A stretch of 64,000 nucleotides of DNA. It comes from Alphaproteobacteria bacterium. GTDB taxonomy: Bacteria > Pseudomonadota > Alphaproteobacteria > Bin95. The notes beneath the pieces are model-generated. The model was not told where the DNA came from, did not search any database, and saw nothing but the letters and a program-made list of their open reading frames with translations. Each line of letters opens with the position of its first letter. The first letter of the stretch is position 1. Of the stretch, positions 1 through 64,000 are shown piece by piece. The DNA lies in NCBI GenBank assembly GCA_965205265.1, contig CBDBGH010000003.1:544001-608000 (forward strand), written 5' to 3'. Both the position numbers and the translations under genes were made by a program.

Positions 1-600
1 CCAGGAGAACGCGAAGCCGAAGGCATCGACCTTGCAGACGGTTGCCTTGCCCCAGGTGACGAGCTGCGGGCCCGGCCCGGTTTCCGAGCCCGGCGCGTTG
101 GCGAGGCGGGGATATTCGCCGGGATTGCTGGTCGGCCCGGTAAGCGCGTCGGCCCAGGCCGTGACCTTGCCCGCGATATCGACGCCCCAGCGCGATTGGT
201 CGGGCGTAATCTCGAAGGAAATCGCCGCCCGTTCGACGCCGCGCAGCTTGCGCCCCTCGGTGAAGAGCGCGGCGACCTTGCCGGGGAAGCCGCCGGCCCG
301 CCCGGCAATGATGGCCGTCAGCGCCTCGGCCTGGGCGTCGTTGGCGCGGTCGTCGATGAACAGCCCCGCCTCGCCCTCGGCCTTGCCCGCCCACAGGTCG
401 CCCTCCCAGCGGCCGACCCGCACGAAGGCGAGGTCGTCGAGGACCGTGTCGCCGTAATGCCCGCGTTTGACGTGCCAGAAGAGGACCGACTCGCAGAAAT
501 TGTTGTCCGGCGCCTGCGCGAAGGTGCAGGGGCAGGCGACGGCGCAGCTGCAATTGTCGAACCAGTCGCCCACGATGTGCCAGCTCGGCGTATCCGGCAT
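1..600 (-). CDS. DUF1326 family protein (runs off left edge)
   Basis: Own translation from ATG at 600: MPDTPSWHIVGDWFDNCSCAVACPCTF...FC; the CxCxxxCPC motif is typical of DUF1326. Not in the ORF track because no stop lies in the window. Confidence 0.8.
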   Translation of the reverse strand, partial: MPDTPSWHIVGDWFDNCSCAVACPCTFAQAPDNNFCESVLFWHVKRGHYGDTVLDDLAFVRVGRWEGDLWAGKAEGEAGLFIDDRANDAQAEALTAIIAGRAGGFPGKVAALFTEGRKLRGVERAAISFEITPDQSRWGVDIAGKVTAWADALTGPTSNPGEYPRLANAPGSETGPGPQLVTWGKATVCKVDAFGFAFSW

Positions 601-731
601 GAGAGCCTCCCCTGGTGCCGCAATCCCGGCGTGGATGCTACGGGATAGCGGGCGGGAGGCGCAACGGGCATTGCGGCCGGCGGCGGGGCGAGGTAGCAGC
701 CGAAGCTGGCGAACAAGGACGGGAGGCCCCC

Positions 732-1220
732 ATGCGCCTGCAGACGAGTCTTTCGCTGGCAGAGGCCAATGCCATCGTGAACGAGGCGCTCAGGCTCGGG
801 CGCGAGGCCGGCATGCTGCCGCTCACCGTCGTCGCGCTCGATGCGAGCGGCAAGCTCATCGCCGCGCAGTCGGAAGACGGCTCCGGCCTGCTGCGCTTCG
901 ACATCGCCTTCGGCAAGGCCTGGGGCGCGCTCGGCATGGGCATCTCCAGCCGCCTCATCCGCGACCGCCTGGCCGCCCGCCCGGCCTTCCAGGCCGCGCT
1001 CGCCGCCGCGTCGGAAGGGCGCTTCGTCCCGGTGCCGGGCGGCGTGCTGGTCCAGACCGGCGAGGGCGTGACCGTGGGGGCGGTGGGCGTCAGCGGCGAC
1101 ACCTCGGAGAAGGACGAATACTGCGCCGTCGAGGCGATCGGGAGAGCCGGCCTCTTCCCCGAACCCGCCGAGCCCGACCCCGACTGGCGCGGCTCGTCGC
1201 TGTCCGACCGTCAGGAGTAA
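732..1220 (+). CDS. GlcG/HbpS family heme-binding protein
   Basis: TVVALDASG...IAFGKAWGA...VPGGVLV...GAVGVSG motifs; GGAGG before ATG 732. Confidence 0.85.
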   Translation: MRLQTSLSLAEANAIVNEALRLGREAGMLPLTVVALDASGKLIAAQSEDGSGLLRFDIAFGKAWGALGMGISSRLIRDRLAARPAFQAALAAASEGRFVPVPGGVLVQTGEGVTVGAVGVSGDTSEKDEYCAVEAIGRAGLFPEPAEPDPDWRGSSLSDRQE

Positions 1221-1250
1221 ATCCGTCTTCCCTTCCGCGGTCGGGAACGG

Positions 1251-1925
1251 TCACCCCTTGATGACATGCTCCTTCGTCACGACGAAGGCGAGGCGGGCCT
1301 CGTCGATGAAGGCGGCCTCGTCGGCGCGGGTAGTCGCATAGGCTTCCGATGCGGCCGAGGCGCGCATGGCGTCCGTGTCGTCGAACCATGTGATGGCGAG
1401 GCCGTCCAGCGCCGGCTGCCGTCCGTCGCGGTAGGCGCCGGGGCGGACATGGTTCTGCACATAGCGGCGTATCTGGGTAATCCCGGCGGCGATGGGGCCG
1501 TGGGTGCCGCGCCAGTAGTCCTGGAAGGCGCCGACCGCCATGCCGGGTTTGCGATGGATGAGTTCGATGTTCTTCACGCCGTCCTCGGGCCGCTCGCCGT
1601 CCACGATCGCATGCTCCTCGACCAGCAGGGTCGCCATGCCCGCCCGGTCGATGAAGCGCGCCTCGTCCTCGCAGAGCGCCTCGAATTCCGGGAGCGAGGC
1701 GTTGCGGCGGAGCGTCTCCATGTCCTCCCACCAGGTCTCGGCCACGCCGTCGCAGGCGAGCTCGCCCTTGCGGTAGCCGCCCGGCAGCGGGTGGTTCTGG
1801 CAGTAGCGCACAAGGCCCGGCATTTTCAGCACGGCCTTCGGGTGCTCGTTCAGCCAGTAGGACCGGAAGGCCTCCAGGTCCATGCCGGGCTTGCGCTTGA
1901 AGACGATGGCGGCCTTGACGGTCAT
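1251..1925 (-). CDS. EthD family protein, two domains
   Basis: Two repeats of RKPGM...F..YW...H...Y.QNH...DG.A..W. Confidence 0.85.
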   Translation of the reverse strand: MTVKAAIVFKRKPGMDLEAFRSYWLNEHPKAVLKMPGLVRYCQNHPLPGGYRKGELACDGVAETWWEDMETLRRNASLPEFEALCEDEARFIDRAGMATLLVEEHAIVDGERPEDGVKNIELIHRKPGMAVGAFQDYWRGTHGPIAAGITQIRRYVQNHVRPGAYRDGRQPALDGLAITWFDDTDAMRASAASEAYATTRADEAAFIDEARLAFVVTKEHVIKG

Positions 1926-1950
1926 GGCCGGTCCTTTCCCGGTGCTGGGT

Positions 1951-2709
1951 TCAGACGGTGAGGTAGCCGCCGTCGGCGGCAAGGGTGACGCCGGTGACAT
2001 ATTGCGCGAGGTCCGAGACCAGGAAGAGCACCGGGCCGGCAATGTCCTCCGGCGTGCCGTGGCGGCCCATCGGAATGTGGCGCATCATGCGCTCCAGCGC
2101 TTCCGGCTTCTTCTGGATGCCCTCCTCGTTGATCGGCGTGAAGATGAGCCCGGGCGCCACGGCGTTGACCCGGATGCCGAAGGGCCCGAGCTCCGCCGCC
2201 AGCCCCACAGTGAAGTTCTTCACCGCGCCCTTCGAGGTCGTATAGACGACCGAGTTGGGCGTGTGGACATGGGACTGGATCGAGCCGGTGTTGACGATCC
2301 GTCCCTTCGTTTCCTTGAGCTGCTCCAGGAAGGCGTGGGTCATGTAGAACAGCGCGTTCACATTGACCGCCATGGTGTCTTCCCAGTCCTGCCGCGCGGT
2401 GTTCGAGGAAAGCCCCGCCCGGCGCACGATGCCGGCATTGTTGAACAGGATCGAGGCGGGGCCGATCTCGATATGCACCCTGCCGGCGAGCGCCTGGCAG
2501 GCGTCCGCATCGGCGACATCCACCGGGTAGGCCCGCGCTGCCGGGCCGATCTCGCCGGCGACCGCCTCGGCCTTCGCGCCGTCCTTGTCCACGACCGCGA
2601 CCCGCGCGCCCGCCTCGGCCAGCACAAGCGCCGTGCCCCGCCCGATGCCGGAGCCGCCGCCGGTGACGACGGCGACATGGCCGTCCAGCAGGCCCTTCGG
2701 GACGATCAT
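1951..2709 (-). CDS. SDR family oxidoreductase
   Basis: TGGGSGIG, NNAG, YTTSK; ATG 2709 overlaps the upstream stop. Confidence 0.9.
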   Translation of the reverse strand: MIVPKGLLDGHVAVVTGGGSGIGRGTALVLAEAGARVAVVDKDGAKAEAVAGEIGPAARAYPVDVADADACQALAGRVHIEIGPASILFNNAGIVRRAGLSSNTARQDWEDTMAVNVNALFYMTHAFLEQLKETKGRIVNTGSIQSHVHTPNSVVYTTSKGAVKNFTVGLAAELGPFGIRVNAVAPGLIFTPINEEGIQKKPEALERMMRHIPMGRHGTPEDIAGPVLFLVSDLAQYVTGVTLAADGGYLTV

Positions 2710-3497
2710 CCGAGCGCCTCCTCGTCCACCGGGACCGTGTACATCAGCGGCAGGCGCCCGCCCTCGGCGTAGATCACCTGCCCGGTGACGTAGGAGGACT
2801 CCTCGCTCGCAAGGAAGAGCGCGACGGAGGCGATCTCGTCGGGCTCCGCCGGGCGCCCGATCGGCGTGCGCGACAGCACCGTGCGGCGCGACTCGGGCGA
2901 GGAGAACACCATCTCGCGCATGAGCTCGGTGTTGGTGGAGCCGGGGCCGATGGCGTTGACGCGGATGCCCTTGTCGATGAGCGCGAGCGCCATGCCGGCC
3001 GTCATGTGGTTCACTGCCGCCTTGCTGGTGCAATAGGGAATCTGGGTCGGGATGATGCGCTTGCCGGCGATGGAGCCGATGGTGACGATGGACCCGCCGC
3101 TTCCCTGCGCCGCCATCCGGCGCGCGGCCGCCTGGACCGTCAGCATGACGCCGTTGACATTGACGCGCATCACCTTGTCGAAGTCGGCTTCCTCCAGTTC
3201 GAGGAAATCCGCCTCGATGCCGATGCCGGCATTGGCGACGGCGATGTCGAGCCGCCCGTAGCGCTCGACGGCGAGCGCCACCAGGTCCTTGAGGTCGCCC
3301 GAGCGGGTCACGTCGCAGGCGGTCGCCGAGACCGCCGCCGCATCGTTCGAGATGGCGCGCGCGGCCGACTCCGCCCTGGCTCCGTCGATGTCGGAGAGCA
3401 CCACCTTCGCGCCCTCGCGCACGAAGCGAGCGGCAATGGCCTTGCCGATCCCCTGTCCGGCTCCGGTGACGACGGCGACCTTGTTTTCCAGACGCAT
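2706..3497 (-). CDS. SDR family oxidoreductase
   Basis: TGAGQGIG, ANAG, YCTSK. Confidence 0.9.
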   Translation of the reverse strand: MRLENKVAVVTGAGQGIGKAIAARFVREGAKVVLSDIDGARAESAARAISNDAAAVSATACDVTRSGDLKDLVALAVERYGRLDIAVANAGIGIEADFLELEEADFDKVMRVNVNGVMLTVQAAARRMAAQGSGGSIVTIGSIAGKRIIPTQIPYCTSKAAVNHMTAGMALALIDKGIRVNAIGPGSTNTELMREMVFSSPESRRTVLSRTPIGRPAEPDEIASVALFLASEESSYVTGQVIYAEGGRLPLMYTVPVDEEALG

Positions 3498-3734
3498 GGA
3501 CGGCTCCTTCGCTAAGCCGGTTTTTCGAGGCGCGGCACTATAGCCGAGCCGGCCGGCTATCCGCTATCGAGGACCGAAAGGGCGGCAGGCCGGTGTGCTG
3601 CAAAACCGCAACGCGGGCGCAGGAAATGTCAATATTGCAGTGTTGTAACCGTTTCGCTGTGTTCATGGATCGATAATGGGGGATACTTGTCGGGCCGCCG
3701 CACTCAAGCAGGCGGCAGAGATAGGAGGCGGCTC

Positions 3735-5717
3735 ATGCGTAATGCGGGCCCCGCTATCGATCCTTCCCTGGCGATGGTCTATCGGCAGGCCAGGGACGCG
3801 GCCGGCGCGCCGGTTTCCGAAAGGGACAGCTGGACCCTGGAGCTGCTGGTGGGCGTGGACAGCGGGCTCGAAGCGCTGGACGGCGCGAATCCGGGCTCCG
3901 ACCTGCAACAGCTCGCCCGGTCGGTGGCGGACCGGACCGTGCGCCGCCATTTCGCGTCATGCAATTCGGTCGGCGGCGATTTCGTCCGGGTGTTTCCCGC
4001 CTGGTTGCTGGAGGACAGGCGCGGCCGCGGGAAACGCAGTCTTTGCGTGGTTACCGGCGCATTCGCGGCGAATGTCCATATTGCCGACGCACTGACCACC
4101 AAGCCGTTTCCGCCGCTGCGGCTGCGAAGCTATGCGCTGCGCCGCCGCCGGCCCTCCGGACGGCGGCGGGACAGGCTGGCCGCCGAGGCGCGGCATCTTC
4201 TCGAATGCCTGCAACGGGTGCTGGGCACGGTGCCGGAAAGCGCCCTTGCGCTCAGGCGGATGGCCGAACGCCCGGCGGAGGCGGAGCGCGAGGCGCTGGA
4301 GGTTTGGAACGGATTCCTGGACGAGTGCTGCAACAGGATGGGGCGGCAGGCCGTGAAGGCCGGTCTGACCATGGAGGGGCTGGCGCTCCTCGGCCAGGGC
4401 CGCGACGGGGGCCGGGACCGGATGTTTTTCCTGGAGCATTATCCCTGGGCGTTCGCGGCGGCCCTCGACAGCGGGGATGCGGAGCGGCTGCTGCGCCGCA
4501 TCGACGAGAACCGCGCCAATGCGCGCGCCGTGGCCGAGCGGCTGCTCTGCTGCCAGAGGCTCGAGGAATGCGAGAGCGCGCGCCTCGTGGCGAAGCGGAT
4601 GCCGAAATACCGCGCCGACCCGGCCCTGCTGCAGATTCTCGGACGGTATTCGTCGGAGCGGGACACCCGGTACCGCGCCATCCTGCTGGAGGCGAACGCG
4701 CGCGATGGCGGCGAATTGCTGGAGCAAGTCCTTCGCGACGGCGCAGCAACGCGCAGGCGGCTTGCCTTCGCGACCCAGGCCATCCTCCGAACGGGCGCGA
4801 CGGGCAGCGGCCTGACGACGCGCTACGACTGCGGGATGCTGGCGTTCCGCAGTTTCGCCTGGAGCCGCCACGAGCCGGGCGGCGCCGACCCGGCGGCTCT
4901 GGTCGAAGGGCTGGCCGCTGCCTCCGCCGACTGCCTGGCGGCCTTCGCGGCCTGCTATCCGCCGGAGGAAACGGACGATCCGGACCGGCCGGAGGGGACG
5001 GACCCGGTAGACCGGGGCATTGCCGCGCTGACCGGCCTGCTGGACGGGGCGGGGCGGCCCGAACTGACGGGAAGGCAATTGGCCGCCTTCGCCGAGGGGG
5101 CCGCGGCGCGCTGCGTCCACCGCATCCGCATCCTCGAACGCGCCGATGTCGGCGCCGAGTGGCCCGAGCCGCCGGGCTGGAACGCGCGAGCCGGGATTGC
5201 GGGGGCGCGGTTCCTGGCGACGCCCGATGCGGTGCGCGCGGAGGGCAGGCAAATGCAGAACTGCCTGCGCTACGCCGAGTCCTACATTCATGGCTCCGCG
5301 TTGGGGCGCCTCACGCTGTTTTCGATCCGCGCGGCGGGAAACGGCCCGCGGGCGACGCTCAGCCTCGCATCCCTCGAGAGCCTCGACGACGGCCGCATCC
5401 GGGTCGATGGATACCGGGTTTCCGAACTCCGCGGCGTCCGGAACGGGGAGCCCGATCCGGCCTGCCTCGCCGTGGCGGAGCGGGTGGCGAGGGTCCTCAA
5501 CGGCAGTTGCCCCTTCATCGTCCCGCCCGAAGAGGCGTTCCGCCGGGCGGAGGTCCGCCGGGTGCTGAACGAACGCCGCAGCTACAACGAAGACCCCGCC
5601 GCCGCCGAGGAACGCTGGCGCGAACTCTACCTGCCGCTCCTGCCGAGGCGCTTCGCCGGCCTCTCCGCCCGGGAGATCGTGGAGACGTGGTTCGAGAAGC
5701 GAGCGCGGGACGCCTGA
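3735..5717 (+). CDS. Hypothetical protein with C-terminal PcfJ-like domain (paralogue 1)
   Basis: AGGAGG before ATG 3735; C-terminal EGRQMQNCL...Y...LFSIR...RATL...ELRGVRN resembles the PcfJ pattern. Confidence 0.6.
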   Translation: MRNAGPAIDPSLAMVYRQARDAAGAPVSERDSWTLELLVGVDSGLEALDGANPGSDLQQLARSVADRTVRRHFASCNSVGGDFVRVFPAWLLEDRRGRGKRSLCVVTGAFAANVHIADALTTKPFPPLRLRSYALRRRRPSGRRRDRLAAEARHLLECLQRVLGTVPESALALRRMAERPAEAEREALEVWNGFLDECCNRMGRQAVKAGLTMEGLALLGQGRDGGRDRMFFLEHYPWAFAAALDSGDAERLLRRIDENRANARAVAERLLCCQRLEECESARLVAKRMPKYRADPALLQILGRYSSERDTRYRAILLEANARDGGELLEQVLRDGAATRRRLAFATQAILRTGATGSGLTTRYDCGMLAFRSFAWSRHEPGGADPAALVEGLAAASADCLAAFAACYPPEETDDPDRPEGTDPVDRGIAALTGLLDGAGRPELTGRQLAAFAEGAAARCVHRIRILERADVGAEWPEPPGWNARAGIAGARFLATPDAVRAEGRQMQNCLRYAESYIHGSALGRLTLFSIRAAGNGPRATLSLASLESLDDGRIRVDGYRVSELRGVRNGEPDPACLAVAERVARVLNGSCPFIVPPEEAFRRAEVRRVLNERRSYNEDPAAAEERWRELYLPLLPRRFAGLSAREIVETWFEKRARDA

Positions 5718-5759
5718 ATTCGCCGAAACAAGGAGGAATTGCGAAAAGGAGGCTGGAGG

Positions 5760-7754
5760 ATGAACGGTTCGACCGGTATCGGCGCCCCGCCGCCGACGTT
5801 GGCGTATCGGAACGCCTTGTTTGCCGAACCGAAGTCGTCCCGGCGGCACGAGGCCGACGGGCGGCTTTACAGTATCGTCGGGCAGGATAGCGGCTTCCCG
5901 GTGCTCGACGGTTCGGCATTCGCGGCCAACGACCATCCGCTGGAAGTGCTCTCCGACAGGATAAGGCGCCGCCATACCGCGTGGTCCGAATATAACGGCG
6001 GCAGAGAACACTATATGTTCCCGGCCTGGTTGTTCGAGGGTGCCGGACATCAGGGGGCGACGAGCCTCTACGTCGTCTTGGGCGAATTGCCGCCCTCGTT
6101 TTCTGCGGTGGATGGATTCACGCTCCAGCCGGCCGCCAGCAGCCTTATGAGGATGCCTCTGCGCTCTCTTCGTCCCTCGCAGGCGAGACGGGAAGAAATG
6201 TCGGCGGCGGCCCGGCGAGTCGTTGAGAACCTGCGAAAGGCCGGAGGCCCTGTCCGAATCGCCTCCGACACGCTGAAGGGAATGATGGGCAGCCCGCTGG
6301 ACGCGGAACGGGAGATGCTCGAAGTCTGGCACAGCTTCGTCGGGAAATGCCGCGATATTGTCGGGCCGCATGCGTTCGCTGCGGGCATCACCCTCGAAGG
6401 ACTGGCGCTCCTGTGGGCGGGCAGGGAACGCGGCCGGGACAGGCAGTGGCTGCTGCAGCAGTATCCCTGGGTTTATGCCGAAGCGCTAAGGAGCGGGAAG
6501 ATCGGGCAGGTTCTGGACGCCATCGACCGCAGTCGGGCCAATGCAGTCGGGATAGCAACCGGAATGTTGTGCTGCGCGCAGAACGAGGAATGCGCGGTCG
6601 CTCGACAGTTCGCCAAACATCTTCCCAAATATCGCGAGAGCGGGGCGCTCCTGCGTTTGCTCGGGAGGAGCGGCGAACCGCATGTCCGCCATCGTCGCGC
6701 CTTTCTGCTGGACGCCAACTACCGCGACCGGGGGCAATTGCGCCCCCATGCCGCCGCCGACTGGGGACGAACACGGTCCCAGCTCGAAATCGCGGTCACG
6801 GTCACGAGGTATCTTCAGAGGGCCGGCTTCAGCCATGAAGCCGGCTATAAGGCCGGCCTTCTCGTCTTTCGCACCCTGGCCTGGGACGGCAGCGCCGCCG
6901 CCGACGGATACCGCCCGGACGGTGCCGATATAGACGCGCTCGCAGCCGGATTTGCCGCCGTCTCCGCCGACTGCATGGCGGCCTTCTTCACCGGATGCCT
7001 GCCGTCGAAGAGGGGTGAAGGAGAAGACGATCTGGACGCGCTGGACGGAGGTCTTCTTGCGTTGGTCGATCTTCTCGACGGCGCTCAGCGGCCCGAGCTC
7101 AGCGCCCGGCAGCTCATGCATCTGGCTCGCCGCGCCTTGTTGGTTTCCGTTCACGGTTTCGAACCGATCATGGCGGAGGAGGCAGGGATGGCGTGGCCTC
7201 GACCGCCGGGATGGACTCCGCAGACGGCGCCCGCCGGGGCGAAGTTCCTCGACAGCCTGTCCGCCGTTCGCAGGCAGGGCTGGGAGATGAAGAACTGCCT
7301 TACCGATGCCCAGGAGTACATTTTCGATGCCGCCGTCGGATGGTCGGCGCTCTTTGCGATCGAGACGCGCCGAGGGGAACGGGCCACTCTGAGACTACGG
7401 GCGGTCGAGCGCCAGCTAGGCAAGGAGGTCTCGGTCGAGTGTTACAGGTTTGACGACGACGATCTTCTGGGTCCCGGCAACCGGCGGGTGTCAGCCGACT
7501 GCTGGGTGGTGGCAAGGCGGGTAGAGGCCGTCCTGAATGCCGCCTGCCGGGTCAGGTTGCCCCCGGAGCAAGCGGAACGCCGTACTCGCATCCTCAAGGC
7601 GCTGAAAGGAGAGCGGAGCTTCAACTCCGACGAGGATGTGGCGAAAGAGCGCTGGCGTTCGCTCTACGCTCCCTTGCTGCCGAGGCGCCTGGCCGAACTT
7701 TGCGAAATCGATGTCAAGCTGGGCTGGATGTTGAAGCGCGCGGCGGGCGCTTGA
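5760..7754 (+). CDS. Hypothetical protein with C-terminal PcfJ-like domain (paralogue 2)
   Basis: GGAGG before ATG 5760; collinear with paralogue 1 (FPAWL, LEGLALL, YPW, PKYR, ERW..LY.PLLPRR); QGWEMKNCL...RATL...LLGPGN. Confidence 0.6.
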   Translation: MNGSTGIGAPPPTLAYRNALFAEPKSSRRHEADGRLYSIVGQDSGFPVLDGSAFAANDHPLEVLSDRIRRRHTAWSEYNGGREHYMFPAWLFEGAGHQGATSLYVVLGELPPSFSAVDGFTLQPAASSLMRMPLRSLRPSQARREEMSAAARRVVENLRKAGGPVRIASDTLKGMMGSPLDAEREMLEVWHSFVGKCRDIVGPHAFAAGITLEGLALLWAGRERGRDRQWLLQQYPWVYAEALRSGKIGQVLDAIDRSRANAVGIATGMLCCAQNEECAVARQFAKHLPKYRESGALLRLLGRSGEPHVRHRRAFLLDANYRDRGQLRPHAAADWGRTRSQLEIAVTVTRYLQRAGFSHEAGYKAGLLVFRTLAWDGSAAADGYRPDGADIDALAAGFAAVSADCMAAFFTGCLPSKRGEGEDDLDALDGGLLALVDLLDGAQRPELSARQLMHLARRALLVSVHGFEPIMAEEAGMAWPRPPGWTPQTAPAGAKFLDSLSAVRRQGWEMKNCLTDAQEYIFDAAVGWSALFAIETRRGERATLRLRAVERQLGKEVSVECYRFDDDDLLGPGNRRVSADCWVVARRVEAVLNAACRVRLPPEQAERRTRILKALKGERSFNSDEDVAKERWRSLYAPLLPRRLAELCEIDVKLGWMLKRAAGA

Positions 7755-7804
7755 CCCCGACGCCCCTCGCTGCCCATATCGGCAGGCTGGCGGCGGGAGG
7801 CGGC

Positions 7805-8518
7805 ATGGAGGATTTCTCGGGGCTGGGCCGGAAGCGGCTGGAGCGCATGGCGGCGGCGGGGCGCGAAGTGCGCGAGACGGAGCGCGCGCTGGCGAACACG
7901 GGCGACAACCCGGTCTCCGAGGTGCTCCGCCACCAGGACCCGTTCGCGGTCTGGGACCATTACCCCAAGGGCGACGTGTATGACTGGAAGACCCACAGCC
8001 AGTATTATTTCCATGCCCATCCGCCCTCCGAAAACCGCTTCCCGGAGGAGGGCCATTTCCACACTTTCCTCAGGCCCAAGGGCATGCCCGTGGGCGTGAA
8101 GCCCGCTCCGGTGGCCGGCTTCGCCATGCCCGAGGACCCGGACGATGCGCTCAGCCACCTGGTCGCGATCTCGGTGGAAGAGGACGGCCGGGCGCTGCGC
8201 CTGTTCACCACCAACCGCTGGGTCACGGGCGAGGTCTGGTACGGCGCGCGCGACGTCATCCGCATGCTCGCCCTGTTCGATGTACGCCACGCCGATCCGG
8301 CCCGGACGACCGACCGCTGGGTGACGGCGATGGTGGCGCTCTTCCGCCCGCAGATCGAGACCCTGCTGCGCGAGCGCGACACCCGCATCGCCCTGCACGC
8401 CCGCTACCGCCCCGGCGGCGATGTTTACGAAGACCGGGAACTGGAAGTGACTTCGGTGGCGGAAATCTCCGTGGATGAGCAGATCGCAGCCGTGGAGGCG
8501 GCGCTTGCCGCAGCCTGA
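7805..8518 (+). CDS. DUF6969-like conserved protein
   Basis: WDHYP..DVYD..T.SQYYFHAH, GHFHTF, LFTTNRWVTGE motifs. Confidence 0.65.
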   Translation: MEDFSGLGRKRLERMAAAGREVRETERALANTGDNPVSEVLRHQDPFAVWDHYPKGDVYDWKTHSQYYFHAHPPSENRFPEEGHFHTFLRPKGMPVGVKPAPVAGFAMPEDPDDALSHLVAISVEEDGRALRLFTTNRWVTGEVWYGARDVIRMLALFDVRHADPARTTDRWVTAMVALFRPQIETLLRERDTRIALHARYRPGGDVYEDRELEVTSVAEISVDEQIAAVEAALAAA

Positions 8519-8538
8519 GAATTCCCGCGCCTAACGGG

Positions 8539-9699
8539 ATGAGAGGCGGCATGGCATCGCTGCATGACTGGCTGGTGGGGGCGGCGTGGGAGTGCGGGTC
8601 GCCGGGAGCGTTGACGGCGGCTTACGGGCAGGCGCTCAACGCGGCCGGCATTCCGGTCTGGCGGGTGCAGGTGGGGCTGCGCACGCTGCATCCGCAGCTG
8701 GTGGCGGAGAATCACACCTGGCGCGCCGACGGAGACGGCGTCGAGGTGGCTTACACCACCCGCGAGACGGTGAGCTCGGACGCCTTCCTGCGCAGCCCGC
8801 TGGCGCCGCTCTATGAGGGCGCGGGCGCCATCCGCCGCCGCCTCGCCGGCGACTACGCCGTGCTCGACTACCCGGTTTTGCGCGACCTGGCGGCGGCGGG
8901 CGCCACGGACTATGCGGCGCTGCCGATGTCCTTCTCCGACGGCCAGCTGAACGCCGTGACCTTCGCCACGCGCGACGCCGGCGGATTCACCACGGAGGCG
9001 CTCGGCCGAATCGCCGGTTCGGTCGGCTTGCTCGGCCGGCTGTTCGAGGTCCATATCCTCCGGGCGACGGCCGGCATCCTGCTCGACACCTATCTCGGCA
9101 GGCGCTCGGGGCGGCGCGTGCTGGACGGCTCGATCCGGCGCGGGGACGGGGAGGAGATCGAGGCCGCGGTCTGGTTCGCCGACCTGCGCGGCTCCACGGG
9201 CCTTGCGGAGCGCCTGCCGCGCGGGCTCTATCTCGATGCGCTCAACGCCTTCTTCGACGCGACCGCCGGCTCGGTGGCGGAGCGGGGCGGGGAGGTGCTC
9301 AAATTCATCGGCGACGCCGTGCTCGCGATCTTCCCGGTCGAGGAGGGCAGGGCGGATGCCTGCCTGCGCGCGCTGGCGGCAGGCCGCGGCGCGCTCGCGC
9401 GCCTCGACGGGCTGAACGAATACCGCGACCCGGAATGGCCGGAGCTGCGCGCGGCGCTCGCGCTGCATCTGGGCGCCGTCAGCTTCGGGAACATCGGCAC
9501 GGCCGACCGGCTCGACTTCACCGCCATCGGCCCGGCGGTGAACGAAACCGCGCGCCTCTCGGAAGCCTGCAAGCAGGCGGACCGCGCCCTGCTCGCCTCG
9601 CAACCCTTCGCCGCAGCCTTGCCGGACGCCTTCGCGCCGCTCGACCGCTTCCGCCTGCGCGGCGTGGCCGAAGCCATGCAGGTCTTCGTCCCGGTTTGA
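8539..9699 (+). CDS. Class III adenylate/guanylate cyclase domain protein
   Basis: FADLRGST, KFIGDAV, FTAIGPAVNETARL; start may be ATG 8551. Confidence 0.9.
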   Translation: MRGGMASLHDWLVGAAWECGSPGALTAAYGQALNAAGIPVWRVQVGLRTLHPQLVAENHTWRADGDGVEVAYTTRETVSSDAFLRSPLAPLYEGAGAIRRRLAGDYAVLDYPVLRDLAAAGATDYAALPMSFSDGQLNAVTFATRDAGGFTTEALGRIAGSVGLLGRLFEVHILRATAGILLDTYLGRRSGRRVLDGSIRRGDGEEIEAAVWFADLRGSTGLAERLPRGLYLDALNAFFDATAGSVAERGGEVLKFIGDAVLAIFPVEEGRADACLRALAAGRGALARLDGLNEYRDPEWPELRAALALHLGAVSFGNIGTADRLDFTAIGPAVNETARLSEACKQADRALLASQPFAAALPDAFAPLDRFRLRGVAEAMQVFVPV

Positions 9700-9777
9700 C
9701 TTGAGTAGGCGATGTCGGGCTGGACGAACGTGCCGCAAGCGGCTAAATATACTACATACTAGATTGGAGACAAGCCC

Positions 9778-10023
9778 ATGCGCACCGTTCCTCTTATGAC
9801 AGCCAATCAGGAGTTTTCCAAGCTTGTCCGGGAGGTGGAGCAGGGCGAGTCCTTCGTGATTACCCGGCGGGGCTGTCCGGTAGCCAGACTGGTGCCCCAC
9901 AGCATCGACAAGACAGCCGATCCGGAATGGGTGGCGGCTTATCGGAGAATGATGGCACTGATGAAAGAGGGGGCTCCGCTGGGCGGTCTGAAGATCGTGC
10001 GGGAAGAGCTTTATGACCGTTAG
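9778..10023 (+). CDS. Phd/YefM family antitoxin
   Basis: FSKLVREVEQGESFVITRRG.PVARLVP; overlaps a PIN toxin gene. Confidence 0.85.
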   Translation: MRTVPLMTANQEFSKLVREVEQGESFVITRRGCPVARLVPHSIDKTADPEWVAAYRRMMALMKEGAPLGGLKIVREELYDR

Positions 10024-10471
10024 GAGCCGCTTTTCGCTCGACGCCAACATTCTCGTCTATGCGGTGGATCGTAATGCCGGCGAACGGCAACTCCAAGCCG
10101 GAGAGCTTATCGGGCGAGCGGCGCGGCGCGATTGCGTGCTCACGATGCAGGCGCTGGCCGAGTTCTTTCATGCGACGACGCGCAAGAACCTCCTTGCGCC
10201 GGCCCGTGCAAGGGCATTCGTCCGGAACTGGTCCGATGTTTTCAAAGTCGTCTCGGCCGATGCCGCGGCACTCGCCGACGCCATGGACGCGGTCGAGGAG
10301 CATCGTTTTTCGTTCTGGGACGCGATGCTCTGGGCGACGGTAAGGCAAAGCGGCTGCTCGGCGCTACTCAGCGAAGACATGCAGGACAGCCGGCGCCTCG
10401 GCGGCGTCGAGATAATCAATCCTTTCGCGCCCGACGCCGACACCCGGCTGGCGGACCTGCTCGAAGCGTGA
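10013..10471 (+). CDS. vapC: PIN-domain (VapC-like) toxin
   Basis: LDANILVYA, QALAEF, FWDA, LLSED acidic residues. Confidence 0.85.
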   Translation: MTVRSRFSLDANILVYAVDRNAGERQLQAGELIGRAARRDCVLTMQALAEFFHATTRKNLLAPARARAFVRNWSDVFKVVSADAAALADAMDAVEEHRFSFWDAMLWATVRQSGCSALLSEDMQDSRRLGGVEIINPFAPDADTRLADLLEA

Positions 10472-10505
10472 CGCCCGATCGGGGAGGCGGGAGCCGCGCC
10501 GGCCC

Positions 10506-11309
10506 TCAGCTTCCCGCGCCGATCAGCTCCGCATAGGCGTCGTTCACCTCGTCGATGATCTCGTCATGCATGACGCCCATGCAGGACCGGAAGCCGTAAT
10601 GCCTGACATTGCCCACTGCGTTCACGTCCTTGCAGTCGTCATAGGCGGTGCGCGCCATCGACTGCGCGCGCGGCGTTTCGCGCTCCGGTTCGGCCTCGGT
10701 CCAGGCCTTCTTCCGCTCGCCGGCCGTGGTTGGCCGGTCGGCGGGCACGCCGTTCAGCACGTCGCGGACGATCCGGGTCGCGCCGATCTGGTCCGGGTGC
10801 TCCTCAATCGCATAACGGGCGGCCTGGAGGGCGGTCGTGGCGAGGAAGGCGAGGTCCTCTTCGTCCTGCGCCCGCGGGTCGCCCGCAACCGCCTGCGGCA
10901 CGAGCATGACCGGCTCGCTGACCCGGACCGAGAGGCGCGTCACGGCGTATTCCCGCATGACGGGCGCCGGCACGGTCAGCATGACGGCGGAGTGGTCGCG
11001 CTCGGCCGTCAGGATGGCGCTGCTCTCCAGCGGCAGCACCACTTGGCTGCCGTCCGCGCGATGGCCGACCAGGCGGATCGCGCCCTGCTGGTCCGCCATC
11101 GCCAGAATGTTGTAGCGGTGGCCGAACGCCGGGTTCGGGCGGTCGGGCTGCAGGCAGAAGGTGGTGATCTCCGCCCGGCAGTCCGCGCCGGCGCAGGCGA
11201 GATGCACTTCGCCGCCGCCGGCGGCCACCATCAGGGCCTGCGGCGCGGCGGCCGCCCCTCCGGCGGCAAGGGCGAACGCGGCGGCGAGACCGGGCAATAT
11301 GCGACGCAT
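10506..11309 (-). CDS. Hypothetical secreted protein
   Basis: GGAGG RBS, signal-peptide-like MRRILPGLAAAFALAAGGAAA, several Cys residues. Confidence 0.6.
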   Translation of the reverse strand: MRRILPGLAAAFALAAGGAAAAPQALMVAAGGGEVHLACAGADCRAEITTFCLQPDRPNPAFGHRYNILAMADQQGAIRLVGHRADGSQVVLPLESSAILTAERDHSAVMLTVPAPVMREYAVTRLSVRVSEPVMLVPQAVAGDPRAQDEEDLAFLATTALQAARYAIEEHPDQIGATRIVRDVLNGVPADRPTTAGERKKAWTEAEPERETPRAQSMARTAYDDCKDVNAVGNVRHYGFRSCMGVMHDEIIDEVNDAYAELIGAGS

Positions 11310-11400
11310 CGGCTTGTTCCTCCTCCGTGCCACCCGTCGGGCTGCGACAGGACGCGCCATGCTGCGCCTCCGGGGCGCGCGCGTCAACGCCGCACCCGTT

Positions 11401-12624
11401 TCAGCCGCCGAAGGCCGCCCAGTCTATCGGCTTCGTCCGGTCCAGGCGGCGCTCCATGGCGGGCATCGGGTATTTGAGGCCGGTGGCGCAGTTGAAGAGG
11501 ACCGAGCGGGCGCCGGGGGCGAGCCGGCCCTCCGTCATGGCGCGCTTCCAGGCGGCATAGGTGGCCGCACCCTCCGGGCAGAGCAGCAGGCCCTCCTCGC
11601 GCGCCATCTCCGCCTGCGCCGCCTCGATCTCGCTGTCCGGCACCGCCACGGCGTAGCCGCCGCTCTCGCGCACGGCGTCGAGGATGAGAAAGTCGCCGAG
11701 CGCGGCCGGCACGCGGATGCCCATGGCGACGGTCTCGGCGCCCTCCCAGCGCTCGGCATGGCGTTCGCCGCGCTCGAAGGCCCGCACGATGGGCTGGCAG
11801 CCTTCCGCCTGCACGGCGATCATCTGCGGGCGCTCCGGGCCGATCAGGCCGAGGGCCTCCATCTCGGCAAACACCTTCCACATGCCGATCAGGCCGGTGC
11901 CGCCGCCGGTGGGGTAGAAGATCGCGTCCGGCAGCGTCCAGCCGAATTGTTCGGCGAGTTCGAGGCCCATCGTCTTCTTGCCCTCGATCCGGTAGGGCTC
12001 CTTCAGGGTCGAGCAGTCGAACCAGCCCATCGCCTCGCGGCCCTCGCCGACGAGCTTGCCGCAATCGTCGATATAGCCGTTCACCCGCCAGACTTCCGCG
12101 CCTTGCAACGCGATCTCGCGCACATTCACCTCGGGCGTGTCGGCCGGGCAGAACACGAAGGCCTCCATGCCCGCCCGCCGGCAATAGGCGGCGAGCGCCG
12201 CGCCGGCATTGCCGTTGGTCGGCATGGCGATGCGCCTGACGCCGAGTTCCTTCGCCATCGAGACCGCCATCACCAGCCCGCGCGCCTTGAAGGAGCCGGT
12301 CGGCAGTCGTCCCTCGTCCTTCACATAGAGGCCCTCGCCGGCGCGCGGCACGGGCACCAGTGGCGTCATCTCCTCGCCGAGGCTCACGATGTTCTCCAGC
12401 CGGCGCACGGGCAGCAGTTCGCGGTATCGCCACATGGTCGGCGCACGTGCGGCCAGCGCGTCCCGCGTCAGGGATTGCGCGGCGCCTTCCAGGTCGTAGC
12501 GCACCAGCAGCGGCTTGCCGGCCGCCGACAGGTTGTGCAGCCGGTCGGCCTCCAGCCGCTCGCCGGTATAGCCGCATTCCAGATGCGTCGCGAAGCTCCG
12601 CGTGTCCGGTGCGTGCGCCTGCAT
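11401..12624 (-). CDS. thrC: Threonine synthase-like PLP enzyme
   Basis: PTGSFKARG, PTNGNAG, EGKKT, YPTGGGTG, CPEGAA. Confidence 0.8.
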   Translation of the reverse strand: MQAHAPDTRSFATHLECGYTGERLEADRLHNLSAAGKPLLVRYDLEGAAQSLTRDALAARAPTMWRYRELLPVRRLENIVSLGEEMTPLVPVPRAGEGLYVKDEGRLPTGSFKARGLVMAVSMAKELGVRRIAMPTNGNAGAALAAYCRRAGMEAFVFCPADTPEVNVREIALQGAEVWRVNGYIDDCGKLVGEGREAMGWFDCSTLKEPYRIEGKKTMGLELAEQFGWTLPDAIFYPTGGGTGLIGMWKVFAEMEALGLIGPERPQMIAVQAEGCQPIVRAFERGERHAERWEGAETVAMGIRVPAALGDFLILDAVRESGGYAVAVPDSEIEAAQAEMAREEGLLLCPEGAATYAAWKRAMTEGRLAPGARSVLFNCATGLKYPMPAMERRLDRTKPIDWAAFGG

Positions 12625-12696
12625 CGCCCCCCTCCCTTGCGTCGATGGCGGAGCATTAGCAGATTCCCGACCCGACGCCACAGGAAGGAATGCCCC

Positions 12697-14142
12697 ATGC
12701 GCCTCGGGATCGCCGAGTTCAGCCTCGAATCCGTGACCTTCCTGCCCGAAACCACGGGCATCGATGTCTTTGAGCAGGGCGCTCTGCGGGGGCCCGATGT
12801 CATTGCCGGCAACAGGGGCGCCAATACCGCGCTCGGCGGGTTCATCGATGTCTGCGAGGCGGAGGGCGCGGCCATGCGGGGCATCGTGGCTGTCGGGGCG
12901 GGCGCGGCGGCCTCGGCCAGCGAGGAAGCGCTTTCCCGCTACACGGAAGAGATCGTGGCGGGCCTCGACGGTCTCGACGGGCTGCTGATCCACCTCCACG
13001 GCGCGCTCGCCACGCCCGCCAACCGCAAGGCGGACGCGCATGTGCTGGCCGCCATCCGCGCCGCGGCCGGGCCGGACTTCCCCGTTGCCTGCGCCATGGA
13101 CCTGCACGGCAATCTCGGTCCGGAGGTCGTCGCGGCCGCGGATGTCGTGACCGGCTACCGCTCCAGCCCGCATGTCGATATGGCCGAAACCGGCCGGCGG
13201 GCCGCGCGCATCCTGCTGGCCGCGATGCGGGGCCGCGTCCGCCCGGTCATGGCGCTTGCGAAGCCCGGCATCGTGCTGCCCAGCATCTTCACCGCAACGG
13301 CGCTCCGTCCTCTCGCCGACATCAAGCGGCAGGCCGCGGCCTGGCAGGCGCGCGAGGCGGGGCTGCTCGACGTGTCCGTGTTCTGCGGCTTCGCCTATGC
13401 GGACACGCCGGACACCGGCATGAGCGTCGTCGCCGTGGCGGACGGCGATGAGGCGCTTGCCCGGCGCGCGACGGACGATCTTTCCGAACAATGCAGCCTC
13501 AACCGCTTCCGGCTGCTCAAGCGCGAGCTTGTCCACAGCGTCGGGGACGGGCTGGACAAGGCCGCGGCGGTGGAAGGCGGGCCGGTCTGCCTGCTGGAGC
13601 ATGCCGACCGGATGAACGACAGCACCTGGACGCTCCGCGAGATGCTGGCGCGCGGCATGGGTCCTGCCTACGCGCCTTTCGTCTGCGACCCCGAAGCGGC
13701 GGCGGCCTGCATGGCGGCAGGGGCGGGCGCGCGGCTCAGGCTCGCCTTCGGCGGCAGGTCGTCGGAGAAGGCGGGCGGGCCCGTGGAGGCCGAGGTGGAG
13801 GTGCTTGAGGCGGGCGAAAAGCGCTTCCGCATTTCCGGGCCGCTCAAGACGGGCAGGGAAATCTCGCTCGGGCCCTCCGCGCTCATCCGTGCCGGCCGGA
13901 TGTGGGTCTCGCTCGTCTCCGCCAATTACTCCGCCATAGACCTCGACTGTTTCACCCGGTTCGGCCTCTCGCCGCAGGACTTCCGCTACATCCTGCTGCG
14001 CTCGAAAACGCATTTCCGCGAGGTCTATGAGCCGCTCTGTTCGGCCATCGTCATCCTGGACACGCCCGACTGGGGCCCCGCCGACCTCACCCTCCTGCCC
14101 TATGAGCACGTCCCGCCCGCCACCTTCCCGCTCGGTGAATGA
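12697..14142 (+). CDS. M81 family metallopeptidase (MlrC-like)
   Basis: LHGA, MDLHGN, PHVD, RSKTHFR motifs. Confidence 0.85.
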   Translation: MRLGIAEFSLESVTFLPETTGIDVFEQGALRGPDVIAGNRGANTALGGFIDVCEAEGAAMRGIVAVGAGAAASASEEALSRYTEEIVAGLDGLDGLLIHLHGALATPANRKADAHVLAAIRAAAGPDFPVACAMDLHGNLGPEVVAAADVVTGYRSSPHVDMAETGRRAARILLAAMRGRVRPVMALAKPGIVLPSIFTATALRPLADIKRQAAAWQAREAGLLDVSVFCGFAYADTPDTGMSVVAVADGDEALARRATDDLSEQCSLNRFRLLKRELVHSVGDGLDKAAAVEGGPVCLLEHADRMNDSTWTLREMLARGMGPAYAPFVCDPEAAAACMAAGAGARLRLAFGGRSSEKAGGPVEAEVEVLEAGEKRFRISGPLKTGREISLGPSALIRAGRMWVSLVSANYSAIDLDCFTRFGLSPQDFRYILLRSKTHFREVYEPLCSAIVILDTPDWGPADLTLLPYEHVPPATFPLGE

Positions 14143-14363
14143 CGGGTGGAGAGGCCGAAATGCGCCGGGCGTCGGGGCTTCGACTCGACCGGCCCCCTCG
14201 AAACCCGGTTGAATCCCGGCCATGCGCCCTGCCTGCAAAACCTTCGAAAGCGCTTGCCCCGGAGGCGCGAATCCGGCCGCCTTTCGCCCGCGGCCGAAGG
14301 CGCTATCATCCGCCGCCGAACCCTGAAACCCGAACGATCCCGAAACCCGAGGGGGGCTTCTTC

Positions 14364-14774
14364 TTGTCCGACTACCAGAAATGGATACCCGTCCCGACGC
14401 CGGAAACGCAGCACTTCTGGGACGGCTGCCGCGAAGGCAGGCTCCTGCTGCAACGCTGCGGCGACACCGGCAGGGCCTACTTCCCGCCGCGCCCGTTCAG
14501 CCCGTACACGGGCAGCCGCAATGTCTCGGTGTTCGAGGCGTCCGGCAAGGGCGCGCTCTACAGCTATGTCATCAACCACCGGCCGGCGAAAGGCTTCGAG
14601 GCGCCCTACGCCATCGCCATCGTCCAGCTTCCCGAGGGCGTGCGGATGATGACCAACATCGTGGAGTGCGAGCAGACGCCGGAGGCGCTCGAGCTCGACA
14701 TGCCGCTCGAGGTCTGTTTCCAGAAGATCGACGACGACATCTCGCTGCCGCTCTGGCGGCCGGCGCGCGGCTGA
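14364..14774 (+). CDS. DUF35 Zn-ribbon/OB-fold protein
   Basis: P.PETQHFWDGCREGRLLLQRC, PYAIAIVQL.EG.RMMTNIV; adjacent to a thiolase; TTG start inferred. Confidence 0.85.
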   Translation: MSDYQKWIPVPTPETQHFWDGCREGRLLLQRCGDTGRAYFPPRPFSPYTGSRNVSVFEASGKGALYSYVINHRPAKGFEAPYAIAIVQLPEGVRMMTNIVECEQTPEALELDMPLEVCFQKIDDDISLPLWRPARG

Positions 14775-14789
14775 GGGGAGGGCGGAACC

Positions 14790-15950
14790 ATGACCTACAA
14801 GCCCGGCTCCGTCGCCATAGTGGGCGCCGCCGAGACCACCGAACTCGGCAAGCTGCCCGGCATCTCGCAACTCCAGCTCCATGCCGACGCCGCGCTCAAT
14901 GCGATGGCGGATTGCGGCCTGCGCCCCGCCGATATCGACGGCATCGCGACCGCGCGCGAAGTCCCGACGGAGCTCGCCCACTATCTCGGCATCGTGCCGA
15001 AATGGGTGGACGGCACCTCTGTCGGCGGCTGCTCCTTCATGATCCATGTGCGCCATGCCTGCGCCGCCATCGAGGCGGGGCTCTGCAAGACGGTGCTCAT
15101 CACGCACGGCGAGAGCGGCCGCTCGCAGATCGGCCGGCCCGTGCAGGGCGTCGGCCCCTCCACGCAGGAGGGCCAGTTCCAGATGCCCTACGGGCCGCTC
15201 GGGCCGCCGACCATGTTCACCATCCCGGTGCTGCGCTACCTGAAGACCTACGGCGTCGGCATCGAGAAGGTCGCCAATGTGGGCGTGGTGCAGCGCAAAT
15301 GGGCGGGCTTCCATCCGCGCGCGAGCTTCCGCGACCCGATCACCATCGACGATGTGCTGAACTCGCGCATGATCGCCTGGCCGTTCCGGCTGCTGATGTG
15401 CTGTCTCGTCACCGACGGCGGCGGCGCGCTCATCCTGACGAAGGCCGACCGGGCGTCGAGCTTCCCGACGAAGCCCGTCTATATCCAGGGCATCGGCGAG
15501 AGCGTGGAGACCAGCCTCATCAGCCAGATGGAGGACTTCACCTCCTCGCGCGCCTTCCGCGTCGCCGGGCGGACGGCGTTCGAGAATGCGGGCATCACGC
15601 ACAAGGACGTGGACCACCTGATGATCTACGACGCCTTCGCGCATCTGCCGATCTACGGCCTGGAGGACCTGGGCTTCTGCGGGCGCGGCGAGGCCGGCGA
15701 CTTCATGTGGGAGGGCAACACCGCGCCCGGCGCCACCGGCTCGAACGCGCTCCCGCTCAACACCAATGGCGGCGGCCTCTCCTACATGCATTCCGGCATG
15801 TACGGCATGTATGCGCTGCAGGAGAGCGTGCGCCAGATGCGCGGGACTTCGCCCGCCCAGATCGAGGGCGCGGAACTGTCCGTCTGCCACGGGGTCGGCG
15901 GCATGTTCGCGGCCTCGGGCACGGTGGTGATGTCCAACCGGCCGGCCTGA
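14790..15950 (+). CDS. Thiolase (SCP-x/Ltp2-like)
   Basis: CCLVTDGGGA, IYDAF, NTNGGGLS. Confidence 0.9.
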   Translation: MTYKPGSVAIVGAAETTELGKLPGISQLQLHADAALNAMADCGLRPADIDGIATAREVPTELAHYLGIVPKWVDGTSVGGCSFMIHVRHACAAIEAGLCKTVLITHGESGRSQIGRPVQGVGPSTQEGQFQMPYGPLGPPTMFTIPVLRYLKTYGVGIEKVANVGVVQRKWAGFHPRASFRDPITIDDVLNSRMIAWPFRLLMCCLVTDGGGALILTKADRASSFPTKPVYIQGIGESVETSLISQMEDFTSSRAFRVAGRTAFENAGITHKDVDHLMIYDAFAHLPIYGLEDLGFCGRGEAGDFMWEGNTAPGATGSNALPLNTNGGGLSYMHSGMYGMYALQESVRQMRGTSPAQIEGAELSVCHGVGGMFAASGTVVMSNRPA

Positions 15951-15972
15951 CCGCTTGAGGGGCGCGCCTGTC

Positions 15973-16641
15973 ATGGACCTTGCCGGCCGCGTGCTTTACC
16001 GCGACGGCCTCGTCCTCGTCATCGACAAGCCCGCCGGGGTCCCGGTTCATGCCGGCCCCGGCGGCGGCCCCAATCTGGAAGAGGGCTTCGACAGCCTCCG
16101 CTTCGGCTGGAAGCGCCCGCCCGCGCTCGCCCACAGGCTCGACCGGGAGACCAGCGGCTGCCTGGTGCTGGGCCGGCACCCGAAGGCGCTCCGGCGTCTC
16201 GGCAGGCTGTTCGCCTCGGGCCGGGTGGGCAAGACCTACTGGGCCTGGACGGCAGGGGCGCCGCGGGAAGAAGCGGGGCTGATCGAGGCGCCGCTGCTCA
16301 AGCGCAGTACGCGGGCGGGCGGCTGGTCCATGCAGGTGGACGGAGAGGGCAAGGCTGCCGCCACCCGCTACCGCGTGCTCGAACGGCGGGGGGACGGCAC
16401 CGCGTGGCTCGAATGCCGGCCGCTGACGGGCCGCACGCACCAGATCCGGGCGCATCTGGCCCATCTCGGCTGCCCCGTGGTGGGCGACACGCGCTATGGC
16501 GGCCCCGAGGCTCCCCGGACGCTGCTGCACGCCCGCGCCGTAACGCTGCCGCTCCGGGATGGCCGGGAGCCGGTAACGGCGGAAGCGCCCCTGCCGGCGG
16601 ATATAGAGGCGTTCCTCGCGGGCGGCGGCCGTCAGGTATAG
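15973..16641 (+). CDS. RluA family pseudouridine synthase
   Basis: HRLDRETSG, TGRTHQIRAH, GDTRYG. Confidence 0.9.
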   Translation: MDLAGRVLYRDGLVLVIDKPAGVPVHAGPGGGPNLEEGFDSLRFGWKRPPALAHRLDRETSGCLVLGRHPKALRRLGRLFASGRVGKTYWAWTAGAPREEAGLIEAPLLKRSTRAGGWSMQVDGEGKAAATRYRVLERRGDGTAWLECRPLTGRTHQIRAHLAHLGCPVVGDTRYGGPEAPRTLLHARAVTLPLRDGREPVTAEAPLPADIEAFLAGGGRQV

Positions 16642-17600
16642 ACGAACGCCAGCGAGCGGTCGGGCTCGGCGAGCACCAGATCGACGACGGTCTCGACGGT
16701 GCTGCCGACGGGCTCCATGCCGGCCGCTTTCGCGGCATCCGTCATCGCCTGCATGGCGCGCAGGAAATTGCGGCAGACCCGGTCGTCGGGGTCCGTGTAG
16801 TCGTTGTCGTTGTGCGTGATGGCGTTGATGACCGGGATCGTCGCGCCGCGCCGGCGGACCTGGCTGACGATATTGGCGGCGATCCGCTCGTAGTCCGCCT
16901 CGGGCCAGTCGGGGCGCATGTCCCAGTGGCCGGTGAGCGTGTTCGCGTCGAGCGCGTCTGCGTCCGGATCGACGGCCTGCCACTTTGTGCCGGCCGTGAC
17001 GAGCGTGCCGGAAAAATCGACCGAAACCGGCATGTTGGCGAAGGGCAGGCTGCCGACAAGCTGGCGGAAGGCCGGATGGGCCCGGTGCGGGTCGGGCGCA
17101 GCACCCGTCCAGATGGCGTTCATGCGCGGCCATATCCGCCCCGGCATCGAGCAGGACCCGCCGCGAAAGCCGAGGTCGGCAAGCACCCGGTACATGTTGT
17201 CGTTGGCCGAGAAGGTGCCGGGCCGGAAATAGAGCGGGCGGCGCCCCATGCCCGACTGCCACATCGAGACCGCCTCGGAGACGACCGCGCGCATCTCCGG
17301 CTCCGAAAGCCCGCCGAAATGGGCCTTGTACTTGCCGTCGCGGAACTTCCAGGGATGGAGGTGCAGGCCCTCGACGCAGCAGCCCCGGCCCCTCAGCTCC
17401 TCGAACAGCCCGGCCTGCGCGACCGCGACCTCGGGATGGATGAAGAAGGAGACGGGGAAGCCGAATTCGGCGGCCCGCTCGGCATAGCCGCGGATGAACT
17501 TCTCGCTGTCGGCCCAGCTTTGGGGCCCGGTCGCTGTCGGATGGGTGTCCGGCGTCGGCGGCTCCACATCCATCGTGATGACGACATGCAGCTTGTCCAC
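16632..17600 (-). CDS. Polysaccharide deacetylase-like (NodB fold) protein
   Basis: ITMDVE, GLHLHP, FRPG motifs; GTG start. Confidence 0.55.
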   Translation of the reverse strand: MDKLHVVITMDVEPPTPDTHPTATGPQSWADSEKFIRGYAERAAEFGFPVSFFIHPEVAVAQAGLFEELRGRGCCVEGLHLHPWKFRDGKYKAHFGGLSEPEMRAVVSEAVSMWQSGMGRRPLYFRPGTFSANDNMYRVLADLGFRGGSCSMPGRIWPRMNAIWTGAAPDPHRAHPAFRQLVGSLPFANMPVSVDFSGTLVTAGTKWQAVDPDADALDANTLTGHWDMRPDWPEADYERIAANIVSQVRRRGATIPVINAITHNDNDYTDPDDRVCRNFLRAMQAMTDAAKAAGMEPVGSTVETVVDLVLAEPDRSLAFVYT

Positions 17601-17610
17601 GGGGGCCGCG

Positions 17611-18789
17611 TCAGACCCGCTTCGGCAGCATGAAGGCGCCGCAAAGGATCGCCGCTGCCGCGACCGCCAGCACGATGAACAACGCCTCGAACCCCCAGGC
17701 CTTGTGCAGCCAGGCGATCAGGTTGAGCGCCGTCGCCGCGACCGCAAAGGTCACGATATACCGGGCGGCGAAGGCGCGGGCGCGCCACTCGCTCTTCGTC
17801 ATGCGCCCGACAAGCACATCGTTGATGGGTATCTGGCCGAACACCGCCAGCATGAAGCCGACGGCGATGAAGAAGGCGAGGAGGCCGTCGGCGTGAATCA
17901 TGGCGACGAACAGCAGCGCCTGGCATGCCGCAACGCCCATGAACACCCAGCGGATCGAGTAGTTGTCCACGAGCCAGCCGACGAGAAGCTGCGCGAAGGC
18001 GGCGGCGGTGAAGGCGACAAAGGCGTAGCCGCCCACTTCCGTCGCCGAGCCGGCGAAATCGGTGAGGCGTTCGTCGAACACTTTGGGGAGCGCGAAGGTC
18101 GTGCTCTGGAAGACGAGCCCGCCCATCGCCGTCGTGAAGAAGATGATCGCGAAGACATGTATCAGGGCCGCGCGCGTCGGCGCGACGTCCGCGGCGGCCG
18201 CCGGTCTCGCCGCTGCAACCGAGGCCGGCGCGACGACGGGGCCGCCGCGCAGGAACAGCATCCAGGCGAACCCGATGGCGATGCAAACGGCGCCGGGGAC
18301 GAAAAAGGCGGCCCGCCATCCGGCGATGTCGATCAGCACGCCCGTCACCAGCGCAGCCAGCGCCACGCCCATATTGCCGTAGATGCCGTTGATCGCGATG
18401 GGGATTCCGGTGCGCCCGCGTCCCTCCACCACCATGGCGAGGCCGACGGGGTGGTAGATCGCGGCGAACACGCCGATCGCCAGCAGGCCCGCGCCGATCT
18501 GGAGCGGCGTGTCGGCGAAGCCGGTGGCGACGGTGCTGGCCCCGATGCCGAGGAAGAAGACGCTCATCATCCCCTCGCGGCTCCACTTGTCGCCGAGCCA
18601 TCCGGCCAGGAGAGCGAAGGCCCCGAACGCGACGAGGCCCGCCGTTCCGTAGGGGATCAGTTCGTCATAGGTCAGGTTCCAGGCCTCGGCCAGGAAGAGC
18701 GCCGCCACGGTGGCGAAGATCAGCATGGCGAGATGGTCGAACAGGTGCCCGACATTCAGGAACAGGAACTGCGTTGAGAAACGGGTCAT
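17611..18789 (-). CDS. MFS transporter
   Basis: About 12 hydrophobic segments, GWLGDKWSR motif A. Confidence 0.9.
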   Translation of the reverse strand: MTRFSTQFLFLNVGHLFDHLAMLIFATVAALFLAEAWNLTYDELIPYGTAGLVAFGAFALLAGWLGDKWSREGMMSVFFLGIGASTVATGFADTPLQIGAGLLAIGVFAAIYHPVGLAMVVEGRGRTGIPIAINGIYGNMGVALAALVTGVLIDIAGWRAAFFVPGAVCIAIGFAWMLFLRGGPVVAPASVAAARPAAAADVAPTRAALIHVFAIIFFTTAMGGLVFQSTTFALPKVFDERLTDFAGSATEVGGYAFVAFTAAAFAQLLVGWLVDNYSIRWVFMGVAACQALLFVAMIHADGLLAFFIAVGFMLAVFGQIPINDVLVGRMTKSEWRARAFAARYIVTFAVAATALNLIAWLHKAWGFEALFIVLAVAAAAILCGAFMLPKRV

Positions 18790-19004
18790 GCCTGAGCTGC
18801 TTTCAAACGTCCGTCATCGGGTTCCGGCACCGGATCGCCGAGTTCCCGGCTGGTGTCGATCCACAGCCGGATCGCCTCGTTGATTTCCCGGAGAGCGGCT
18901 TCCTGCGTTTCGCCGTGGGCCATGCAGCCCGGAAGTTGCGGCGCCTCGGCCACGAAAGCGCCGTCCTCGCTGCTCCAGTAGAGAACGATACCGTATTTGT
19001 ACAT
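18786..19004 (-). CDS. hicB: HicB family antitoxin (short form)
   Basis: WSSEDGAFVAEAPQLPGCMAHGETQEAAL. Confidence 0.9.
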   Translation of the reverse strand: MYKYGIVLYWSSEDGAFVAEAPQLPGCMAHGETQEAALREINEAIRLWIDTSRELGDPVPEPDDGRLKAAQA

Positions 19005-19012
19005 CGGTCCGC

Positions 19013-19258
19013 CTAGTTAAGCCTGTATTTCCGGATTATCGCACGAACCTGCCTTAACTGGTAAGGCTTTGCGTGGCTGCCGTCCCGCTGAAGGTTGATG
19101 CGCTCGATGATGCCCCGCATGACGAAAAGATGATGACTGCCGCGAGTGCGCTCTTCAAAGCCGAGTTCGAGCAGCAACCTTCGCAGGTCATCAAAGCGAA
19201 TAGCTGCGTCCGAACGACCGCTCAGGACTCTTTTGAGGAGCTTCTCGCGCTGGGTCAT
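19013..19258 (-). CDS. hicA: HicA family toxin
   Basis: GF...RGSHH, AKPYQ; directly upstream of hicB. Confidence 0.85.
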   Translation of the reverse strand: MTQREKLLKRVLSGRSDAAIRFDDLRRLLLELGFEERTRGSHHLFVMRGIIERINLQRDGSHAKPYQLRQVRAIIRKYRLN

Positions 19259-19281
19259 CGTCTGTTCAGACGTGGATGCGT

Positions 19282-20400
19282 CTAATCCGCAATCGCCATG
19301 TGGACGAAGTTCGAGACGACGTCGAGGCGTTCGCTGTGCCAGGGCTCGGGGTAGAGGCAGTTGGTGAGATAGGCGAAGGAGACGCCGGAGGCCGGGTCCG
19401 CCCAGCAATAGGAGGAGCCGACGCCGCCATGGCCGAACACGCTCTCATGGCCGAGCGAGCCGAGGCCCCGGATCGTCTCTGTGCGGCCCCTCACATGCGG
19501 GCCGATGCCGCGGTGCATCGCCATCTCGAAGCGCTCGTCCACGCGCTCGCCCGTCCAGTTGCGGGTGCAATAGGCGACGAGGCGCGGCGGGAAGAGCCGC
19601 ACGTCCTCCAGCCGTCCGCCCTGCACGAGCATCTGGTAGAAGGCCGCCATGCCCTTCGCGGTCGCATAACCGCCGCCGCCGGGTATCCCGGCGCGGCGGA
19701 TTTCGGGCGTGTTGCGCTCCGCCAGCGGCTCGAACTCGCCGCCCTCGGCCGGCGCGTGCATATCGACCGCGCGCCCGTGCTCGGAATCCGGCAGGCCGAC
19801 AAATACCTCGTTCTCCAGCCCGAGCGGCGCCGTGATCTCGTCGCGGATGAAGGCGCGGAAGTCCCGGCCGGAAACCGCCTCGATCAGCGCCGCGGCCGCC
19901 CAGTGCGCGGCCCCGGCGTGGTAGTGGACGCGGCTTCCGGGCGTCCATTCGGCCTCGAATCCGATTACGGCGCGCCGCCTCGCCTCGCGGTCCTCCCAGG
20001 CCTCCGGCGGCATGTCCGAGTTGGGAAAGCCGCCCTGGTGCGTCAGCAGTTCGAGCACGGTCTGCCGGCCCTTGCCGTGGGCCTCGAAGCCCGGCAGGTG
20101 CATGGCGACCGGGTCGGTGAAGCGCAGCCGGCCCTCGGCCACGAGTTTCCAGACTGCCGCCGCCGTAATCACCTTGGTGTTGGAGAAGAGCAGCCAGAGT
20201 GTGCCTTCCTCCGCATCCTGCGGCGGGTCGAGCCGCGCGCGGCCGAAGCGCCGGTTGAGCGCCAGCCGCCCGTGCCGGGCGACGGCGATCTCGGCGCCGG
20301 GATAGCGCCCCTCGGCGATATGGGCCTCTACCGTCTCGACCAGCCGCTCCAGCGGCCGCGGATCGAGGCCGAGCGCCCCGGCGTCCGCCATGTCCGTCAT
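19282..20400 (-). CDS. Serine hydrolase, beta-lactamase class C-like family
   Basis: FSNTK (SxxK), LLTHQGG, FGHGG. Confidence 0.85.
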   Translation of the reverse strand: MTDMADAGALGLDPRPLERLVETVEAHIAEGRYPGAEIAVARHGRLALNRRFGRARLDPPQDAEEGTLWLLFSNTKVITAAAVWKLVAEGRLRFTDPVAMHLPGFEAHGKGRQTVLELLTHQGGFPNSDMPPEAWEDREARRRAVIGFEAEWTPGSRVHYHAGAAHWAAAALIEAVSGRDFRAFIRDEITAPLGLENEVFVGLPDSEHGRAVDMHAPAEGGEFEPLAERNTPEIRRAGIPGGGGYATAKGMAAFYQMLVQGGRLEDVRLFPPRLVAYCTRNWTGERVDERFEMAMHRGIGPHVRGRTETIRGLGSLGHESVFGHGGVGSSYCWADPASGVSFAYLTNCLYPEPWHSERLDVVSNFVHMAIAD

Positions 20401-20410
20401 CGGGGCGCGC

Positions 20411-21028
20411 CTAGAATTGCGGGAAGGTCGAGCTGAATGCCTCCATCGCCTCGCAGCGTTCGGCGAGCCTCGCCAGCGCCGGGCAGGCCTCGCGGACCTT
20501 CATCGGCGGGTGCGCGAGGCGCGCGAAGGTGAAGCCGCAGACGGCGGAGATGTCGGCCTGGCTCATCGAATCGCCAACCAGCCAGCCGTCGCCGGCTTCG
20601 GTCGCGAGGCCGTCCAGATACCGGAAGCCGCCGAGCGCACGCTCGCGATTGTGGGCGATCCAGCTTTCTTCGACCTTCTCCTTCGGCCGGAAGCGCGGCT
20701 CATAGACGGCCCAGATGGTCCGGTCCATGGCGCCGACGGCCATGGCGGTGACGCGCATCACGTCGCGCCGCGCCTTGCCGGCGGCCGGGGTCAACCGCTT
20801 GTCGCCGGCCATTTCGTCGAGCGCGTCCAGAATGGCGTAGCTCTCGACCAGTGCCTCGCCGCCGTCGAGCAGCAGGGTCGGGATGCGCAGCAGCGGATTG
20901 TGGGGACGGAGCGAGTCCGGGTCGTCGAAGACCGCGACTGGATCGTGCTCCCAGTCGAGGCCCATCAGGTTCAGGGAGACGGCAACACGGCGGACATAGG
21001 GCGAGCGGGTGGGGCCGAGCAGTTTCAT
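20411..21028 (-). CDS. Glutathione S-transferase family protein
   Basis: SPYVRRV, NPL.RIPTL, ESYAI, SQADI. Confidence 0.85.
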   Translation of the reverse strand: MKLLGPTRSPYVRRVAVSLNLMGLDWEHDPVAVFDDPDSLRPHNPLLRIPTLLLDGGEALVESYAILDALDEMAGDKRLTPAAGKARRDVMRVTAMAVGAMDRTIWAVYEPRFRPKEKVEESWIAHNRERALGGFRYLDGLATEAGDGWLVGDSMSQADISAVCGFTFARLAHPPMKVREACPALARLAERCEAMEAFSSTFPQF

Positions 21029-21182
21029 CGGGCTTGAAGCTCCTGGAGGCGGGGTTAGAGAACCGCACCATAACGCGCTCCGCGGCCCGCCTCCAGACTT
21101 GGGGGGCGCGTTCCGCGCGGGACGGGATGCGTTTTCTCCTCCGGCCCCCAATTTCCGCGTTTACCTCTATATGCTGCTCCTC

Positions 21183-21890
21183 ATGAAGCTGGATCATCTC
21201 ACATGGCCCGAAGTCGAGGCCTATCTCGGCCGGGCCGGCGGCATCCTGCTGCCGGTCGGCTCGACGGAGCAGCACGGGCCCAACGGGCCGCTCGGCACGG
21301 ACGCGCTCTGTCCCGAAGGGGTAGGGCGGGAGGCGGCGGAGCGGCTCGGCGTTCTCGTCGCACCTACGCTCAGGCTCGGCGTCGCACCCTATCACATGGC
21401 CTTTCCGGGGACGATCACGCTCACGCCGGAGACCTTCCAGGCGGTCCTGAAGGAGACCGTCGCCTCGCTCGCCCGGCACGGCTTCGGCCATGTCTATGTG
21501 CTGAACGGGCATGGCGGCAACATTCCCTTCATCCGGGCCGTGCTGAAGGATCTGGAGGCGCCCCGCTGCCGGCTTCACAGCTGGTTCGCCGGGCCGCGGG
21601 TGCGCGCGCTCGCAAAGCAGCTTTACGGCAAGGCGGAGGGCCTGCATGCCACGCCGTCGGAAATCGCGCTCGCCTGGCATGTCGCGCCCGAGACCCGGCG
21701 CGAGAATGTGGCCATGACGCCGAAGCGCGCGCCCGGCGGTTTCGAGAAGGAGCCGGACGCCTTCCGGGCGCGCTTCCCGGACGGGCGCATCGGCTCCGAG
21801 GCCGCGCTCGCCCGCGCCGAGGACGGGGCCAGGCTGCTGGCAGCGGCCGTGGAGGACGTGATCGAGGACTACCGCGCCTTCACCGCGTAA
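21183..21890 (+). CDS. Creatininase family protein
   Basis: GSTEQHG, NGHGGN, HA..SE. Confidence 0.85.
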   Translation: MKLDHLTWPEVEAYLGRAGGILLPVGSTEQHGPNGPLGTDALCPEGVGREAAERLGVLVAPTLRLGVAPYHMAFPGTITLTPETFQAVLKETVASLARHGFGHVYVLNGHGGNIPFIRAVLKDLEAPRCRLHSWFAGPRVRALAKQLYGKAEGLHATPSEIALAWHVAPETRRENVAMTPKRAPGGFEKEPDAFRARFPDGRIGSEAALARAEDGARLLAAAVEDVIEDYRAFTA

Positions 21891-23070
21891 TTGCGCCCTC
21901 GGCCTCCAGCGCGCCGATCTCCGCTTCGTCGAAACCGGCCTCGGCCAGGATTTCGCCAGTGTGCTCGCCGACGGCCGGGGGCTGGCGGCGGAGGCCGAAA
22001 TCGTGGTCGCCGATCTCGACCGGCAGGCGCGGCAGCCGCGTCGCCGGGCCGCCCGGAAGCTGCACATCCAGCAGCCGCCCTTCATGGTTGAGTTGCGGGT
22101 CGTCGAACAGATGCACCGGCTTCGCCACCGGGGAGAAGGGCACGGCGATTTCCTCCAGTATGACGGTCATCTCGGCGAGCGTGCACGCCCTGACGGTTTC
22201 CGCGATGCGCGCGGCGATGCGGTCCCCCTCGACCACGCGGCTCTCATTGGTGGCGTTGCGCGGGTCGGCAAGTTCGTCCGCCCAGCCGAAATGCTCGCAC
22301 CAGGCGCGCCAGTGGTTGTCGCTGGTGATGCCGATGAACACCTGCTCGCCGTCGCCGGTCTCGAAGGTTTCGTAAATCGCCCAGGCACGGGCGCGGGCCG
22401 GCATGGGCTGCGGCTCGCGGCCGGTCGCGCTGATGCCGGCCATGTGCTGCGACATGAGGAAGGCGGTCGATTCGAACAGCGCGGATTTCACCAACTGCCC
22501 CCTGCCGGTCGCCTCGCGCTCTTTCAGCGCGCAGAGTATGCCGATGACCGCATAGCTGCCGCCCATGATGTCGATGATCGAGGTGCCGGCGCGCAGCGGC
22601 CGGCCGGGCGGGCCGGTCATGTAGGCAAGCCCGGCCATGAACTGCACCACCTCGTCGAGCGCCGGCCGGTTCTCATAGGGTCCGGAGAGGAAGCCCTTGA
22701 GCGAGGCGAAGACGAGGCGCGGATTGATTTGGCTCAGCGTCTCCCAGCCGCAGCCGAGCCGCTCCATGGTGCCGGGCGCGTAGTTCTCGATGATGACATC
22801 GACGCCCGCGGCGAGCCGGTGGACAACATCGCGGCCGCGCTCCGACTTGAGATCGACGGCGAGCGAGCGCTTGTTGCGGTTGAAGCCGCCGAAGAACCCG
22901 GCGGCGAAACCCGGCAGCCGGCGCGTCTTGTCGCCGTCCGGCGCCGGCTCGACCTTGATGACGTCCGCGCCGAGATCGGCGAGCACGAGGCCGCAGCTCG
23001 GCCCCATGATCGTCTGGCAGAACTCCAGCACCCGGATGCCGGCGAGCGGGAGCGGGACATTCTCGGTCAT
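21880..23070 (-). CDS. Family III (CaiB/BaiF) CoA-transferase
   Basis: LAGIRVLE, LADLGADVIKVE, NRNKRS, IIDIMGG (catalytic Asp). Confidence 0.9.
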   Translation of the reverse strand: MTENVPLPLAGIRVLEFCQTIMGPSCGLVLADLGADVIKVEPAPDGDKTRRLPGFAAGFFGGFNRNKRSLAVDLKSERGRDVVHRLAAGVDVIIENYAPGTMERLGCGWETLSQINPRLVFASLKGFLSGPYENRPALDEVVQFMAGLAYMTGPPGRPLRAGTSIIDIMGGSYAVIGILCALKEREATGRGQLVKSALFESTAFLMSQHMAGISATGREPQPMPARARAWAIYETFETGDGEQVFIGITSDNHWRAWCEHFGWADELADPRNATNESRVVEGDRIAARIAETVRACTLAEMTVILEEIAVPFSPVAKPVHLFDDPQLNHEGRLLDVQLPGGPATRLPRLPVEIGDHDFGLRRQPPAVGEHTGEILAEAGFDEAEIGALEAEGAITR

Positions 23071-23180
23071 CGGTCGCGAACCCTGCGTTTCGGGAATCGG
23101 AGCAGAGACTATGGGCCATTCCCGCCCCGGCCAAGAGAGGGGCTGCTCGCCTGGCCGGCAAAGGTCGAAGGCGGCGTTCG

Positions 23181-23219
23181 TGAATGAAATCCATTCACGC
23201 CATGAATGGATTTCATTCA
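23181..23219. promoter_or_regulatory. Perfect 17-bp inverted repeat in a divergent intergenic region (candidate operator)
   Basis: TGAATGAAATCCATTCA-cgcca-TGAATGGATTTCATTCA. Confidence 0.5.
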
Positions 23220-23371
23220 TTTGGACCCTTTGATCGACAATCTATTTGGGCATCAAGAGTGACAGACGTAACCGCGGCGCTCTTGTCATGGCGTGACGCC
23301 GGGGCGATGCTGCGTTATCCGTTCCGGCAGACGCCTCCCTTCCCGATGTTCGCCTCGTCCTTCTCCAGCCC

Positions 23372-24349
23372 ATGCGCGTGATCCTCTGCCGCGAGTTCGG
23401 CTCGCCCGATATACTGACCGTCGAGGAGCGGCCCGACCCGGAGCCGGGCATGGGCGAGGTGCTCGTCCGGCAGGAGGCCTGGGGCGTCAGCTATGTCGAT
23501 GCGCTGATGGTGGCCGGCGGCTACCAGCTCAAGCCCGACCTGCCCTTCGTGCCGGGGCTGGAAGCCGCCGGCACGGTTGTCGAGACCGGCTTCGGCAGCA
23601 ATGTCTTCGAGCCGGGCGACCGCGTGGTGGTGAGCCACCGGCCGGGCGCCTTCGCGGAACTGGCGGCAGTGACCGTCGACCGCGTGCGGCCGGCGCCTCC
23701 GGAGCTGGACATGGCGGAAGCCGCCGTGTTCCGGTCCGCCTACCACACCGCCCTGCATGCGCTGTTGCAGCGCGGCCGGCTGGCGCCGGGCGAGACCGTA
23801 CTGGTGCTGGGCGCGGCAGGCGGCGTCGGCATGGCGGCCGTTCATTGCGCCAGGCGCCTGGGCGCGCGGGTGATCGCCGCCGCGGCCGGAGAGGAGAAGC
23901 TGGCCGCACTCCGCAGGCAGGGGGCGGATGTCGTCATCGATTATCGCGAAGGTTTCCGCTCAGCGGTGCTGGCCGCCACGGGCGGGCGCGGCGTCGATGT
24001 CGTTTACGACCCCGTGGGCGGCGACGCCTTCGACGAGGCGATGCGTGCGACGGCCTGGGGCGGGCGCATCCTCGCTATCGGATTCACGAGCGGCCGCCGG
24101 CCGGTCGCCAAGGTGAACCACATCCTCATCAAGGGCGCCGAGGTGATCGGCGTGCGCGCGGGCGAAGCGGGCCGCCGCGACCCGAGCCTGCCCGAAGAGA
24201 CCTGGCGCTACCTGACCCGTTGGATTTCCGGGGATGGGCTGAGGCCGCATATCGGCCACCGTATCCCGTTTTCCCACGCGGCCGAGGCGCTGCAACTGGT
24301 GCTCGACCGCAAGGTCATCGGAAAGGCGGTGCTGGTCCCCGATGGCTGA
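23372..24349 (+). CDS. NADPH:quinone oxidoreductase (MDR family)
   Basis: PF.PGLE.AG, GAAGGVG, GVDVVYDPVGG. Confidence 0.9.
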   Translation: MRVILCREFGSPDILTVEERPDPEPGMGEVLVRQEAWGVSYVDALMVAGGYQLKPDLPFVPGLEAAGTVVETGFGSNVFEPGDRVVVSHRPGAFAELAAVTVDRVRPAPPELDMAEAAVFRSAYHTALHALLQRGRLAPGETVLVLGAAGGVGMAAVHCARRLGARVIAAAAGEEKLAALRRQGADVVIDYREGFRSAVLAATGGRGVDVVYDPVGGDAFDEAMRATAWGGRILAIGFTSGRRPVAKVNHILIKGAEVIGVRAGEAGRRDPSLPEETWRYLTRWISGDGLRPHIGHRIPFSHAAEALQLVLDRKVIGKAVLVPDG

Positions 24350-24426
24350 GCTGTCTTGCAGCCCCCGGCAAAACGCTGGAATTGTGCCGCTGCCTGCGCA
24401 GTGAAGAGAGAAAGGCGCGCTCCGCG

Positions 24427-26718
24427 ATGACGCTTCCGCTCGACGGCATTACCGTTCTCGACCTCACCTCCGGCGCTGCCGGCGCCTTCGCCGGGATGCT
24501 GCTGGGCGACTCGGGCGCGCGGGTGCTTCGCTGTGTCCATGCGGCGGCGCCCCTGCATCGCGGCGGCGGTTTCACCGTCTGGGACCGGGGCAAGGAAGCT
24601 TTCGACTGGGACCCGGAAGCGGCCGGCGCGGAGAGCGAGCTCGAGCGCCTGGTGCCCGGCGCAGACGTGCTGTTGCAGGATTTCGCGCCGGCTGCGCCCC
24701 AGCAGGCGATGTTCGAGCCGGCGAAGCTTCTGGCGCCGAACCCGCGTCTCGTCGCCTGCTCGATCACGGCATACGGCATGCAGGGCCGGTGGCGGGACGA
24801 CCCGCCGGTGGACGATCTGGTCATGGCGCGCGCGGGCGTGCTTGCGGGCATGCCGGGCTTCCGGCCGGCGCCGGTGCATGTGCCGCATCCGCTGCCGAGC
24901 ACCGGGGCGGCGCTGTTCGCCTGCATCGGCGCGGCGGCGGGCCTGCTTGCGCGCGAGAGCACCGGCCGCGGCCGCATCGTCGAGACCTCCCTGCTGGCGG
25001 GCGCGCTGCTGTTCCACCCGAAGGTGGTGGCGGAAGGCATCCCGCCGCTCGTGTTCCAGACCCACCCTTCGGGAAGCGCGCCCTTCTACAGCCTCTATGA
25101 ATGTGCGGACGGCGAATACATCCAGCTCGGCTGCGTGCATGCGCGCTTCATCGACCGCGCATCCGAGATCATGGGGATCGGCGCGCTCGTCTCGGAGCCC
25201 CGGTTCGACAATGTGCGCAGGGGCGACGGGATGACGGAGGAAGAGGAGCTTCGCGCCGCGATTGCCGGGGCGATGAAGACGCGCAACGCTGCGGACTGGG
25301 CCGCCGATTTCGAAGCCGCCGACGTGCCCTTCGCGCCCGTCCGCCAGGGCAATATCGTCCTTGAGGACCCCCAGATACATCACAATGCCATGGTGCTCGC
25401 GCTGGAAGACCCCGCCGTCGGCGCGACGGTGCAGATGGGGGCGCCGATCCGCTTCGCCGAGACGCCGGCTGACCCCAAGCCGCGCGCCGCCGTCGCCGGC
25501 CCGCTCCCGGACCTCCCGCCGCTGGCGGCGGGGGCTGCGCCGGCGGCCGACGGTGCCGAAGACCCGGCGCCGCTGGCGGGCGTGCGCGTGCTGGAGATCA
25601 CCAATCTCATCGCCGGGCCGACGGGCGGGCGCCTGCTGGCCGATCTCGGCGCCGACGTCATCAAGCTGGAGCCGCCGGGCGGCGACATCTCACGGCCCAT
25701 CGGGCGCAACTACTTCTACAACCTGAACTTCAACAAGCGCTCGCTCTGCGTTGACGCGCGCAAGCCGGGCGGCAGGGAGGCGATCCAGCGCGTGGCGGCA
25801 AGCTGCGACATGATGCTCGCCAATCTCCGGCCCGGCGCGACGCACCGCATGGGCATCGGCGCGCATGTCGATCCGGAACTCATCGAGACCCATGTCACCG
25901 GCTACGGCCTGACCGGCCCCTATGCGAAGCGGCCCGGGATCGACCCGCTGGCGCAGGCGCTGATGGGCCTCTCCCGCGCGCAGGGCGGCAGCGGCAACCC
26001 GCCGTCCTTCGCCGCCCAGCTGGCGCCGACGGACTTCACGGCCGGCGCCATGGCCACGCTCGGCTCGATCGTGGCGCTCTACGCGCGGCGGCGGGGCCGG
26101 GCCTCGCGGCGGGTGGACAGCAACCTGCTCAATGCCGCCGTGGTGCTGAGTTCGCCCTGGTTCGGGACATGGCGGCGCAAGCCGGAACGGCCGCTCGCCG
26201 ATTCGGGCCAGCACGGCATCGACGCCTTCCACCGGCTCTACCGGACTGCCGACGGCTGGATCTATGTCGCTGCGGACACGGAGAAGGCGCGGGCGGCGCT
26301 GACAGGCGCGCTCGGGCTCGGCGCGCTCGACCCGGTCGGCGGCGGGCACCCGGCCGAATCGCCGCTCGCCCGCGCCCTGGAAGCGGCCTTCGCCGACCGC
26401 CGCCTGGAAGACGCGGTGGCATCGCTGGAGGGGGCCGGCGTGCCGGCCGTTGAAGCGCGGAGCGGGGCGAGCGAGATTTTCCTCGACGACGAGACCGCGC
26501 ACGCAAACGGGCTGGTGACGGAAGCCCGGCATCCGACGGCCGGCCGGATGCGGATCGCCTGGAACTATATCGGCTTCCGGGATACCGCGCCGTCGCGCGC
26601 CCGCCCGACGCCGCTGCTGGGCGAGCACAGCGCCGACGTGCTGGCCGAAGCCGGACTCGAAGAGGGCGAGATCGAGGCGCTGTTCGCCTCGGGCGCCGTG
26701 CTTGCGGAGCGCGGCTAG
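24427..26718 (+). CDS. Two-domain family III CoA-transferase
   Basis: Two CaiB-like halves: PLDGITVLD...WDRGK and PLAGVRVLE...ADLGADVIKLE...NFNKRS. Confidence 0.85.
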   Translation: MTLPLDGITVLDLTSGAAGAFAGMLLGDSGARVLRCVHAAAPLHRGGGFTVWDRGKEAFDWDPEAAGAESELERLVPGADVLLQDFAPAAPQQAMFEPAKLLAPNPRLVACSITAYGMQGRWRDDPPVDDLVMARAGVLAGMPGFRPAPVHVPHPLPSTGAALFACIGAAAGLLARESTGRGRIVETSLLAGALLFHPKVVAEGIPPLVFQTHPSGSAPFYSLYECADGEYIQLGCVHARFIDRASEIMGIGALVSEPRFDNVRRGDGMTEEEELRAAIAGAMKTRNAADWAADFEAADVPFAPVRQGNIVLEDPQIHHNAMVLALEDPAVGATVQMGAPIRFAETPADPKPRAAVAGPLPDLPPLAAGAAPAADGAEDPAPLAGVRVLEITNLIAGPTGGRLLADLGADVIKLEPPGGDISRPIGRNYFYNLNFNKRSLCVDARKPGGREAIQRVAASCDMMLANLRPGATHRMGIGAHVDPELIETHVTGYGLTGPYAKRPGIDPLAQALMGLSRAQGGSGNPPSFAAQLAPTDFTAGAMATLGSIVALYARRRGRASRRVDSNLLNAAVVLSSPWFGTWRRKPERPLADSGQHGIDAFHRLYRTADGWIYVAADTEKARAALTGALGLGALDPVGGGHPAESPLARALEAAFADRRLEDAVASLEGAGVPAVEARSGASEIFLDDETAHANGLVTEARHPTAGRMRIAWNYIGFRDTAPSRARPTPLLGEHSADVLAEAGLEEGEIEALFASGAVLAERG

Positions 26719-27887
26719 GCGGCCCTGGCGGTCTGCCGTTCGCGGAAGGGCGCCATCACCTCCTTGCCGAAGTGTTCGAGCTGCTCGAGCATCACCGAGA
26801 GCGGCGTGCCCATGCTGGATTGGACATTGACGTCCTCCAGTCCCGGATATTTGGCCTGCAGCGACTCCAGATAGTCGATGAAGCCTTCCGGCGGCCCGCA
26901 ATACCAGGAGCCGGCCTCGACCGCCCGCTCCAGCGTCGGGATGTTCATCTCGGCCCAGTCGCCGCGCTCGCTCACCCGCTGCAATTGTTCGGGCTTCATC
27001 GGCACCATGCCGAGCGGCGCGAACATCTTGACGTGCTCCTCGAAATAGGGCGTGGCCTCCCGGATTGCCTTTTCCTTCGTCTCGGCGATATGGAAGTTCA
27101 GGCCGATGCAGAGGTTCTCGCCGATCTCGACATCGTGTCCGGCGCGCTCCCAGGCCTCCTTGAAGGCGACGATCGGCCGCTCCGCCATCAGCGCCGAGCC
27201 GCCGCCGACAATGCCCTTGATGCCGTGCTTCGCCATGAAGTCGAGCCCGCGCGGCTGGGCGCTCACGATCGGCTGCCAGCACTCCACGGGCCGGTTGACC
27301 GGGCGCGGGACCAGCGTGATCTCGTCCAGCTCGTAGCCCCGATAGGGCACGCGCGGGGGCAGGGTATAATACTTGCCGTCGTGCCGGAACGACTCCTCGT
27401 GGAAGGAGCGGAGCACGATCTCCACCTGTTCCTCGAACATGTCGCGGTTGGCGTCGCCGTCGATCAGCACGCCGCCCAGCGTCTCGACCTCGCGGGTGTG
27501 GTAGCCGCGCCCGACGCCGAAGATCACCCGGCCCCCGGTCAGGATGTCGGCGGTGGCGAAGTCCTCCGCGAGCCGCAGCGGATGCCACATGGTGGTGACG
27601 TTGAAGCCGCAGCCGAAGCGCAGCCGCTCGGTCTTCGCGGCCAGATGCACGAAGAACAAGGGCAGGTTCGGGATGCACTCATAGCCTTCATGCTGGAAAT
27701 GGTGCTCGGCCAGCCAGAAGGCGTCGTAGCCGAGCCTGTCCATGGCGACGGCCATCGCCTCGGTCTTGGCGAAGACGGTGGCCAGCCGGTCGTTGTCGTA
27801 GCGCCGGTCGTTCGCCGGCGTGGCGTCCTGGCCCATGTCGTCCAGGTCGATATGCCCGGCAAACAGGCTTCCGAAGCGCTTGATCAC
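26715..27887 (-). CDS. LLM class flavin-dependent oxidoreductase
   Basis: WLAEHHF, HPLRLAED, GVGRGY. Confidence 0.9.
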   Translation of the reverse strand: MIKRFGSLFAGHIDLDDMGQDATPANDRRYDNDRLATVFAKTEAMAVAMDRLGYDAFWLAEHHFQHEGYECIPNLPLFFVHLAAKTERLRFGCGFNVTTMWHPLRLAEDFATADILTGGRVIFGVGRGYHTREVETLGGVLIDGDANRDMFEEQVEIVLRSFHEESFRHDGKYYTLPPRVPYRGYELDEITLVPRPVNRPVECWQPIVSAQPRGLDFMAKHGIKGIVGGGSALMAERPIVAFKEAWERAGHDVEIGENLCIGLNFHIAETKEKAIREATPYFEEHVKMFAPLGMVPMKPEQLQRVSERGDWAEMNIPTLERAVEAGSWYCGPPEGFIDYLESLQAKYPGLEDVNVQSSMGTPLSVMLEQLEHFGKEVMAPFRERQTARAA

Positions 27888-27981
27888 AGTCTCGTTCCTC
27901 CGTCGCGTCCAGCGGAATGGGTGCCCGGCGGCGATGATACAGATGCAAGGCCCGCCGCAGAAGCCGGGCCGCCTCCGCCTC

Positions 27982-29058
27982 TCACTCCATCACGATACGC
28001 GGCGCGGCCGGGCCGGTTGCGCGGCGGCTTTCGACCTCCTGCCAGAGGCGGGCGGCGATGTCGCGGAAGGCGCGGCCCGAAGGGGAGGCGTCGTCGTCGG
28101 CTGCGGGCTCGCCGGCGTCGCAGCGTTCCCGAAGCTCCAGCGCCAGCGGCACTTCGCCGAGGAACGGGGCGCCGAGCTTCTCCGCCTCCGCGCGTGCGCC
28201 GCCCGCGCCGAAGATGTGCGTGCCTTCGCCGCAATGCGGGCAGACGAACACCGACATGTTCTCGACCAGCCCCAGCACCGGCACCTCGACCTTGCGGAAC
28301 ATGGCGATGCCGCGCCGGGCGTCCAGCAGCGCGATGTCCTGCGGCGTCGAGACGATCACCGCGCCGGTCAGCGGCACGCGCTGGGAGAGCGTCAGCTGCG
28401 CATCGCCCGTGCCCGGCGGCATGTCGATCAGCAGGATGTCGAGCGCCCCCCAGGCGACATCGCCAACGAGCTGCTGCACGGCGCTCATCACCATCGGCCC
28501 GCGCCAGATCATCGCCGTCTCCTCGGAGACCAGGAAGCCGATCGACATGCAGGCCACGCCCCATTGCCGCATCGGCAGCAGCGTCTTGTCGCGGTCCAGC
28601 GCGGGCTTGCCGGAAATGCCCATCATGCGCGGCAGCGAGGGCCCGTAGATGTCGCTGTCCATCAGGCCAACGGCGAGGCCCTGCCGGGCGAGCGCCACGG
28701 CGAGATTGACGGCGACCGTGGACTTGCCGACCCCGCCCTTGCCGGAGGCGACGGCCACGACGGCGCTGACGCCCGGCAGCTCGATCCGTCCCTGGCCGCG
28801 ACTGCCGCCGGCGCCCGGGGGCGGCGGGGCGGCGGCGCGCTCGGCGGTCAGCACGACGGCGGCGCTGGTGACGCCCGGCAGGCGGGAAAGCGCGGCCTCG
28901 ACGGCCTGGCGCTCGGTTCCGGCTTCCTCCGCCCGGCCGGGCTCCACCTCCAGCGAGACCTGCACCGCGCCGTCCTTCGCCGCGACGCCGCCCACGCGCC
29001 CGATGCGCGCCACGGCCTCCGCGGCGGCGCGGATTTCCGCTTCGGTCGGTCCGGCCAT
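27982..29058 (-). CDS. apbC: Mrp/NBP35 Fe-S cluster carrier ATPase
   Basis: SGKGGVGKST, DMPPGTGD, ENMS...CPHC. Confidence 0.92.
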   Translation of the reverse strand: MAGPTEAEIRAAAEAVARIGRVGGVAAKDGAVQVSLEVEPGRAEEAGTERQAVEAALSRLPGVTSAAVVLTAERAAAPPPPGAGGSRGQGRIELPGVSAVVAVASGKGGVGKSTVAVNLAVALARQGLAVGLMDSDIYGPSLPRMMGISGKPALDRDKTLLPMRQWGVACMSIGFLVSEETAMIWRGPMVMSAVQQLVGDVAWGALDILLIDMPPGTGDAQLTLSQRVPLTGAVIVSTPQDIALLDARRGIAMFRKVEVPVLGLVENMSVFVCPHCGEGTHIFGAGGARAEAEKLGAPFLGEVPLALELRERCDAGEPAADDDASPSGRAFRDIAARLWQEVESRRATGPAAPRIVME

Positions 29059-29187
29059 CGGCGCTCAACACCTCCGCGAGGGGTATCGGAATGCGCGGCC
29101 CCATTCCAACGCAGGACGCCCTGTTCTATAAGGCGCCCATGCGGGAAATCGGCGGTCGCGCGCAGAACGGCAACGAGAGGTAGGCCC

Positions 29188-30378
29188 ATGCCCTGGCAGA
29201 ATCAAGGCGGAGGCGGCGGCGGCCCGTGGGGCGGCGGCGGCGGTGGCGGTCCCTGGGGCGGCGGCGGTGGCGGCGGCCCCTGGGGCGGCGGCGGTGGCGG
29301 CAACCAGGGCGGTGGCGGAGGCTGGGGCGGGGGACGCGGCCCCGGCGGCGGCCCGCAGGCTCCCAATGTCGAGGAGGCGATCCGGCGCCTGCAGGACTGG
29401 CTGCGCCGGCGCATGCCGGGCGGCGGGGCCGGCGGCCGCGGCGGGCGCATCGGCATCCTGCTGGTCGTCGTGGTGCTGCTCGCCGTCTGGGTGCTGAGCG
29501 GCTTCTACCGCGTGCAGACGGACGAGCAGGGCGTCGTGCTGCGCTTCGGCGAGCGCGTCGGCACCACCACGCCCGGCCTCAACTACCATCTGCCCTATCC
29601 CATCGAGACGGTCGAAACGCCGAAGGTGACGCGGGTCAACCGCGTCGAGGTCGGCTTCCGCAGCGCCGAGGAGGCGCTGATGCTGACCGGCGACGAGAAC
29701 ATCGTCGATATCAACTTCGTCGTCTTCTGGATCATCAAGGACGCCGGCGACTACCTGTTCAATGTGCGCGAGCCGGAACGCTCGGTTAAGGCGGCGTCCG
29801 AGAGCGTGATGCGCGAGATCGTCGGGCAGACGCCCATCGCCGCCGCGCTCGCCGAGGGTCGCGGCCAGATCGAGGACAAGGTCAAGGCCGGCGTGCAGGG
29901 CATCCTGGACAGCTACAAAACCGGCATCGAGATCACCAATGTGCAGCTCCTCAAGGTCGATCCGCCGAACCAGGTGGTGGACGCCTTCCGCGACGTGCAG
30001 CGCGCCCGCGCGGATCAGGAGCGGCTGCGCAACGAGGCGGAGGCTTACGCCAACGACATCATCCCCCGCGCGCGCGGCGAGGCGGAGCGGCTGGTGCAGG
30101 AGGCGGAGGCCTACAAGCAGGAGGTCGTGGCGCGCTCGGAAGGCGACGCCCAGCGCTTCACCCAGGTCTATACGGCCTTCAGGGCCGCCAAGGACGTGAC
30201 CACCAAGCGCATCTATCTGGAGACGATGGAAGAGATCTTCGCCAACGCCGAGAAATACGTCATCGACCAGGGCGGCGGCGCGTCCGGGGTCGTGCCCTAT
30301 CTGCCGCTGCCGGAGGTGCAGAAGCGGATCAAGGCGAATGAAGCCGGGGCGCAATCCAACACGGGAGACCTGCAATGA
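29188..30378 (+). CDS. hflK: FtsH protease modulator HflK
   Basis: MPW..Gly-rich N-terminus, LMLTGDENIVD, RIYLETME. Confidence 0.95.
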   Translation: MPWQNQGGGGGGPWGGGGGGGPWGGGGGGGPWGGGGGGNQGGGGGWGGGRGPGGGPQAPNVEEAIRRLQDWLRRRMPGGGAGGRGGRIGILLVVVVLLAVWVLSGFYRVQTDEQGVVLRFGERVGTTTPGLNYHLPYPIETVETPKVTRVNRVEVGFRSAEEALMLTGDENIVDINFVVFWIIKDAGDYLFNVREPERSVKAASESVMREIVGQTPIAAALAEGRGQIEDKVKAGVQGILDSYKTGIEITNVQLLKVDPPNQVVDAFRDVQRARADQERLRNEAEAYANDIIPRARGEAERLVQEAEAYKQEVVARSEGDAQRFTQVYTAFRAAKDVTTKRIYLETMEEIFANAEKYVIDQGGGASGVVPYLPLPEVQKRIKANEAGAQSNTGDLQ

Positions 30379-31262
30379 TGAGGCATGCGGCGCTCTTCGG
30401 CGGCGCGATCCTGCTGATCGTGCTCGCCATTCTCGCGGCGAGCGCGTTGTTCACCGTCCACCAGACGCAGCAGGCCATCGTCATGCAGTTCGGCAATCCG
30501 AAGCGGGTGGTCCAGGAACCCGGGCTGCATGTGAAGGCGCCGTTCTGGCAGAACGTGGTCTATTTCGACGCCCGCGTGCTGGACTTCGCGCCGCAGGGCG
30601 AGGAGATCATCACCTCGGACCAGAAGCGGATCGTGGTGGACAGCTTCGTGCGCTACCGGATCGACGACCCGCTGAAGTTCTTCCAGTCGGTCGGCACCGA
30701 GGCCCGCGTCCAGAGCCGGCTGGCGGGCGTGGTCGTCTCCAGCCTCCGGCGCGTCGTCGGCAATAACAGCTTCTCCTCGATCCTCTCCGAGGAACGCGGC
30801 GACATCATGTCCAACATCCAGAACGAGGTTAACCTGGCTGCGACGGAGTTCGGCATCGAGATCGTCGATTTCCGGGTGCGCCGCACCGACCTGCCGGACG
30901 CCAACGCGCAGTCGATCTACCAGCGCATGCGCACGGAGCGCGAGCGCGAGGCGAAGGAGTTCCGCGCCCAGGGCGCGGAGGTCGCCCAGCGCATCCGCGC
31001 CCGCGCCGACCGCGAGCGCACCGTGCTGATCGCGGAGTCGAAGAAGACGGCGCAGATCAGGCGCGGCGAGGGCGATGCGGACGCGATCCGCATCTACGCC
31101 GAGAGCTTCGGGCAGGACCCGGACTTCTTCGCCTTCTACCGCTCGATGGAGGCCTACCGGAACGCGCTCGGCAAGGAGAACACGACCCTGGTGCTGAGCC
31201 CGGACAGCGACTTCTTCGACTTCTTCGGCGACATCTCCGGCGGGGCTACGAAGCGCCAGTAA
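30375..31262 (+). CDS. hflC: FtsH protease modulator HflC
   Basis: SPFH domain, FFAFYRSMEAY; follows hflK. Confidence 0.95.
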   Translation: MMRHAALFGGAILLIVLAILAASALFTVHQTQQAIVMQFGNPKRVVQEPGLHVKAPFWQNVVYFDARVLDFAPQGEEIITSDQKRIVVDSFVRYRIDDPLKFFQSVGTEARVQSRLAGVVVSSLRRVVGNNSFSSILSEERGDIMSNIQNEVNLAATEFGIEIVDFRVRRTDLPDANAQSIYQRMRTEREREAKEFRAQGAEVAQRIRARADRERTVLIAESKKTAQIRRGEGDADAIRIYAESFGQDPDFFAFYRSMEAYRNALGKENTTLVLSPDSDFFDFFGDISGGATKRQ

Positions 31263-31289
31263 GGCCGCCGCCGGCCCCCGCCCGCCCCG

Positions 31290-31496
31290 ATGGAGGACTT
31301 CCCCCTCGGCGACTTCCTCGCCGCGCTCGGCCTGGCGCTGGTGCTGGAAGGCGCCGTCTGGCTGGCCGCGCCCGAATCCATGCGCCGCTTCATGCTCCGC
31401 CTCGCCGCCCACTCCCCCGCCCTCCTCCGCTTCTGCGGCCTGACGGCGGCGATGCTGGGGCTGGCGGTGGTCTGGGCGGCGCGGCGGTGGGTGTGA
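31290..31496 (+). CDS. DUF2065 family membrane protein
   Basis: ALGLALVLEG...P; usual position after hflC. Confidence 0.8.
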   Translation: MEDFPLGDFLAALGLALVLEGAVWLAAPESMRRFMLRLAAHSPALLRFCGLTAAMLGLAVVWAARRWV

Positions 31497-31751
31497 CATT
31501 GCCCGCGCCCGGCGCTGGAGCGGGCCCCCATGAGCCGGGCGGCCCGGTCGAAAGGGTTTGACCGGCGGGCGCTTCGGGCCTATTGGTGCGCCGCCGCACC
31601 ACGCATGACCCACGTGCCAAGAAATCACCCGGGCAGGCGCCGGGGGCCGGTAACGAGGTATCGGTGCGACAGGCGGGAAGACGGACGGTCCGCGGCCGTC
31701 CCCGGTCCGCCGCCCGAGACGCGGTTAGGAGCCCCTTGGGAGGGTTGTGCG

Positions 31752-32882
31752 ATGACGGCGCGCATTCGCCGATTTCTCGATGAGTCCCGGCCGCCGACGC
31801 CGTGCCTCGTGATCGACCTCGACGTCGTGCGGGAGAGCTACCTCGCCTTCACGCGGCTGCTTCCGCAGGCGGCGGTCTATTACGCGGTCAAGGCCAACCC
31901 GGCGCCCGAGATCATCTCGCTGCTGGTGCGGCTCGGCTCGTCCTTCGATTGCGCCAGCATCTACGAGATCCGCGACTGCCTGGCGGCCGGCGCCCCGGTC
32001 CGGCGGCTCTCCTTCGGCAACACCGTCAAGAAGGCCGCCGATATCGAGGCCGCGCACAGGCTGGGCGTGGACCTGTTCGCCTTCGACAGCCGGGGCGAGC
32101 TGCACAAACTGGCGGCGGCCGCGCCCGGCGCGCGCGTCTATTGCCGCATCGCCATGACGGGGGAGGGCGCGGACTGGCCGCTCGGGCGCAAGTTCGGCTG
32201 CGAGGTCGATATGGCGCGCGACCTCATGCTGGAAGCGGGCCGGCTCGGCCTCGAGCCCCATGGCATCTCCTTCCACATCGGCTCGCAGCAGCGCGACGTG
32301 CGCCAGTGGGACGTAGCCTTCGGCCAGACGGCGATGCTGTTCACCGCGCTCGACGAGGCGGGCGTGAAGCTCGGCATGGTGAATGTCGGCGGCGGCTTCC
32401 CCGCCCGCACCCGCAAGGACGGGCCCGGCGCCGAAGCGCATATGGAGGCGCTGATGGCGGCCGCGCGCAGCCATTTCGGCAACCGGATGCCGAACCTGAT
32501 CGTCGAGCCGGGCCGCGCGCTGGTGGGCGACGCCGGCCTGGTGCAGAGCGAGGTCGTGCTGATCTCCCGCAAGGGCTACCGGGACGAGGAACGCTGGGTC
32601 TATCTCGATATCGGCAAGTTCGGCGGGCTGATCGAGACCATGGACGAGGCGATCCAGTACCGCATCACCACGGAGCGCGACGGCGCGGAATGCGGGCCGG
32701 TCGTGCTGGCGGGGCCGACCTGCGACGAGGCCGATGTGCTCTACCAGCACAGCAATTACCGCCTGCCGCTGACCCTGGAGGTCGGCGACAGGGTGGCGAT
32801 CGAGTCGGCGGGCGCCTACACCGCCTCCTACAGCTCGGTCAATTTCAACGGCCTGCCGCCGCTCGCGACCTACTGCATCTGA
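31752..32882 (+). CDS. Ornithine/lysine decarboxylase (type III PLP enzyme)
   Basis: YAVKAN, FHIGSQ, GGGF, EPGR, GPTCD, GAY. Confidence 0.9.
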   Translation: MTARIRRFLDESRPPTPCLVIDLDVVRESYLAFTRLLPQAAVYYAVKANPAPEIISLLVRLGSSFDCASIYEIRDCLAAGAPVRRLSFGNTVKKAADIEAAHRLGVDLFAFDSRGELHKLAAAAPGARVYCRIAMTGEGADWPLGRKFGCEVDMARDLMLEAGRLGLEPHGISFHIGSQQRDVRQWDVAFGQTAMLFTALDEAGVKLGMVNVGGGFPARTRKDGPGAEAHMEALMAAARSHFGNRMPNLIVEPGRALVGDAGLVQSEVVLISRKGYRDEERWVYLDIGKFGGLIETMDEAIQYRITTERDGAECGPVVLAGPTCDEADVLYQHSNYRLPLTLEVGDRVAIESAGAYTASYSSVNFNGLPPLATYCI

Positions 32883-32959
32883 GCCGGAAAGGTCCCGACG
32901 CATTGACAGCGCGCCTGCGGTCCCCAGATAATCGGCGCCGGTTGGAGCATGGCGACACG

Positions 32960-33292
32960 ATGAGCGCAGGACTCAGCATTTCCGACAGGGCCGCCGAGCG
33001 GGTCTCGGTCCTGCTCGAACAACAGGACGGCGCGGACCTGATGCTGCGGGTCTCCGTGTCGGGCGGCGGCTGTTCCGGCTTCCAGTACGGCTTCGCCTTC
33101 GACGATGCGCGCAATGACGACGACCTCGTGTTCAGCCATGCCGGCGTCGATGTCGTGGTGGACGAGATGTCGCTGGAGCTGCTGGAAGGCGCGGAGATCG
33201 ATTTCGTCGAGGACCTGGCCGGCGCCGCCTTCCGGATCGACAACCCCAATGCGACGGCTTCCTGCGGCTGCGGCTCGTCCTTCGCCGTCTGA
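32960..33292 (+). CDS. erpA: Fe-S cluster insertion protein ErpA (HesB family)
   Basis: GGGCSGFQY, NPNA..SCGCGSSF. Confidence 0.9.
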   Translation: MSAGLSISDRAAERVSVLLEQQDGADLMLRVSVSGGGCSGFQYGFAFDDARNDDDLVFSHAGVDVVVDEMSLELLEGAEIDFVEDLAGAAFRIDNPNATASCGCGSSFAV

Positions 33293-34111
33293 ATGAAAAT
33301 CGCAAGCTGGAACGTCAACTCGATCAAGGCCCGCCTGCCCGCCGTGATCGAATGGCTGGAGACGGCCGCCCCGGACGTGCTGGCGCTGCAGGAGATCAAA
33401 TGCACCGCCGACGCCTTCCCGCACCTCGAGATCGAGGCGGCGGGATACCGGGCGGCGGTGCTCGGCCAGAAGACCTATAACGGCGTCGCGCTCATCTCGA
33501 AAACGGCGCCCGATTCGCTGCGGGAAGGCCTGCCGGGCGACGCCGGGGACGACCAGGCGCGCTATGTCGAGGCGGTGTTCGACGGGGTGCGCGTCGCCTC
33601 GATCTACCTGCCGAACGGCAACCCGGCCGGGAGCGACAAGTTCCCCTACAAGCTCGCCTGGATGGCGCGGTTGAAACGCCATGCGGCGCGCCTCTTGGCG
33701 GACGAGGTGCCGACGGTTCTCGGCGGGGATTTCAACGTCATCCCGGAACCGGAGGACTGCTACGACCCGGACGACTGGACGGGCGATGCGCTCTACCGGC
33801 CGGAGAGCCGCCGCGCCTTCCGCGAAATCCTCTATCTCGGCTGGGCGGACGCCTTCCGGTCGCTCCATGCGCGGCGGGGCGGCGCCTTCACCTTCTGGGA
33901 CTACCAGCGCGGCCGCTGGCAGCGGGGCGAGGGCATCCGCATCGACCATCTGCTGCTGTCGCCGGCGGCGCTGGACCGGCTGGAGGAATGCGATATCGAC
34001 ACCGTGCCGCGCAGCCGCCCCAAGGCCTCGGACCACACGCCCATCTGGTGCCGCCTCGTCCCCGCCCACGAGGCCGGGAACCTGTTCCACGCGCCCGGCG
34101 AAGACGGATAA
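33293..34111 (+). CDS. xth: Exodeoxyribonuclease III
   Basis: SWNVNS, LQEIK, YNGVA, GDFN, RIDH, SDH. Confidence 0.95.
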   Translation: MKIASWNVNSIKARLPAVIEWLETAAPDVLALQEIKCTADAFPHLEIEAAGYRAAVLGQKTYNGVALISKTAPDSLREGLPGDAGDDQARYVEAVFDGVRVASIYLPNGNPAGSDKFPYKLAWMARLKRHAARLLADEVPTVLGGDFNVIPEPEDCYDPDDWTGDALYRPESRRAFREILYLGWADAFRSLHARRGGAFTFWDYQRGRWQRGEGIRIDHLLLSPAALDRLEECDIDTVPRSRPKASDHTPIWCRLVPAHEAGNLFHAPGEDG

Positions 34112-34120
34112 GGACCGCCC

Positions 34121-34825
34121 ATGGACTTCGCGAACAAGACGATCGTCGTGACCGGCGGCGCCTCCGGCATCGGGGCGGAAACGGTGGGGATGCTGCGCGC
34201 GGCAGGCGCCGAGGTGCTCGTGGTGGACCGGGACGCCTCCTCCGGCCTCGTCGGCGATGTGACCGATCCGGCGCTCGTGGCTCAGGCTATGGAGCGGTGC
34301 CCACGGCTCGACGGGCTGGTGACGGCTGCCGGCATTTCCGAGAGCGGCGTCGCCATCGAGGATATCGATCCCGAGGACTGGGACCGGGTCTTCGCCGTCA
34401 ATGTGAAGGCGACCTGGATGTGGCTCGCCGCGGCGGCGGGGCCGATGCGCGCGGCGGGCGGCGGCTCGGTCGTGGCCATTGCCTCGCAGCTCGCCTTCGC
34501 CGGCGGCTCCTTGAACGCGGCCTATATCGCCTCCAAGGGCGCCGTCGTTTCGCTGGTGCGCACCGCGGCGGTCGAGCTTGCCGGCGACGGCATCCGCGTC
34601 AACGCCGTCGCGCCGGGCGCCACCGAAACGCCGATGCTGAACCGCAGCATGTCGCGCCAGGCCGACCCCGACGCGGCCCGGGAACGCTCCCGCACCCGCC
34701 ACGCCATGGCCCGCTTCGGCAGGCCGAACGAGATCGCCGACGCGATCTGCTTCCTGCTCTCCGACCGCGCGAGCTTCATCACCGGCACGACGCTTCCCGT
34801 GGACGGCGGCTGGCTCGCCGCCTGA
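34121..34825 (+). CDS. SDR family oxidoreductase
   Basis: TGGASGIG, YIASK, VDGG. Confidence 0.9.
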   Translation: MDFANKTIVVTGGASGIGAETVGMLRAAGAEVLVVDRDASSGLVGDVTDPALVAQAMERCPRLDGLVTAAGISESGVAIEDIDPEDWDRVFAVNVKATWMWLAAAAGPMRAAGGGSVVAIASQLAFAGGSLNAAYIASKGAVVSLVRTAAVELAGDGIRVNAVAPGATETPMLNRSMSRQADPDAARERSRTRHAMARFGRPNEIADAICFLLSDRASFITGTTLPVDGGWLAA

Positions 34826-35443
34826 CTATCCGCCGGCCAGCCGCGCTTCCGCAGCGGCCAGGTCCTCCGGCGTGTTGATGTTGAAGAAGGGGTCGCCTTC
34901 GGGCGGGACCGGGAATTCGACATCGGCCATGCGGTGGCGCGCCGTCCAACGGTCCACCTTGCGGAGCCCTTCCCCGGCGAGCGCGTGGCGCAGGTCGTCG
35001 GCGAGGCGGACGGCCCAGAGCGCGAACACCGGGTGGCGCCGGCCGCCGGAGGTCGCGGTGACGATGTCGGCGTCCCCCGCTTCAGCCGCCAGGTCCCGGA
35101 CGAGCGTTTCGGGGAAGAAGGGCGCGTCGCAGGGGAAGCTTGCGACCCATCCGCAGCCGGCCCCGCGCGCCCAGAGCATGCCGGCGAGCACGCCCGCGAG
35201 CGGCCCGACGAAACCCGTGACGGGATCGGGCAGCACGGGCAGGCCGAGTTCCGCGAATTCCTCCGCCGGCGCATTGGCGTTGACGGCGAGGCAGGCAACC
35301 TGCGGACCGGCGCGCGCCGCCGCATGGGCGAGCAGCGGCCGGCCGTCGAGCAGCGCCATGCCCTTGAGGCCGCCGCCCATCCGCCGCCCGAGGCCGCCCG
35401 CGAGCAGCAGGCCGGCGCAGTCCCGCCGGGGATCGAGGGACAC
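34826..35443 (-). CDS. mobA: Molybdenum cofactor guanylyltransferase
   Basis: LAGG.GRRMGG, GPLAGV, PCDAP, FFNINTPEDL; GTG start inferred. Confidence 0.9.
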   Translation of the reverse strand: MSLDPRRDCAGLLLAGGLGRRMGGGLKGMALLDGRPLLAHAAARAGPQVACLAVNANAPAEEFAELGLPVLPDPVTGFVGPLAGVLAGMLWARGAGCGWVASFPCDAPFFPETLVRDLAAEAGDADIVTATSGGRRHPVFALWAVRLADDLRHALAGEGLRKVDRWTARHRMADVEFPVPPEGDPFFNINTPEDLAAAEARLAGG

Positions 35444-35448
35444 GGAGC

Positions 35449-36300
35449 TCAGGCGGCGTCGCCCGAGGCGACATCCGGGCTCGCGTCGAACACGAGGCGC
35501 TCGGTGCCGGAGAGCGCGATGAAGCGCTTGCCCTTGGCCCGCCCGACAAGCGTCAGCCCCGCCTGCCGGGCGAGCGACACGCCGGACGCCGTGAAGCCCG
35601 AGCGGGAAATCAGGATCGGCACGCCCATCTGCACCGTCTTGATGACCATCTCGCTGGTAAGCCGCCCGGTGGTGAAGAACAGCTTGCCGAGCGGCGAAAC
35701 ATCGTTGAGGCGCATATAGCCGGCGATCATGTCCACGGCGTTGTGCCGGCCCACATCCTCCAGATAGAGGATCGGCCTGTCGCCCTCGCAGAGCACGCAG
35801 CCATGGATGGCGCCCGCCGCCAGATAGAGGCTTGGCCGGCGCGCGATCTTGGCCGAGAGCGTGTAGATCCAGGAGGTGTAGAGCGGGTCGGCGGGCAGGT
35901 CCGCCGCCTCGAAGCTGTCCATCACATCGGCGAACACCGTGCCGACGGCGCAACCCGACGTGCGGACCCGGCGCTCCAGCCGGTGCTCGTAGTCGGTCTT
36001 GCGCGCCGTGCGCACGATCGCGGCTTCCAGCTCGTCGTCCACGTCGATGCCGGTGATCTCGTCGTCCGGGCGCAGCATGTTCTGGTTGGCGAGGAAGCCG
36101 ACGGCAAGCCAGTCCGCATGGTCGCCGACGGTCATCGCGGTCACGATCTCCTGGCTGTTCAGGTAGATGGTGAGCGGGCGCTCGACGACGACGCGCGTGC
36201 TGCGCTCCTGTCCTTCGTGGTCGATGCCGGTCACGGCTTCGGTCAGTCTCGGGTCGTCCGGGTCCGGCGCGACCAGGAACTCCTGCATGAACTCGCTCAT
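35449..36300 (-). CDS. fdhD: Formate dehydrogenase accessory sulfurtransferase
   Basis: TSGCAVG, EDVGRHNAVD, TTGRLTSEMV. Confidence 0.92.
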   Translation of the reverse strand: MSEFMQEFLVAPDPDDPRLTEAVTGIDHEGQERSTRVVVERPLTIYLNSQEIVTAMTVGDHADWLAVGFLANQNMLRPDDEITGIDVDDELEAAIVRTARKTDYEHRLERRVRTSGCAVGTVFADVMDSFEAADLPADPLYTSWIYTLSAKIARRPSLYLAAGAIHGCVLCEGDRPILYLEDVGRHNAVDMIAGYMRLNDVSPLGKLFFTTGRLTSEMVIKTVQMGVPILISRSGFTASGVSLARQAGLTLVGRAKGKRFIALSGTERLVFDASPDVASGDAA

Positions 36301-36322
36301 GTTCTCCACTATGCTCCCGGCC

Positions 36323-37522
36323 ATGGAGAGGCTCAACGACTGTTTCGCGGCGGGCGACCGGCTGCTGACCGTCGGCGAGGCGGTCGAGTGGCTGAGGACG
36401 CGCCTCGGCCCGGCGGTCGGCCGGGAGCGGATTCCGCTGGCCAACGCGCGGGGCCGTATCCTGGCGGCGCCGCTGACGAGCCGGCTCGACGTGCCGGGTT
36501 ACGACAATGCCGCGGTGGACGGCTACGCCTTCGCGCATGGGCAGGCGCGCTACCGCATCGCCGGGCGGGCGGCGGCGGGGCGGCCCTTTCCGCATCCGCT
36601 CGGACCCGGCGAGGCGGCCCGCATCCTGACCGGCGCGCCGGTGCCGGAGGGCGCCGACACGGTGGCGATGCAGGAGGACTGCCGCCTCGACGGCGAGGTC
36701 GTGACGGTGCCGGCGGGCCTCAGGGCCGGTTCCAACTACCGCAGGGCCGGCGAGAACATCCGCCGGGGCGAGACGGTCTTCAAGGCCGGCCAGCGCCTCG
36801 GGCCGCTGCAACTGGGCGTCGCCGCCTCGCTCGGCGAGACCGCGCTTGAGGTTTTCCGGCCGCTGCGCATCGCGCTGTTCTCCACCGGCGACGAACTCGC
36901 GCTGCCGGGAGAGCCGCTGGCGCCGGGGCAACTCTACGACTCCAACCGCACGATGCTGCGCGCCTTCCTGGAGGCCGACGGCCTCGCCGTGACCGACCTC
37001 GGCATCCTTGCCGACGATGCGCCCTCGGTGAAGGCGGCGCTGGCGGAAGCGGCGGCCCGGCACGATGTGGTGATGACCTCGGCCGGCATCTCGACCGGCG
37101 ACGAGGACCATGTGGCGGCGGCCGTGCCGGAACTGCATTTCTGGCGGCTTGCGGTGAAGCCCGGCCGGCCGTTGGCGCTCGGCAGCATCGGAAGCGCAGC
37201 CTTCGTCGGCCTGCCGGGCAATCCGGTGGCTGCCGCCGCCTGCCTGCTGATGCTGGTGCGCCCGATGCTGGGCCTGCTCGGCGGGGCCGGCTGGGAAGCC
37301 CCGCCCTCGACGCCGGTGCCCGCCGGCTTCGCCATGAAGAAGAAGACCGGCCGGCGGGAATGGCTGCGCGTCCGCCTCGGCGCGGACGGCGCGGCCCGGA
37401 AGGCCGGCCCCGACGGCTCGGCGCTGCTCCGCGTCATGGCCGAGGCCGACGGCCTGCTCGACGTGCCCGAGGACGTGGCCGCCATCGCCCCCGGCGACCG
37501 CTTCGCGATGTTCCGGCTGTGA
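36323..37522 (+). CDS. moeA: Molybdopterin molybdotransferase
   Basis: NAAVDGYA, RILTGAPVP, STGDEL, KPGRP, GLPGNP; alternative start 36311. Confidence 0.92.
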   Translation: MERLNDCFAAGDRLLTVGEAVEWLRTRLGPAVGRERIPLANARGRILAAPLTSRLDVPGYDNAAVDGYAFAHGQARYRIAGRAAAGRPFPHPLGPGEAARILTGAPVPEGADTVAMQEDCRLDGEVVTVPAGLRAGSNYRRAGENIRRGETVFKAGQRLGPLQLGVAASLGETALEVFRPLRIALFSTGDELALPGEPLAPGQLYDSNRTMLRAFLEADGLAVTDLGILADDAPSVKAALAEAAARHDVVMTSAGISTGDEDHVAAAVPELHFWRLAVKPGRPLALGSIGSAAFVGLPGNPVAAAACLLMLVRPMLGLLGGAGWEAPPSTPVPAGFAMKKKTGRREWLRVRLGADGAARKAGPDGSALLRVMAEADGLLDVPEDVAAIAPGDRFAMFRL

Positions 37523-38139
37523 CGCCCCTCGCCGACGCGCCCATGCAGGTCCTGACCGTCGGCCATTCCAACCATGCGCCGGAAGCCTTCCTGGCGCTTC
37601 TGACCCGGCATGGCGTGACGGCGCTCGCCGATGTGCGCTCCGCGCCCCGGAGCCGTTTCAATCCGCACTTCAACCGCAACGCGCTCTCGGCCTCGCTCGC
37701 CGGCGAGGACATTGCCTATGTCTGGCTCGGACGCGAGCTCGGCGGGCGGCCGGACGACCCGGCCTGCTACGAGGACGGGACGGTCCGCTACGACCTTCTG
37801 GCGCACACGCCGCTCTACCGCGAGGGAATCGGGCGCGTTCTGCGCGGCGCGGCGGCGCATCGTCTGGCGCTGATGTGCGCGGAGAAGGACCCGCTCCATT
37901 GCCACCGGGCGCTGCTGGTCTCCCGCTCGCTCGAGGAACGCGGGCTGGAGATTGCGCATATCCTCGCCGACGGAAGCCTCGAACCGCATGAGAGCGTGAT
38001 GGACCGGCTGCTTGCCGCCCACTGCCCGGAAGAGGACCTGTTCTCGGAGCCGAAACCGCGCGCCGAACGGATCGAGGAAGCGGCCCGCACGCCGCCCCGC
38101 CGCCGCGCGACCGTTTCGGGGCATCTTCGAAAACGGTGA
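37519..38139 (+). CDS. DUF488 family protein
   Basis: TVGHSNH, DVRS.P.SRF, ELGGRP, MCAEKDP..CHR. Confidence 0.85.
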   Translation: MTPLADAPMQVLTVGHSNHAPEAFLALLTRHGVTALADVRSAPRSRFNPHFNRNALSASLAGEDIAYVWLGRELGGRPDDPACYEDGTVRYDLLAHTPLYREGIGRVLRGAAAHRLALMCAEKDPLHCHRALLVSRSLEERGLEIAHILADGSLEPHESVMDRLLAAHCPEEDLFSEPKPRAERIEEAARTPPRRRATVSGHLRKR

Positions 38140-38355
38140 CCGGCCCGCTCTCGAAGCCGTCTCGACCACGCTCGAAGGCAAGACCGAAAAACGGAAAAAC
38201 CCATCCCGAGTTCGCTGGCCTTCGTCGCATGGGTCTGCGCACGCCATCGGTGGATGGACCGCATACCACGGTAAGCGATGCGGCAGGGGCACCTTCCGCT
38301 CGGTCTCGGGATTTGAGACTCCGCTACGTTCGGGAGGACGTAGAGGAGTTTCTCC

Positions 38356-38745
38356 ATGGAGCGCACTGCGGAGTTTCTCAGCCCGGTCGAGGTGATCGGT
38401 GGAGTGAAGGGTCGCCGTCGCTGGCCGGAAGAGTTGAAGGCGCGGATTGTAGCGGAGACGCTTGAGCCTGGCGCGAGGGTGGCCTCGGTAGCACGGCGTT
38501 ACGATCTTCGCCCAAGCCATCTGTCGGACTGGCGTCGCAAGGCGCGGGAGGGTCGCCTGGTTTTGCCTGCAGCGGACGAGGCAGTGGAGTTTGCGCCGCT
38601 GGTGGTCCGGGCTGAAGGGCACGGCGCCGAGGCGAACGGTGGGTGTCTGGAAGTGGTTCTGGACCGGGTTACGGTCCGTCTGGATGCGGCGGTGCCGGCG
38701 GGCCGGCTGGCGGAGATCGTGTCTGCGCTGAATGCGCTGTCATGA
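38356..38745 (+). CDS. tnpA: IS66 TnpA (HTH)
   Basis: RRRWPEELKARIVAE...VARRY. Confidence 0.9.
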   Translation: MERTAEFLSPVEVIGGVKGRRRWPEELKARIVAETLEPGARVASVARRYDLRPSHLSDWRRKAREGRLVLPAADEAVEFAPLVVRAEGHGAEANGGCLEVVLDRVTVRLDAAVPAGRLAEIVSALNALS

Positions 38746-39095
38746 TCTTCCCGTCGAACCGGGTGCGGATCGTTGTCGCAACGAAGCCCGTCGACTTCCG
38801 CCGCCAGCACGACGGCCTTGTCGCGCATGTGAAGGGCGCGCTGCGGCGGGACCCGTTCACCGGCACGGTATACGTCTTTCGATCGAGGCGAGCTGACAGG
38901 CTGAAGCTGGTCTTCTGGGACGGGACCGGGCTGGTGCTGATCTACAAGCGTCTGGAGGACCAGGGCTTTGTATGGCCGGCGATCCGCGACGGGGTGATGT
39001 CGCTGAGCCATGCGCAGTTCGAGGCCTTGTTCGCGGGCCTGGACTGGCGTCGCGTGCGGGCGCTGTCGGCGCGGCGCCCGGCTGAGGCGGAGTGA
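38742..39095 (+). CDS. tnpB: IS66 accessory protein TnpB
   Basis: PVDFRR, KLVFWDGTG, YKRLE. Confidence 0.92.
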   Translation: MIFPSNRVRIVVATKPVDFRRQHDGLVAHVKGALRRDPFTGTVYVFRSRRADRLKLVFWDGTGLVLIYKRLEDQGFVWPAIRDGVMSLSHAQFEALFAGLDWRRVRALSARRPAEAE

Positions 39096-39150
39096 CTCAG
39101 CCGGTGGATCGGGGCGTCCGGCTCCGCGACACTGTGCTACCAAGCGAGCC

Positions 39151-40752
39151 ATGGCTGCGCTTGCGGAGATCGACCTTGAAACGCTGACACCCGAACAGCG
39201 GGAAGCGGCGGTGCAGGCGATCATGGCGCTGGAGACGCTTCGCACCGAGAACGAGGTGTTGACGGACCGCAATGAGGCGCAGTCCGAGCGCATCCGCCGT
39301 CTCGAACACCTGGTGCGCGAGCTGCAGCGCGTTATCTACGGGAAAAGGTCGGAGAAGCTGACGGCGGACGAGCGCCAGCTGGCGTTCGAGGACCTTGTTG
39401 CGGCGGCGGAAGAGATCGAGGAAGCGATCACGCCGGCCGATCCGGCGCCGGCCCAATCGCCGAAGCGTCCTCGCCCGGCGCGCAATCTCGGCCATTTGCC
39501 GGACCACCTGGAGCGGATCGAGCAGGTGATCGAGCCGGAGAGCACGCTCTGCCCCTGCGGCTGCGGGGAAATGGCGAAGATCGGCGAGGATCGCACGGAG
39601 CGCCTGGACATCGTGCCGGCGCAGTTGCGGGTGATCGTCACGGTGCGCCCGAAATACGCCTGCCGCCGGTGTGAGGAAGGCGTGACCCAGGCGCCGGCGC
39701 CGGCCCGGCTGATCGAAGGGGCGCTGCCGACCGAAGGCGCTATCGCGCATGTGCTGGTCTCGAAATACGCCGATCATTGTCCGTTGCACCGTCAGACGCA
39801 GATCTATGCCCGCTCAGGCCTCGATCTGGACCGCTCGACGCTGGCCGGCTGGGTCGGCAAGGCCTCGTTCCACCTCAGGCCGGTGGTTGACCGCCTGGCA
39901 CGGCACCTGAAACGGTCGTCCAAGCTCTTCATGGATGAGACGCGGGCGCCGGTGCTCGATCCGGGCCGCGGCAGGACGAAGACCGGCTGGTTATGGGCGC
40001 TGGCCCGCGACGACCGTTCCTGGGGCGGGCCCGATCCACCGGGCGTCGTCTACTTCTACGCCCCCGGGCGCGGCGGCGAACATGCGGAGCGCTTCCTTGA
40101 TGGCTTCGACGGCATCCTGCAGGTCGATGGCTATGCCGGCTACAGCCGGCTGGCCGGACCGAGCCGCAAGGGCGGCGCGCCGCTGCGGCTGGCCTACTGT
40201 TGGGCCCATTGTCGGCGCCGGCTTCGCGAAATCCACGACAGCAGCGGCTCGGAAATCGCAGCCGAGGGCTTACGCCGGATCGCCGAACTCTACGCCATCG
40301 AGGCCGATATACGCGGCAGCCCGCCGGAGCTGCGCCTCGCCGAACGGCAAACGCGCTCCGCGCCCCTGGTCGAGGCCTTCGGCGAATGGCTGACGCAGCA
40401 GCGCGTCCGCGTCTCGCCCAAGTCCCGGCTCGGCGAAAAGCTCGCCTATATCGCCCGTCATTGGGACGGCCTCCGGATCTTCCTCGACGACGGCCGCGTC
40501 GAAATGGATAGCAATGCCGTCGAAAACAGCCTGCGGCCCGTGGTCCTTACACGGAAAAACGCCTTGTTCGCCGGTCACGACGACGGCGCCGCCGCCTGGG
40601 GACGCATAGCATCCCTCATCCAGACGGCGAAGTTGAACGAGGTCGAGCCACACGCCTGGCTCAAGGCCACACTCGAAGCCATCGCAGCCGGTCATCCCAA
40701 TGACCGCCTCGATGAACTGCTTCCCTGGAACTTCAAGCCGTCGTCAAGCTGA
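39151..40752 (+). CDS. tnpC: IS66 transposase TnpC
   Basis: CPCGC, KYADH, MDET, CWAH.RR, DSN.VEN, LLPW. Confidence 0.95.
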   Translation: MAALAEIDLETLTPEQREAAVQAIMALETLRTENEVLTDRNEAQSERIRRLEHLVRELQRVIYGKRSEKLTADERQLAFEDLVAAAEEIEEAITPADPAPAQSPKRPRPARNLGHLPDHLERIEQVIEPESTLCPCGCGEMAKIGEDRTERLDIVPAQLRVIVTVRPKYACRRCEEGVTQAPAPARLIEGALPTEGAIAHVLVSKYADHCPLHRQTQIYARSGLDLDRSTLAGWVGKASFHLRPVVDRLARHLKRSSKLFMDETRAPVLDPGRGRTKTGWLWALARDDRSWGGPDPPGVVYFYAPGRGGEHAERFLDGFDGILQVDGYAGYSRLAGPSRKGGAPLRLAYCWAHCRRRLREIHDSSGSEIAAEGLRRIAELYAIEADIRGSPPELRLAERQTRSAPLVEAFGEWLTQQRVRVSPKSRLGEKLAYIARHWDGLRIFLDDGRVEMDSNAVENSLRPVVLTRKNALFAGHDDGAAAWGRIASLIQTAKLNEVEPHAWLKATLEAIAAGHPNDRLDELLPWNFKPSSS

Positions 40753-40793
40753 AAGCCGGCTGCCTCGCCCGCACCGCATACCATGAAATGAAA

Positions 40794-40822
40794 TTGACCA
40801 CTAAATGAACAAGGTGTAATGC
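40794..40822 (+). promoter_or_regulatory. Candidate sigma70 promoter, likely native to the CVNH gene
   Basis: TTGACC-N17-TAATGC in an AT-rich patch. Confidence 0.35.
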
Positions 40823-40897
40823 GGTGACTTTCGACCGTCTGGGATTCACGGTATTGCACCCCTTGGTACAGTACCTGACATCTAGGCCGGCGATAAC

Positions 40898-42019
40898 CTA
40901 GTGTCCTGATTCTGAAGTTTTGATGATTTTCATCTGGCGTTCGGCAGTTTCCAGCGTCCGCAGACAGAAGCGCTTGATGGTGGCAAGGATGTCGTCGGCG
41001 GATTTGGTCCAGCGGAAGGGTCGCGGGTCGGCGTTGACGGTGTCGATGTAGTTCCGGATGGCCTGCTCGAGTTCCTGGGGCGAGCGATGAACCCCGCGCC
41101 TGAGCTGTTTCTCGGTCAAGAGTGCGAAGAAGCGCTCGACCTGGTTGAGCCAGGAGGCGCCGGTGGGCGTGAAGTGGACATGCCAGCGGGGATGCCGGGC
41201 CAGCCAACGCCGGACGGCGGGCGTCTTGTGGGTTGCGTAGTTGTCCATCACCAGATGGACGTCGAGTTCGCCGGGGACCTGGGCTTCGAGCGTGCGCAGG
41301 AACTTGAGGAACTCCCGGCTGCGGTGGCGCGGCAAGCACTGGCCGATGACCCGGCCGGTGGCGATGTCCAGCGCCGCGAACAGCGTGGTGGTGCCATGGC
41401 GCGTGTAGTCATGAGTACGCCGCTCGACCTGACCCGGCCGCATGGGAAGCAGCGGGCGGGAGCGGTCCAGAGCTTGGATCTGGCTCTTCTCATCGACGCA
41501 GAGCACCAGCGCGCGCTCGGGCGGGTCGAGATAGAGGCCGACAATGTCCCGCACCTTCTCCACAAACAGTGGGTCCGACGACAGCTTGAACGTCTCCGAG
41601 CGATGCGGCTGCAGGCCGAAAGCCTGCCAGATGCGATGGATCGTCGAGGGCGCATAGCCTGCAGCGCGCGCCATCGAGCGCAGGCTCCAATGCGTGCCGT
41701 CGGGGGGTGTTTCTTCCAGGGTGCGGGCAATGACCTCCGCAACCTCCTCGTCACCGATCTTGCGCGGAGCGCCCGGGCGCGGCTCGTCATAGAGCCCGTC
41801 AAGCCCGCGCTCGGCAAAACGCCGCCGCCATTTGCCGACCGTATTCGCATCCGCTCCCAAGCGCGCAACTATCGCCTTGTTCTCCAGACCCTCAGCAGCA
41901 GCCAGGACAATCCGAGCCCGACGCGCCAGTCCCTGCGCCGTCTTCCGACGCCGCGCCAAACCCTCCAACTCTCGTCGTTCTGCTGCCGACAAAGTAATCG
42001 CGACCGCTGCTCTCCCCAC
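40898..42019 (-). CDS. IS630 transposase
   Basis: [28 protein letters not shown]; the stop codon uses the flanking TA. Confidence 0.95.
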
Positions 42020-42078
42020 CGGTCAGCCCTCCATCAAAACCGATAATCTTATTCTAATAAACTTCTCGATCAGGATAC
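40901..42078 (-). mobile_element. IS630 family element
   Basis: Imperfect IRs GTGTCCTGATTCTGAAGTTT / AAACTTCTCGATCAGGATAC; TA duplicated at 40899-40900 and 42079-42080. Confidence 0.92.
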
Positions 42079-42101
42079 TAGCAAAGAAAGGTAGTGAACA
42101 G

Positions 42102-42599
42102 ATGTGTACGAGACAATTCGACATAAAGGGTCTGATCGGCGTTGTTGTCGTACTGGGCGTTTCGGCAATGCTGGCCGGCCCCGCGTCGGCGCAGACCTCC
42201 TCTGTCCAGGCCCGGACGGGAAATCTCCACGAAGACTGCAACCAGTTCGTCCTGAATGTGGGTACATCGAAGGTCGATCTGAAGGCGAACTGCAGGACCA
42301 GCGACGACAACGACAACAGGAAGGGAACCCGAATCAACCTCTCCTCCAACATCGAAAATAACTTCGGCCGCCTGAGTTGGGATGGGAGCGACTTCCAAAA
42401 ATCCTGCTCCCTTATCAAAGTCGCGCGCCATTCCAACGGAGTGAAACTGACAGCTACATGCAAAACCGGGGAACGCGAGTTGGTGCCGGCTGAATACCCG
42501 AACAGGGGCGTCACGTCGGTAGACGTCACAAATAAGGCATCGCTGGAGTTGAACACCTACTACCGCGTGAACTCGAGCGGCGCGCTTGAGGTCAGATAG
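42102..42599 (+). CDS. Secreted cyanovirin-N homology (CVNH) domain protein
   Basis: Signal peptide (..AGPASA|Q), then two CVN-like repeats with 4 Cys: GNLHEDC..LKANC..INLSSNIENNFGRLSW / SDFQKSC..LTATC..LELNTYYRVNSSGAL. Confidence 0.7.
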   Translation: MCTRQFDIKGLIGVVVVLGVSAMLAGPASAQTSSVQARTGNLHEDCNQFVLNVGTSKVDLKANCRTSDDNDNRKGTRINLSSNIENNFGRLSWDGSDFQKSCSLIKVARHSNGVKLTATCKTGERELVPAEYPNRGVTSVDVTNKASLELNTYYRVNSSGALEVR

Positions 42600-42734
42600 G
42601 CCCGCCCGGCGACGACCCCGGCCAACCCGTCGGATTTGACGACCGCGCATGCCCTGTTGCTCACATGGCAACGGTGACACTCAAATCACAAGCTCAGCCG
42701 GAAGGTGTGCGGCGGTTCGCATTAAGGTCCGGGA

Positions 42735-42890
42735 GGCCGTCAAGACCGCCGCGCGCCGCTTCGCCGACCTGGGCAGTCGCTTCGCTTTGTGCCTGAGTTG
42801 GAAGCCCGCCTACCCCAAGGCTGTCGCCTCCCCGCGCAACGATCTCGACGACCTGCTCACCTGCTTCCACTACAAGACCCTTACCGGCCC
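42735..42890 (+). pseudogene. IS256-family transposase relic
   Basis: W..AYPKAVA..RNDLDDLLTCF fragment, no complete ORF. Confidence 0.5.
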
Positions 42891-42993
42891 CTGCACGGCT
42901 GCGCCATCGTTGGCACGCGCATACTGCGCAGTCCGCCGGCGCGGGACTATCGCCCCTGTAGCCCTCACCAAAGGAACATGATAGGGTTCGAAC

Positions 42994-43215
42994 ATGACCA
43001 AGGCACTGCATAAACTGGGTTCCACTGCGACGGCCGCCGTGAACGGCCGGCTCGCGGAAGCCGCGCACTTGCAGGCGATCGAGGGCAATCCGCTGACAGC
43101 GGAGGAGATCGCCATGTTCGAGATGTTCGAGCGCGAGGGATGGCCACCCGAGCGGCGCCGCGCCCATATCCTGAGCCGGATCAAGGACCGCGGCCGCACC
43201 GCCGCGGCGGAATGA
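42994..43215 (+). CDS. FicA/VbhA-like antitoxin
   Basis: 73 aa with LQAIEGN inhibitory-type motif; ATGA overlap with the Fic gene. Confidence 0.7.
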   Translation: MTKALHKLGSTATAAVNGRLAEAAHLQAIEGNPLTAEEIAMFEMFEREGWPPERRRAHILSRIKDRGRTAAAE

Positions 43216-43778
43216 GCGACCGCGACTACTGCTATCCGCCCGACTACACCGTTCTCCGCAACCTGCTGGACATCCGGGACGCCCCGGCGCTGGAAGCGGC
43301 CGAGCGCGAGTTGGTCGCCCAGCGCCTTCTTGAGACCGTGCCGGCGGGCGACTTCGATCTTGCCCACCTGAAGGCGATCCACCGCCATCTGTTCCAGGAC
43401 GTCTACGCCTGGGCGGGCGAGGTCCGCACAGTCGAGTTCGCCAAGGACGGGAGCCGATTCCAGCCGAGGCGGTTCATCGAGACCGGCATGGCGGACATCC
43501 ACCGCCGCATTGTGGCGGCCGGGTATTTCGCGGGGCTGGGGCCGGACGGGTTCGCCGGGGGTGCCGGCCCGGTGCTGGGCGACGTCAACCATGTCCACCC
43601 GTTCCGCGAGGGCAATGGGCGCACGCAGCTCCAGTATCTGAAGCAACTCGCCGCGCGCGCCGGGCATGTCCTCGACCTGACCCTGCTCGACCGCGCCGCC
43701 TGGCTGGACGCCTCGCGGCGGTCCAATACGGGCGATCATGCCGCCATGACCCGCTGCATCCGCTACGCGCTGATATAG
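43212..43778 (+). CDS. Fic family toxin (FicT-like)
   Basis: Y.YP...VLRN.L.IRD, IHRHLFQDVYAWAG..R, HPFREGNGRTQ. Confidence 0.9.
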   Translation: MSDRDYCYPPDYTVLRNLLDIRDAPALEAAERELVAQRLLETVPAGDFDLAHLKAIHRHLFQDVYAWAGEVRTVEFAKDGSRFQPRRFIETGMADIHRRIVAAGYFAGLGPDGFAGGAGPVLGDVNHVHPFREGNGRTQLQYLKQLAARAGHVLDLTLLDRAAWLDASRRSNTGDHAAMTRCIRYALI

Positions 43779-43995
43779 CCGACCGCGCTTTCATCCGCCG
43801 CCGTTGACGCTCACAGCACCCGACCGCCTCGCCTCCACCCGTGTTGCCGTCTCGTTGTCCTTGAGTGATCTCGCCGCCCGTCCGCTTCCCGCCGTCAAGA
43901 GGAGAGGTTTGGCCGTGAACGGGGCGGCGGTCGGGGCGTCCGTGGGAGGGTGTCCGGCTGCCGCTCATCATCACCGACAGGATGGAGACGGCACC

Positions 43996-44103
43996 ATGAC
44001 GGCAGCGATGGCAATACCCGGCAACACGGCGGAGACGTTCCTGGTTCATTTCTTCGGCACCGGCCTGGCCGACGACCGCTATGTGGTCGAACGCTACCGG
44101 GCC
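43996..44103 (+). pseudogene. 5' fragment of an unknown gene cut by IS66 type B
   Basis: GGAGA RBS, then MTAAMAIPGNTAETFLVHFFG... running into the IS66 end at 44104; no continuation found. Confidence 0.35.
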
Positions 44104-44192
44104 GTAAGCGATGGAGTGGACGCCCCTCCCGACGGCATCGCAATGTGCCAGGTTGACGGTGTTGTAAACGCCAAGAGAGGAAAGGGGCGTCC

Positions 44193-45215
44193 ATGGAACA
44201 GGTTAGCATGATCGGGATCGATCTCGCGAAGAACAGCTTTCAGCTTCACGGTGCGCGACCCGAAGGATCGGTCGCGTTCCGGAAGAAGCTGAGCCGGGGT
44301 AAGGTGCTGGGGTTTCTGGCCTCGCAGCAGCCCTGCACAGTTGCGATGGAAGCCTGCGGCGGCGCGCATCATTGGGGTCGTGAGATTGGGCGTCTGGGCC
44401 ATGCGGTGCGGTTGGTTCCGCCGGCCTACGTGAAGGCCTACGTCAAGCGACAGAAGAACGATGCGGCGGATGCGGAGGCGATCTGCGAGGCGGCATCGCG
44501 TCCGACGATGAGTTTTGTGGCGGTGAAGACGGTCGAGCAGCAGGCCCGTGGCATGCTGTTCCGCACGCGCGATCTGCTGGTGCGCCAGCGGACCCAGACG
44601 ATCAACGCGCTTCGCGGCCACCTGGCGGAGTTCGGTGTCATTGCTCCCCAGGGCCCGGTTCATGTCGAGCGTCTGGCGTCGGCGCTTGAAGACCCGGACC
44701 TGGATCTGCCGGATGCGGTCCGCGAGCTGGCCGGCCTTCTGTTGAACCAGATTGGCGGGCTTGGCGAGAAGATCGATGGCCTTGACGGGGAAATCCGGGC
44801 GGCGGCTCGGCAGGACGACGAGGTACGTCGTCTGATGACGGTGCCGGGGATCGGCCCGATCACTGCGATGGCGGTTCAGGCCTTCGCGCCGCCGATGGAG
44901 ACCTTCCGGCGCGGACGGGACTTCGCCGCCTGGCTCGGCCTGGTGCCGCGCCAGCACACGACCGGCGGCAAGCCGCGGCTGGGCAAGATATCGAAGATGG
45001 GCCAACGCGATCTGAGACGGCTGCTGATTACAGGCGCCATGGCGGTCGTTCGCTGGGCGGCTCGGCGCGGCAGGACGAACGATCCATGGCTTGCCAGGAT
45101 GCTGGCGCGCAAGCCGCGTATGCTGGTCGCCGTGGCGCTGGCCAACCGGATGGCGCGCATCGTCTGGGCGCTGATGATGAAGAAGGAGAGTTACCGGGCT
45201 CCCGCCGCCGCCTGA
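44193..45215 (+). CDS. IS110 DEDD recombinase/transposase
   Basis: GIDLAK, MEACG, KNDAADAEAI, PGIGP, AAWLGLVP..TTGGK. Confidence 0.95.
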   Translation: MEQVSMIGIDLAKNSFQLHGARPEGSVAFRKKLSRGKVLGFLASQQPCTVAMEACGGAHHWGREIGRLGHAVRLVPPAYVKAYVKRQKNDAADAEAICEAASRPTMSFVAVKTVEQQARGMLFRTRDLLVRQRTQTINALRGHLAEFGVIAPQGPVHVERLASALEDPDLDLPDAVRELAGLLLNQIGGLGEKIDGLDGEIRAAARQDDEVRRLMTVPGIGPITAMAVQAFAPPMETFRRGRDFAAWLGLVPRQHTTGGKPRLGKISKMGQRDLRRLLITGAMAVVRWAARRGRTNDPWLARMLARKPRMLVAVALANRMARIVWALMMKKESYRAPAAA

Positions 45216-45484
45216 CAGGGCGGCCGGACGGGTAGCTGTCGGGGACGCGGGCAGGTCTGAGGAAAGGCAAGGGCAAACGGTCAATCGAGACGGGATCGGG
45301 AAAACCAGTTCAGCTCCGCAGGGCCGTTGAGCTCGCGTAAGCGATTTGGACCCGGTCCGCGCATCTCCATGAGGGCCCGCGGCGCGTGACCTGCCGCATT
45401 GAGAGGCCGGACACACGACAGCGCCTGACCGCGCGCCGAGCCGCCCGAAGAAAATGCTTGCGTCACCAGGGGCGTCCACACACG
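45216..45484 (+). ncRNA. Candidate bridge/seek RNA region of the IS110 element
   Basis: Stem-loops plus segments matching the target (CGTAAGCG 45336-45343; CGCGCAT 45358-45364) and the donor junction (CTCCAT 45365-45370; ACACACG 45411-45417). Confidence 0.7.
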
Positions 45485-45550
45485 GGGCGAGCGGGGCACC
45501 TTCCAGGTTCGGTTCTGATTTGAGATTCACGCCTGCGAGTTGGGCAGGAG

Positions 45551-45955
45551 GTGAGTTTCACATTGTTGGGCTCAGTTGAGACACACAGGACGGTTGAAGT
45601 GCTTCCGGCGCGTGGCGGACGTCGTCGCTGGCCGGACGAAGTGAAGGCTCGGATTGTAGCGGAGACGCTGGAGCCTGGGGCGACGGTGCGCGCCGTTGCG
45701 CGGCGATACGATGTTCATTCGAACCAGCTGACGAGCTGGCGGCGTCTGGCGCGGGATGGGCGTCTTGTTTTGCCTGCGGCGGAAGCGGGCGTGGAGTTTG
45801 CGCCGCTTGTGGTGCGGGCTGAAGGGCGCGGCGGTGCCGAGGTGAGCGGCGCGCGTGTGGAAGTGGTCCTGGACCGGGTTACGGTCCGTCTGGACGCGGC
45901 GGTGCCGGCGGTCCGGCTGGCGGAGATCGTCTCTGCGCTGAACGCGTCGTCATGA
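45551..45955 (+). CDS. tnpA: IS66 TnpA
   Basis: Homologous to 38356-38745. Confidence 0.88.
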   Translation: MSFTLLGSVETHRTVEVLPARGGRRRWPDEVKARIVAETLEPGATVRAVARRYDVHSNQLTSWRRLARDGRLVLPAAEAGVEFAPLVVRAEGRGGAEVSGARVEVVLDRVTVRLDAAVPAVRLAEIVSALNASS

Positions 45956-46305
45956 TCTTCCCCTCGAACCGGGTGCGGATCATGGTCGCGACGAAGCCCG
46001 TCGACTTCAGGAAGCAGCACGACGGTCTTGTGGCCTATGTGAAGAGCGCGCTGCGCCGTGACCCGTTCACGGGCACGGTGTTCGTGTTCCGGGCGAAGCG
46101 CAGCGACAGGCTGAAGCTGATCTACTGGGACGGGACCGGCCTGGTCATGGTCTACAAGCGCCTGGAGGAGCAAGGCTTTGTGTGGCCGGCGATCCGGGAC
46201 GGGGCGATGACGTTGAACCATGCGCAGTTCGAGGCCTTGTTCGCGGGCCTGGACTGGCGTCGCGTGCGGGCGCTGTCGGTCAGGGCGCCGGCCGAGGCGG
46301 AATGA
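45952..46305 (+). CDS. tnpB: IS66 TnpB
   Basis: PVDFRK, KLIYWDGTG. Confidence 0.92.
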   Translation: MIFPSNRVRIMVATKPVDFRKQHDGLVAYVKSALRRDPFTGTVFVFRAKRSDRLKLIYWDGTGLVMVYKRLEEQGFVWPAIRDGAMTLNHAQFEALFAGLDWRRVRALSVRAPAEAE

Positions 46306-47714
46306 CTCACCGCACGGATCGCGGCCTGCGGCTCCGCGACACTGTGCTATCGGGTGAGCCATGGCTGCGCTTGCGGAGATGGACCTCGACACGCTGACGC
46401 CCGAACAGGCGGCGGCCGCGAGGCAGGCGCTTGCGGCGCTGGAGACGCTGCGTGCCGAGAACGAGACGCTGGCGGAAGAGAAGGCCTGTCTGGCGGGTGA
46501 GAACGAGGCGCAGGCCGAACGCATCCGCCGTCTGGAACATCTGAACCTGGAACTGATCCGGCTTCTGTATGGCAAGAGGTCGGAGAAGCTGTCGGCGGAC
46601 GAACGCCAGCTGGCGTTCGAGGAGCTTGAGGGCGCGTCTGCGGAGGTGGAGGCCGCGGCGCCGCCGGAAGACCCGTCGCCGGCGCGCTCGGCGAAGCGGC
46701 CTCGTCCGGCGCGCAATCTCGGCCATTTGCCGGAACACCTGCCCCGGATCGAGCAGGTGATCGAGCCGGAGAGCACGCTCTGCCCCTGCGGCTGCGGGGA
46801 GATGGTGCGGATCGGGGAAGATCGCGCCGAGAGGCTCGACATCGTGCCGGCGCAGTTGCGGGTGATCGTCACCGTGCGCCCGAAATACGCCTGCCGGACC
46901 TGCGAGGGAGGCGTCACCCAGGCGCCGGCGCCGGCCCGGCTGATCGAGGGCGCGCTGCCGACTGAAGGCGCCATCGCCCATGTTCTGATCTCGAAATACG
47001 CTGACCACAGTGTGTCCTGAAGCACCGCCATGAAAGGAGGTGCGCAACTGCAAGAGAGATGAGGGTAGGCCCCTCGGGGTCGACGATCAGGCGTCGGTCT
47101 CAAACCACCACGAGCTGCTGTCGTAAAGAGCGATGGTGGTGAGCGTCGTGGAAACGGCGGGACGACGATCTCGTCAGGTGAGGTCCGGGGAGACGAGCGA
47201 AAGCGAACCGCCGATGAACTGCCGAAAGCGTATGGTCGATGTCAGAACCGGGGGTGGTGGTCACTCCGGGATAAGCATGGGCGGAGTCCTGGAGTCCGGC
47301 CCACGCGGCATCCGGCTCGAAGGCGGCGTGAACCCGGAACAGGCTTTCTTGCGGAACAGGAGAACCTGTCGTCCCGATGCCAAGGGAGACGGCCAACCGG
47401 GCAGCCCCCGGAAGGCTCAGAGTACCGATGCGGGGCACAGGGGCAGAACAGCCTATAGCGCGACAATCTGGGTGAGAGCCGCGCGTCAATCAGGATGAGA
47501 TTCCCCGGCGGCATCGGCGAGTTGATGATTGTCGCGCGGGGCGCGGATTGCAAGCGGTTTCGGATTTTGATTGTCGCGGCGCGACAAACAAGGTTTTCGG
47601 AGAGCGTTTTGATTGTCGCGGGGGGGCCGTCGGGTCGGAGAAGAGACGGCCCGCGGAGGCGATTCCCGCGGGCCGTGAGTGTTGTGGCCGCTGGGCCGAT
47701 CTGGCGGCAGCGGT

Positions 47715-50062
<2,348 letters not shown>

Positions 50063-50344
50063 CTACTCGGAAAAACGTCACCGTTCGCCCAGCCGACCGA
50101 CCCCGCCAGAAGGTCCAGGAAAAATTTTTTGAGGCGGCGGCCCGGAACTCCGGTCGGGCTACGCCCTCCCTCCGTTCCGGGCCGCCGCCTTCCCCCGTCT
50201 CATCCTGATTGTCGCCAGCGTCTCAAGCTGATTGTCGCGCCGCAACAGCCCGTAGTAGGGATGAAGGCGCTGTAATGGCGCTGGACCGAAGGGGCTGTGG
50301 TGTTCAGCCGCTGCCGTCGGCCAACTGGTGACAGGAGGAGCCGG

Positions 50345-51604
50345 ATGACAGGGGCAAAGCCGTTCCCGATAGCAAAGAGGGAAGTCTGGGAAGCCTTCAA
50401 GCATGTGAAGGCAAACCGGGGAGCGGCTGGAGTAGATGGGCAGACGGTCGAGAGTCTGGAGGAACGGCTTGGTCCGGAACTCTACAAGCTCTGGAATCGC
50501 ATGTCCTCAGGCAGCTATATGCCGCCTCCGGTTCGCAGGGTGAACATCCCCAAGGAGGGCGGCGGGAAGCGCCCGTTGGGCATACCGACGGTCACGGACC
50601 GCATCGCTCAGGAGGTTGTTCGCCGACATCTGGAGCCCTTGTTGGAACCGATTTTCCATGAGGACTCATACGGATATCGGCCGAAGCGATCCGCCATTGA
50701 CGCCATCCGGACAGCGCGTCGGCGATGCTGGCGCTACGACTGGGTGCTGGACATGGACATCAAGGGGTTCTTCGACAACATCGACCACGAGTTGCTGCTG
50801 AAGGCCGTTCGTCACCATACGGACTGCCGGTGGGTGCTGCTCTATGTCGAGCGCTGGTTGAAGGCTCCCGTGATCGAGGAGGACGGCACCGTTGTCGCAC
50901 GGGACAGGGGCACGCCACAGGGCGGGGTAATTTCGCCAGTATTGTCCAACCTGTTCCTGCACTATGCGTTCGATCAATGGATGAAAAGGTCGATGCCGCA
51001 TGTTCCGTTCGAACGGTATGCGGACGATATAATCTGCCATTGTCGAACGGAGGAGGCGGCAAAGACCCTCTGGCGGCGGGTTGCGGACCGATTGGCCGAG
51101 TGCGGCCTGGAGGTCCATCCGCAGAAGACCAAGGTGGTCTACTGCAAGGATACCAACCGCAAGGCGGACTACCCGACGGTCGCGTTCGACTTCCTGGGCT
51201 ACCGTTTCCAGCCAAGGTTCGCGGCGTGGCGCGGCGGGTTGTTCGGGGTCTCGTTCCTTCCGGCTGCCAGCCCGACTGCGCTCAAGGCGTTTCGGCGCCG
51301 CGTGCGACAGTGGCGTTTGCAACGGCGTAGCGACAAGGCGCTGCTTGACCTTGCCCGCATGTTTCATCGCGAAATTGCAGGGTGGATCGGCTACTTCGGC
51401 GCATTCTACAAGTCGGCGCTCTATCCGACCCTTCGTCTGATAGACGCCCACTTGCAGCGATGGGCAATGCGGAAGTTCAAACGCTTCCGACAACGACCGC
51501 GTCAGGCTCGTCTCTGGCTTGCCAGAATCGCGAAAGCGGAGCCGTGGCGGTTCGCCCATTGGACCCTTTTGCACGGGCAGGGCCGGACGCTGGGAGCCGT
51601 ATGA
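50345..51604 (+). CDS. ltrA: Group II intron reverse transcriptase/maturase (no endonuclease domain)
   Basis: GAAGVDGQ, RPLGIP, GTPQGG, YADD; AGGAGG RBS; ORF ends inside domain V. Confidence 0.95.
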   Translation: MTGAKPFPIAKREVWEAFKHVKANRGAAGVDGQTVESLEERLGPELYKLWNRMSSGSYMPPPVRRVNIPKEGGGKRPLGIPTVTDRIAQEVVRRHLEPLLEPIFHEDSYGYRPKRSAIDAIRTARRRCWRYDWVLDMDIKGFFDNIDHELLLKAVRHHTDCRWVLLYVERWLKAPVIEEDGTVVARDRGTPQGGVISPVLSNLFLHYAFDQWMKRSMPHVPFERYADDIICHCRTEEAAKTLWRRVADRLAECGLEVHPQKTKVVYCKDTNRKADYPTVAFDFLGYRFQPRFAAWRGGLFGVSFLPAASPTALKAFRRRVRQWRLQRRSDKALLDLARMFHREIAGWIGYFGAFYKSALYPTLRLIDAHLQRWAMRKFKRFRQRPRQARLWLARIAKAEPWRFAHWTLLHGQGRTLGAV

Positions 51605-52778
51605 GCTGAGAGGTTCACGTACGGTTCTGGGAGCGCGTGGGGGTGAGATTCCCCCGCGCGACTCGCTCCCCGCTCTATCGTCAGAGCCGGATCTACGCCC
51701 GCTCGGGGCTGGAGCTGGACCGCTCGATCCTAGCCGGCTGGGTCGGCAAGGCGGCGTTCCACCTCGGGCCCGTGTATGACCGCCTGAAGGCGGCGCTGAA
51801 GACGTCGAACAATCTGGGTCTGGACGAGACCACGGTTCGGGTTCTCGACCCGGGCCGGGGCAAGACGAAGACCGGCTATCTGTGGACGATGGCGCGCGAC
51901 CAGCGGGCCTGGTCCGGGGCGGACCCGCCGGGCGTGGCGTATGAGTATGCGCCCGGGCGTAGCGGCAAGCATGGCGAGAGGCTTCTCGAGGGCTTCAGGG
52001 GAACGGTGCAGATCGACGGCTACTCCGGCCACAACCGACTGGCTCGGCCGAACCGGGCGGGCGGGGCGCTGACGCGGGCTGCCTGTTGGGTCCATGCCAG
52101 GCGGGGCCTCGAGACGGTGTTCGACAGCAATGGCTCGCCGATCGCGAAGGCCGGACTGGACCGCATCGCGCAGCTCTATGCCATCGAGAAGAAGATCCGG
52201 GGTAAGCCGCCGGCGACGCGCCAGTTCGTCCGCTGGACCGAGACCGCGCCGCTGGTGAATGCCTTCGGCCTGTGGCTCGCCGAGCAGCGCTCGCTCGTCT
52301 CGCTCAAGTCCCGGCTCGGCGAGAAGCTGTCCTATATCGCCAACCAGTGGGACGGGCTGCTGGTCTTCCTGCGCGACGGGCGCGTCGAGATGGACAGCAA
52401 CTTCGTCGAAAATCGCATCCGGCCGATCAAGCTCACCGCGAAAAACGCACTGTTCGCCGGCCACGACGAGGGCGCGCGCGCATGGGGCCGCATCGCCAGC
52501 CTCATCGAGACCTGCAAGATGAACGGCGTTGAGCCCTACGCCTGGCTCAAGGACACGCTGGAGAAAATCGCCGGAGCCTGCCCCTGCGAAGGCGGGGGGC
52601 CACCCCAACAGCCGCATCGACGACCTACTTCCCTGGAACTTCATCCCGCCGTCAAGCTGAAAGCCGGGTGCCCTTCGCGCACCGCTTACATACCACGGGA
52701 AACCCCGGACCCGTCGTCATGCGCCACGGCCTCTGTCAGGTCCGCGTCGTTCAACGCGGATACCGCATCAATCGGGAT

Positions 52779-52990
52779 GTGTACTTCTATGCGCCCGGGC
52801 GCGGCGGCGAACATGCCGAAAAGTTCCCGAAGGGCTTCGACGGCATCCTCCAGGTCTTCCTGGCCGACGGGCGCGTCGAGATGGACAGCAACAGTGTCGA
52901 GAATCTCCCCGGACCGACTGCCCTGAATCGTAAAAGCGCATTGTTCGCCGGTCACGACGAAGGCGCCGTCGCATGGGCACGCATCGCCGC
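52779..52990 (+). pseudogene. Internally deleted IS66 tnpC remnant
   Basis: YFYAPGRGGEHAE..FDGILQV fused directly to FLADGRVEMDSN..LFAGHDEGA. Confidence 0.75.
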
Positions 52991-53078
52991 CCCCACCGGA
53001 TCGCAGTGCCGCGAATCACGTCATGCGCCGACGCGCCAGGAGTTTTTCAGCGGCCTGCTGGTGTTCTGGGCTTCGGCA

Positions 53079-56000
53079 TCACCACTCCCGCGATTCCTCG
53101 TCGAATACCGAGGTCGGCAGGGAGAAGGAGTGCTCGAACTGGCCGAGATCGGCGACAGCGAACATCTGCGAAAATCTGGCCCTGGACCTTCGCGCGGCCA
53201 GACGGGGAGCAGCCCTCCGGAGCATCTGGTCCCCGAAATTTCTCAACCGCAGGAACGGCAGTTCCCTGATCAGCCTGGAAGGAGGATACCTCAACCGGTC
53301 CGCCAGATCGTTGCCGATCAGTTCGCGGGACACCTGGTACATATAGGCGGCCATAGACCGGCGCGCCCCGGCCTCCGTTATTCCCAGAACGATCGGCGCG
53401 CTGTTGACGATACTGTTGGCCATGATCATCGAGTCTTCGTCGGGGGGAGGTTCGCACAAGGCCCCGATCTCGAATATGCGGGCCGACGAGGCGAAATCCC
53501 GGAACATGATCTCCTCGGGCACGCCCATGAGCGACCCCGCATATCTCCAGACATGCACATAGCCCTCCCGCTCTTCCGCGCTGAAATCGCCTCCGAGGTT
53601 CCCTACATGCTGCATAAGCCGCCCGGAAAAGGCCGCTGCGCCCAGCAGCATGTGCGCCGTGCTGAGCGGCAGTCCGTACTCCGACTCGTCGTAAGCGATG
53701 CGGCAGGGGCACCTTCCGCTCGGTCTCGGGATTTGAGACTCCGCTACGTTCGGGAGGACGTAGAGGAGTTTCTCCATGGAGCGCACTGCGGAGTTTCTCA
53801 GCCCGGTCGAGGTGATCGGTGGAGTGAAGGGTCGCCGTCGCTGGCCGGAAGAGTTGAAGGCGCGGATTGTAGCGGAGACGCTTGAGCCTGGCGCGAGGGT
53901 GGCCTCGGTAGCACGGCGTTACGATCTTCGCCCAAGCCATCTGTCGGACTGGCGTCGCAAGGCGCGGGAGGGTCGCCTGGTTTTGCCTGCAGCGGACGAG
54001 GCAGTGGAGTTTGCGCCGCTGGTGGTCCGGGCTGAAGGGCACGGCGCCGAGGCGAACGGTGGGTGTCTGGAAGTGGTTCTGGACCGGGTTACGGTCCGTC
54101 TGGATGCGGCGGTGCCGGCGGGCCGGCTGGCGGAGATCGTGTCTGCGCTGAATGCGCTGTCATGATCTTCCCGTCGAACCGGGTGCGGATCGTTGTCGCA
54201 ACGAAGCCCGTCGACTTCCGCCGCCAGCACGACGGCCTTGTCGCGCATGTGAAGGGCGCGCTGCGGCGGGACCCGTTCACCGGCACGGTATACGTCTTTC
54301 GATCGAGGCGAGCTGACAGGCTGAAGCTGGTCTTCTGGGACGGGACCGGGCTGGTGCTGATCTACAAGCGTCTGGAGGACCAGGGCTTTGTATGGCCGGC
54401 GATCCGCGACGGGGTGATGTCGCTGAGCCATGCGCAGTTCGAGGCCTTGTTCGCGGGCCTGGACTGGCGTCGCGTGCGGGCGCTGTCGGCGCGGCGCCCG
54501 GCTGAGGCGGAGTGACTCAGCCGGTGGATCGGGGCGTCCGGCTCCGCGACACTGTGCTACCAAGCGAGCCATGGCTGCGCTTGCGGAGATCGACCTTGAA
54601 ACGCTGACACCCGAACAGCGGGAAGCGGCGGTGCAGGCGATCATGGCGCTGGAGACGCTTCGCACCGAGAACGAGGTGTTGACGGACCGCAATGAGGCGC
54701 AGTCCGAGCGCATCCGCCGTCTCGAACACCTGGTGCGCGAGCTGCAGCGCGTTATCTACGGGAAAAGGTCGGAGAAGCTGACGGCGGACGAGCGCCAGCT
54801 GGCGTTCGAGGACCTTGTTGCGGCGGCGGAAGAGATCGAGGAAGCGATCACGCCGGCCGATCCGGCGCCGGCCCAATCGCCGAAGCGTCCTCGCCCGGCG
54901 CGCAATCTCGGCCATTTGCCGGACCACCTGGAGCGGATCGAGCAGGTGATCGAGCCGGAGAGCACGCTCTGCCCCTGCGGCTGCGGGGAAATGGCGAAGA
55001 TCGGCGAGGATCGCACGGAGCGCCTGGACATCGTGCCGGCGCAGTTGCGGGTGATCGTCACGGTGCGCCCGAAATACGCCTGCCGCCGGTGTGAGGAAGG
55101 CGTGACCCAGGCGCCGGCGCCGGCCCGGCTGATCGAAGGGGCGCTGCCGACCGAAGGCGCTATCGCGCATGTGCTGGTCTCGAAATACGCCGATCATTGT
55201 CCGTTGCACCGTCAGACGCAGATCTATGCCCGCTCAGGCCTCGATCTGGACCGCTCGACGCTGGCCGGCTGGGTCGGCAAGGCCTCGTTCCACCTCAGGC
55301 CGGTGGTTGACCGCCTGGCACGGCACCTGAAACGGTCGTCCAAGCTCTTCATGGATGAGACGCGGGCGCCGGTGCTCGATCCGGGCCGCGGCAGGACGAA
55401 GACCGGCTGGTTATGGGCGCTGGCCCGCGACGACCGTTCCTGGGGCGGGCCCGATCCACCGGGCGTCGTCTACTTCTACGCCCCCGGGCGCGGCGGCGAA
55501 CATGCGGAGCGCTTCCTTGATGGCTTCGACGGCATCCTGCAGGTCGATGGCTATGCCGGCTACAGCCGGCTGGCCGGACCGAGCCGCAAGGGCGGCGCGC
55601 CGCTGCGGCTGGCCTACTGTTGGGCCCATTGTCGGCGCCGGCTTCGCGAAATCCACGACAGCAGCGGCTCGGAAATCGCAGCCGAGGGCTTACGCCGGAT
55701 CGCCGAACTCTACGCCATCGAGGCCGATATACGCGGCAGCCCGCCGGAGCTGCGCCTCGCCGAACGGCAAACGCGCTCCGCGCCCCTGGTCGAGGCCTTC
55801 GGCGAATGGCTGACGCAGCAGCGCGTCCGCGTCTCGCCCAAGTCCCGGCTCGGCGAAAAGCTCGCCTATATCGCCCGTCATTGGGACGGCCTCCGGATCT
55901 TCCTCGACGACGGCCGCGTCGAAATGGATAGCAATGCCGTCGAAAACAGCCTGCGGCCCGTGGTCCTTACACGGAAAAACGCCTTGTTCGCCGGTCACGA

Positions 56001-56848
56001 CGACGGCGCCGCCGCCTGGGGACGCATAGCATCCCTCATCCAGACGGCGAAGTTGAACGAGGTCGAGCCACACGCCTGGCTCAAGGCCACACTCGAAGCC
56101 ATCGCAGCCGGTCATCCCAATGACCGCCTCGATGAACTGCTTCCCTGGAACTTCAAGCCGTCGTCAAGCTGAAAGCCGGCTGCCTCGCCCGCACCGCATA
56201 CGACTCGTCCCACTCCTCCGTCTGCCTTATCAGCCGTCTCGCCTGGGCGTGGATCAGGCGGATCCTGATGCTCAGCCTCCAGCCGTCGCCGCCCGGAAGG
56301 ATGCCGCCGGGCATGTATTGGTCCAGGAGTTGCGCCAGGTTCTGTTTCAGCCGGCGAACGCCATTCTCGACGATCCTGCTCCTGATGCGGAACGACTTGC
56401 TGATCAGGGTCGAGAAGCCCTCGATGATCGCGCCTCCGACAAGCGCCCCGAGCACCATGTCGGAGTTACGCAGAAAGCCCCTGGTCGCCGCGGCGGCAAG
56501 CCGCTCGTCGAACCAGTCCGGAGCGTCGGCCAGCTTCGCCACGAAACTGCGCAGGCAGTCCGGGAGGTCCTTCGGGACGTCGCCGGAACTGTTGAGCGCC
56601 CTCGCCACGATTCCGTGGACTTCGCCCGGCGTGTACCGCTCCGCCAGCTCGGCCACCACCTCGTCGCCGGAGGGATCGCCGATGACAGTGTGGCGGACAT
56701 AAAGGTCGGCCACATCGCGGTCCGCCTTGCGGGCTGCCTCGTATCCGGCGACGTAGCAGGACGGAACGGGCGCGGCGGACACCCCGTCGAAGCCCGGTAA
56801 ACGCGGATCGTCCGTTCCTCGGAATTGTCTCGTGCCGGTTCCTGCCAA
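53079..56848 (-). pseudogene. Oxygenase MpaB/DUF2236 family gene disrupted by IS66
   Basis: 5' part (RLIHAQARR..WDES) and 3' part (EYGLPLS..HVWRYAGSLMGV) join in frame across the GACTCGTC TSD. Confidence 0.8.
53691..56201 (+). mobile_element. IS66 type A, copy 2 (tnpA 53776-54165, tnpB 54162-54515, tnpC 54571-56172)
   Basis: Same length and same encoded proteins as copy 1; 8-bp TSD GACTCGTC at 53683-53690 and 56202-56209. Confidence 0.97.
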
Positions 56849-56893
56849 AACAATAATTCCCTCACGAGGTCCGACGGCCGATTCGCTTCCCCT

Positions 56894-57352
56894 CTATTGC
56901 GACCCTGCGTGTTTCGCTTCTGCGTAGCGTTTCAATTCCCTGCCCACAGTCGTGTAACTGCGGTGCATATGGTTGCCGAACAACAGCATGATAAGCGGGG
57001 CGAGCAGGCCGGTCATCCGCTCTATGCAGCAATAGCGGCAACTCGCCTCCCCCACGGGCTCCAAATGCTGCTCCCGCACACCTCGAAAGATCCAACCCGC
57101 TCCGAAAACCGTTCCCCAGGAAACGAACCTTGGGGGATCGTAGGCATGAACGGTAAGGGAGATTCTTTTCATCTTCCCAGAACCCATATCGAGCAACACA
57201 TGGATGGGCGAGCCCACCTTGAAATCCGTTTGCGCTTCCGGCGAGAACGAATTCCACTCCCCGTATTTCCCGGTGTCGGAAAGGACGTCCCAGACCGGTT
57301 CGACCGGCAAGTCGATCAGAAGCGGCTCGGTCCGTATCTCTTTTTTGAACAT
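56894..57352 (-). CDS. SRPBCC/START-like domain protein
   Basis: IDLPVEPVWDVLSD..KYGEWN, ELKRYAE; GGAGGT RBS. Confidence 0.75.
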   Translation of the reverse strand: MFKKEIRTEPLLIDLPVEPVWDVLSDTGKYGEWNSFSPEAQTDFKVGSPIHVLLDMGSGKMKRISLTVHAYDPPRFVSWGTVFGAGWIFRGVREQHLEPVGEASCRYCCIERMTGLLAPLIMLLFGNHMHRSYTTVGRELKRYAEAKHAGSQ

Positions 57353-57696
57353 GCCCGCCACCTCCGCGCCCCGGAACGGCCCTCTACCCATCTTCGATTT
57401 AATATCACAAAAAATCGATATAGGGGCGTGGGTTTGTCCGGTGGGCCGAAGCGAATCGGCAGATGCGCAGCGCCGGAGGCAGTCCCGAAACCGGCTTTCG
57501 ACCGGAGTGTAGCGCTGCCGGCGAACTCCGTTCCGCTTGACACCCGGTTCCCGCGCACGCAAAGTAAAATGGCTGTTATGCCGTTCGCCGGTTGCCGTTG
57601 ATCGTACTGTTCGGGCGGTAGGATCGGGCAGGGAAGCGGGCCGGGAGGACAAGTGAGCAGGATGGGCGCGCTCGACGCAAACTACTCTTCCCTTCC

Positions 57697-59088
57697 ATGC
57701 GCAGGGCAAGGCAGGCCGTGAACGGCGCCGGCACCGCCGCATCGTCCCTTCCGCCCGGCCCAAAGGGACGCAAGCTTCACAATCTTCGCCAGCGGCTCAA
57801 GCGGCACTCCGACTTCATGGACGAACTCCATGCGGAATACGGGGACATCGTCTTCTTCGATATCCCGGCCAAGAAGTGTTGCGCGGTTTTCAGCGCTGAA
57901 CTGATCCACGAGGTCCTTGTCGAGCAGGAACCCTGGTTCCAGCCCTACTATCCCAAGACCTCTTTCAACCTCATTCCGTCGCCTTGCCTGGCCACCTCCC
58001 GCTTCGAGACGCACACGCAGCTCGAGCAGGTGATGAGCGCGGCGTTCACGCCCGAACGCATGCCGGCCTACCGGGAGGCGATCGTCGACAACGCACATAT
58101 CTTCTGCGATCGGGTCGGCGCGGCCGGGAGCATCGACTTCAAATACGAGGCCGAGCGCTACACCTGGGGGTCGCTGCTCGATGCGGTGATCGGCGTCGAT
58201 TTCAAGGTCGAGCCCGAACTCGGCAAATCGGTGCTGGACGCGATGAAGCGGGACATGATGCTCGCGCTGCTCCCGTTCGGCCTGTTCCTGAAACGCCTGC
58301 CCCTGCCGCACAACATCAGGACCGCGCGCCAGATCAGGGCGCTCGACGACCAGACCTACCGGTCCATCGAGAGAGCCCGCGATCCCGGTCACAACGGCGA
58401 CGACGTGATTTCCCACTTCGTGCGCGCACATGAGCAGGGCATCGTGGACTGGGCCTTCCCGGACGATTCCGAGATCCGGGACGAGGCGTATACGCTTATG
58501 TTCGGCGCCGTGGACGCGCCCACCAGCACGCTGACGCACGCCGTCAACCTGCTGGCGCACAATCCGGCGGTCCTCCAGAGGCTCGAGCGGGAAGTGGACG
58601 AGGCGCTCGGCGGCCGTCGGCTCGCGCCGGGCGATCTGGACCGGCTGCCCTATACTCTCGCGGTGTTCCGGGAAACGCTGCGGCTCGAGCCGCCGGCGTT
58701 CGTCTTCATACCCAGGGAAACCATGGAGGACCGCTTCGTCGGCGGCTACCTAGTGCCGAAAGGCACGCTGATGAGCGTGTGTGTGCGCGTGATGCACCGC
58801 CGCCGGGATTATTGGGAGGAGGCGGACCAGTTCCGGCCGGAACGCTGGCTTGAAGACGCGGAACGCGGCGGCTCGCTCTGCCCGGCGCACTCATACCTGC
58901 CGTTCAGCACCGAGCCGCGAATCTGCCAGGGGGGAGACTTTGCCGAGGCGCTTTTCATTTCAGGTCTGGCGAGCCTCGTGCAGAAGCTCAGGCTGGAGCC
59001 GGAATCCGCTGAGCCACCGACCAAGACGAATATCGGTGTGGGGTTGATGGGCGCATTTCCGGTTCGCGTCGCCCGGCGAAAGCAGTGA
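57697..59088 (+). CDS. Cytochrome P450 (paralogue 1)
   Basis: PPGP, ETLR, FRPERW, FSTEPRICQG; start may be GTG 57718. Confidence 0.9.
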   Translation: MRRARQAVNGAGTAASSLPPGPKGRKLHNLRQRLKRHSDFMDELHAEYGDIVFFDIPAKKCCAVFSAELIHEVLVEQEPWFQPYYPKTSFNLIPSPCLATSRFETHTQLEQVMSAAFTPERMPAYREAIVDNAHIFCDRVGAAGSIDFKYEAERYTWGSLLDAVIGVDFKVEPELGKSVLDAMKRDMMLALLPFGLFLKRLPLPHNIRTARQIRALDDQTYRSIERARDPGHNGDDVISHFVRAHEQGIVDWAFPDDSEIRDEAYTLMFGAVDAPTSTLTHAVNLLAHNPAVLQRLEREVDEALGGRRLAPGDLDRLPYTLAVFRETLRLEPPAFVFIPRETMEDRFVGGYLVPKGTLMSVCVRVMHRRRDYWEEADQFRPERWLEDAERGGSLCPAHSYLPFSTEPRICQGGDFAEALFISGLASLVQKLRLEPESAEPPTKTNIGVGLMGAFPVRVARRKQ

Positions 59089-59320
59089 AGCGAACCGGGC
59101 GCGGGCCAAGGCGTCGGACGCTGCACCTGAGGGCTCGGAGCCAGCCGCCCTGGCGACGGGAGGACTTATGATGCCAAGCGCAAGCACAGCTCCGCCGCCT
59201 CCGGGACCGCCGCGGCGCAAGTTCCGCACCTTGAAGCAGCTTGCAACCGATCCGGCGGGTTTCTTCAAATCCCTCCACCGGGATTACGGCGACATCGTCA
59301 CCTACGAAGTGCCGGGAAAG

Positions 59321-59466
59321 AAGTATTGCGCAATCTTCTCGGCAGAACTGGTAGAAGAGCTCTTTACGAAAGACTCGGTGTTTCCGCCGCAATACCCGAG
59401 AAGTCGCTTCGACGTCGTCAAGTCTCCCGGCATGGCCCGCATGAGGGGAGAGGACCACCACAGGCT
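59321..59466 (+). repeat. 146-bp direct repeat (TSD), left copy; right copy 61383-61528
   Basis: Identical copies, each abutting an IS1634 inverted repeat. Confidence 0.92.
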
Positions 59467-61382
59467 CCTGACTTCGACGGTTGGGCTGACTTCTGACCGA
59501 TCTCGCGTCTGGAGTTTTCAGTAAAGCCAATGAGTTGGCAGTTGCGGTGCGGTCAAGCTGCGTTGTAGTGCCTAGTAAATCTTTGAGACTGTCAATGCCT
59601 CCGCCACGCGCTACACTCCCCCCATGTTCGTGCGCATCAAGACCTCCCCCAACAGCCCGCGACGCTCGGTCCAGATCGTCGAGGCCGTGCGCGACGGCGG
59701 CAAGGTCCGACAGCGCATCGTCCGCCATGTCGGCGTGGCCATGGACGAGGACGAGCTCGAGCGCCTGAGGCAGCTCGGCGAGTACGTCAAGGCGAAGCTG
59801 GAGGACGAGCGTCAGCCGGCATTGTTTGCGCCCGAGAAGATCGCTGAGCAGGCGATCCGTGTCGGCCGCCGGGGGGACGGCAAGGAGGAACTCCCGGTCG
59901 ACCTCAAGCAGCTTGAAGAGGAGCAGCGCCTGATCACAGGCATCCACGAGGTCTATGGCGAGATCTACCGGCTGCTGGGCCTCGACGCGCTGCTGCCGCG
60001 CTCGCGCTACCGGGCCTCCCATGACGCGCTGTTCCATGTGGTGATGGCGCGGGTAGCCAACCCCGACAGCAAGCGGGGCAGCGTGCGCCGGCTCGAGGAG
60101 GACTTCGGCGTGAGTCTTCCGCTCGAGAAGGTCTACCGGATGATGGATCAGCTCGACGCGACGGTGATCGAGCGACTGCGCACGCGCGTCGGCGAGGCGA
60201 GCCGGTCGCTGCTGCCGGAGCCGGTCGCGATCCTCTTCTTCGATTGCACCACGCTCTACTTCGAGACGGCCGCCGAGGACGAGCTTCGCCAGCACGGCTT
60301 CAGCAAGGACGGCAAACACAAGGACTCGCAGGTTCTGCTGGCGCTGATGGTGACGCGCGAAGGGCTGCCGATCAGCTACGAGGTCTTCCCCGGCGCCACC
60401 TACGAGGGACACAGCATGGTCCCGGTCCTGCAGGACATGCAGCGCCGCCACCAGGTGGAGCGCACGGTATGCGTGGCCGACCGGGGCATGCTGAGCGCCG
60501 ACAACCTCGACGCCATGGACGCCATCGGCGGCGAGTATGTCGTCGGCGCGCGGCTGCGCAAGCTGCCGCTCGCGCTGCTGGGGCAGGTTCTCGACCCCGG
60601 GACCTATGCCCCGCTGGAGGGCTCACAGGACCGCCGGGTCGGCGAGTGGGAGTACAAGGGCCGTCGCCTGATCGTCGTCTTCTGCCCCCAGCGCGCACGC
60701 AAGGACGCGCACGAGCGCCGCCATCAGGTGGAACGCCTGCTCGACAGGCTGGCCCGCAGCGACAATCCCAGGGAACTGCTCTCCAATCACGGGGCGAAGC
60801 GCTTCATCGCCGTCGAGGGCGACGCACGGCTCACGGTGAACCCGGAGAAGATCGCCGAGGCCGCACGATGGGACGGGCTCACCGGCGTCATCACCAATCT
60901 GCGCGACGCGCGCGTCACCGAAGTGATGGCTCACTACCAGGGGCTCTGGCAGGTCGAGGAGAGCTTCCGGATCACCAAACACGACCTGAAGATACGTCCC
61001 ATCTGGCACTGGAACCCGGACCGGATCCGCGCTCACATCGCCATCGCCTTCCTGGCCTTCGCCTGCGTTCGACACCTTGCGTACCGCGTCGCCATCCAGA
61101 AGCGGCGGATGTCCCCGGAGGTCATCCGCTCCGCCCTCGTCCACCGCCAGTGCTCCCTGCTGCGCTGTCGGCAATCGGGCAACCGCTACGTCATCCCCTC
61201 GAAGCCGACACCGGCGGCGGAGCAGATTTACGCAACCATGGGGCTGCCCCTGACGATCACCCCGTATCAACTCGCCTGACCGTCGACGAAGCACGGCTCG
61301 AAGAAATGCCGGATGTAGTGCCTAGCCGAAATGAGAACCAGGCAATATCAACTACTTATGCGAATCAACCGTCGAAGTCAGG
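59467..61382 (+). mobile_element. IS1634 family element
   Basis: Perfect 17-bp IRs CCTGACTTCGACGGTTG / CAACCGTCGAAGTCAGG; long TSD. Confidence 0.92.
59624..61279 (+). CDS. IS1634 family transposase
   Basis: FFDCTTLYFE, GFSKDG, VADRGM, YQGLWQVEESFR..K.DL.IRPI.H...RIRAH. Confidence 0.92.
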   Translation: MFVRIKTSPNSPRRSVQIVEAVRDGGKVRQRIVRHVGVAMDEDELERLRQLGEYVKAKLEDERQPALFAPEKIAEQAIRVGRRGDGKEELPVDLKQLEEEQRLITGIHEVYGEIYRLLGLDALLPRSRYRASHDALFHVVMARVANPDSKRGSVRRLEEDFGVSLPLEKVYRMMDQLDATVIERLRTRVGEASRSLLPEPVAILFFDCTTLYFETAAEDELRQHGFSKDGKHKDSQVLLALMVTREGLPISYEVFPGATYEGHSMVPVLQDMQRRHQVERTVCVADRGMLSADNLDAMDAIGGEYVVGARLRKLPLALLGQVLDPGTYAPLEGSQDRRVGEWEYKGRRLIVVFCPQRARKDAHERRHQVERLLDRLARSDNPRELLSNHGAKRFIAVEGDARLTVNPEKIAEAARWDGLTGVITNLRDARVTEVMAHYQGLWQVEESFRITKHDLKIRPIWHWNPDRIRAHIAIAFLAFACVRHLAYRVAIQKRRMSPEVIRSALVHRQCSLLRCRQSGNRYVIPSKPTPAAEQIYATMGLPLTITPYQLA

Positions 61383-62684
61383 AAGTATTGCGCAATCTTC
61401 TCGGCAGAACTGGTAGAAGAGCTCTTTACGAAAGACTCGGTGTTTCCGCCGCAATACCCGAGAAGTCGCTTCGACGTCGTCAAGTCTCCCGGCATGGCCC
61501 GCATGAGGGGAGAGGACCACCACAGGCTCAGCAGACTCATCGCCAGCGCATTCTCCGAGGAGCGCATGCAGATCCATGCGGACATTCTCGCGGAGCAGGT
61601 GGAAGAGCACTGTGGCAGACTCCGGGCGGGGGAAACGGTCGATTTCCGCTACATATCCGAATGTCTGGCCTGGGAGGCGACGTTCGGCGCCGTGTTCGGA
61701 CGCGACATGCGGCCGAAGGCCGAAGTCGGCAGAATTCTCGCCAGCGCCGTGAAGAAAGGCTACCTGCTCTCTTTTCTGCTAGGCGGATCGACGGTGGCGC
61801 GGTGGCCGTTGCCTTACATGCTGAAGGCGCTGCGCGCTTCGAAGGAGCTCGACGTCATGGCCTACGAGGCGATTCGGCGGGCCAGAGACCCGGCCCACCC
61901 CGGCCACGATATCGTGTCCCATCTGTTCCGCGCCTCGGAGCGGGGGCTCTACGATTGGCGTTTCGAGAACGACACCGCGCTTCGCGACGAGGCCTTCTCG
62001 ATCGTGTTCATCTCCTATGAGACGCAGGTCATTCCGCTCGTCTACAGCGTGTTCTACCTGTCCCGAAACGCTGCCGTGCGGGAACGTTTGGCGCAGGAAG
62101 CCGATGAAGTGGTCGGCGACCGGCCTCTCCGCGGAGCGGATTTCCCCGACCTCCGGTACGCCCAGGCGGTCTTCAAGGAGCTTCTTCGCATACAGCCGCC
62201 GGCCGAGACCTTTGTGCCGCGGCCCGCACTGGAAGACACCAGCCTCGCCGGCTACGCCATCCCGCGGGGAACGGTGATACAGGTTCCCTTGCACGTGCTC
62301 CACTCGCGCGCGGATTATTGGGACCGCGCCGACCGGTTCGTCCCCGAGCGCTGGTTGTCCGACTCGTCGGATGAGGCTGCCGCGTGCCCGAAAGGCGCAT
62401 TCGCGCCGTTCTGCGGAGGACCGCGCTACTGCATTGCTGCGCCCTTTGCGACCGTGCTCCTGGTCTTCGCCCTGACAAGCCTGGCGAGGAGGGTTCGCCT
62501 CGAGCCGGTCGTGGACGAGATTCCGAAACGGTTGAGCGCAGATGTCGGCTTCTTCGACGGCCCGATCTTCGCAACAGTAAGGGAGCGCAGCTATTCCCAT
62601 GCCGCCTGAAAACGGGGTCGGCCGGGCCGTCCAACCCGGCATGGCGGCACGCCAGCGCGCAAGGAGTCAGCCGGGAGACAGCCC

Positions 62685-64000
62685 ATGACAGCCGACACAA
62701 ACGCCAGACCGTCCCTGCCCCCCGGCCCGAAGGGACAGGGGCTCAAGAATATGCGCCGACTGGCGAGCGACCTGAACGGGTTCATGGAGTCCCTGCACGC
62801 CGATTATGGCGACATCGTTCACTACGAACTGCCGGGGGCGAAGTGCTGCGCCGTCTTCTCCGCCGAGGCGATGAAGGAAGTCATGGTGGATCGGGAGCCC
62901 ATCCTTCCCCCCGCCTATCCCTGGATGCATTTCGACATAGTCAAGTCCCCCGGTCTGGCGAGATGGCGGGGAGCGGACCACAAGCGGCTCACCGCGGTGC
63001 TGGTCGATGCGTTCAACGACGAGCACATGCAGCACTATTCCCAAATGCTCGCCGAGCGGACCACGACTTATCTCGAACGGCTTCGTCCGGGCGGAACGGT
63101 CGATATCGTGGCAGAGTTCGAGCGCCTTTCCTGGCAGCAGACCCTGACAGCCCTGTTCGGCACGGACGCCAATATGCGCCAGGAGATCGGGAGGCCCCTG
63201 CTGAAGTCCGTGAAGATGGGTTTTGTCGTCGAGGCGCTGCCGGGGAGACGGCTGGTCGAGCGCCTTCCGCTGCCCTTTGTCCGGCGTGCGAACAGGGCGG
63301 CGAAGGAGCTGGACGTTCTGGCGTATGAGGCAGTTCGCAGGGCAAGGGATCCGGATCATCCCGGCCGGGATGTCGTATCCCACCTCGTGCGCACCACCGA
63401 GGAGGGGCAGGCGGACTGGAAATACAACAATGACGAGGAGATCCGCGACGAGGCGTATGCCTTGCTCTTCGGAGCCTACGAGCCGCCCGCCATGGTGCTC
63501 GTTTATGCGCTCCACTATCTGGCCGGGAACCCCGACGCCCGCAGCCGGCTTGAGGAGGAGGCGGATACCGTGCTCGGCGGGCGGCGGATCGAAGGCGCGG
63601 ATCTCGAAAATCTGGAGTATGCGCGGGCGGTGGCCCTGGAGACGCTCCGGTTGCAGCCCGTCGCCGAGCCCCTGGTAGGACGCGTCGCGCTGGAGGACAC
63701 GACGCTTGGCGGCTATTCCATTCCCAAGGGCACCCGGGTGCAGGTCTCGCCGCGCGTGCTTCAGCGCAGGCCCGAATACTGGGACAAAGCCGGGGAATTC
63801 AAGCCCGAACGCTGGCTCGCCGACCCGCATAAGAGCGAACTCGGATGTCCGGCGCACCCGTTCCTCGCTTTCTGCAAGGAGCCGCGCCAGTGCCGGGGCG
63901 CGCGCTTCGCCACGGCGCTCATGGTCTGCGCTCTGGCCAGCATCGCTCGACGGTTCCGGTTCGAGCCGGTCGGGGATATGTTGCCGCAGCGCAAAGGGAT
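62685..64000 (+). CDS. Cytochrome P450 (paralogue 3, runs off right edge)
   Basis: Own translation from ATG 62685: LPPGPKG, ETLR, FKPERW, FCKEPRQCRG. Confidence 0.9.
   Translation, partial: MTADTNARPSLPPGPKGQGLKNMRRLASDLNGFMESLHADYGDIVHYELPGAKCCAVFSAEAMKEVMVDREPILPPAYPWMHFDIVKSPGLARWRGADHKRLTAVLVDAFNDEHMQHYSQMLAERTTTYLERLRPGGTVDIVAEFERLSWQQTLTALFGTDANMRQEIGRPLLKSVKMGFVVEALPGRRLVERLPLPFVRRANRAAKELDVLAYEAVRRARDPDHPGRDVVSHLVRTTEEGQADWKYNNDEEIRDEAYALLFGAYEPPAMVLVYALHYLAGNPDARSRLEEEADTVLGGRRIEGADLENLEYARAVALETLRLQPVAEPLVGRVALEDTTLGGYSIPKGTRVQVSPRVLQRRPEYWDKAGEFKPERWLADPHKSELGCPAHPFLAFCKEPRQCRGARFATALMVCALASIARRFRFEPVGDMLPQRKG

Follow-up and report, generated by a model that had tools for sequence, protein, structure and literature searches.

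A probable RNA-guided IS1111-group element aimed at the GTAAG-CG terminus of IS66 elements in an alphaproteobacterium

IS4321 and IS5075 are IS1111-type elements with subterminal repeats. Their insertions fall within the terminal repeat of a second transposable element, the 38-bp repeat of Tn21, always at the same point and facing the same way. Work on the bridge RNA of a further element, IS621, was reportedly carried out by Hiraizumi and colleagues in 2024. In the IS1111 group itself, the seekRNAs of ISEc11, ISKpn4, ISPst6 and ISPa11 have been purified and reprogrammed experimentally (Siddiquee et al. 2024, PMC11187229). In the parts of that paper drawn on here, these RNAs are encoded in the 3' non-coding region, their top-strand match (T) lies 5' of the bottom-strand match (B) with the two overlapping at the insertion point, and their targets are a linear site, attC and REP. 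The same parts describe natural redirection through guide-segment replacement (ISEc11 versus ISXne4) and the conventions of the group: terminal extensions of 7 bp (left) and 3 bp (right), no true target duplication, and transposases of 330-350 aa with a GL-P----S/TG motif. IS621, as far as the portions of its description used here go (Durrant et al. 2024, PMC11208160), has a bispecific RNA with a target loop (left and right target guides, LTG and RTG) and a donor loop (left and right donor guides, LDG and RDG), a shared core dinucleotide (CT) and a circle-junction promoter; its RNA is encoded upstream (5') of the gene, in the left end.

The locus described here lies in a window of 64,000 nt (the whole stretch of DNA that was analysed). 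Like IS4321/IS5075, the element it holds is of the IS1111 type, has subterminal repeats and occupies a fixed point, in a fixed orientation, of the terminal repeat of another mobile element. Unlike them, its target is the IS66-family GTAAG|CG, its sequence, CG core and host group (alphaproteobacteria) are different, and its guides are assigned by covariation only. With the published IS1111 elements it shares the extensions, the transposase size and motif, the 3' position of the RNA, the order of T and B, and redirection through guide replacement; it differs in its target and in being known from sequence alone, and our alignment adds a resolved donor loop to the target matches described for those RNAs (PMC11187229). 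With IS621 it shares the two-loop bispecific plan, the core dinucleotide and a putative circle-junction promoter, whereas its RNA is 3' of the gene, its guide order is reversed (RTG before LTG, RDG before LDG), its core is CG, its subterminal repeats are long and its RDG does not pair with the core (PMC11208160). Taken as a whole, an RNA-guided IS1111 element aimed at the IS66 GTAAG-CG terminus is a very probable explanation of the sequence comparisons below. It adds a new case to a mechanism already described (cf. IS4321/IS5075 on Tn21 ends) rather than a mechanism of its own. In the literature searched, we found no mention of IS1111 elements being targeted to IS66 ends: IS66 occurs 0 times in the three bridge-RNA papers, and papers naming both IS1111 and IS66 do not, going by their titles and the openings of their abstracts, deal with targeting; the supplementary target logos and tables of PMC11187229 and PMC11208160 might contain such a case. 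The initial annotation of this DNA had proposed a bridge-RNA-programmed IS110 element; its IS66-end site and its LTG, RDG and LDG stand, with the IS1111 group as a refinement, and its right target guide and candidate targets do not.

We derive boundaries, core, RNA fold and the covariation of guides with targets and donors from comparison with relatives. Boundaries were set in 73 loci of fetched relatives, of which 67 show the core dinucleotide again at the right junction. The parts of the element are:

44109..45482, + strand: IS1111-group insertion sequence, 1374 bp including the left CG core copy
44109..44115, + strand: left terminal extension CGATGGA (core CG plus ATGGA), 7 bp
44116..44127, + strand: left subterminal inverted repeat GTGGACGCCCCT
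44184..44193, + strand: subterminal repeat present a third time, inverted (GGGGCGTCCA) and overlapping the ATG of the transposase gene
44193..45215, + strand: DEDD transposase gene, 340 aa, with the GLVPRQHTTG (GL-P----TG) motif
45216..45482, + strand: 3' non-coding region, 267 nt
45458..45463, + strand: outward-facing -35-like hexamer TTGCGT, 17 nt from the junction hexamer CACGAT once circularised
45468..45479, + strand: right subterminal inverted repeat AGGGGCGTCCAC
45480..45482, + strand: right terminal extension ACA, 3 bp

Judged by these features, the element is a member of the IS1111 group of the IS110 family, the family to which it had first been assigned. Its DEDD (RuvC-like) transposase carries the Pfam domains PF01548 (N-terminal, E 2.7e-14) and PF02371 (C-terminal, E 4.2e-24), and its length and motif are those of the group. 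The subterminal repeats GTGGACGCCCCT and AGGGGCGTCCAC are perfect over 12 bp (about 11-13 bp in IS1111 elements), and the extensions are asymmetric, as is typical of the group. There is no true target duplication: the duplicated CG is the core, and one of its copies is part of the element. The long non-coding region lies downstream of the transposase gene, again as in IS1111 elements (267 nt 3' of the stop codon versus 84 nt 5' of the ATG). The third repeat copy, found with at most one mismatch in 21 of 62 distinct relatives, could form a hairpin with the left repeat. TTGCGT is followed by 17 nt and then by CA plus the left-end CGAT; TTGCnn occurs at the equivalent distance in 49/62 distinct elements and the junction hexamer nAnGAT in 61/62. 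By analogy with ISEc11, ISKpn4, ISPa11 and IS621, this putative circle-junction promoter, TTGCGT-N17-CACGAT, would drive the guide RNA. The strings cited in the initial annotation, this one included, all lie where it had placed them. In the plasmid collection, 931 records carry distant relatives under the bare label 'IS110 family transposase', with no element name or target given, and none of them is near-identical.

The insertion site and its IS66 surroundings comprise:

44104..44108, + strand: GTAAG, the five outermost nt of the left terminal inverted repeat (IRL) of IS66, which form the left target arm
45483..45507, + strand: target copy of the core CG plus inner IS66 IRL (GGGCGAGCGGGGCACC...), the right target arm
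45551-45955, + strand: IS66 ORF1 (HTH_Tnp_1)
45952-46305, + strand: TnpB_IS66
from 46361, + strand: N-terminal part of TnpC (zf-IS66, LZ_Tnp_IS66); IS66 homology breaks at 47009
51668..52689, + strand: 3' part of an IS66 (DDE_Tnp_IS66 and IS66_C domains), with the right repeat (IRR) ...CGCTTAC ending at 52689

The IRL is split at GTAAG|CG|GGGCGAG, with the CG core at both junctions. This split, already read in the same way from the letters alone, is confirmed because empty IS66 IRLs of the same genome read GTAAGCGGGGCGAGCGGGG. The target element has an HTH ORF1, TnpB_IS66, a TnpC (zf/LZ/DDE_Tnp_IS66) and, as read from the second full copy described below, GTAAGCG repeats and an 8-bp duplication, all as expected of IS66, and we take GTAAGCG to be the family-typical terminus. 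The IS66 3' part at 51668-52689 is 94% identical to an intact copy elsewhere in the genome. An 8-bp duplication apparently shared by the IS66 ends at 38271 and 52689 was dropped, since the tip of an adjacent IS66 repeat makes up half of the match.

Two further occurrences are found in the host genome: a second full copy, 100% identical, at C3:2334329, and a left-end fragment of 94 nt, 95% identical, at C3:432577-432670, which forms a third GTAAGCG junction. The left flank differs at each of the three occupied junctions. Copy 2 is a complete IS66::IS1111 composite (IRL GTAAGCG..., IRR ...CGCTTAC) with a perfect 8-bp target duplication, GCGAAATC. The identity of the two full copies extends over 1525 bp of IS66, and both may therefore go back to one insertion event that was copied rather than to two. 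This identity, together with the duplication around the composite, would also fit a purely historical link, in which one chance insertion was copied along with IS66 and the guide matches are a captured target or a coincidence. Such a history is very hard to reconcile with the diverged fragment at a third GTAAGCG junction, with junctions of four other genomes in different IS66 subtypes (both IRR and IRL), and with relatives whose guides, at equivalent positions of the RNA, differ in keeping with their different targets; we regard it as highly unlikely. Altogether, GTAAG|CG junctions occur with 10 distinct left flanks in 5 genomes, those outside the host genome being in G008, G010, G016 (twice) and a MAG (three times), and one metagenome run adds one further left flank. 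The flanks of relatives L038 and L018 encode IS66 transposase C-termini. The earlier proposal that the lineage is aimed at the GTAAGCG terminus, which called for a look at the flanks of other copies, is thereby upheld.

An RNA that could direct such insertions is predicted within the 3' non-coding region, from a 46-sequence alignment of that region in the relatives:

45279..45430, + strand: predicted seekRNA/bridge-RNA core, with alignment-based helices P1-P5
45279-83/45426-30: helix P1
45293-300/45351-58: helix P2
45321-24/45331-34: helix P3
45374-77/45405-08: helix P4
45379-83/45393-97: helix P5

In the predicted five-helix fold, 96.4% of the alignment cells are paired (22-43% in slid controls), compensatory changes occur in 18 of 26 pairs, and 0/500 shuffled alignments scored as high. 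The target and donor loops share one design (guide, hairpin, guide), and the guides sit unpaired in the consensus. The segment CCTGCCGCAT (45390-45399), suspected earlier to be a mere stem arm, is indeed the 3' arm of P5. Folded as a lone sequence, the region gives z = +0.55, with 140 of 200 shuffles folding at least as well, and the minimum free energy structure pairs parts of both target guides with each other. A scan of 43500-46000 against Rfam at E <= 1 gave no bridge/seekRNA family match; one snoRNA-like match inside the coding region was set aside as chance. Sequencing runs were covered as Logan contigs of four runs, and one RNA-library contig (X20, 336 nt) covers 44102-44328 of a relative about 93% alike, outside the non-coding region. 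Among the joints listed for these contigs, none corresponded to an empty site or to a circle.

The guide segments of the predicted RNA are:

45313..45319, + strand: right target guide (RTG, T-guide) GCTCCGC, at the position that covaries with the right flank in relatives
45336..45344, + strand: left target guide (LTG, B-guide) CGTAAGCGA, a 9-nt match to its own site
45365..45370, + strand: right donor guide (RDG) CTCCAT, complementary to the left-end ATGGAG (44111-44116)
45411..45418, + strand: left donor guide (LDG) ACACACGA, matching the right end ACACA, the core CG and the first left-end base

The LTG is made up of the flank base C, GTAAG, the CG core and then one more base, the first of the left end of the element. 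It had been proposed as CGTAAGCG (45336-45343), equal to the target left arm plus core, and is now extended by A; among 32 targets, its own is alone at so high a score. The RTG pairs with the top-strand GCGGGGC of the IS66 IRL over 7 bp, one of them G-U; against the 29 other target classes, 8 score 5-7, two of those also 7. Across 30 target classes, guide segments covary with the target as in seekRNAs, a check that the initial annotation had asked for. The own-target guide score is 15.6 versus 8.69 +/- 0.39 with targets permuted, a value reached in 0/20000 permutations, and in 24/30 classes no other target scores as well as the own one. Own and other targets average apart in both guides (T 8.34 versus 4.95; B 7.59 versus 3.36). 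The variable segment that follows the right flank is 45309-45320.

This position bears directly on the earlier choice of CGCGCAT (45358-45364) as RTG, with the type B IRR (A/G)TGCGCG as its aim and unoccupied ends at 38271, 52689 and 53691 as candidates. The segment is complementary to ATGCGCG/GTGCGCG-like arms, which are present at 52689(-). However, relatives with unrelated targets carry GCG[C/T]AT there too, which marks it as scaffold (it forms the 3' end of P2 and begins the donor loop), and right flanks covary with 45309-45320 instead. We therefore give this wiring next to no credence. Since the RTG was mis-assigned, the listed candidates are poor targets: 38271 and 53691 read GTAAGCGATGCGG... 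and 52689(-) reads GTAAGCGGTGCGCG..., so that they match the LTG only, and GCTCCGC pairs there over no more than the core and adjacent base(s).

The donor guides agree with the earlier reading. The LDG, first given as ACACACG (45411-45417, right end plus core) and now extended by A, equals its own junction as a 7-mer in 43/62 elements, covarying over at least 9 junction types. For the RDG 6-mer, here CTCCAT, 36 of the 62 distinct elements show full pairing with the left end that they carry; CCAT/ATGG is nearly invariant, the covariation is mixed, and the core lies outside the guide. Donor segments of the kind known from seekRNAs and bridge RNAs are thus present, the RDG with these limits.

Comparison with close relatives indicates that the GTAAGCG guide is kept while RTGs are re-tuned to other IS66 end variants. 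For example, the element at 44109-45482 combines this LTG with the RTG GCUCCGC for a GGGC arm, relatives L037-39 (94% aa identity) combine the same LTG with CCGGACGC for a TCCGG arm, and L018 combines it with CGUACUGC for a GTGCG arm. The three right-arm variants come from three genomes. These cases also weigh on recognition by protein alone, in which the transposase would read the IS66 repeat and the non-coding region would serve, for example, transposase binding or mRNA stability. The subterminal repeats are likely protein-binding sites, which would suit it. Yet transposases 94% identical go with different right arms, the matching changes fall only in the RNA segment, the fold is backed by compensatory changes, and the published IS1111 elements require a seekRNA, as described in the parts of PMC11187229 used here. 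We hold recognition by protein alone to be very improbable.

If the RNA-guided reading is right, the DEDD transposase would be directed by a seekRNA/bridge RNA made from the 3' non-coding region, with the outer stem P1 enclosing two binding loops. In the donor loop, CUCCAU and ACACACGA would recognise the two element ends where they meet in the excised circle (...ACACA-CG-ATGGAG...). Recombination at the CG core that donor and target have in common would then insert the element 5 bp into the GTAAGCG end of a single IS66 subtype, in a single orientation. Production of the RNA, its binding to the transposase and its role in guiding strand exchange are carried over from the published work on ISEc11, ISKpn4, ISPa11 and IS621.

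The copies might also be inactive relics whose guides are no longer relevant. In the host genome, two IS66 IRLs that match the guides stay unoccupied, as do four non-IS66 sites with the same 7-bp RTG match and GTAAGCG, and sister genomes have fragments or a stop-bearing copy only. Against this stand two identical copies with the 340-aa ORF, repeats and guides intact, and we consider decay to this degree unlikely, if less so than the other alternatives.

For IS66, an insertion 5 bp from the tip could cripple the end; alternatively, the composite could stay mobile, and the IS1111 element would ride on IS66. The new left terminus, GTAAGCGATGG..., has its first 10 nt in common with the genome's commonest IS66 repeat type. 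The 100%-identical composites, one with a perfect 8-bp duplication, would be compatible with a composite that still moved after insertion. IS66 elements presumably cannot alter GTAAGCG without loss of their own transposition. A lineage of dedicated IS66 parasites, its LTG fixed on GTAAGCG and its RTG evolving quickly after the variable inner repeat, is a possibility that we put forward tentatively. More broadly, the locus offers a clean natural case of bridge/seekRNA retargeting, in which a constant guide stays on an invariant terminus and the other guide is swapped. The covariation-supported fold for this alphaproteobacterial IS1111 clade, with target and donor loops assigned, is of use for RNA annotation and target prediction, and IS66 ends can be added to the few transposon termini that IS1111 elements hunt.

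Two observations concern further relatives. In a sponge-metagenome variant (X5), differences cluster at 45309-45328 and the LTG is unchanged. In relative L040 the target is the seekRNA region of the clade to which it belongs, which suggests that element-against-element targeting is common in the group.

The window element extends from 44109 to 45482 (1374 bp, counting one CG copy as the element's own) and is organised around these features:

44193-45215: DEDD transposase ORF, 340 aa, with two Pfam domains typical of IS110-family DEDD transposases
44116-44127 and 45468-45479: perfect 12-bp subterminal inverted repeats that bound the element

Outside the repeats, the left end is extended by 7 bases (CGATGGA) and the right end by 3 (ACA); such asymmetric terminal extensions are given as an IS1111-type trait in PMC11187229. 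Directly 3' of the element, Pfam identifies three IS66 genes, namely HTH ORF1, TnpB_IS66 and TnpC (N-terminal part only). This IS66 subtype also has empty sites in other parts of the genome, which read GTAAGCGGGGCGAGCGGGG, so the insertion is GTAAG|CG|GGGCGAG, with CG at the left and right junctions. The initial annotation had proposed this split of the IS66 left terminal repeat (IRL), which the empty sites bear out, and every string it quoted lies where it was placed. An IS66 repeat split in this way should be defective. An inverted third copy of the subterminal repeat (44184-44193) overlaps the transposase start codon, and with the left repeat (44116-44127) it could form a hairpin that, in transcripts reading through from outside, masks the ATG and its ribosome-binding site; the third copy occurs in 21 of 62 distinct relatives (at most one mismatch). 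The interrupted IS66 end is closely preceded by an ORF with a Fic/DOC domain (43140-43778, Pfam E 2.8e-11).

Among relatives, 93 loci with a full-length transposase match were examined. A subterminal repeat pair was found in 76, of which 73 allowed the element's boundaries to be defined. At the right junction, 67 of the 73 repeat the core dinucleotide (CG, TG or AG); the six exceptions are L008, L011, L071 and L079-81. When the non-coding regions of 46 distinct elements are aligned (the window element, 22 loci selected through anchors and 23 through position, with L113 and L115 excluded as too divergent), a conserved scaffold emerges with variable segments between. The RNAalifold consensus of these 46 sequences contains five helices, with 96.4% of cells paired and both-side changes at 18 of 26 pairs, and none of 500 shuffled alignments reached the real one on any measure. 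Pairing falls to 22-43% when partners are slid by 1-3 columns, a control that is partly circular because the structure came from the same alignment; the compensatory counts are the stronger evidence for the fold. No Rfam model matches the RNA region, and the single-sequence fold of the window RNA is unremarkable. The predicted parts of the guide RNA (seekRNA or bridge RNA) are:

45279-83 and 45426-30: helix P1
45293-300 and 45351-58: helix P2
45301-20: target loop, 5' strand
45321-34: P3 hairpin
45335-50: target loop, 3' strand
45359-73: donor loop, 5' strand
45374-45408: P4/P5 hairpin
45409-25: donor loop, 3' strand

The segment CCTGCCGCAT, earlier suspected to be a stem arm, is the 3' arm of P5.

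In the relatives, the variable segments follow the insertion sites. The first is the reverse complement of the core plus right flank, and the second is the left flank plus core plus A; we call them the right and left target guides (RTG and LTG, or T and B guides), the former terms as used by Durrant (PMC11208160). Three loci illustrate the pattern.

Target guides and insertion sites of three relatives
L009: AGAGCCGGGG and GACCCCGA; target ...GACCC|CG|GCTCT
L029: TATGTGGCAT and GGATATGA; target GGATA|TG|CCACAT
L037: CCGGACGC and CGTAAGCGA; target GTAAG|CG|TCCGG

Across 32 distinct variable regions, the mean longest match is 8.34 (T) and 7.59 (B) for the element's own target versus 4.95 and 3.36 for unrelated ones. 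Since relatives are not independent, they were collapsed to 30 target classes, with one element per class. Guides covary with targets: the mean score is 15.6 for own targets and 8.69 +/- 0.39 when targets are permuted (0 of 20000 permutations as high), and in 24 of the 30 classes no other target scores as well as the own one. In the window element, the RTG is GCTCCGC (45313-19), pairing over 7 bp, one of them G-U, with top-strand GCGGGGC, and the LTG is CGTAAGCGA (45336-44). Their order, RTG 5' of LTG, is that published for IS1111 seekRNAs in PMC11187229.

The RTG fits the occupied IS66 subtype. CGCGCAT (45358-64), initially read as a target guide, covers the last P2 base and the start of the donor loop; its position reads GCG[C/T]AT in relatives with unrelated targets and it is therefore no target guide. 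The in-window IS66 ends that had been put forward as candidate targets are poor ones, as the RTG mismatches at the first arm base of 38271 and 53691 (right arm ATGCGG) and at the second of 52689(-) (right arm GTGCGC). Among 269 GTAAGCG sites in the genome, six are unoccupied with 7-nt RTG pairing: two are IRLs of the matching subtype (C3:2338768 and 2391749) and four have no IS66-end likeness.

The donor loop behaves likewise with respect to the element's own ends. In 43 of 62 distinct elements, covering many junction types, the 7-mer that follows P4 is identical to the right end plus core plus A; the 6-mer that precedes P4 is fully complementary to the left end in 36 of 62, CCAT/ATGG being almost invariant. 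Both bottom-strand guides carry an additional A behind the core, which presumably mirrors the 'handshake' pairing of IS621. For the predicted circle junction, 49 of 62 relatives have TTGCnn at a constant spacing and 61 have the junction hexamer nAnGAT. By analogy with ISEc11, ISKpn4, ISPa11 and IS621, as described in PMC11187229 and PMC11208160, the element would excise as a circle whose abutted ends form a promoter; the transcript would supply both transposase and RNA, and the RNA would pair, on either side of the CG core, with the two strands of the donor as well as those of the target.

The same junction recurs in other genomes. A pattern search of 37 genomes of the order found the left junction in G008 (one), G010 (one) and G016 (two), each time with a different left flank, and in a search covering a single genome for each species, a 94%-identical transposase turned up three times within one alphaproteobacterial MAG, always at GTAAG|CG|TCCGGT. 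The right flanks of L038 and L018 encode, on the opposite strand, an IS66 transposase C-terminus (DDE_Tnp_IS66, IS66_C), which places these insertions in right-end repeats. For L037 and L039, the ORFs searched gave no Pfam match; the right flank of L039 agrees with that of L038 over about 120 bp, and L037 only over the first 8 bases. Altogether, 10 distinct left flanks in 5 genomes occur at the identical position of a GTAAGCG terminus, plus one more in a metagenome run. At L118 (G010:C1, around 525785), a left-end remnant of ~140 nt is fused directly to an IS66 right-end repeat (GTAAGCGGTGCGGGAG...); the joint is a 13-nt stretch, CAGCTTTCAGCTT, that occurs both in the 5' region of the transposase gene and in the sub-terminal region of IS66, suggesting deletion between short homologies.

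The window's genome holds two full, identical copies. Their left flanks diverge from the base before CGTAAGCG onward, but 1525 bp of IS66 are 100% identical between the copies. Outside the window, copy 2 (C3:2334333-2338255) forms a complete IS66::IS1111 composite with a perfect 8-bp duplication, GCGAAATC, on both sides. These identical composites would fit movement of the composite as well as two separate recent insertions into sister copies of IS66. A third junction is a 94-nt left-end fragment, 95% identical, directly after GTAAGCG. Further IS66 left ends directly beyond copy 2 (C3:2338299 and 2338775) mark an IS66 pile-up region. In the window copy, IS66 homology stops at 47009 and restarts at 51668 (94% identity); the intervening 4.66 kb of other mobile DNA (47010-51667) contains, from about 47452, a repeat that occurs ~30 times in the genome, as well as an ORF for a group II intron-type reverse transcriptase/maturase (50297-51604). 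Compared with the intact copy, the 5' part of this split IS66 is 100% identical and the part beyond the insert only 94%. A second IS66 subtype is present as two identical 2511-bp copies (38271-40781 and 53691-56201; the latter with duplication GACTCGTC), with left repeat GTAAGCGATGCGGCAG... and right end ...CGCATAC. No other IS66 end type is as frequent in the genome (17 GTAAGCGATGCGG sites), and the left junction newly created by the IS1111 insertion matches the first 10 nt of this type.

At the sequence level, the window element and its predicted seekRNA have all the defining features of the IS1111 group and its seekRNA. Like IS4321/IS5075, known to target another transposon's terminal repeat, it inserts in such a repeat; a literature search, with supplementary target tables outside it, found no report of IS66 ends as an IS1111 target. 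Two features are of moderate interest: right guides that form a natural retargeting series around a single unchanged left guide, and a relative directed at its own clade's seekRNA region. This relative, 85% identical (L040:1480-2900, alphaproteobacterial MAG contig), is inserted at GGGCAAA|CG|GTCAATCGAGACGGGATCGGGA, a site within the conserved 5' portion of a seekRNA region that belongs to a different element of the clade. Its guides, TTGACCG and GCAAACGA, match this site, and thus one IS1111 element targets a relative's guide-RNA gene. A sub-clade of 70-75% identity (L009, L010, L024-L027, L032, L033, L070) always sits at GG(A/G)CCC|CG|GCTC, in most loci with GGCCGGGG(C/T)GAC a few bases downstream in the right flank; in those genomes the target resembles a mobile-element end or a repeated palindromic (REP-like) one.
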